The notes: generated from the letters alone by a model not told the origin. 32,000 bases of DNA from Candidatus Methanoperedens sp. (GCA_041494705.1 JBGQBI010000002.1:120001-152000), one strand, 5' to 3'. Shown: positions 1-32,000, counted from the first letter of the stretch. Translations and numbers: made by a program.

Positions 1-1
1 G

Positions 2-310
2 GCAGACGATGTCTCATCTATAACGATGAACTATCTATTCTATTCCCTCCAGAAATACGGGAAACTTGCAGGACCGTTCCAGGAGTTATATGAACTTTTT
101 TTCAGTAACTACCTTGAAAAAACGCAGGATTTTGAATTATTGCGGGTTATCCAGCCGTTCTATGTATTCCGAAGCGTTGTAGTGGCAAGCCCGATATGGT
201 ATCCCAACCTTGACCCGGAAGTCCGAACTAAAATTTTTAACTTCATCCGTAATATACTTGAGAGTGAAGAGTTTGATTACAAAAATGTGAACTCGTATTT
301 GCAGGAATAA
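2..310 (+). CDS. 3' part of a gene entering from upstream of the window; possibly a kinase-like/phosphotransferase-fold protein
   Basis: The frame of ORF 26..310 stays open back to nt 2 (gca gac gat gtc tca tct ata acg ATG), so the ATG at 26 is probably internal. The product guess rests only on a vague resemblance of the C-terminal tail to phosphotransferase-family proteins. Confidence 0.4.
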   Translation, partial: ADDVSSITMNYLFYSLQKYGKLAGPFQELYELFFSNYLEKTQDFELLRVIQPFYVFRSVVVASPIWYPNLDPEVRTKIFNFIRNILESEEFDYKNVNSYLQE

Positions 311-315
311 ATAAA

Positions 316-867
316 ATGGCTTTTGCTGTATGGTTCACCGGTCTTCCCGGAAGCGGGAAAACAGCGATTGCGTCCCGTACTGCTGATATCCTCAAAACAA
401 AAGGCATTGAAATTAAAATACTCCAGCTTGATGAAATTCGCCGGGTCCTTACCCCTTATCCGAAATATACGGATGAAGAGCGGGATATTGTGTATGCTTC
501 CCTTGCCTATATGGCAAAACTCCTGACCGAATGCGGAATCAATGTTTTTATAGACGCCACGGCAAACAGGAGTAAATACCGTGATGCAGCCCGCAAAATA
601 ATCCCCCAATTTGCCGAGGTGTTCATCCGGTGCCCGCTTTCGGTTTGTATGGAACGGGAGGCGCACAGGAAAGCGGTTTACTCACCAACGGGCATCTATA
701 AAAAATCGGCACAAACTGGCGCCACCGTCCCGGGTGTGAATATCCCTTATGAAGAGCCCATGAACCCTCTTGTCATAATAGACAGCGACAAAATGAAACC
801 AGATGAGAGCGCAAGAAAAGTGGCGGATGCCATTATCAATTTTTCCGGAGCTGTGCATGGAAATTGA
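316..867 (+). CDS. Adenylylsulfate (APS) kinase-like P-loop kinase
   Basis: ATG at 316. The Walker A motif is FTGLPGSGKT. The layout is collinear with CysC (…IDATANR…, FIRCPLSVCMERE, GIYKK…VPGVNIPYEEP). The canonical LDGDN motif is replaced by LQLDE, so substrate is uncertain. Confidence 0.7.
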   Translation: MAFAVWFTGLPGSGKTAIASRTADILKTKGIEIKILQLDEIRRVLTPYPKYTDEERDIVYASLAYMAKLLTECGINVFIDATANRSKYRDAARKIIPQFAEVFIRCPLSVCMEREAHRKAVYSPTGIYKKSAQTGATVPGVNIPYEEPMNPLVIIDSDKMKPDESARKVADAIINFSGAVHGN

Positions 868-1657
868 AACGTTAATTGAAATAGGAATTGAAATCCGGGA
901 AATAATCGGCTCGTTCGTCAGGGATAACGCGGATTACGGGGATATGGTTGCCCGGCGCCCAAAGGATATCACGCGCAAAATGGACATGGCTGCTGAAAAT
1001 GCGCTTGATAATGCGCTTTTAACGCGCGGGCTTTCGGCAAGAATAATATCAGAGGAGCTTGGAGACCGCATCGTGGGTAAACGACCCGATTTCATGCTGG
1101 TTTTTGACCCCATTGACGGTTCTACCAATGCCACATGCGGCATCCCTTTTTTTTGCACATCGCTTGCTTATTCTGGAAAAACAGATATGGCTACGTTTGA
1201 CGATATCAGCATGGCTGTTATCTGCGATATCAGTGGAAATACATACTGCGCCGAAAGAGGAAAGGGCGCTTTTTTAAACGGCAAGCCGATTGGCGCAAAA
1301 TTGCGCGGCGCCATGCCAAAACCCGTAATATCAGTGTATTCATACGGCGTGCCCGAGGTCCCGAAGGGACTGATAGAACTTGAAAAATCAATAATTGTCA
1401 GGGCGCTTGGCAGTATTGCGCTTGATATGTGTTTTGTGGCTGACGGGACGCTTGACGGGATTATTGATACGCGGGGACTTGTAAGCGGTTATGATATAAT
1501 GGCATCTGCTCTGGTATTGAAAGAGGCGGGGGGGTTCCTGACGGGTCTTCATGGAAAAACCATATCCGGCGATGTCCAGGCTACGGGGTTATCTATAATC
1601 GGGACAAAGGATAAGGAACTTCACGATAAAATCGTAAGAACATTGGGACAAGGATGA
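857..1657 (+). CDS. Inositol-monophosphatase family phosphatase (IMPase/FBPase/CysQ-like)
   Basis: Carries SEELG, FDPIDGSTN and GYDIMASA motifs typical of the IMPase superfamily. I prefer the ATG at 857 (GGAG 6 nt upstream, MEIETLIEIG…) over the track start at 803. It overlaps the upstream stop by 11 nt. Confidence 0.8.
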   Translation: MEIETLIEIGIEIREIIGSFVRDNADYGDMVARRPKDITRKMDMAAENALDNALLTRGLSARIISEELGDRIVGKRPDFMLVFDPIDGSTNATCGIPFFCTSLAYSGKTDMATFDDISMAVICDISGNTYCAERGKGAFLNGKPIGAKLRGAMPKPVISVYSYGVPEVPKGLIELEKSIIVRALGSIALDMCFVADGTLDGIIDTRGLVSGYDIMASALVLKEAGGFLTGLHGKTISGDVQATGLSIIGTKDKELHDKIVRTLGQG

Positions 1658-1731
1658 CAGATAGGGAATTCCGGTACATCTATTTTAAAACTTAGCAAAA
1701 AAGGCTTCCGCAAGGGATAATTAATTTTAAT

Positions 1732-1763
1732 AAAAAAAAAGCTGGACAGCTTTGGGCTGTCCA
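1732..1763 (-). terminator. Hairpin plus T9 terminator downstream of the tetrahaem cytochrome gene
   Basis: There is a perfect 8-bp stem, tggacagc(1743-1750)/gcgtgtcca-type gctgtcca(1756-1763), with a 5-nt loop. A9 on the + strand (1732-1740) reads as T9 directly after the hairpin on the - strand. It lies between convergent genes. Confidence 0.6.
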
Positions 1764-1774
1764 ATATTTGTTAC

Positions 1775-2542
1775 TTATCCGCCTCCAGATGTGTAACTTG
1801 TGTTTGTTTGGTTAGTTACGCCTGTGAAGTTCACAACCCATCCGGCATTGCTTACATTCGCATTCATCGTGTATCCAGTTGCCCTGTTCCATGTGATGTT
1901 AACTACCGCATGGGTATGGCAGCCGATGCATGCCGTGTTGGTACCTTTCAGTTGGACAACAGTCTGGTTGCCGCTTGTTGCATACCACAGTGGTGTCTCC
2001 GAGTTCATGATGCCTGCGGCCTTCAAACTTGAGTAGTTGACATCGCCAACTGCCTTGTCTGATACCGATGCATAGTAGAAGGTCCTGTGCGCTTCCTGGT
2101 CTGACATTAATCTTAACGGTGAGTTGCCTGTACTTAAGCCGGTATTGTTATTCGTAAGATTTCCTGTGCCGTGGCATGCGAGACACTCAACTGTAATTGC
2201 CGCATGTGCCGAGAAATTTACCTGGCCGCTTATATTCTGAGTTTTACTTGTATAAGCTATCCACGCCTGTTTGCTCAGGTTAGCACCTGTTTTGTTAAAG
2301 TTCGTTGCATTTGGTGCAACGTGGCATCTTGCACAAGCATTTCCGTAGGAAGCTTCAAATTTTCCATGGTAAACGCTTTGAGTTGTTAACTCATCGTAGA
2401 TATCCTGGTGGCACTTCTGACATGGAATATCCGCTGTGTCATACCATGTATGCTGCCCTGCGAAAAGCGACATTGTGCTTGGCAAAGCAAAGAGACCTAC
2501 TGCGATTACTGCAAACGACAATAATATTATTTTGCTGTTCAT
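1775..2542 (-). CDS. Secreted or anchored tetrahaem c-type cytochrome, rich in N-glycosylation sequons
   Basis: Four CXXCH motifs (CQKCH, CARCH, CLACH, CIGCH). Hydrophobic N-terminus MNSKIILLSFAVIAVGLFALP. AGGAGGTGA lies upstream of the ATG at 2542. I hand-counted 14 N-X-S/T sequons in 255 aa. Confidence 0.9.
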   Translation of the reverse strand: MNSKIILLSFAVIAVGLFALPSTMSLFAGQHTWYDTADIPCQKCHQDIYDELTTQSVYHGKFEASYGNACARCHVAPNATNFNKTGANLSKQAWIAYTSKTQNISGQVNFSAHAAITVECLACHGTGNLTNNNTGLSTGNSPLRLMSDQEAHRTFYYASVSDKAVGDVNYSSLKAAGIMNSETPLWYATSGNQTVVQLKGTNTACIGCHTHAVVNITWNRATGYTMNANVSNAGWVVNFTGVTNQTNTSYTSGGG

Positions 2543-2669
2543 TTTTTTTCACCTCCTTTTCCTATCCATTATTTTTTTTTCTACCCAATTTGGGTTTAAT
2601 TTGGGTATAATTAGTGATATGCCAATCTTGGTATATATATCTTACGTTTTGGCGACCGGTATCGAAACC

Positions 2670-3092
2670 CTATTTAAGGTCGGTTTTGTAGGTCACGGAA
2701 GTAGTTGTCGTCCCCACTGGATCGACGAGTATGACACTAATCACTACAAATTCTCCCTTCTTTGGGTACTTCCAGAGCCCGACCGGTATCTTATAGGTGC
2801 CATTCCCAGTATATGGAACAGATGTCCAGTCGCTTATATCCTCCCCGTTTTGTATTATCTTGACTGTCACTCCGGGGAGGAACATTTGTGTCCCTTTAGG
2901 TTCGCTTATTTTTGATACAGGGACCAGATATGCGGTCATGTTATCTATCGTTGGCACATGGTTAATTTCATACTGTGTCAAGTTCAGTTGGACATTGATA
3001 TATTCTGCATCCTGCCGTGTGACATAGAAAATGCCTCCGGCGATTATTCCCACTATCACTACTAACAAGATGAGATTCCTGGCAAATGACAT
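2670..3092 (-). CDS. Small N-terminally membrane-anchored protein of unknown function
   Basis: ATG at 3092. One N-terminal hydrophobic helix (NLILLVVIVGIIAGGIFYV) is followed by about 110 aa that look beta-rich and carry NLT/NMT/NGT sequons. I recognise no family. Confidence 0.6.
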   Translation of the reverse strand: MSFARNLILLVVIVGIIAGGIFYVTRQDAEYINVQLNLTQYEINHVPTIDNMTAYLVPVSKISEPKGTQMFLPGVTVKIIQNGEDISDWTSVPYTGNGTYKIPVGLWKYPKKGEFVVISVILVDPVGTTTTSVTYKTDLK

Positions 3093-3148
3093 GGTGGGTT
3101 ATTTTTGCGCCAATCCTTATAAACTTTGCTTTACTAATATAAAGAAAA

Positions 3149-4168
3149 ATGAAGAAACTCTTACTTCTGGGCATAATCTTAACAGGACTGGCTGTTTACA
3201 GTTCTATCATGGCAATAAGCTATATTTCCGGGCCTGCGGTCTGCATAGACTGTCACGGGAGTAAATACAATGCAACAGCCAATGGCTCCATACTGCCATC
3301 GCATACGAACAGCAGTATAACCTGTATCGATTGCCATTCGGGAAAAGGCATACAGGCGCGAATTGATGCCCTGGATGTTGTTGCAGGCGCAAAAATACTC
3401 GATGAATCTAAACCTGTGATAAATCAGTTGTTCCAGGCAAATTTCTCATATACGAATAGCTTCAATGTTACAAGGTTTTCTTCACTGAAAGAAAACTGTG
3501 TAAAATGCCATCCCAGGAACGACCTGAAAGGCGGGATGCATGCGAATAATATCACCTGCAGCCTGTGCCATTTTGCCCACACCAAACAGAATATAAACTT
3601 TGAGGCTATCGGAATACAGACACATAAAAATGTAAAATGCACTGCATGTCATGGAACCGGTACTGAATTACAAATACCCACATGCACACAATGCCACGAG
3701 ACGCATGTAAAAGGTGCGGCATGGGGCAACGAGGTATGCCTCGGGTGCCACAAAGATGCCCACGTCCCTACCAGAAGCATAACTTTTACCGGAAATGAAC
3801 CGAAAGAGCTATGCCAGGGCTGTCATCCGGGTGAATACCAGAGCCTCACCACAAACGGTGGAAAGCATAACCTCTTACCTTCATGCGCAAGCTGTCATCC
3901 CAGCCACGGGGCCTTGATGGAATGCCTGGACTGTCATGGGGTGACCGAAGAATATTCAAGAAAGCATTATCCTCACCATCAAAACGCCTGCAACCTCTGC
4001 CATAGGTATGTAGCGGGTTGCGATACATGCCACAATCCCCACAACCCGTTCAACGGCCTTCCCAGGCCTGCTACGAACCAGCAGATACTTGAAATTGCAA
4101 AGCAGCGCGGACAAAATTTAAACACCTCAGTGACAAGACCTGCAAGGACGCCAAATCTTGACGAATAA
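3149..4168 (+). CDS. Membrane-anchored dodecahaem c-type cytochrome (paralogue A)
   Basis: Twelve CXXCH motifs in 339 aa. The N-terminal hydrophobic helix is followed immediately by CIDCH and ITCIDCHS, a NapC/NirT/NrfH-like arrangement. ATG at 3149. Confidence 0.9.
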   Translation: MKKLLLLGIILTGLAVYSSIMAISYISGPAVCIDCHGSKYNATANGSILPSHTNSSITCIDCHSGKGIQARIDALDVVAGAKILDESKPVINQLFQANFSYTNSFNVTRFSSLKENCVKCHPRNDLKGGMHANNITCSLCHFAHTKQNINFEAIGIQTHKNVKCTACHGTGTELQIPTCTQCHETHVKGAAWGNEVCLGCHKDAHVPTRSITFTGNEPKELCQGCHPGEYQSLTTNGGKHNLLPSCASCHPSHGALMECLDCHGVTEEYSRKHYPHHQNACNLCHRYVAGCDTCHNPHNPFNGLPRPATNQQILEIAKQRGQNLNTSVTRPARTPNLDE

Positions 4169-4200
4169 TATATTTAAATGAATAATTAGTATCATGGACT

Positions 4201-5211
4201 ATGAAAAAATTGCTGATTTCCGCACTCGTAATCATAGCAATGTTGGCATATATTTCATCAACAGCGCTCGATGACCTCGAAAAGCCAGTCTCATGCGCAG
4301 GCTGTCATAGTGCCGAGTATGGAAGTTACCTTTCGCCAATTAATAATTCAGAACTGCCAATCCACAAAAACAATAAAATAACATGCATAGACTGCCATTC
4401 AGCCCCGGGATTCCAATCAAGCCTGGAAACAGGGAAGTTCCTTATGAAGATAAATCTTGTAAATTACTCGCTTCCTGCAATCAATACGATATTCCAGGTA
4501 AATTCAACGCTCAATGAAACACTTGGTGCATCCGGGTTCGCGCTCCTCAAACCTGACTGCATTAAATGCCATGATGTAAAAAAAATCAAAACCCGCAATC
4601 CTGACCATACCGCGGTTCCGAATTGCAGGAACTGCCATACATTCCATAAAGAACCCTCAAAAAATATCGAAACAGGTTTCTGGAAACTCATGGGGGAGGG
4701 CGGGCACAGGAATTTAACATGCGGAGCATGTCACGGCACCGATGTAATGCAGTTGAACGAACTTCCCCAGTGCACAAAATGCCACACACCTCATCTGAAA
4801 GGCGCGCAGTGGGATAGAAGCGTGTGCCTCGGATGCCACAGCAATCCGCACATTCCTGTAAAAAATGCGGTATTTACCGGCACACCTCCAAAAGAGGCGT
4901 GCGGTGCCTGCCATAATAGTGTTTACCAGGTATTAACGGTTTATAACAGCAAACATAACCAGCTCCCCTCCTGTGCAAGCTGCCATCCAAAACACGGTGA
5001 GAAAATGGCATGCACGGACTGCCATACCAAAAACGCGCACAATAAATTTCATCCAGGCACTAAATGTGATAGCTGCCACGGTTTAGTAACAAAATGCACG
5101 GACTGCCATACGAACCCTCATGCGCCTTTAAAAGGTCTTCCTATAATATTAGGACAGCAACAATGGAAAGAATATGCAACCGCGGCAGGAAAGAAAAATC
5201 TGGCTGGTTAG
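4201..5211 (+). CDS. Membrane-anchored dodecahaem c-type cytochrome (paralogue B)
   Basis: Twelve CXXCH motifs in 336 aa, collinear with paralogue A, with shared ITCIDCHS, VCLGCH and LPSCASCHP strings. It starts 32 nt after the stop of A, so it is probably co-transcribed. Confidence 0.9.
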   Translation: MKKLLISALVIIAMLAYISSTALDDLEKPVSCAGCHSAEYGSYLSPINNSELPIHKNNKITCIDCHSAPGFQSSLETGKFLMKINLVNYSLPAINTIFQVNSTLNETLGASGFALLKPDCIKCHDVKKIKTRNPDHTAVPNCRNCHTFHKEPSKNIETGFWKLMGEGGHRNLTCGACHGTDVMQLNELPQCTKCHTPHLKGAQWDRSVCLGCHSNPHIPVKNAVFTGTPPKEACGACHNSVYQVLTVYNSKHNQLPSCASCHPKHGEKMACTDCHTKNAHNKFHPGTKCDSCHGLVTKCTDCHTNPHAPLKGLPIILGQQQWKEYATAAGKKNLAG

Positions 5212-5264
5212 TTACTGGTCTTGTTGAAATCAATCCAGAAAATAATAATTTCATGGAGGGAAAA

Positions 5265-5666
5265 ATGATCAAACTCAAAGCGCATATAGTTTCACGGGGA
5301 CGTGCTGAAGGCGATGCCCTTGTAACCTCGCAGCCCATCTCATTTCTGGGAAGCATTGATATGAAAACTGGTGTCGTGATAGAAAGCGGTCATGAACTTG
5401 CGGGGAAAAGCATAAAAGGAAAAGTCCTTGTTTTCCCTGGCGGCAAAGGTTCGACTGTGGGCTCTTATGCGATTTACCAGCTCAAGAAAAACGGCGCCGC
5501 ACCTTTAGCCATGATAAATGTCAAAGCCGAACCGATTGTTGCTGTGGGCGCCATCATTTCCGATATCCCGCTTGTGGATCGTGTTGAAAAGAACCCGGTC
5601 ACTGCGATAAGAACCGGGGATAAGGTTTTAGTGGATGCGATTGTAGGGAGCGTGGAGATCCTATGA
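5265..5666 (+). CDS. Aconitase-X swivel-domain (DUF126) protein; putative small subunit of phosphomevalonate dehydratase
   Basis: About 133 aa starting at MIKLKAHIVSRGRAEGDALV…, with FPGGKGSTVGSY typical of DUF126/AcnX-S. GGAGGG lies 4 nt upstream of the ATG at 5265. The track start at 5094 overlaps cytochrome B and is rejected. Confidence 0.6.
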   Translation: MIKLKAHIVSRGRAEGDALVTSQPISFLGSIDMKTGVVIESGHELAGKSIKGKVLVFPGGKGSTVGSYAIYQLKKNGAAPLAMINVKAEPIVAVGAIISDIPLVDRVEKNPVTAIRTGDKVLVDAIVGSVEIL

Positions 5667-5881
5667 ACGATGAAAAAGGTTTTATGGAAATAAAGATGAG
5701 TTCTGGCTGGTTTATGACTATCTCGCTTCAGAAAAGCGACAGGTTTGAAGAAGAGAAGGAGTATGTGGAGATAGCCAAAGAAAGAGGCGGGCAGAAGCAG
5801 CGCAGGTTCAATATCAACCCGAAATATGTAAGGGCGCTCGGGGAAGCTCTTGTCAAGTTCGCTGATGAGAATAAGCTTTAG
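5663..5881 (+). CDS. Small hypothetical protein (72 aa)
   Basis: ATGA start/stop overlap with the preceding gene suggests translational coupling. The sequence is charged and I recognise no family. Confidence 0.4.
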   Translation: MNDEKGFMEIKMSSGWFMTISLQKSDRFEEEKEYVEIAKERGGQKQRRFNINPKYVRALGEALVKFADENKL

Positions 5882-5907
5882 TTTTTCATTTTTAAGTTGT
5901 TAGTAAA

Positions 5908-5979
5908 TGCGCCGGTCGGGAATCGAACCCGAGTTTAAGCGTTGGCAACGCCTAGTGATAGCCGCTACACTACCGGCGC
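5908..5979 (-). tRNA. tRNA-Gly (anticodon GCC)
   Basis: The reverse complement folds as a cloverleaf. The 7-bp acceptor stem is GCGCCGG/CCGGCGC with discriminator A. The D-loop contains AGCGG. The anticodon stem is AGGCG/CGCTT with loop TTGCCAA. The T-arm is TCGGG-TTCGATT-CCCGA. There is no encoded CCA and no intron. Confidence 0.95.
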
Positions 5980-6111
5980 AAACCGAAGTGTAAAACCCTT
6001 GCGAGCATTCTCTTAATACTTTAATCTATATTAATAGTTTTCACTAATCTTCAAACCATCCAAGAATAATAGATTTTGAATATACTTGAATATTCGAAAA
6101 TGAGCTTTCAA

Positions 6112-6322
6112 AAACCTTTAAGAAAGGTTTATCAAAAACCGTTGCGCCGCTTTACTTCGCAGACACGTATGCCCACAGGCATACGTGGATACCGCATAAA
6201 GCGAGGTGTCGCTTTTCAAACGACGGGTATGGTGCGCCATACCCGGACACGCCCTCCCGTTCGCAAAGCGTGTCGAAGACAGGCGTGACTCGGGCACTGC
6301 GTAAACCGAAGTATCGGCTTTC
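6112..6322. ncRNA. Candidate structured RNA or palindromic element (cluster of near-perfect hairpins)
   Basis: This is a GC-rich island in AT-rich intergenic DNA. Stems seen: 8 bp at 6112-6119/6123-6130, 10 bp at 6164-6173/6178-6187 (loop caca), 9 bp at 6224-6232/6237-6245 (loop tgcg), and 7 bp at 6246-6252/6268-6274. Strand and ends are unknown, and I recognise no known RNA family. Confidence 0.25.
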
Positions 6323-6364
6323 AATAACAATCTTTATCATATTTTAGCCTGAAATCAGCGTATA

Positions 6365-7627
6365 ATGTTAATAAAACCTATTTCTGAACTTACGGCAGAG
6401 GAGTCGGCACGGTTGTTCAATCGCAGCGCAGGGCTTTCGGATGTGATGGCGCCTGTAATTTCCATACTCAATGATGTGAGAGAAAATGGGGATGCTGCCG
6501 TTCGTAAATATACAGAGCAGTTTGACAGGGCAAAAATACATGAAATAGAAGTTTCCCACAAAGAAATCCATGATGCGCTTTTTTCACTGGATAAAAACTT
6601 ACTTACCCATATCAAAAAAGCAGCCTCGAATATTCGAGCATTCCATGAAGCCCAGGTCTCAAAGGATTGGATAAAGGAGTTTGCGCCCGGGCTTAAACTC
6701 GGGCAGCGAATCACGCCGCTTGATATTGCAGGTGCCTATGTTCCCGGGGGAAGGGCAGCGTATCCCAGCACAGCTCTCATGACCGTAATACCGGCAAAAG
6801 TGGCGGGAGTGGGCAAGGTCATCATATGCACCCCGCCAGGGCATGATGGAACCGTGAACCCTCTGACGCTTGCCGCGGCGCACATCGCAGGCGCTGACAG
6901 GGTATTCCGTGCCGGAGGCGTGCAGGCGATAGCGGCTATGGCTTACGGGACAGAGACCATCCCGAAGGTTGATAAAATAGTGGGACCCGGCAATGTTTAT
7001 GTCACCGCTGCCAAGATGGCATGCGGTACAGCTATTGATTTTCCTGCTGGCCCGAGCGAGGTGCTGGTAATTGCGGATGGTTCTGCAAGGGCTGATTTTA
7101 TTGCGTCGGATATGATTGCACAGGCAGAGCATGACCCCAATGCCGTTTCGATCCTTGTAACGCCGTCAGAAGAACTTGGAGAGAAGGTAAAACAAGAGAT
7201 AGAAAACCGGTTAAAAACTGAGGCAAGGGCAGAAATCATCAGCAGCTCGCTTGAAAATGCAGCCATACTCACAGGGATTCTGGATGAGTGTATTGAATTC
7301 TCAAATAACTTCGCGCCCGAGCATCTTGAAATAATGACCGGGCAGGATATTCTCGGAAGGATCAGGCACGCAGGCTCGATATTTGTTGGTTCACATGCGC
7401 CCGTATCCGCGGGAGATTACGCATCGGGCACAAACCATGTGCTTCCCACGGCAGGATATGCAAGGATGTTTTCCGGGTTGAATGTTGACCATTTTGTGAC
7501 AAAGTCGAGCGTTCAAATAATCGATAAGAAAGGGCTTGATGGAATTAGTGAGACAATCATCGGTCTTGCGGAGGCTGAAGGGCTTTCTGCGCATGCGAAT
7601 GCGGTGAGGATAAGGAAAGGAGCCTGA
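6365..7627 (+). CDS. hisD: Histidinol dehydrogenase
   Basis: 420 aa, full-length and collinear with HisD, including the QAEHD and SxGDY…G.NHVLPT zinc/substrate motifs. A TATA-like tttatcatatttta lies about 25 nt upstream of the ATG, so the transcript may be leaderless. Confidence 0.95.
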
Positions 7628-7630
7628 TAA

Positions 7631-10600
7631 ATGAAATTCGCCGCCAGTGATGCGATGCTTTCTTATTTTAATGGCCTCGAATCCGAGCTTAACCGCGCCA
7701 TCGACCACGCCAACCGCGCGCGCGCAAACGGCGCCGACCCTTTGCCGTCCGTTGAAATACCCATCGCAAAAGACCTTGCTGACAGGGTTGAAAAGCTCAT
7801 CGGCGTTGAGGGTGTTGCAAAGCGGTTAAGAGAGCTTGAATCTTCCATGTCCCGCGAAGAGGCTTCGCTGCAGCTCGGTCTTGAGGTGGCGAGCGGCAAA
7901 ATCAAACAGTTTGAATCACAAAAGGATGCCATTGAGGCTGCCGTAAGGGTTGCGATGGCCGTACTCACAGAAGGAGTCGTGGCAGCGCCAATAGAGGGCA
8001 TCGCAAAAATAGACCTTGCGAAGAATGACGACGGCTCTGATTACATCAGGATTTATTACGCCGGACCAATCAGGAGCGCGGGCGGCACTGCACAGGCGCT
8101 GTCAGTGCTGGCTGCTGACTATATCCGCGGAAGCCTGGGGATTAACCGTTTTATCCCGCGGGCTGAAGAGGTGGAAAGGTATGTGGAAGAAATCGCTGCA
8201 TATCACAGGGCTGTCCACCTTCAGTATTTGCCAACAGATGAAGAAATCAGGCTAATTGTGCGGAACTGCCCTATCTGCATCGACGGAGAGCCCACGGAGG
8301 AGGCTGAGGTAGAAGGGCGGCGCGACCTTGCCCGCGTCGAGACAAACAGGATACGCGGCGGCATGGCGCTTGTCATTGCCGAAGGTATTGCGCTCAAAGC
8401 CCCGAAAGTGAAAAAGCATGTGGATAAATTGAAACTCCCGGGCTGGGACTTTCTTGAGAAATTCGTGGTAACGGTGAAAACGGATGACGCCTCGGCGCAG
8501 TTAAAACCAAAGGACAAGTACCTTCAGGATTTAATTGCGGGGAGACCGGTTTTTTCATACCCTTCAAGACCCGGGGGATTCAGGCTCAGGTACGGCAGGG
8601 GGAGGAATACGAGTTTTGCCGCCGCGGGTATCAGCCCCGCAACGATGGTAATGATGGATGATTTCATAGCCGCGGGGACACAGATTAAAGTGGAGCGCCC
8701 GGGTAAAGCAGCGGGCATCGCGCCTGTGGATACGATAGAAGGTCCAACCGTACGTTTATTCAACGGGGATGTTTTAAGAGTGGACACGCAGGAAGAATCT
8801 TTAAAAATAAGACCATCGGTACAGAGGATTCTCGATGTCGGGGAGATTCTAATAAACTTCGGGGATTTTCTTGAGAATAACCATCCTCTTGTGCCTTCAT
8901 CATACTGTTATGAATGGTGGCTCCAGGAGCTTGCCGCAAAGACACCTCTAAACGAACCGGGAGATTTGAGAAACCCGGACCAGAAAACGGCGCTATCCCT
9001 GTCTGACAAATATAAAGTGCCGCTTCATCCGAAATACACGTATCTCTGGCATGATATTTCACTCGATGAGTATACGGCTTTAGCTGAATACATCCAGAAA
9101 AACGGGAAATTTGCTGAAAAAGTTGAATTTCCTATAGATGACATAATAAAAACCATTCTTGAGACATTGCTTGTACCTCATATCGTGCGTGAGAAACTTA
9201 TTTTTATCGAAGAGCCGCTCCCGTTGATGAGATGCCTCGGTCTTGACGCAAATTTGAAAAAGACATGGGTTTCTGTGGAATATAATATTATGGATACTGT
9301 TTCAAAGGTGAGCGGAATAACTATCCGAAGCCGCGCGCCCATCAGAATCGGGGGGAGGATGGGAAGACCTGAGAAATCGGACAAAAGGGAAATGAAACCT
9401 GCGCCGCATGTGCTTTTTCCTATCGGTGAAGCGGGAGGACGGCGAAGGTCGCTTAAGACCGCGAGGGATTATATCGATGATACCGATAACGGCGGGAAAA
9501 ATAATAATGAGTTTAAGACAGGACTTTCTGTCCAGACAGAAAAGGCTGGAACGATAAAAGTCCAGATTGGCCAGCGCATCTGCCCTTCGTGTAAGACCAG
9601 GACGTTCAAGAACAGGTGCACATGCGGTAAATTTACGCATCCGCTTCTTAAATGCCCGTCCTGCGGGCGTGAAGACCCAAAACCCGTGTGCCCGAAGTGC
9701 AAGAAAGAGACCACATCTGTCACTGAACTGGAGATTGATTTCAAGGCAGAGTACCAGAAGGCGCTGGATAATGTGGGCGAGAGGGACAACTTTGACTCGA
9801 TAAAAGGGGTTATCGGTCTTACCTCAAAAAATAAAACGCCTGAGCCGCTTGAAAAAGGAATCCTTCGTGCAAAACATGATATTGTGATGTTCAAGGACGG
9901 GACTGTAAGATATGACCTTTCCGACCTGCCTCTCACGCATATAAAACCGAAGGAGTTAGGGATTTCAGTTCCGAAGCTGAAAGAGCTCGGGTATGTGAAT
10001 GACACGTATGGAAAACCACTCGTTGATGAAAACCAGGTTCTCGAACTTAAAGTCCAGGACATTGTCGTCTCAAAGGACTGTGCTGAATACCTGCTCAAGA
10101 CCGCAAGATTCATAGACGACCTCCTGACCAAGTATTACAAGGTCGGCGCTTACTACAATATTAACAGCGCCAACGACCTCATCGGGAAATTGGTGATTGG
10201 GCTTGCGCCTCATACTTCGGCGGGTGTCCTCGGACGGCTGGTGGGTTTCACAACTGCGTCCGTGGGCTATGCGCATCCTTTTTTCCATGCAGCCAAGCGG
10301 CGAAACTGCGATGGGGATGAAGACTGTGTGATGCTGCTCATGGATGGGCTTCTTAACTTCTCGCGCTCGTACCTCCCGGACAAGCGCGGCGGGCAGATGG
10401 ACGCGCCTCTTGTGCTCACCTCGCGCATCGACCCGGATGAGGTTGATAAGGAGGCGCATAATGTGGATTTGCTTTTCAGGTATCCCCTTGAGTTCTATGA
10501 GGCGACGCTGCAATACAAGAACCCGAAGGATATCGTGAAGCTCATGGATACGGTGAGCGGAAGGCTCGGGACGCCGGCTCAGTACGAGGGCTTCGGCTTC

Positions 10601-11059
10601 ACCCACGACACCGCCGATATCGCGGCAGGACCGAGGAACAGCGCCTACAAGACTCTCGGGACGATGATAGAGAAGATGGATGCGCAGCTTGCCCTGGCGC
10701 GAAAGATTAAGGCTGTTGACCCGCAGGATGTTGCCGAGCGCGTAATCGAATCGCATTTCCTCCCAGACCTTATCGGAAATTTGCGCTCGTTCTCAAAGCA
10801 AAAAGTGAGATGCACGAAGTGCAACGCGAAGTACAGGCGCCCGCCGCTTCGGGGCACATGCCCGAAGTGCGGCGGGAATATCGTGCTTACGGTGCATGAG
10901 GGCTCTGTGCGAAAGTATCTTGAGACATCACTTAGGATAGCGGATGAGTATAATGTGCGGCATTATACAAAGCAGAGGCTTGAGTTACTGGAGCTTGAGA
11001 TGAGGTCGCTGTTTGAGAGCGATAAGGTGAAGCAGAAGGGGCTCGCGGATTTTATGTAA
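7631..11059 (+). CDS. polC: DNA polymerase II (PolD) large subunit DP2
   Basis: 1142 aa, of typical archaeal DP2 length and organisation, with several CxxC zinc-finger clusters (CPSCKT…CTCG, CPSCG…CPKC, CTKCN…CPKCG). No intein-sized insertion is seen. Confidence 0.97.
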
Positions 11060-11135
11060 ATATAATGTCAGAAATTTATAAATAACACTAAATTAATTTT
11101 GGGCGCTTTCGCAAACCCAAGGCACCGTTTTAAAT

Positions 11136-11669
11136 CTAAGTTAATTCTCTTTTTAAGATTTTATGTGCAATATTTAGCTGCTTAAATTTCTCAGTGTCCC
11201 CGGTAGGCATATCCGGATGTAATTCTTTTGCCATAGCTTTGTATTTTGTAGTAATTATCTCCAGATCGTTCAAATCAGGGTCAACGCCAAAAAACTTTCG
11301 TGCCTCTTTGCGTTTATCATCAACATCTGAATCCTCCCTGAACTCTGAAATAAAGTCGTCAAAAGTTTTTTTTTCAGAAAGAACCAGGTTGGACTCAAAC
11401 TCAATTACCTTGAATAGAACATGGAGATTATCAACGAATTTACTTTGCATGTTATGACTGTAATACATTCGATGGCCGCAATAGTACCAGGTCGCAGAAG
11501 CTTTAGCTTTTTTTATCGCTACATTTTCAACAGGAACATCAATGTCATTTTCATTGACACCAATACTTCTTAAAAGCATAACAATATTATTTTTTAATTG
11601 CAAGGCTCTTCGATTATGAGCATTCTTAAAAATTACTGTCTCTATTTTGTGTCCTTTTATTATTACCAT
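11136..11669 (-). CDS. Orphan protein with a C-terminal J-domain and an uncharacterised N-terminal domain
   Basis: The C-terminal 60 aa, LEIITTKYKAMAKELHPDMPTGDTEKFKQLNIAHKILK, contain the HPD tripeptide and J-domain helix II/III pattern. I do not recognise the N-terminal ~110 aa. The gene has clearly lower G+C than its neighbours. Confidence 0.75.
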   Translation of the reverse strand: MVIIKGHKIETVIFKNAHNRRALQLKNNIVMLLRSIGVNENDIDVPVENVAIKKAKASATWYYCGHRMYYSHNMQSKFVDNLHVLFKVIEFESNLVLSEKKTFDDFISEFREDSDVDDKRKEARKFFGVDPDLNDLEIITTKYKAMAKELHPDMPTGDTEKFKQLNIAHKILKRELT

Positions 11670-11810
11670 TTAATTCACTCATTTTCGTTAGTTGCAGCCA
11701 TGACTATCAACACCAAATAAAATGTACTTAGGATATTTAAATGTGACCTAACGGATATGAAAATCCGTTAAGTCGGGAACCTGCCGGCGCCAAGATTTTA
11801 TAATTTTAGC

Positions 11811-13022
11811 TTAATACAACCGTCTGCGTCTGTTACGCTGCTGCCCTCTTCTAACAACAGGCTTATTCATATCAGGCTTATTCATCCTTCTTTCAGGCTG
11901 TCTAATAGCGATCCTCTCAAAAGCAGGCACTATCTCTTCCTTTATATCCACATCATTTTCCTTCAAGACGGCTGAAAAATTATCATAATCATTTCTTGAA
12001 AGGATATTTATCGCCTTACCTTCTGCTCCGGCTCTTGCAGTCCTTCCGATTCGGTGGATATATTGCTTGCTCTCACGGGGAATATCGTAATTATAAACAT
12101 GAGAAACACCCTCGATGTCAAGCCCCCTTGCAGCCACATCCGTGCATACAAGGACACAGGATTTCCCTGAATGGAATGACCTCATAACATCGTTCCTTTT
12201 ACCCTGGGTTAATCCGCCATGAATGGCCTGGGCGTCTATACCTGAAAATCGTAAGTTCTTTGCAACTTTGTCCGTATTTCTCTTGGTATTGCAGAAAACC
12301 ATAACAAGGTCTGAGTTCTCATGCTTCAGCAAATGCACAAGTAATGAAAGCTTCATCTCATCCCCAACTTCATAATAGGTCTGGACCAGTTTTTTCGGGT
12401 CAACAAAAGAATCAACCGAAACCTGAAGCGGTTTTTTCATGTGGCTTCTTGAAAGCCGGACAACATCTTTTGTTATCGTTGCAGAGAAAAGAAGAGTCTG
12501 CCTTTCAGTCGGGCATTTTCTGATTATTCTCTCCACATCATCTTTAAATCCCATATCAAACATGCGGTCTGCTTCATCAAGCACAAGTGTTTTTACATTG
12601 CCAAATTTAATAGTACTTCTCTGGATATGGTCAAGTATCCTCCCGGGGGTTCCGACGACTACATCCGCAGTCTTCAATCCCTTTATCTGCGGACTGATTC
12701 CTACGCCGCCGTAGACCGCAATGATTTCTAATGGCCTGTATTTTGAGAATTTAATTAAAGCCTTTGCGACCTGCTCAGCCAGTTCTCGTGTGGGAGTCAG
12801 GACTAAAGCCTGGATACCTTTTCCCCGTTCAGAACTCTGTAATATACCGGCTGCAAATGCAAGCGTTTTTCCTGAGCCTGTTGCAGACCCGGCTATTACG
12901 TCCTTCCCTGCAAGTATCAAAGGGATCGATTTTTCCTGTATTTCGCTTGGGCTTTCAAACTTTGAGTCGTTTATTGATTTCAAAACAAACTCACTTATGC
13001 CCAGATTTTTAAAACTTTCCAT
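11811..13022 (-). CDS. DEAD-box ATP-dependent RNA helicase
   Basis: Motifs present: Q-motif region, AGSATGSGKT (I), PTRELA (Ia), DEAD (VLDEADRM), SAT, and HRIGRTARAG (VI). The C-terminal tail is basic. Confidence 0.95.
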   Translation of the reverse strand: MESFKNLGISEFVLKSINDSKFESPSEIQEKSIPLILAGKDVIAGSATGSGKTLAFAAGILQSSERGKGIQALVLTPTRELAEQVAKALIKFSKYRPLEIIAVYGGVGISPQIKGLKTADVVVGTPGRILDHIQRSTIKFGNVKTLVLDEADRMFDMGFKDDVERIIRKCPTERQTLLFSATITKDVVRLSRSHMKKPLQVSVDSFVDPKKLVQTYYEVGDEMKLSLLVHLLKHENSDLVMVFCNTKRNTDKVAKNLRFSGIDAQAIHGGLTQGKRNDVMRSFHSGKSCVLVCTDVAARGLDIEGVSHVYNYDIPRESKQYIHRIGRTARAGAEGKAINILSRNDYDNFSAVLKENDVDIKEEIVPAFERIAIRQPERRMNKPDMNKPVVRRGQQRNRRRRLY

Positions 13023-13350
13023 AATTTTATTTGAAAAAGCGTAATTGCTCTTTCTTTCTAACCTCTTTAATTTATATTTTTAGAACAATTAAGAGCTATA
13101 AGCACAACTTTAAAAAAGTCTAGATTAATTTACTACTTAAGAGTTATTAACCGCTTATAATGATAGGCTTCCTTTTATACTTTTGCTAGTTTGACTGGGA
13201 ATTCGAGAATTTTTATTTAGTCCTCTCCTGCAGTAAGAGAGCACTTCGGAAATGTACCTGCAACGTGGATACAATGTGAATAGTGCATAATGAAACATAA
13301 TTAAAAACTAAACATTTCAACACATTAATCTATGCTCTCTTTTTGAGTTA

Positions 13351-13390
13351 AATTTAAATATAATAAATATACAGTAGGTATCCGCATACC
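13351..13390 (+). promoter_or_regulatory. Putative amt-glnK promoter (TATA-like tract) with an overlapping palindrome
   Basis: An aatttaaatataataaatat tract (13351-13370) is followed by GGTAT-ccgc-ATACC (13377-13390). GGAGGAG follows, then the ATG at 13406. The position of the palindrome relative to the TATA fits a repressor operator. Confidence 0.3.
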
Positions 13391-13405
13391 CTTAGAGGAG
13401 AGAAA

Positions 13406-14707
13406 ATGAGCATGAAAAAATCAATTAACCTGTTATTAATGATTGGCATTGTTTTGCTTGCTGTTCCTGCCCAGGCTGCCGGAGCATCAAAAATAGATGG
13501 TAGCGACACTGCATGGGTTCTCATAAGCTCGGCTCTTGTGATGTTAATGATACCTGCCGTCGGTTTATTCTATGGCGGTATGGTAAGGAAGAAAAATTCT
13601 CTCTCGACCCTGATGTTCAGCTTTGCCATCCTTGCGTTGATAAGCTTGCAATGGGTGCTTTTTGGCTATAGCCTTGCATTCGGGCATGATGTCGGAGGGG
13701 TAATTGGCAATCTTGATTGGGTTGGGCTCAACGGCGTAGGACAGGAGCCAAATCCGGATTATGCAGCTACCATTCCCTCGCTGGCGTTTATGATATTCCA
13801 GGCAATGTTCGCAATTATCGCAGTAGCGCTCATCACAGGCGCATTCGTTGAGCGCATCAAGTTCAGTGCATTCCTTATTTTTTCTTTACTCTGGGCAACC
13901 CTTGTATACGACCCCATAGCCCATTGGGTCTGGGGTGCGGGAGGCTGGCTTCGCAACATGGGCGTTCTTGATTTCGCCGGGGGAACCGTTGTGCATGTGA
14001 GCGCGGGAGTATCTGCGGTCGCAGTTGCAATCGTGATAGGCGCCCGTAAGGGATTTGGGAAACACCAAATGGAGCCGCACAGCATACCCATGACAATCCT
14101 GGGCGCCATTCTTCTCTGGTTTGGATGGTTTGGATTCAATGCAGGAAGCGCAATAGTAAGCGGCGGGCTTTCCGCCAGCGCATTTGTGGTAACCAATACA
14201 GCCGGGGCAGCAGCCGCGCTTACGTGGATGGCCCTGAGCTGGTATCATAAGAAACCAAGTGTTCTCGGCACTGCAACCGGCGGTATAGTAGGCCTTGCAG
14301 CCATTACACCTGCCTCAGGGTTCGTCACACCCCTTGCAGCAATCGCAATTGGCGCAATAGCAGCATTGATAAGTTACTATGCAATGCTTTTCAGGATGAA
14401 GCAAAACGTAGATGAATCACTCGATGTATGGGCATGCCACGGCATGGGCGGGGCATGGGGCGTCATAGCAACCGGCATCTTCGCCACGACTCTTGTAAAT
14501 CCCGCAGGCGCAAACGGTCTGCTCTATGGTAATTCCAGCCTTCTAATAACGCAGATAACTGCTGTTGGGGTAATATGGGTGTACGCTTTTGTTGTGACAT
14601 ATATAATTGCAAAAGTCATAGACGCAACAATAGGAATGCGTGTAGGCGAGGATGAGGAAGCAATAGGTCTTGACATTGCACAGCATGCTGAGAGAGCATA
14701 TGCGTGA
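13406..14707 (+). CDS. amt: Ammonium transporter (Amt family)
   Basis: 433 aa with a signal-like N-terminus and about 11 hydrophobic segments. AmtB signatures are present (DFAGGTVVH, FGWFGFNAGS, VWACHG.GG.WG). It is followed by glnK, the classic operon arrangement. Confidence 0.95.
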   Translation: MSMKKSINLLLMIGIVLLAVPAQAAGASKIDGSDTAWVLISSALVMLMIPAVGLFYGGMVRKKNSLSTLMFSFAILALISLQWVLFGYSLAFGHDVGGVIGNLDWVGLNGVGQEPNPDYAATIPSLAFMIFQAMFAIIAVALITGAFVERIKFSAFLIFSLLWATLVYDPIAHWVWGAGGWLRNMGVLDFAGGTVVHVSAGVSAVAVAIVIGARKGFGKHQMEPHSIPMTILGAILLWFGWFGFNAGSAIVSGGLSASAFVVTNTAGAAAALTWMALSWYHKKPSVLGTATGGIVGLAAITPASGFVTPLAAIAIGAIAALISYYAMLFRMKQNVDESLDVWACHGMGGAWGVIATGIFATTLVNPAGANGLLYGNSSLLITQITAVGVIWVYAFVVTYIIAKVIDATIGMRVGEDEEAIGLDIAQHAERAYA

Positions 14708-14717
14708 GGTAGAGAAA

Positions 14718-15056
14718 ATGAAGAAAATCGAGGCGATAATAAGACCTGAAAATCTTGATGCAATTCGGGTAGGGCTTGAAAAGAAAGGCATAGTGAGCAT
14801 GACCGTTACGGAAGTGCAGGGGCGCGGACGCCAGAAAGGCGTCTGCCTGCAATGGCGGGCCGGTGAGTATTGCGTGGAATTCCTGCCAAAGCTCAAGCTT
14901 GACATTATAGTGGACGACGGTAATGTGGAACCTGCGATAGAGGCTATAAGCGAGGTAGCAAAAACAGGCAGGAACGGCGATGGGAAGATTTTCATCTATC
15001 CAGTCGAAGAGGTCATACGCCTGAGCAGCGGCGAGCGGGGAAAGCAAGCCGTTTAA
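14718..15056 (+). CDS. glnK: PII nitrogen regulatory protein GlnK
   Basis: 112 aa starting at MKKIEAIIRPENLD. It has a T-loop (GRGRQKG…RAGEY) and a B-loop (TGRNGDGKIFIYPVEE). The ATG at 14718 is preferred over the track start at 14670, which overlaps amt. Confidence 0.95.
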   Translation: MKKIEAIIRPENLDAIRVGLEKKGIVSMTVTEVQGRGRQKGVCLQWRAGEYCVEFLPKLKLDIIVDDGNVEPAIEAISEVAKTGRNGDGKIFIYPVEEVIRLSSGERGKQAV

Positions 15057-15062
15057 GCCTCA

Positions 15063-15070
15063 TTTTTTTT
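15063..15070 (+). terminator. Oligo-T (T8) tract after glnK
   Basis: T8 begins 7 nt after the glnK stop. Archaeal termination commonly uses oligo-T. The tract lies between convergent genes. Confidence 0.5.
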
Positions 15071-15074
15071 AGAT

Positions 15075-15971
15075 CTATATTATCGGCGAACCAGCAATCA
15101 GGCTCCCGACCACGTACCCCAGGATTACCCCTCCGTTAAGGAACGGCAGGCCAGCCTGGGGTTTACCTTTTATCACAAATCCCATCAGCACTGAAAATCC
15201 TACAAATGTGCCGATTATGGCGCCAATTGCGGGAATATTGACAGGACCGACAAGGGGAAGGGTGTAAGAGGCAGCTTTTACAAAAAAATTCGCAGATACA
15301 ACAAGTAATGTCGGCATAACCGCATCCCCGAGTCCCATAAAGAATGCTTCCCGTTCTTCCTTGTCGAATTTCTCGGTCAGGAAGGAATAATTCCAGTGTT
15401 TCGGGATGACCAACAATATCGGAAGCCTCAAATCCATCACGCCTTCTGCAAGCGTTATCATGTGTTTTGTCCTGTACACAGCGATATAATCATAAACAGC
15501 CAGAAGGACAAGTAACAGCAATGTTGGAATAATATCAAGCGAGATGCCAAAAATCGAAGCCGCACCCGCCCCGATGATTATGCCAATGCCATCGATCACA
15601 TACCATTCGGGAAATTTATGCAAAACGATTGTCAAACCTATTGAAATTATGAGGGTTAAAATGAAATTCGTTACCGGCGGTAAGAAATACGAGAAAACGG
15701 CGAAAAAAACATAATATAAGGTCGAAACTACTGTGAAAAGGATAAAAGCCTGTATCATCCATTTTTTATTCAGTTTTATCACAACCAATATGAAAGCGGT
15801 AAAAACGAGAATTATAGCCACCCAGTAAATCACATTGCTTGTAGCTTCCGGATTGGAAAAAGCTTTGATTTCGTTCACATCAAATGGTTTGCTAAGCGCT
15901 ACCGCGATTAGCTGGACGAGAAGCAGCACGAATGCCATGCCTATGATCGGTATGTATTTGTCGAGTTTCAA
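15075..15971 (-). CDS. Presenilin/signal-peptide-peptidase-type intramembrane aspartyl protease (archaeal PSH family)
   Basis: Polytopic membrane protein with the LAVYDYIAVY (YD) and FFMGLGDAVMP (GxGD) catalytic motifs and a PQAGLPFLNGG C-terminal motif. The start codon is TTG (+ strand caa at 15969-15971). The next ATG, at 15938, would remove the MKLDKYIPIIG segment. Confidence 0.85.
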   Translation of the reverse strand: MKLDKYIPIIGMAFVLLLVQLIAVALSKPFDVNEIKAFSNPEATSNVIYWVAIILVFTAFILVVIKLNKKWMIQAFILFTVVSTLYYVFFAVFSYFLPPVTNFILTLIISIGLTIVLHKFPEWYVIDGIGIIIGAGAASIFGISLDIIPTLLLLVLLAVYDYIAVYRTKHMITLAEGVMDLRLPILLVIPKHWNYSFLTEKFDKEEREAFFMGLGDAVMPTLLVVSANFFVKAASYTLPLVGPVNIPAIGAIIGTFVGFSVLMGFVIKGKPQAGLPFLNGGVILGYVVGSLIAGSPII

Positions 15972-16081
15972 ATTAATCTCCGCTCTTAATATGGGAGATT
16001 GGTTTTAAAAGTTTGCCAAAAAAATTCAAATAATTCCATTATCAACAAACTATTTCTTTATCCCTTCAGTATATAGGGCAG

Positions 16082-16888
16082 ATGATAATCGGGACTTTAG
16101 GGCCGCAGGGCTCTTTCTCGGAAAAAGCCGCAAGACAATGGAATGACAGGGCGGAATTGCGATATTACGATGATATATTCGATACAGTGGACGCCATCTT
16201 GCGCAAAGAAGTGGATTACAGCATCGTGCCGGTAGAAAATTCCATCGAAGGGTCTGTAACGGTAACGCTTGACATTCTTATGGAACAACAGTTGAAAATC
16301 TCAGGCGAGGTTATAGTCCAGATAGAACACTGTCTTCTTTCAAAAGGAAAACGCGGCGAAATCAAAAGAATCATGTCCATTCCCCAGGCTTTATCACAGT
16401 GCAGGAAATACATTAAAAAGAATTTCAATAATATAGAGGTGCACTCAACCCTTAGCACATCGCAGGCAGCAAAGCTTGCACTGGAATCAAAGGAGTTCGC
16501 TGCCATTGCATCGAGGGAATCTGCCAGGACGTATGGGCTGGATATACTGGATGAGAACATACAGGACGCTAACGAGAACTTCACCCGCTTTATCGTAATA
16601 GGGAGAACTACTCCGAAGCCTACATGCAATGATAAGACCTCAATCATAGTGTATCTTGAGAAAAACAGGCCTGGAGCGCTTTACGAGATTCTCGGGGAAT
16701 TTGCAAACCGGAGAATCGACCTGACAAAGATAGAATCGCGGCCAACGAAAAAAGTCCTCGGGGATTATCTTTTTTATATTGACCTGAAAGGACATATCGA
16801 TGACAGGATAATAAAAGACGCTCTTGATATAATAAAGAATAAAGTGGGGATGCTCAAAATACTGGGTTCTTACCCGGTGGCAAAGTAA
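16082..16888 (+). CDS. pheA: Prephenate dehydratase
   Basis: 268 aa with a PDT domain (GPQGSFSE…, TRF) and a C-terminal ACT domain containing the ESRPTKK motif. Confidence 0.9.
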   Translation: MIIGTLGPQGSFSEKAARQWNDRAELRYYDDIFDTVDAILRKEVDYSIVPVENSIEGSVTVTLDILMEQQLKISGEVIVQIEHCLLSKGKRGEIKRIMSIPQALSQCRKYIKKNFNNIEVHSTLSTSQAAKLALESKEFAAIASRESARTYGLDILDENIQDANENFTRFIVIGRTTPKPTCNDKTSIIVYLEKNRPGALYEILGEFANRRIDLTKIESRPTKKVLGDYLFYIDLKGHIDDRIIKDALDIIKNKVGMLKILGSYPVAK

Positions 16889-16915
16889 TCAACGAAAAGT
16901 TTTATCACTTATTAA

Positions 16916-16946
16916 ACTCATTATTGAGTAGCATCTCAAAAATGAG
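16916..16946 (+). promoter_or_regulatory. Two tandem CTCA-N4-TGAG palindromes upstream of rbkR/ribK (candidate operator)
   Basis: The palindromes are ACTCA-ttat-TGAGT (16916-16929) and CTCA-aaaa-TGAG (16935-16946). They sit between an AT-rich TATA-like tract (16900-16915) and the ATG at 16953. Confidence 0.3.
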
Positions 16947-16952
16947 TGGTCT

Positions 16953-17600
16953 ATGGATATAATTTCTTTAAAAAAACTTGCGCTTCTCGGCGCGCACAAT
17001 AAACCTCTGGAATTATCTTCGGTTGAATTTGCATCATATATGGATTCAAGCCAGCAGACAGCATCGAGAAAGCTTAAAAGCCTTGAGGATGAGAACCTCA
17101 TATCAAGGCAGATTTTACCGGACGGGCAGTTGATTTCCATAACAAAAAACGGTCTTCTTGCCCTGCAAAAAGAATTGTATGACTACCAGGAGATATTCTC
17201 CGGGAATGGAAGCAATAAAATCCTCTCCGGAAAGGTAATCACGGGGCTGGGTGAAGGCCAGTATTATATTTCACTTGAGGGTTACAGGAAACAATTCAGG
17301 GAAAAACTCGGGTTTGACCCCTATCCCGGCACATTGAATATCAAACTTGACACGCAGAGCATTGAGCTTCGAAAAAGAATTACCGGGCATATCAATATTT
17401 CAGGATTTACAGACGAGAACAGGACATTCGGGAAAGGCTCCTGTTTTAATGTCAGGATATCCGATGTTGAAGGAGCGGTAATCACCCCTGAAAGGACGCA
17501 TTATCCTGAAGATATAATAGAAATAATCGCTCCTGTGAACCTTCGAAATCATCTGGATATCAGGGATGGGAGCGTAGTCCATGTGGAGGTCATTAAATGA
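16953..17600 (+). CDS. ribK: CTP-dependent riboflavin kinase fused to an N-terminal winged-helix domain (RbkR-type)
   Basis: The C-terminal ~130 aa match archaeal RibK (GLGEGQYYI, PYPGTLNIKL, GAVI.PERTHYP). The N-terminal ~80 aa look like a wHTH (SSVEFASYMDSSQQTASRKLKSLEDENLISR). ATGA overlap with ribB. Confidence 0.85.
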   Translation: MDIISLKKLALLGAHNKPLELSSVEFASYMDSSQQTASRKLKSLEDENLISRQILPDGQLISITKNGLLALQKELYDYQEIFSGNGSNKILSGKVITGLGEGQYYISLEGYRKQFREKLGFDPYPGTLNIKLDTQSIELRKRITGHINISGFTDENRTFGKGSCFNVRISDVEGAVITPERTHYPEDIIEIIAPVNLRNHLDIRDGSVVHVEVIK

Positions 17601-18268
17601 GCCTTAAAGAAGCAATCAACGCGATATGCAAAGGCAAAATGATATTGCTGTATGATGCTGATGACAGGGAAGGCGAGACCGACCTCGTAATCCCGGCGAT
17701 TTCCATCACTCCTGCCGACGTTGCCCGAATGCGGCGGGATGGCGGCGGACTGATTTGCGTTGCAATTCACGACAGCGTTGCCGAAAAGCTTGGATTGCCT
17801 TTTATATCTGATGTCTTAAGAAGCATCTCATTAAATGGAAACAAGGCTTTGCGCACGCTGGTTGAAAAGAAAGGTGATATCCCTTATGATTCAAGGTCGT
17901 CTTTTTCATTATGGGTCAACCACAGGAACACGTTTACAGGAATAACCGATAACGATAGGGCTCTTACCATCAAAAAGATAGGTGAAACCGTGCAACGGGT
18001 TTTAAACGGGGAAAGGATTGATTTTGGTGAGGAATTCAGGTCACCGGGGCATGTCGCCCTGCTTCGGGCAGCGTCGGGTCTTTTAAATGAAAGACGCGGG
18101 CAGACAGAATTATCCATAGAACTGGCATTAAAAGCAGGGATAAACCCTTCTATGGTAGTATGCGAGATGCTTGATGAAAAAACCGGGAAAGCTCTTTCAA
18201 AAGAGGATGCCAGGAAATATTCCCTCAAGAACAATATGCCTTTCATAGAAGGAAAGAACATTGTATAA
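17597..18268 (+). CDS. ribB: 3,4-dihydroxy-2-butanone-4-phosphate synthase
   Basis: Carries DADDREGETDLV, SPGHV and RRGQTE motifs. At 223 aa the length is typical of archaeal RibB. Confidence 0.92.
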   Translation: MSLKEAINAICKGKMILLYDADDREGETDLVIPAISITPADVARMRRDGGGLICVAIHDSVAEKLGLPFISDVLRSISLNGNKALRTLVEKKGDIPYDSRSSFSLWVNHRNTFTGITDNDRALTIKKIGETVQRVLNGERIDFGEEFRSPGHVALLRAASGLLNERRGQTELSIELALKAGINPSMVVCEMLDEKTGKALSKEDARKYSLKNNMPFIEGKNIV

Positions 18269-18295
18269 ATATATGGGAATGTTAATTAAACATCA

Positions 18296-18718
18296 TCAGC
18301 GTAAACGCCGCCGTTGAGATTGTGGTTGAGGTTGAATGGTGGTTTCAATAAGTTTTTGGGCTTTCATGTCCCATTTGTTATCTAAAATAGCTGATTTTAT
18401 AGTTCCATTTTCCATGGAAATCACAGCAGTATGATTTGTAATCACAGGATTTAAAATAGCATTTATTCTATCGCCATATCCGGAATTCCTGCTCTGGTAT
18501 TCAAAATAGAATTCCCATCGATATTTAGCGGATGTTTTCGTTTCATTTAATTTAAATGTTTCAGGGATTCCGTCAAATTTATAGGTTGCTTCATTTTTTA
18601 TAAAATTCGTAGCGATTAAAGCGTTTCCTTCTTTTGTGTAGTTAAGTGTAAAAAAAGCTATTGTTAATGCAAATAATAAAAATATTACGATTGCTGCTAT
18701 TAGCTTTTTTCTTTTCAT
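18296..18718 (-). CDS. N-terminally anchored or secreted hypothetical protein
   Basis: MKRKK is followed by a hydrophobic helix. The gene is low in G+C, has a Q/P/R-rich C-terminus, and I recognise no family. Confidence 0.55.
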   Translation of the reverse strand: MKRKKLIAAIVIFLLFALTIAFFTLNYTKEGNALIATNFIKNEATYKFDGIPETFKLNETKTSAKYRWEFYFEYQSRNSGYGDRINAILNPVITNHTAVISMENGTIKSAILDNKWDMKAQKLIETTIQPQPQSQRRRLR

Positions 18719-18760
18719 GCAGCTTCACATTAACTTATTCCCCACTCCCTCAGGAAAAGA

Positions 18761-19135
18761 TTATTTTGCCAATTCTTTCAGGCGTTTGATGCTTGCCATC
18801 ATGGCCTGCGATTCTTTTTTCTTCTGGTTTTCAAGATGCTCAATGATTGAATCGATATTTGTTTTGAGCTGGTATATCTTATACGGCCTTCCTTTTCCAG
18901 GTTTTTTCTCTTCCCTTTCTGCAATCCAGCCGAGTTCTTCCAGTTCACGCATGGCGATACTGACCTCCGGCTGTCTCAAATCCGAACCCATTTCAAGGTC
19001 CCTGGAAGTTACATCTTTAACGTTTTTTAAATATGTAAGCACTTTTGCTACGTTTCTCTTTAATCCCAATTCGATAAGCGTGTCCGCAAATTCCTCGTCG
19101 GCTTTGTCGAGCACATTGACTGAAAGACTTTTCAT
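18761..19135 (-). CDS. Small winged-helix transcriptional regulator (ArsR/TrmB-like)
   Basis: 124 aa with an HTH-like core VTSRDLEMGSDLRQPEVSIAMRELEELGWI, a wing KGRPYKIY, and a coiled C-terminus. Confidence 0.7.
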   Translation of the reverse strand: MKSLSVNVLDKADEEFADTLIELGLKRNVAKVLTYLKNVKDVTSRDLEMGSDLRQPEVSIAMRELEELGWIAEREEKKPGKGRPYKIYQLKTNIDSIIEHLENQKKKESQAMMASIKRLKELAK

Positions 19136-19325
19136 ATTATTTCACCCTTCTTCTTTAAATGTATTCATTAAATATAAATCTTACGTTTTAATATAAATTG
19201 AAAAAGAAAAGTCTTTATAATCAAAACTTTTAGAAAATTGATTCATTACATTTCACTACGAACGTGGAGACAATGACCATCAAAACGCATATATGATAGT
19301 TTTTCCCTATGAGACTGGGATTCTC

Positions 19326-20198
19326 ATGGATTTAGTAATCTATTTCAATGGAAAATTTGTGCCAAAAAACGAGGCAAGAACCTCAATATACGACCACGGT
19401 TTCTTGTATGGCGATGGTGTTTTTGAAGGTATAAGGGCATATAACGGCCGGATATTCAGGCTCGATGGGCATCTTGACAGGATGTATGATTCCGCAAAAG
19501 CGATTGACTTGAAAATCCCTCTCTCAAAGGAGGAGATGAAGAAAGCAATTATAGAGACGCTCAAAAGGAACAAACTGGAAGACGCCTATATCCGACCCAT
19601 CGTTTCACGGGGCGACGGAGACCTGGGTCTTGACCCCAGGAAATGTCCCAAACCCAATGTGTTCATTATCACACAGGAATGGGGCGCAATGTACGGCGAC
19701 CTTTATGAAAAAGGTCTTACGGCGATTACGGTAGGTGTGAGGAGAAATGCGCCTGAAGCCCTGCCGCCAAACATAAAATCATTAAATTATCTCAATAACA
19801 TACTCGCCAAGATAGAAGCGAATGCAAAAGGCGGCGATGAAGCGATAATGTTTGACGTTCACGGTAATCTTTCTGAAGGTTCCGGGGATAATATTTTTGT
19901 CGTAAAGAACGGCAGGATTATCACCCCTCCCACACTTAACAACCTCAGGGGAATAACAAGGGCTGCGGCAATAGAACTTGCCAGAAAAGAAGGGATAGAA
20001 GTATCAGAGATAAACATGGGCTTGTTCGATATTTATACGGCAGATGAGGTTTTTGTAACCGGCACGGCGGCGGAAATAGCCCCGATTACCAGAATCGACG
20101 GTCGTTTGATCGCTGATGGAAAACCCGGCAATATTACAAAAAAGTTAATGGCTGCCTTCAAGGAATTAACAAAAACTGAAGGCACACCCATTAAGTAA
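19326..20198 (+). CDS. ilvE: Branched-chain amino-acid aminotransferase (class IV)
   Basis: Carries [36 protein letters not shown] and EGSGDNIF motifs. The ATG at 19326 ([12 protein letters not shown]) matches family N-termini better than the one at 19293. Confidence 0.92.
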
Positions 20199-20200
20199 TA

Positions 20201-20407
20201 TCACAATTCCCTGACAACGTGAATATTTGAGAACGGTATATAGTGTTTCTTTCCTGCATGTTCTCCTTCAAGCGGGAAGAATACCAGATACTGGTCATTA
20301 TGTTTTATTTCTATGACGTTTGAACTTGTGACCCACTGGTCAAATGTGGGTTTCCCGTCTTCGCTAATATATCTTCTGGATTCAATAACGTATTTTCTTT
20401 CTGGCAT
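20201..20407 (-). CDS. Small hypothetical protein (68 aa)
   Basis: GAGGAGG lies upstream of the ATG at 20407. I recognise no family. It converges on ilvE with a 2-nt gap. Confidence 0.4.
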   Translation of the reverse strand: MPERKYVIESRRYISEDGKPTFDQWVTSSNVIEIKHNDQYLVFFPLEGEHAGKKHYIPFSNIHVVREL

Positions 20408-20496
20408 AATTGCCTCCTCTTATAACAATTTCCTCTTATAACAAATCTGTATATGATGGTATTTCAATCTTACTGAAAGGCAAAAATAAAATCGCT

Positions 20497-21306
20497 TTAG
20501 ACGACCCGAACCTGTGCCGCCACGATTATAGCAATGGTGAGAGTGAATATAAATATATCAGGAGCGCCTATTTTTTTCCTGCCCACATACACATGCGCGT
20601 CAGCGTTATAACCCCGGCACAGCATACTCTGGTAAGTCCGCTCCCCCTGTTCGTATGAGCGGACAAAAAGGGAGCTGATAGTGTAGCCAATCTGTTCAAG
20701 AGTCCATTTTCTTGGTACATTCTTATTCCATATCTCAAAACACCGTGTTTTCTGGGCGGTTCTTATCCTCCCAAGCATATTCCAGAAAACAAAAAGGTAG
20801 CGCACCATCATGGTAAAAAGAAGAGCGAGTTCCTTTGGCAGCCCCAGTCGCCGTGCCGAAGAGACAAGCTCGCTCATAGGAATGGTTGACGATAGAAGTA
20901 TGACTGCGCTTATGCATACAAGGAATTTTGCAAAGATGATAATCCCAAAAAGCGCACCTTCGCGGCTAACCTCAATTCCCAGCGGCAGATTGTACAATAT
21001 TGTAAAATTTTGTATGAATGGCTGTTTCAGGAATGGCTGGAATGCTGCAATACCCAGGCCGAAAGGAAGCGCAATCGCAAACCGCATTGCAAGGTATGAG
21101 AAATCAAGTCTGGCAAAAATCATGAGTATGACAATATACCCCTCAAGCAAACCAAGTTTAATCAAATCAAGAGAATCCACGCGGGGAAGAGCTATTGCAT
21201 ATATTATAATTGCAAAAGTCATGAGGATTTTAATCCTGCCATCTATACGATGGATATGAGATTTCCTGTAGGTCTCACGCTCAAATTCCGTGATGGACAT
21301 ATGCAT
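20497..21306 (-). CDS. cbiQ: ECF transporter transmembrane (T) component, CbiQ/NikQ
   Basis: Polytopic protein with the conserved ARG-type loop region (…TAQKTRCF…). Its start directly abuts the cbiO stop. Confidence 0.85.
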   Translation of the reverse strand: MHMSITEFERETYRKSHIHRIDGRIKILMTFAIIIYAIALPRVDSLDLIKLGLLEGYIVILMIFARLDFSYLAMRFAIALPFGLGIAAFQPFLKQPFIQNFTILYNLPLGIEVSREGALFGIIIFAKFLVCISAVILLSSTIPMSELVSSARRLGLPKELALLFTMMVRYLFVFWNMLGRIRTAQKTRCFEIWNKNVPRKWTLEQIGYTISSLFVRSYEQGERTYQSMLCRGYNADAHVYVGRKKIGAPDIFIFTLTIAIIVAAQVRVV

Positions 21307-22131
21307 TTATTTCACGACCCGCAGGAGCTCATCTCTTGCCTCTTCCAGCGTGAATTTGACACCAACAGGCACACCTTCCTCCTGCAGCATCTCCATGAGC
21401 TGGGCTACAATGGGCAGGCGCAGGTGAGTTTTTTTGATGAGTTCAGGTGATGAGAATATCTCAAGAGGCGTTCCATCGCCGATTATTTTACCCCTTGACA
21501 TTATGCATACACGGTCTGAAAGCAGCGGCACTATGTCCACTTCATGCGTTGCCGTTATGATGGTTATCCCGAGGTACCTGTTCATTTCATTTATAAGCTT
21601 TATGAGGCGCATCGCACCGCCCGGGTCAAGTCCTGCTGTGGGTTCATCCAGCACGAGCACCTCAGGACGCATTGCAAGTATGCCTGCTATGGCGACTTTC
21701 TTTTTCTCGCCTGTGCTCAGGTGGTGCGGCGCCCTTTCTTCAAAGCCTGTGAGCCGCACGGTTTCAAGCGATTCCCGTACCCGTTTTTCGATTTCATCCG
21801 GGCTTAAACCCAGGTTCATTGGTCCAAAAGCCACATCCTGTTTGACAGTCGGCGCAAATATCTGGTCATCCGGGTCCTGGAATACGACGCCAACGGTCCG
21901 CCTTACTTCAAGGATGTTCTTGCTGCTTATCGACTCGCCTTTTATCAGGACATCGCCGCTTGTCGGTTTGAGTATCCCGTTAAAATGCTTGAAAAGTGTG
22001 GATTTCCCTGCGCCGTTCGCTCCTATTATGGCGATCCGTTCACCAGGTTTTGCGCTGAAGTTGATGCCATCCAGAGCTTTTATTTTTCCCCTGTATACAT
22101 GTTCAAGATTGAGTGTTTCGATTATGTTCAT
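21307..22131 (-). CDS. cbiO: ECF transporter ATPase, CbiO/NikO
   Basis: Walker A GANGAGKST, signature LSTGEKKKV, Walker B VLVLDEPT. The ATG at 22131 (MNIIETLNLEHVY) is preferred, because the track start at 22164 is a TTG lying inside cbiM. Confidence 0.92.
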   Translation of the reverse strand: MNIIETLNLEHVYRGKIKALDGINFSAKPGERIAIIGANGAGKSTLFKHFNGILKPTSGDVLIKGESISSKNILEVRRTVGVVFQDPDDQIFAPTVKQDVAFGPMNLGLSPDEIEKRVRESLETVRLTGFEERAPHHLSTGEKKKVAIAGILAMRPEVLVLDEPTAGLDPGGAMRLIKLINEMNRYLGITIITATHEVDIVPLLSDRVCIMSRGKIIGDGTPLEIFSSPELIKKTHLRLPIVAQLMEMLQEEGVPVGVKFTLEEARDELLRVVK

Positions 22132-22132
22132 G

Positions 22133-23059
22133 CTAAACCTTTTTAATGAGCTTTGCAGCACCAAGCCATACTAAAATTATTGCCGCAAATCCGATGATAA
22201 TAGCAGCCACTTTTCCCATCTCTCCCATACCCGGTATGGAGTAATTTGAGAAGAGAGGCGCTATTGCGCTGTTTATTTGATGTTTCATGACCAGGTTTGC
22301 GGTTTGCCCGAGACCGTCCGGATTGGCGGAGGTTAGGAACGGCGCTGCAATAGCAAGCCCGAATAAAGCAACAATTCCGGCAGCAACAACCTTTATGGTG
22401 CTGACTTTTTTGGGTGCGTCTTCTTCAACTATGTCTGGGCGCGCTTTTATTATAGCGCCAAATACTATGACCGTAATAAGCCCTTCCCCTATCCCTGCCA
22501 CGCCCTGGAATGTGCCCATAAGGAGCGCACCCTGTTTTAGCGGGAATGTACCGGCGAACCATAACTCAAATGCAAGGGCGATAGCAGGTAAAATCATGCT
22601 GAGCCAGGCACCTGCAAATATTGCAATCGGACGCTTTATTGATAATTTGCTTAAACCTATATAGCTATAATATCCAATGAAACCTGCGATAATCCCCATG
22701 TTCATTATATTCGCCCCCATTGCAGTTATCCCGCCATCCCCGAAAAGGGACTGGACTGCGAGCACAAGCGTTATCAAGAGGACTGCAGCCCACGGGCTTG
22801 CGAATATTATTGCAGCAAGCGCCGCTCCCACCACATGCCAGCTTACTCCTGTAAGCATAGGTACAGGCAAGAGCAGGTTGGCCGCTATATTAATCGTCTG
22901 CAGGACGAACATGCCTGCCGCAAGGACGCCGAAGAGCGGTACCATGTTCTCATCAAGGTCCTCCCGTGCCCATTTTATCGACCTTGCGATAAATAATATT
23001 GCGATTATCCAGTAGACTGCAGCCTGTTCCAATGGGATATAACCGTCAGGGATATGCAT
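22133..23059 (-). CDS. cbiM: Ni/Co ECF substrate-capture component CbiM/NikM fused to a PDGLE-type C-terminal domain
   Basis: The N-terminus MHIPDGY supplies the metal-ligating N-terminal Met-His. About 220 aa of CbiM membrane core follow, then an extra ~90 aa containing NPDGLG and a terminal TM helix in place of a separate CbiN. Confidence 0.9.
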   Translation of the reverse strand: MHIPDGYIPLEQAAVYWIIAILFIARSIKWAREDLDENMVPLFGVLAAGMFVLQTINIAANLLLPVPMLTGVSWHVVGAALAAIIFASPWAAVLLITLVLAVQSLFGDGGITAMGANIMNMGIIAGFIGYYSYIGLSKLSIKRPIAIFAGAWLSMILPAIALAFELWFAGTFPLKQGALLMGTFQGVAGIGEGLITVIVFGAIIKARPDIVEEDAPKKVSTIKVVAAGIVALFGLAIAAPFLTSANPDGLGQTANLVMKHQINSAIAPLFSNYSIPGMGEMGKVAAIIIGFAAIILVWLGAAKLIKKV

Positions 23060-23146
23060 ATTTTATACCTCTTTGAATAATATTTCGTAACAGTTCTATT
23101 TAACCTAGTATATAGTATGACAGTTTTATAATACAATACATCTTCA

Positions 23147-23174
23147 GTGTTACGAAGATTAACTTCTGTAGCAA
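23147..23174. promoter_or_regulatory. Candidate NikR box upstream of cbiM
   Basis: The site is GTGTTAC (23147-23153), a 14-nt spacer, then GTAGCAA (23168-23174). As I recall it, the published non-enterobacterial NikR signal is GTGTTAC-N13/14-GTAACAC; the second half-site here matches 5/7. It lies about 90-115 nt upstream of the cbiM ATG. Confidence 0.35.
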
Positions 23175-23289
23175 AAGTATGAATAATCATTAAGGTTTAA
23201 ATAACTTGTGGTTAATTAATTGTTAAATAACTATAAAATTACTATAATCTTAAAACCCTTAATATTTAATAAAAAGCGTGAGGGACGAA

Positions 23290-23712
23290 TTACACTTCTT
23301 GCCCCGGGCGTATTGTCGTCAGTTTCACGTTCTTTACGCCTTTCAGCGCCATGACCCGTTCAGCTATAGCTCTTACATCCTTTCCCTCTCCCTGTAGTAG
23401 GAGAACTTCCATACATTCATCATGACTTATGTGGACATGTACAGCTGACCTTGTAATAGTGGTAAACTCATGCTCTAAGTCCAGTAGCGAGGTAACTAGC
23501 CCTCGCTGGGAATGATCATAAGTCATGGATAGAATACCAATTCGCTCGCCTTCAACCTCGCTAATCCAATCGTAGTAACGGATATAGCTTCTTATTGCGT
23601 CGCGTATGCCCTCAGAGCGCGATGAATAACCTCTTTTTGTTATTATTTCATCGAATTTTCCAAGCAGGTTCTCGGGAAGAGAAACGCCAATTCTTGACAA
23701 GTCTTGCTCCAT
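23290..23712 (-). CDS. nikR: Nickel-responsive regulator NikR
   Basis: N-terminal ribbon-helix-helix (RIGVSLPENLLGKFDEII…RSEGIRDAIR) plus a C-terminal ACT-like metal-binding domain with His/Cys ligand positions (HVHISHDECMEV). Confidence 0.9.
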   Translation of the reverse strand: MEQDLSRIGVSLPENLLGKFDEIITKRGYSSRSEGIRDAIRSYIRYYDWISEVEGERIGILSMTYDHSQRGLVTSLLDLEHEFTTITRSAVHVHISHDECMEVLLLQGEGKDVRAIAERVMALKGVKNVKLTTIRPGQEV

Positions 23713-23828
23713 ATAAAGTCTCCGTTGTCAAGAATTGAAGTAGTCCAGTATAATCTTTTGCATTTTTTGCAAGACTGAAGATAAAAAATGTAAATAATTT
23801 CAAATCAACATATTGTAAAGATAATGAA

Positions 23829-23865
23829 CCCACTCCCCAACCCGCCCCAACCTGCTCCTTCCCCC
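23829..23865 (-). other. Canonical G-quadruplex motif on the - strand (C-rich i-motif on the + strand)
   Basis: The + strand reads CCC-act-CCCC-aa-CCC-g-CCCC-aacctgctcctt-CCCCC. The first four tracts satisfy (G3+ N1-7)x4 on the - strand. The tract is bracketed by a 7-bp inverted repeat, atgaacc (23824-23830)/ggttcat (23874-23880). Confidence 0.5.
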
Positions 23866-24015
23866 TTTCAGTTGGTTCATCATCTACATTAACCTTTATA
23901 GTAGCACTAATAAAAACTATGTTGTGAAAAAATTATCACCAGGATAACACTAATATTGCCGAAATGTGAAAAGATTTATTAGAAAGCAACCCAGTGATAC
24001 TATGGTAGTACTATT

Positions 24016-25062
24016 ATGGTCGTCAGGAAAAATATATCTCTTGAACCGATTCATCTTAAAAAACTTGAATCCCTCATTGAAGAACACAAGGGTAATCTGA
24101 GCGCAGCTATCCGGGATGCAATCGATATAACCGAGGTATCGCTTCACCGATATGGGAAGGTCAGTGAAGCGCTATCAAAGATCGGAGCCGAGAAAAAAGA
24201 ATTGACCGGAAGAGAAGAATCGATTGAATCCGGTAGAAATGTACTGATAAGCACACCGATTTTCTTATGGATGCTTAAATGGACAAGAGGTATTTCTCTT
24301 GACCCTGAAATATTTGATGAACTGCTCGACCCTTTAAAAATCATCACAATATCAGAACTTGATAAGAAAATAAATGAGCTAAGCCGCGAATCCGGATGGA
24401 ACTGCAAAGTATCCCTGTTCTGTATGGATGATATTAATCCAACCACCGCCACCGTTTCAATAGCAGGAGATAACGAATTTTATCGGGAGTTCGTGGCGCA
24501 ACTTGTTGTAACGTTCCTGGCTTTAAACAAGGGTCTTGATATCGATCTGGTGCACAGGAGAGCCACTACAGTTCGTATTGATTTAAAGTCCCGGGAAAAA
24601 GGGGCAGCGCCGCTTGCTGCAATGAAACATTTCGGTTATTTAAAAGACACAATGAATGAGTTCAAATCAAAGGAAGATTTCTGGAGAGTTCTCATCGATA
24701 TATATAGTTCTGTGAATTATAATATGGTATCGCTTTATAGAGGCCATTACGAAGAGCTTCTTTCCAGCAATACGCCCATCGATGCAGGGATGTTCGAATC
24801 AATATCAAAAAAACACATAGAGAGTATCCCACATACTGATTTCTTAAAACTGTTAAAGAAAGTGGATGAAGCCCTGATGTTCGTAGACAAGATAGAGATA
24901 ATGGATAATGGCATTAATGTATATCACAATTATAAGGACGAGAAAGCTATTCAGAAAATCCGGGATTATTATTTATCGCTTCTAAAGGCTAACGGGCATG
25001 ATTATGAAGCGAAATATTCCACAAGCCTGATAGTTTTTAATCATGTATGCTGCAAGGGTTAG
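24016..25062 (+). CDS. Ribbon-helix-helix (CopG/MetJ-type) DNA-binding protein with a ~300-aa uncharacterised C-terminal region
   Basis: The N-terminus VRKNISLEPIHLKKLESLIEEHKGNLSAAIRDAIDI fits the strand-helix-helix pattern and parallels the NikR N-terminus. I do not recognise the rest. It ends …NHVCCKG. Confidence 0.65.
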   Translation: MVVRKNISLEPIHLKKLESLIEEHKGNLSAAIRDAIDITEVSLHRYGKVSEALSKIGAEKKELTGREESIESGRNVLISTPIFLWMLKWTRGISLDPEIFDELLDPLKIITISELDKKINELSRESGWNCKVSLFCMDDINPTTATVSIAGDNEFYREFVAQLVVTFLALNKGLDIDLVHRRATTVRIDLKSREKGAAPLAAMKHFGYLKDTMNEFKSKEDFWRVLIDIYSSVNYNMVSLYRGHYEELLSSNTPIDAGMFESISKKHIESIPHTDFLKLLKKVDEALMFVDKIEIMDNGINVYHNYKDEKAIQKIRDYYLSLLKANGHDYEAKYSTSLIVFNHVCCKG

Positions 25063-26072
25063 ATTACAACTACTTTTCTGGCAATGTCCCTGCATACGTT
25101 GATAAATTCGGAGGGGTCAACAGAGGGGAAAGTATCTATCAGGCACGTATCGCATTCTTTTACCACGCTGTTAAGTCTTCTGATATCCCCGTGATAAACC
25201 ATGATTTTTGCATTACCTTCTGCCGTTGCCATGAGGACGGGTTCATCCCCGATAAGTTTATCATAATCTTGTAATTCAAAGTCAATTTTTACCCCTAGGA
25301 TTTTTGAATTTACTTCTATATTCAGGATGGCATTCTTTAGCGCGGGAAGCCAGGCGTCGTTGAGTATGACTTTTTTTGCGCCCCCGAGAACACTCAAAAG
25401 GCCGAGCGTGCCCGGACCACAAAATCCATCGATTATAAACGTTCCATCCAATTCCCCTTTAATGTATAACTCATCCATTTTCCCGATTTTTGTGTTATTG
25501 AACTCGATGTGTATTCTTGACTGGTTCTTATAAATACACAGCTCGCCGAAAGATGAAGATATTACATCACATCTCATATCACATCCGGCAAGCAGCTCAT
25601 AGGTGTGGGGAATGCTGTCCGTATCCAGTATCCCGATACTTCTGGATTGCAGTCCTTTTCTTTTAATCACCCCTTTTATCTCCGGCACTTTTTCGACTAT
25701 TTCCCTGGCCGCATCTTCTGTAATCGAATCCATAATAAGGACAAGGCTTTTCCTGCCAAGCCTTGGGGGATATGGTATCCGGTACCCAAAAGCAATGAGC
25801 GGTGTCCCGACTTCCCGAAGCGCCGCATCTTGCGGGAATAATCCCGTTCTTTTCAGTATTGCCAGCACATTCCCGATAACGAAATCAAGGTGCCTCCTGC
25901 CGCATTTGCTGCAGCGCCCGGAGCCGGAATCCAGAATCTCCAAAAATTGAGCGTTTTTATCAAACCGGGGGTCAGGAGGACATGAACTGCACGCCATGTA
26001 CATCCCCAATATCTCATCAAGTACCTTTTCTGCCGGCTGTATGCAATCCCCGTTGCATGTGGGACATTTCAT
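25059..26072 (-). CDS. Zinc-ribbon protein fused to a class I SAM-dependent (Trm1/RsmD-like) methyltransferase domain
   Basis: N-terminal Cys pairs (CPTC…C, CSSC, CSKCGRRH). The C-terminus has IIDGFCGPGTLGLLSVLGGAKKVILND (motifs I/II) and CLIDTFPS (compare DPFG/DPPF, motif IV). Its 3' end overlaps the 3' end of the convergent gene by 4 nt. Confidence 0.65.
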   Translation of the reverse strand: MKCPTCNGDCIQPAEKVLDEILGMYMACSSCPPDPRFDKNAQFLEILDSGSGRCSKCGRRHLDFVIGNVLAILKRTGLFPQDAALREVGTPLIAFGYRIPYPPRLGRKSLVLIMDSITEDAAREIVEKVPEIKGVIKRKGLQSRSIGILDTDSIPHTYELLAGCDMRCDVISSSFGELCIYKNQSRIHIEFNNTKIGKMDELYIKGELDGTFIIDGFCGPGTLGLLSVLGGAKKVILNDAWLPALKNAILNIEVNSKILGVKIDFELQDYDKLIGDEPVLMATAEGNAKIMVYHGDIRRLNSVVKECDTCLIDTFPSVDPSEFINVCRDIARKVVVI

Positions 26073-26123
26073 AAGGTATATTTTTTGATTTAAGTTAAAT
26101 ATCTATCGGGTTAATCTTATCAT

Positions 26124-26498
26124 TTATCTTGAATAACTTGCAAGCTCTTCTGGCAATGATTTCTTATTTGCGCAAGTCTTTAATACAGTATACCAGTTAT
26201 GAACGAACAACACAAGAGATGCAAGCGCCAGAAATTCAAAAAATTCTAAATATACAATAATATTGGGAAGTGAGGTTCCTTCAAAAAATTCATGAACCAG
26301 TGGAAGAAAAGAAAACAAGAAAATATAAACACAGTTCTTTTTAAAAAAAGCTTCATCAACAATCGATTTTAACATCAATTCCTTTTTATCGATATCTTTC
26401 CATGAGAACCATATCTGGACAAATAAAAATATGAGTATCAAATACAAAACGAATATTGAAAATTCAAGGTATTTATAAAGATTATATTCATTTATCAT
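26124..26498 (-). CDS. Small hypothetical membrane protein
   Basis: 124 aa with about 3 hydrophobic helices. The gene is very AT-rich and I recognise no family. Confidence 0.5.
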   Translation of the reverse strand: MINEYNLYKYLEFSIFVLYLILIFLFVQIWFSWKDIDKKELMLKSIVDEAFFKKNCVYIFLFSFLPLVHEFFEGTSLPNIIVYLEFFEFLALASLVLFVHNWYTVLKTCANKKSLPEELASYSR

Positions 26499-26546
26499 CT
26501 ATCATCAAGGCAATCTTAAGGTTTAAACATGATAAATGTTTCGATA

Positions 26547-27677
26547 TCATGTCTTTTTAAGGCATTTCCCTAAATCCGATATGAAAAGCTCAAGGGCTTC
26601 CTCGCTAAGGTGAGGCATTATTATCAACCTCATAGCCCTCGGCGTCCGGGTTATGGAAGTTGTCCATCCTTTCACCCGCAGCATTTTCCTGACCTCATCA
26701 AGTTCAGGCACATCCAGCGCCACGATATTCATCACCGGGTCGATTAAGGGCTCCACTCCCATTTCCTTTGCCCCTTCAACAAGCCTGCCTGTCATTTTCA
26801 TGCACCTGCCCACGATTTCCCTGTATCCTTCAATGCCAAGATGCATCATAACAGCGCAGGCTGCTGCGACAGCCCCGCCGCTGCGCGTACCCGTCAGAGA
26901 ATGCTGTTTCCTTATAGTAAGGTAGGGTGTATCTATTTCAAGAGGCAGCAGGCAGGCCTCTTCTTTGAAAAGCAAACCTCCGGCGGGAATCGTGGACATA
27001 CCCATCTTATGAGGGTCGGCTGTTATTGAAGTCACTCCTTTTATGGAAAAATCAAAATCGTATTTCTTATCAAGGAAAGGTATCACAAACCCTCCGAAAG
27101 CGGCATCCACATGCAAGAAGAGGTTATTGGAAAGGGCGAGTCTGGCAAGTTTATCTATCGGGTCTATCTGCCCGAATTCCGTCGAGCCTGCAATCCCGAC
27201 AAGCGCTATCGTATTGTCATCAATAAGAGCCCTTACTGATTCTATATCAACTTTAAATTCGTTATCCAACCCTGCTTTTCTTATCTCTATCCCGAGAAGG
27301 TCGGCAATCTTATCGAACGAGAAATGCGCCGAGACCGGGACGACCACGTTCGGATGCTTTTTTTTGCACAGGTTCCTTGCAGTCCGAAGCGCCTGGATAT
27401 TGGATTCCGTGCCCCCCGTGGTGATGTAACCGCATGCGTTCTTGTCGCCCAGCATGTTCCCCATCATTTTTATTACTTTTTCTTCAAGTTCCTTTGTTCC
27501 GGGGAACAGGCCAAAATCGCCCATGTTCGATTCGATGAATTGCATATGGGCTTTCACCGCTACCGGGTGCGGTCTTGTGCACATGGCTGAGAGCACTTTC
27601 TCGTATGAAGTGTCTTTTCGCATGGCATTGTTCAATAAAGCCATTACCTTATCTTCCGGGCACCCTTTCTGGTTCAT
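26547..27677 (-). CDS. mfnA: PLP-dependent L-tyrosine/L-aspartate decarboxylase MfnA
   Basis: 376 aa in the group II decarboxylase layout. The N-terminus SAMCTRPHP…[17 protein letters not shown] parallels archaeal MfnA, and ITADPHKMG carries the PLP lysine. Confidence 0.9.
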
Positions 27678-27744
27678 GTGCTAAACATCAAAATATATGT
27701 TAATAAAGGGTTCGGATTTCAATTATGCATCTTCCCGATTTTAC

Positions 27745-28410
27745 TCATCTGGAAGAATGGGGATAATCATATTCAATAAATTCATAGAACTTATCCCAAT
27801 CAAGGACAGTGGAAACGCAGCCCGCTTTCTCAAGAACCAGCCCGACGCCGAAAAGATTCAATTTCTCACACATTTCAAGACCTGCCTTTATTTCTGTCAT
27901 GCATCCCACACCCAGTATGGCATTGGGTTTATGTTTTCTCACAAGCCGCCGTATGAAGCTTGAGCCGGGCACGATAAATACTTTATATCCAAGTTCCTCG
28001 GCGCTTTTCTTCGCCGGCCCTATCTCGCAGCTTCCGCAATTGATGCACTGCATACCATCGGGGCTGAGTTTGGACGGGCATGTAGCAGCCCTTAAACACT
28101 GCGGGAAAAATATCAGCCGTTTATTCACTGGCGTGTCCTTGAATTTACGAAGAGATATCTTGTTCTTGAGCGCAATGCCCACGTCATCGACCATGGAATC
28201 ATCCAGCCTTACAAGACGGAATAATGCCTTGACCAGGGTTTCAAGAAGGGTAATCGAGAACAGCATAAAATTCGGGAAGATAAATCGCTCGGTCTTGAAG
28301 GAGTATCCAATCAGGAGTGAACCCAGTACAGCGATTATGAATAAGAATATTGCAAAATAAACTACCGCTTCACCGATTATGGCGAATAGGGACTCGATTT
28401 CAAACATCAT
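27745..28410 (-). CDS. DUF116-family membrane-associated Cys-rich protein
   Basis: Two N-terminal TM helices are followed by FFPQCLR…CPSK…CINCGSCEIG and GVGC…, as in the DUF116 family. Confidence 0.75.
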   Translation of the reverse strand: MMFEIESLFAIIGEAVVYFAIFLFIIAVLGSLLIGYSFKTERFIFPNFMLFSITLLETLVKALFRLVRLDDSMVDDVGIALKNKISLRKFKDTPVNKRLIFFPQCLRAATCPSKLSPDGMQCINCGSCEIGPAKKSAEELGYKVFIVPGSSFIRRLVRKHKPNAILGVGCMTEIKAGLEMCEKLNLFGVGLVLEKAGCVSTVLDWDKFYEFIEYDYPHSSR

Positions 28411-28457
28411 CCATACAGTAAATATGTTCCTGAAACATAAGACTATCGCGTTTTTGC

Positions 28458-29438
28458 CTAAATCTCAATAACAGTATTTATCTCTTCAAGCGCCCGCGCA
28501 TAATAGCCTGTTTTATTTAAATGGGCGGCAAGCTTGAGGGGGCGATGACCGCCGGGATGATACGTAATGACCGCTGTCGGCGCGCACTGTTGCACCATGC
28601 CGATAAGACCGTTCACATCCATGTGGTCGCTGATATTGATGGTGGGAAACTTGTAGTCCCGCCTGCCGGTCAGGATGAACTTCTTTGCGGCTTGAAGCAT
28701 TGGTATTTCCCCGGGTGTAGTTATGCGAACCCCGCATTTGCTTTCCAGGTCAACAATGGGGCCTGTGTTTTCCATTAATCCTTCCGTAAGCGCGCGCGAT
28801 ACCGGGTCCATCCCGATATCCCCGGAATAACCCGATTCCCGCAGCAGCCTCACAGCGCGCTGGGCTTTCCCGAACGCATATGCACCGAAGGCGATATCTT
28901 CTGAATCCGCAAGTGCCTTCCTGAATGCCCCGATATCGTCCTCGAAATGGCACCTCGGATCATCCGGGTCGCCGTAGTTTGCTTCCGTGACGAGACAATC
29001 GCATTTCGGAAGGTCTTTTGCATCCTTGACATCCCCTGTGACCAGAATCTTTGTGCCTACATCATTTTCCCAGTAAAAAGCACATGAACCTATAGTATGA
29101 TGTGTGGGATACGTTCTGACATCAACGCCGCAAATGTCTATAGTTTCCCCGATTTTAAAAGTCCTGCCCGCATATTCTTTGCAATAAAGGATTTCAAGGG
29201 CGCGCGCAGTCTCCTGCGAGCATACAGCATTTTCGGAGAGCATTGCGGATTTCCCGTGGTGGTCCGAATGGGCATGGGTTATCAGGTAGGCGTCGGGCTG
29301 CTGTGAGCGCGAGTTTGTGGTATCCACGGAAAACGTTAATCTTTTCTCAGCATTGAAAACCAAAGAGACATGGGGCTTGAATCCTCTACTTGTCCTGTGC
29401 CTGATTGGAAGCACGCCAAGGTCAAATAAAGGTTTCAA
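28458..29438 (-). CDS. Metallo-beta-lactamase-fold hydrolase, beta-CASP-like (possible nuclease)
   Basis: Carries the THAHSDHHG (HxHxDH) motif, later His/Asp positions, and a C-terminal ISDHMD…VITYH resembling beta-CASP motifs. The start is TTG (+ strand caa at 29436-29438), 10 nt after the trx stop, so the N-terminus is uncertain. Confidence 0.75.
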   Translation of the reverse strand: MKPLFDLGVLPIRHRTSRGFKPHVSLVFNAEKRLTFSVDTTNSRSQQPDAYLITHAHSDHHGKSAMLSENAVCSQETARALEILYCKEYAGRTFKIGETIDICGVDVRTYPTHHTIGSCAFYWENDVGTKILVTGDVKDAKDLPKCDCLVTEANYGDPDDPRCHFEDDIGAFRKALADSEDIAFGAYAFGKAQRAVRLLRESGYSGDIGMDPVSRALTEGLMENTGPIVDLESKCGVRITTPGEIPMLQAAKKFILTGRRDYKFPTINISDHMDVNGLIGMVQQCAPTAVITYHPGGHRPLKLAAHLNKTGYYARALEEINTVIEI

Positions 29439-29448
29439 CCTGACCCCG

Positions 29449-29721
29449 TTATTTTAAAGCCGCGTTTATATCCGCTTCCAGCACATTTGCCCTTGTCACG
29501 CCTGTGTACCGCTTGAAGAGAACGCCGTCCTTTTCGAGTATCAATGTGGGAACGGCATGAACTGTGTATTTAATCGCCAAGTCCTGATCCGTATCCACAT
29601 CGATTTTCTTGATTTCTATCCTGTCGCCAAATTTCTTTTTAATCTCTTCGTTAATAGGGTCCTGCATCTTGCAGGGGCCGCACCATTCAGCAAAAAAATC
29701 CATTAGAACAACTTTACTCAT
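29449..29721 (-). CDS. trxA: Thioredoxin
   Basis: 90 aa with the WCGPC active site. AGGAGG lies upstream of the ATG. Confidence 0.92.
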   Translation of the reverse strand: MSKVVLMDFFAEWCGPCKMQDPINEEIKKKFGDRIEIKKIDVDTDQDLAIKYTVHAVPTLILEKDGVLFKRYTGVTRANVLEADINAALK

Positions 29722-29851
29722 CTGGTTTCCTCCTCGGGTAACAGAGCCCGCATGATTTGCATTTTTCTTTCATCTTTTTCTTATTCCGTCTATCTTCCGG
29801 CATACCTGCCACCACATTCAGTATAGCGTCATGGTTTAAAATAGTTGCCTT

Positions 29852-30316
29852 TCAACCTGATTTTAAACCCTCAAGAACTTTTATTATTTCCTCAATATCG
29901 GGAAGTTGTGCAATCGGATAGACCTTAACAAACACCACCTGCTGTTTTTCGTCGATAATTATATTCGCCCTTTCTGAAAATCCTTCCTTTTCCCTGAATA
30001 TACCGTACAAATTCGCAACCTCGCCATGTGACCAGAAATCAGATAGGAGCCTCGTATATTTAATTCCGAGTTCTTTAGCCCATGCTTTTTTCGATGGGAC
30101 GGTATCCACACTTACACCCAGTGCAACTGTGCCCAGTTTCTCAAACCTGCCGTGATTCTCTTCAAGCGACTTCATCTGGTCTGCGCATACAGGTGTCCAG
30201 GCAAGCGGATGAAAGGACAGTAGAACTCTTTTTCCTTTAAGCTTCGACAATTTCACATTTTTTCCATCCTGGTCGCTTAAAGTAAAATCTTTCGCTTTAT
30301 CTCCTGTTTTAACCAT
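29852..30316 (-). CDS. Peroxiredoxin (AhpC/TSA/Bcp-type thiol peroxidase)
   Basis: Contains FHPLAWTPVC with the peroxidatic Cys. The ATG at 30316 (MVKTGDKAKDF) has AGGAGG 9 nt upstream. The track start at 30391 adds a non-conserved 25 aa. Confidence 0.9.
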   Translation of the reverse strand: MVKTGDKAKDFTLSDQDGKNVKLSKLKGKRVLLSFHPLAWTPVCADQMKSLEENHGRFEKLGTVALGVSVDTVPSKKAWAKELGIKYTRLLSDFWSHGEVANLYGIFREKEGFSERANIIIDEKQQVVFVKVYPIAQLPDIEEIIKVLEGLKSG

Positions 30317-30408
30317 ATTCAAATTCCTCCTGTATTCCCTGATAATATGTTTGAATTCATGTATATTAAAATATCGTGCAGACGAAGGCATCAGGCAGAT
30401 ATTTTAAC

Positions 30409-31035
30409 TCATGCAAGTTTAGTCTGCTGGAATTTTGCCTTTAACCCGTCAAGGTCAATCAATTCGTTTATGATATCGATAAGGACATCGTTTCCTTTTT
30501 CCAGCACATTTTTACTATCTTCTTTGAGTTCAAAAGCCGGGTCTTCCGGAGGTATTTTGATGCGCGTCACAGAAGCCCTGTGTTCTTTAAGGCGAACATC
30601 CTTTGACTCCCTGATATTTTCTGTCTTTCGGCCTTCAATCCCGAGTAATTCAAGTTCGTATTTGAAACATGGGCGGTGGAAAAGTGAGGAAAGGATAAAA
30701 ACCGCGATATCCAGCCGGTCTGGCATATCGATATTCTTAAGATGGTCTTTTACGATGCCGTAAATATCACGTTTGGGGTTCGCTTTAAAGGTATAAACTA
30801 TTGAGGGAGGGATGTCAATCTCATCCAGATATCCCATGTCGTGAAGCGCGCGAAGGTAACCAGTGAGTATCAATCTGTGATGGTCGTGTCCGTTTTTTTT
30901 CAATTCCCTCGCTATGCTGCTTATGGACATTTGTTTATTCGCAAGCACGCCTGCGAGGATATTGTAAAACTCCGACATCAACTTAAGATTTGATAACAAA
31001 CCTGATAAATGTTTTGATTCGGATGGCAAGGACAT
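30409..31035 (-). CDS. Hypothetical protein with a probable winged-helix N-terminal region
   Basis: The stretch NILAGVLANKQMSISSIARELKKNGHDHHRLILTGYLRALHDMGYL looks like a wHTH. The start is uncertain: ATG at 31035 or 30978. The track start at 31185 would overlap hdrC and is rejected. Confidence 0.5.
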   Translation of the reverse strand: MSLPSESKHLSGLLSNLKLMSEFYNILAGVLANKQMSISSIARELKKNGHDHHRLILTGYLRALHDMGYLDEIDIPPSIVYTFKANPKRDIYGIVKDHLKNIDMPDRLDIAVFILSSLFHRPCFKYELELLGIEGRKTENIRESKDVRLKEHRASVTRIKIPPEDPAFELKEDSKNVLEKGNDVLIDIINELIDLDGLKAKFQQTKLA

Positions 31036-31090
31036 TGCAATACTATTATATATAGCATTAACCCTACATCTACTTCCTCCCGAGCGAGAT

Positions 31091-31705
31091 ATGAACAAAG
31101 AAATAATCCTCATTGAATCCAGGGACGCTGCTTTTAGAGACCTCATTTTAAAAACACCGGTGGGCAAGAAGCTCCCCACATGCATGCAGTGCGGTATATG
31201 TGCGGGCTCATGTCCGGTCAGCCATGAAATGGATTATAACCCGCGCCAGCTTGTGCGCATGGTTCAGCTTGGCCTCAAAAAGGAAGTGCTCAACAGCAAC
31301 ACTATATGGATATGCACCACATGCTTTTCATGCTCTGTGCGCTGCCCGAGGGGGATACGCCCCACTGAACTCATGGAGACGTTAAAACCCATAGCAATAG
31401 CAGAAGGCGTAGAGAACAAAAACGAAAGATTTGACGGCGTTTTCTCAGATGTGGTCAGGAAAAACGGCAGGGCTTCTGAATTCCTTCTAATCTCCAGATA
31501 CAGCCTGAAAGAGCCTGAAATGATAAAACAGGCTCCATTTGGTCTTTCTCTTTTCTCAAAAGGAAAATTGCCCCTGGCCATTGATAAAATGGAAAATACG
31601 CGTGAACTTGATAGTATTTTTAGTCTCGGGGAAAAAGCGGAAAAGAAAGAAAACAAGGAAACAGAGACGGAAATAGAAAAAGAAGAGCCGGAGACCGATA
31701 AATGA
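31091..31705 (+). CDS. hdrC: Heterodisulfide reductase subunit C
   Basis: Two [4Fe-4S] ferredoxin-type motifs, CMQCGICAGSCP and CTTCFSCSVRCP. ATGA overlap with hdrB. It has a Glu/Lys-rich C-terminal tail. Confidence 0.9.
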   Translation: MNKEIILIESRDAAFRDLILKTPVGKKLPTCMQCGICAGSCPVSHEMDYNPRQLVRMVQLGLKKEVLNSNTIWICTTCFSCSVRCPRGIRPTELMETLKPIAIAEGVENKNERFDGVFSDVVRKNGRASEFLLISRYSLKEPEMIKQAPFGLSLFSKGKLPLAIDKMENTRELDSIFSLGEKAEKKENKETETEIEKEEPETDK

Positions 31706-32000
31706 AATATTCGTATTATCCCGGATGCGCACAGCACGGAACGGCTGTGGATTATCGACAGTCGGTGGAAGTGGTGTTTCGCTCACTTGGCATCGAGCTT
31801 GAAGAGGTGAAGAACTGGAACTGCTGCGGCGCCCTACATGTGCCTGACATGACCGTAAGAACTGCGCTCTCAGCAAGAACCCTGGCATCATCAAAAGGGC
31901 TTGATATGGCAACACCATGCAACCTTTGCTATTCCAACCTCATGCGCGCAAAAACAGCGCTTGAAGAGGATTCCCTCAAAACTAGGGTCAATGAAGCTCT
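31702..32000 (+). CDS. hdrB: Heterodisulfide reductase subunit B (5' part; continues beyond the window)
   Basis: MKYSYYPGCAQHGT…NWNCCGA…TPCNLCY is the N-terminal CCG-domain signature of HdrB. The frame is still open at 32000. Confidence 0.9.
   Translation, partial: MKYSYYPGCAQHGTAVDYRQSVEVVFRSLGIELEEVKNWNCCGALHVPDMTVRTALSARTLASSKGLDMATPCNLCYSNLMRAKTALEEDSLKTRVNEA

Follow-up and report, generated by a model that had tools for sequence, protein, structure and literature searches.

A candidate extracellular cytochrome nanowire cassette in Candidatus Methanoperedens

RESULTS AND DISCUSSION

A block of four genes on the chromosome of Candidatus Methanoperedens probably equips the cell to export electrons, and on balance we read it as a satellite cassette for an "extracellular cytochrome nanowire" (ECN). 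The original prediction for this DNA had proposed an extracellular electron-transfer module, and this is supported by the assignment of the tetrahaem cytochrome in the block to the family of the nanowire subunit AvECN. The module had also been called undescribed. This does not hold for the central tetrahaem gene, which is not new because AvECN homologues from Methanoperedens have already been published (PMC13046784; PMC12246660), but no description of a cassette with the 140-amino-acid and dodecahaem protein families was found in the literature searched.

Organization of the locus

The block spans positions 1775 to 5211 of the window (the whole 32-kb stretch of DNA analyzed) and comprises four intact genes, designated A to D, with 4, 0, 12, and 12 CXXCH motifs. 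Gene A (1775 to 2542, minus strand) encodes a tetrahaem c-type cytochrome of 255 amino acids with four CXXCH motifs and 14 N-x-S/T sequons, and gene B (2670 to 3092, minus strand) encodes a 140-amino-acid membrane protein that lacks cysteine and has an N-terminal transmembrane helix. Gene C (3149 to 4168, plus strand) and gene D (4201 to 5211, plus strand) encode dodecahaem cytochromes of 339 and 336 amino acids, respectively, each with 12 CXXCH motifs. The previously predicted divergent arrangement was confirmed, as were the 28 CXXCH motifs in about 930 amino acids (exactly 930 for A, C, and D together) and the hydrophobic N-terminal helix in all four proteins. Each protein has one strong hydrophobic 19-residue segment, always N-terminal (Kyte-Doolittle 2.2 to 2.7), while B contains a second hydrophobic stretch that is predicted to be a beta-strand. 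Among stop-free segments of at least 100 amino acids across the whole 32 kb, 28 of the 29 CXXCH motifs fall in A, C, and D.

The terminator and AT-rich promoter regions ascribed to the block were also recovered, with promoter function inferred. The terminator-like element of gene A (1733 to 1764, minus strand) consists of a 9-bp G+C-rich hairpin (1764 to 1742), starting 11 nt past the stop codon, followed by T9 (1741 to 1733). In archaeal termination, an oligo-T tract by itself may suffice. The spacers have GC contents of 0.19 to 0.34, compared to 0.45 for both the block and the entire window. The region upstream of A (2543 to 2669, minus strand; GC 0.33) contains the ribosome-binding site GGAGGTGA, which precedes the ATG by 8 nt, as well as TATA-like sequences rich in AT. 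In the divergent 56-nt B/C intergenic region (3093 to 3148; GC 0.30), TTATAAA precedes the ATG of C by about 29 nt and TTTATAT lies on the opposite strand, and both regions are putative promoters. The 32-nt C/D spacer (4169 to 4200, plus strand; GC 0.19) lacks a Shine-Dalgarno sequence, has TATATTTAAAT about 26 nt ahead of the D start codon (ATG), and may be an internal promoter that yields a leaderless transcript for D. A sigma-70 promoter scan performed no better than on shuffled sequences, and this model is irrelevant for an archaeon.

The tetrahaem cytochrome

A phmmer search of the PDB with A returned a single match, 8E5G chain A (E = 4.5e-14, residues 3 to 246), which is AvECN (UniProt F2KMU8; Baquero et al. 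2023), the Archaeoglobus veneficus filament (PMC12954529). The two proteins are 28% identical. A profile of 26 A-family sequences matched 8E5G with E = 8.7e-50 (172 bits, positions 3 to 209 of 211), with NrfA as the next match at 7.6e-8. AvECN is similar in size to A and has four collinear CXXCH motifs, and in the pairwise alignment those of A (C41, C70, C120, and C205) match all four of 8E5G; they are invariant across the 26 family members. The candidate distal histidines of A (H31, H59, H113, and H152) each align with a histidine of AvECN. H31 and H152 are invariant in the family, and H113 is present in most of the 26 sequences, below the 90% threshold. The proteins also have in common an N-terminal export signal and a conserved N-terminal LPST-x-SLF-x-GQH-x-WY segment, but A differs from AvECN in its extra sequon-rich loops. 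From these alignments, A almost certainly belongs to the AvECN family.

The hydrophobic segment of A (residues 5 to 23; Kyte-Doolittle 2.31) is part of a predicted Sec signal, with a putative cleavage site after S25 that is based on the -3/-1 rule and on family conservation of T-x-S ahead of LF-x-GQH; A is thus likely exported. The 14 sequons of A compare to 4.9 ± 1.9 in shuffled sequences, and none of 2,000 shuffles reached 14. The suggestion that the putatively glycosylated tetrahaem protein is the outward-facing component is supported by its AvECN-family membership. We lean toward the view that A forms filaments in vivo. Membership in this family is not by itself proof of polymerization, and Methanoperedens genomes each encode several ECN-like paralogues of varied lengths with three to six haem motifs. 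The JGI annotation labels A as a "nitrate/TMAO reductase-like tetraheme cytochrome c subunit."

The small membrane protein

Gene B is predicted to encode an N-terminal transmembrane helix (residues 2 to 24) followed by a seven-strand beta-sandwich ectodomain, with three conserved sequons. Conserved His, Cys, and Met residues that could serve as haem ligands are all absent from B. The profile searches proposed for the block gave no match for B in Pfam or NCBIfam, and the predicted fold of B had no significant match in the PDB (best E = 0.05). The family is rare, with 54 cluster representatives among 1.84 billion. In a neighborhood sample of 78 ECN-like loci from GTDB genomes, B adjoins an ECN-like gene in 33 loci, including 20 of the 24 from Methanoperedens, with a median gap of 89 nt and a gap of at most 300 nt in 28 of the 33. 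Unbiased clustering of the genes adjacent to ECN-like genes identified B as the most frequent non-haem neighbor. In the reverse test, independently found B-family members clustered with an A-family tetrahaem gene and an S26 peptidase gene. B was found in none of the seven Archaeoglobaceae loci and was also absent from Ferroglobus and Geoglobus, indicating that it is not universally required for ECN filaments. That B anchors the filament or aids its assembly is a tentative and somewhat doubtful proposal, and the weakest step in our model.

The dodecahaem cytochromes

C and D are paralogues with 39% identity. In other Methanoperedens cassettes, the D type occurs as a single copy (53 to 59% identity) next to ECN-like and B genes, while C is restricted to the sublineage containing the source genome, and D is cleanly deleted in one sister genome (L007). 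The dodecahaem family was found in Methanoperedens only (25 of 5.8 billion proteins), and in all the loci examined D-type genes occurred beside A and B and nowhere else. The haem density of C and D is about 1 per 28 residues; C has 12 further histidines beyond its 12 CXXCH motifs, and an N-terminal hydrophobic helix. We assume that both proteins are linear haem wires. It is quite possible, if short of probable, that they feed A. An AlphaFold model of D from a 21-sequence alignment had a mean pLDDT of 48.6 and was unusable.

C and D score 48.7 and 65.6 bits against Pfam Cytochrome_C7 (cutoff, 24.8), which is a generic repeat model. They have weak matches to c7/c3 repeats, MtrA (6R2Q_A; E = 1.4e-6), UndA (3.5e-10), and HmcA (2.6e-9), and their haem density is comparable to those of MtrA/DmsE decahaems, UndA, HmcA, and the GSU1996 dodecahaem. 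However, they differ from these linear conduits in that they are restricted to Methanoperedens, score far below all the family cutoffs (36.0 and 28.1 bits against TIGR03508 for MtrA/DmsE decahaems; cutoff, 192.2), and have no porin partner: there is no MtrB-like beta-barrel gene beside C and D, and the organism has no outer membrane. Against TIGR04257 for GSU1996-like c7 polymers, D scored 23.7 bits (cutoff, 40), and C had no match.

Distribution and evolution of the cassette

The neighborhood comparison proposed with the original prediction showed that the four genes are co-localized in related genomes. The cassette lies between the IMPase-family gene and the AcnX swivel subunit gene, one on each side, in at least eight genomes at a fixed, syntenic site. 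The flanking genes are as predicted, but the description of the block as inserted between them is misleading, since the site is conserved genus-wide and composition shows no sign of recent insertion, although the content is replaced between species. A recent insertion or mobile-element origin was rejected on three grounds: searches of IMG/VR viral contigs turned up no member of the A or B family, there are no flanking direct repeats (only CXXCH-encoding repeats), and the GC content is the same as that of the window.

The cassette is structurally polymorphic and much more diverged than the flanking genes. At the fixed site, genomes that are otherwise about 80 to 90% identical differ by wholesale replacement of B, the dodecahaem set, and the mature part of A. 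The 5' end of A and part of its upstream region (2450 to 2650) retain 78 to 84% DNA identity even where the rest of A is replaced. The dN/dS values of 0.17 to 0.57 for all four genes indicate purifying selection. The cassette replacement may be a sign that diversifying selection acts on a conductive appendage exposed to the outside, with partner or mineral specificity, or escape from viruses for which the filament serves as receptor, as possible drivers.

Proposed mechanism and alternative explanations

In the model that we propose, A would polymerize outside the membrane as AvECN does, and each subunit would provide histidines that complete the bis-His haem ligation of its neighbor, so that electrons could leave the cell along a continuous, insulated haem chain. 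C and D would be paralogous 12-haem wires that are held at the membrane by their N-terminal helices or released, and that would span the pseudoperiplasm, be supplied with electrons by menaquinol:cytochrome c oxidoreductase complexes whose genes lie elsewhere, and hand these electrons to the filament base. The single-pass protein B, with its predicted beta-sandwich ectodomain and conserved N-glycosylation sequons, might anchor the filament to the membrane or help in its assembly. A dedicated S26 signal peptidase and a Ferp_258-like membrane protein accompany ECN genes in other loci but are absent from this block, and they would therefore have to act from other sites in the genome.

Rather less likely is that A is an abundant nonfilamentous carrier that exists as a monomer or small oligomer, either in the pseudoperiplasm or on the S-layer, and trades electrons with C and D as a short-range relay. 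No Methanoperedenaceae filament has yet been visualized (PMC13046784), the paralogues within each genome are many and diverse in length and haem number, and Chadwick et al. proposed small multihaem cytochromes (MHCs) as intermediates between membrane and S-layer (PMC9012536). However, A is collinear over its full length with a protein solved as a filament, including the conserved N-terminal LF-x-GQH arm and the four candidate distal histidines. Moreover, AvECN depends on inter-subunit His ligands (bioRxiv 2023.06.12.544705; PMC11936953), so that a monomer would leave haems unsatisfied. Expression data bear on another alternative, namely that the block works not in extracellular transfer but in the respiration of a soluble acceptor, such as by delivering electrons to Nar or Nrf in nitrate-dependent methane oxidation. 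The Ferp_0668-like tetrahaem MPEBLZ_04274 was the top-transcribed cytochrome c of M. nitroreducens MPEBLZ in a nitrate-fed culture (RPKM 9148; PMC4683180), and such high expression of a homologue under nitrate is not as predicted for a dedicated metal or electrode nanowire. Extracellular MHCs were also highly expressed under nitrate in another study, but its authors themselves suggest direct interspecies electron transfer (DIET) as the explanation (PMC10542353). We consider soluble-acceptor respiration very unlikely, as no reductase gene occurs in the window or within ±10 kb and the A family is also abundant in ANME-1, ANME-2, Syntrophoarchaeum, and Fe(III)-reducing Archaeoglobales, none of which respire nitrate. 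In ANME, a group of small MHCs with matching taxonomic spread ranks among the most highly transcribed genes (PMC9012536), and we count this expression and that of MPEBLZ_04274 in favor of the nanowire cassette.

The two dodecahaems had been suggested to draw on the quinone pool, and in principle A, or C and D through their first four haems at the N terminus, could be a membrane-anchored quinol dehydrogenase of the NapC/NirT/NrfH type. The first CXXCH motif lies 8 to 10 residues past the hydrophobic helix, as would suit such an enzyme, and the helix holds invariant Y17 and S19. A, C, and D all match most of the 138-position NrfH model TIGR03153 weakly (E about 1e-6), but with 25.6 to 28.6 bits (25.6 to 28.3 for C and D) against a cutoff of 134.2. 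The NapC/NirT model PF03264 (cutoff, 24.1 bits) gave 20.0 bits for A (6e-4) and, of the two dodecahaems, matched only D (16.1 bits; 9e-3). The D-family profile reached no better than E = 0.049 against NrfH in the PDB, with its C-terminal part making the match, whereas the A-family profile scores far higher against AvECN. No cytochrome b or NrfD subunit gene adjoins the dodecahaem genes, and menaquinol oxidation in the Methanoperedens family is assigned to separate, dedicated MK:cytochrome c oxidoreductase clusters elsewhere in these genomes (PMC7327174). The quinone-pool role was therefore dropped as unsupported, and a quinol dehydrogenase is the least probable of the alternatives. The nanowire cassette remains our preferred reading.

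Comparison with known nanowire systems

The ECN loci of Archaeoglobales contain a second ECN-like gene, giant MHCs, an S26 peptidase, a CARDB protein, and a BNR propeller, but neither B nor a dodecahaem. The locus logic is the same as in the OmcE clusters of Geobacter and Desulfuromonas, in which the gene for a small filament-forming cytochrome is accompanied by two genes for multihaem cytochromes and by genes for accessory proteins of the envelope that carry no haem (bioRxiv 2025.10.22.684050). The OmcE filament is tetrahaem and insulated with inter-subunit His ligation, as proposed for A, but there is no meaningful sequence relationship (A-family profile versus OmcE 7TFS, E = 2e-4; versus OmcS, 0.12). 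In the bacterial OmcE clusters, beta-propeller lipoproteins and an outer-membrane beta-barrel serve as accessories, whereas here the accessory would be the single-pass beta-sandwich protein B in an organism without an outer membrane. The other candidate cytochrome-nanowire system of Methanoperedens and Borgs, OmcZ/OzpA (Ouboter 2024; Schoelmerich 2024), has an unrelated octahaem subunit and a subtilisin-like maturation protease at a different locus. None of its components is in the window: OmcZ structures were absent from the PDB matches of A, C, and their profiles, and the block has no protease gene. The extracellular electron transfer clusters of Ouboter 2024 are not the same locus, as they comprise an NrfD-type complex and OmcZ.

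Implications

On the way in which Methanoperedens and other methane-oxidizing archaea pass electrons to minerals, electrodes, or partner bacteria, "cytochrome nanowire versus conductive archaellum" is among the open questions named by a 2026 review (PMC13046784), and the secretion, anchoring, and electron feeding of cytochrome nanowires are unanswered for any of them (bioRxiv 2025.10.22.684050). It would be a bold and, in our estimate, unlikely claim that the B family provides the first dedicated anchor or assembly factor to be identified for archaeal cytochrome nanowires, acting with a lineage-specific dodecahaem "feeder" and under the diversifying selection considered above. The locus offers a compact, conserved set of three components, namely a putative filament subunit, a dedicated 12-haem partner, and a small membrane protein without known relatives, and its polymorphism at a fixed site is a natural experiment that can show which components have to vary together.

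Organization and genomic setting of the cassette

The cassette comprises four genes. Gene A (1775-2542, minus strand) encodes a tetrahaem cytochrome of 255 amino acids with CXXCH motifs at C41, C70, C120, and C205, and gene B (2670-3092, minus strand) encodes a Cys-free membrane protein of 140 amino acids. Genes C (3149-4168, plus strand; 339 amino acids) and D (4201-5211, plus strand; 336 amino acids) encode 12 CXXCH motifs each and are paralogues, 39% identical along their entire length. ORF calls and translations reproduced the four-gene arrangement of the original prediction exactly, and its haem-motif island was also recovered: the long stop-free segments of the window hold 29 CXXCH motifs in all, of which 28 fall in A, C, and D, a concentration far beyond chance. 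In line with the hydrophobic N-terminal helices that had been claimed, the strongest hydrophobic segment is N-terminal in A, B, C, and D alike. The proposed glycosylation of the tetrahaem protein agrees with 14 N-x-S/T sequons in A, compared to 4.9 ± 1.9 in composition-matched shuffles. The predicted terminator, a hairpin with a T9 tract, closely follows A on the minus strand, and the intergenic spacers are AT rich as described (GC of 0.19 to 0.34, versus 0.45 for the block).

Proteins identical to A to D are also encoded in MAG GCA_041489935.1 and on a 2.07-Mb JGI metagenome contig, and every named close relative is annotated as Candidatus Methanoperedens. Samples that contain the identical locus include SRR29605729, SRR29604878, and JGI 3300053059. 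The remainder of the window consists of housekeeping genes, including PolD, HisD, Amt, riboflavin genes, and NikR-CbiMQO, with one tRNA-Gly, indicating that the window is chromosomal rather than part of a Borg or plasmid. The tRNA-Gly(GCC) gene (5907-5980, minus strand) follows the cassette at a distance of 0.7 kb. The approximately 270 bp between it and hisD (6050-6323) aligned with none of the syntenic genomes, with both sides aligning, and is a small variable spacer beside the tRNA gene. Four ORFs (348, 337, 124, and 258 amino acids) at 24016-26498 and 30409-31185 had no Pfam match, and the same was true for an ORF pair at 18296-19196. A presenilin-type signal-peptide peptidase (15075-15971, minus strand; PF06550, E = 4e-96) is encoded 10 kb from the cassette; it would act on signal-peptide remnants of exported cytochromes and is probably unrelated housekeeping. 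Public gene calls place the start of the AcnX swivel-subunit gene (5094-5666 region) at 5163, which gives a 49-nt overlap with the 3' end of D; a start at the ATG at 5265, which follows GGAGGG, is more plausible. Between D and AcnX, no terminator-like element was found, so transcription could read through.

Gene A belongs to the AvECN family

Generic libraries (Pfam and NCBIfam) recognized only cytochrome c7/c3/c554 repeats in A. The sole PDB match of A was 8E5G chain A (E = 4.5e-14, residues 3-246), which is AvECN (UniProt F2KMU8). This tetrahaem protein is the subunit of the extracellular cytochrome nanowire (ECN) of Archaeoglobus veneficus (PMC12954529). A profile of the A family (26 members) matched 8E5G with 172 bits (E = 8.7e-50), followed by NrfA as the next best (7.6e-8), OmcE (2e-4), and OmcS (0.12). 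Aligned pairwise with AvECN (28% identity), A matches it at all four CXXCH motifs and at H31, H59, H113, and H152; the AvECN filament requires axial histidines from adjacent subunits (bioRxiv 2023.06.12.544705; PMC11936953). H152 and H31, the latter within the motif SLF-x-GQH, are invariant across the A family, and H113 is kept by a majority that falls short of the 90% threshold. Judged by these sequence comparisons, A is a new member of the known, published AvECN family. A small-x-small site (T-x-S25) immediately before LF-x-GQH is also conserved in the family and suggests signal-peptidase cleavage of A, which would put H31 on a short N-terminal arm.

Homologues of A numbered 134 in a set of 5.8 billion proteins, including Ferp_0668 of Ferroglobus placidus and a Geoglobus acetivorans protein. 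Among GTDB species representatives, 221 A-family loci cover Methanoperedens, ANME-1, ANME-2, Syntrophoarchaeum, Archaeoglobaceae, and one Methanocellales MAG. This spread matches that of the small-MHC group of Chadwick et al., which is widespread in ANME, Syntrophoarchaeum, and some Archaeoglobales and among the highest transcribed genes (PMC9012536); the likeness is one of spread and not an established protein identity. In M. nitroreducens MPEBLZ, a homologue of Ferp_0668 with four haems had the highest expression of any cytochrome c, with an RPKM of 9148 (PMC4683180). A BLZ2 ECN (WP_097300794.1) was cited by a Lake Cadagno study (PMC12246660), and a 2026 review states that AvECN homologues occur in Methanoperedenaceae and that no filament has yet been visualized in this family (PMC13046784). 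Since published reports already place AvECN/Ferp_0668 homologues in Methanoperedenaceae, the identity of A is not new.

Gene B is a small protein linked to ECN-like genes

B matched nothing in Pfam or NCBIfam. A word-indexed search returned only 17 close relatives, and an exhaustive search of 1.84 billion cluster representatives with the B-family profile returned only 54 at an E value of ≤1e-3, some of which are tandem duplications of the B domain. The AlphaFold model of B (pLDDT of 78.7) combines a seven-strand beta-sandwich with a predicted transmembrane helix (residues 2-24); no significant structural neighbour of the model was found in the PDB. Three sequons are conserved in the family (N37 and N51 are invariant and N97 is nearly so), which argues for an extracellular, glycosylated ectodomain. 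The family has no conserved His, Cys, or Met, indicating that B is not a haem ligand donor.

We additionally searched the neighbourhoods of 78 ECN-like loci with the B profile. B was present in 33 of them, including 20 of 24 Methanoperedens loci, compared to 0 of 7 Archaeoglobaceae loci. The median gap between B and the nearest A-family gene, usually on the same strand, was 89 nt, and the gap was ≤300 nt in 28 of the 33 loci. When all genes within 2.5 kb were clustered without bias, B formed the largest non-haem family. In the reverse test, two tandem-B proteins found independently of A clustered with an A-family tetrahaem gene (HMM E values of 7e-45 and 1e-25), and both clusters also carry an S26 signal peptidase and a homologue of a Ferroglobus-cluster membrane protein.

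Other common ECN neighbours were an S26 peptidase (19 loci), a membrane protein of about 300 amino acids (18 loci), and a CARDB protein (7 loci). All three also occur in Ferroglobus and Geoglobus, and none was found within the window. The loci with a dedicated S26 peptidase (L058, L083, L084, L085, L086, L088, and 13 more) range from Archaeoglobales to ANME and Methanoperedens. The accompanying Ferp_258-like membrane protein (roughly 260 to 360 amino acids) has no Pfam match, and the pair probably corresponds to the "peptidase" and "8x TMH" genes of Chadwick et al. 2022. In six loci (L043, L058, L062, L064, L079, and L083), B is preceded by a five-haem cytochrome of 216 to 243 amino acids that lies outside the A family and has the motif WHP-x-x-x-C-x-x-CH. 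The cytochrome gene either directly adjoins B or overlaps it by as much as 14 nt, suggesting translational coupling of B with the small cytochrome. In a metagenomic protein (P0213, locus L087), a BNR/sortilin-type beta-propeller is joined to a C-terminal domain with weak similarity to B (E = 5e-4), and BNR beta-propeller proteins are encoded in the Ferroglobus and Geoglobus ECN clusters (L084, 14919-16043; L085, 13826-14956). Together with the beta-propeller lipoproteins of bacterial OmcE clusters, these may represent a recurring accessory theme.

The dodecahaem cytochromes C and D

C and D contain Pfam Cytochrome_C7 repeats above threshold. More specific assignments were rejected, with scores of 36 bits versus 192 for the DmsE decahaem, 28 to 31 versus 167 to 184 for NrfB, and 24 versus 40 for the c7 triheme. 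The C/D family profile matched only generic multihaem conduits in the PDB (UndA, HmcA, and MtrA). The family alignment shows 12 CXXCH motifs, at least ten further conserved histidines, and a conserved C-terminal segment, NPH-x-P-x-x-GLP ... QQ-x-x-E-(I/Y)-A. Only 25 relatives of the D-type dodecahaems were found among 5.8 billion proteins; they are usually single copy and nearer D (53 to 59%) than C (36 to 43%). They were found exclusively in Methanoperedens loci, in each case next to A and B; together with the A-B linkage found both ways, this bears out co-localization in related genomes, a check named in the original prediction. We infer that C and D form a pseudoperiplasmic bridge, given their haem density, the helix at their N terminus, and their linkage to A and B only. 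No supporting evidence was found for the earlier proposal that the dodecahaems draw on the quinone pool: the NrfH score was 26 to 28 bits versus 134, and menaquinol oxidation in the Methanoperedens family has been attributed to five other gene-cluster types (PMC7327174).

Variable content at a fixed site

The order IMPase-family gene, cassette, and AcnX was found in at least eight genomes. In three of them, from other Methanoperedens species (loci L012 to L014), the flanking proteins are 78 to 99% identical to those of the window, and the flanking DNA is about 77 to 92% identical. Identities of the cassette proteins are 38 to 39% for A, 27 to 44% for B, and 57 to 59% for the single dodecahaem of this "allele," in which A' has 214 amino acids and the gene order is B'-A'-D' instead of A-B-C-D. 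L013 DNA is 92% identical to the window up to 1646 and again from 6319. Before 4454, the only part of the cassette that aligned with L013 was 2450-2612, the 5' end of A with its leader; alignment resumes at 4454, covering most of D and continuing into the AcnX region. For L012 to L014 together, the only DNA likeness within 1647-4453 covers the 5' part of A with its leader (2450-2650); beyond this interval, most of D is also similar. In the sister genome SR-VP_0-2cm_41_45 (L007), D is deleted almost exactly (4253-5222 of the window) and C is kept, suggesting at least partial redundancy between the two dodecahaems.

Among cassettes of the orthologous type, dN/dS was 0.34 to 0.57 for A, 0.32 to 0.54 for B, and 0.17 to 0.28 for C and D, compared to 0 to 0.13 for the flanks. 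This purifying selection indicates that all four genes are functional, with the fastest evolution in A and B, presumably the two most exposed proteins. The cassette had no compositional anomaly relative to the window and no flanking repeats, and no viral homologues of the A or B family were found in IMG/VR contigs.

Implications for nanowire assembly

In the proposed mechanism, electrons would pass from an MK:cytochrome c oxidoreductase through C and D to a filament of polymerized A, and B may serve as an anchor or assembly factor. In its logic, the cassette most resembles the bacterial OmcE cluster, in which the subunit is encoded with two MHCs, beta-propeller lipoproteins, and a beta-barrel. 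The cassette had been put forward as an undescribed module. This does not hold for its central gene, which belongs to a published family, but the architecture, the B family, and the site polymorphism appear undescribed in the accessible literature. These three features provide a testable handle on nanowire assembly.
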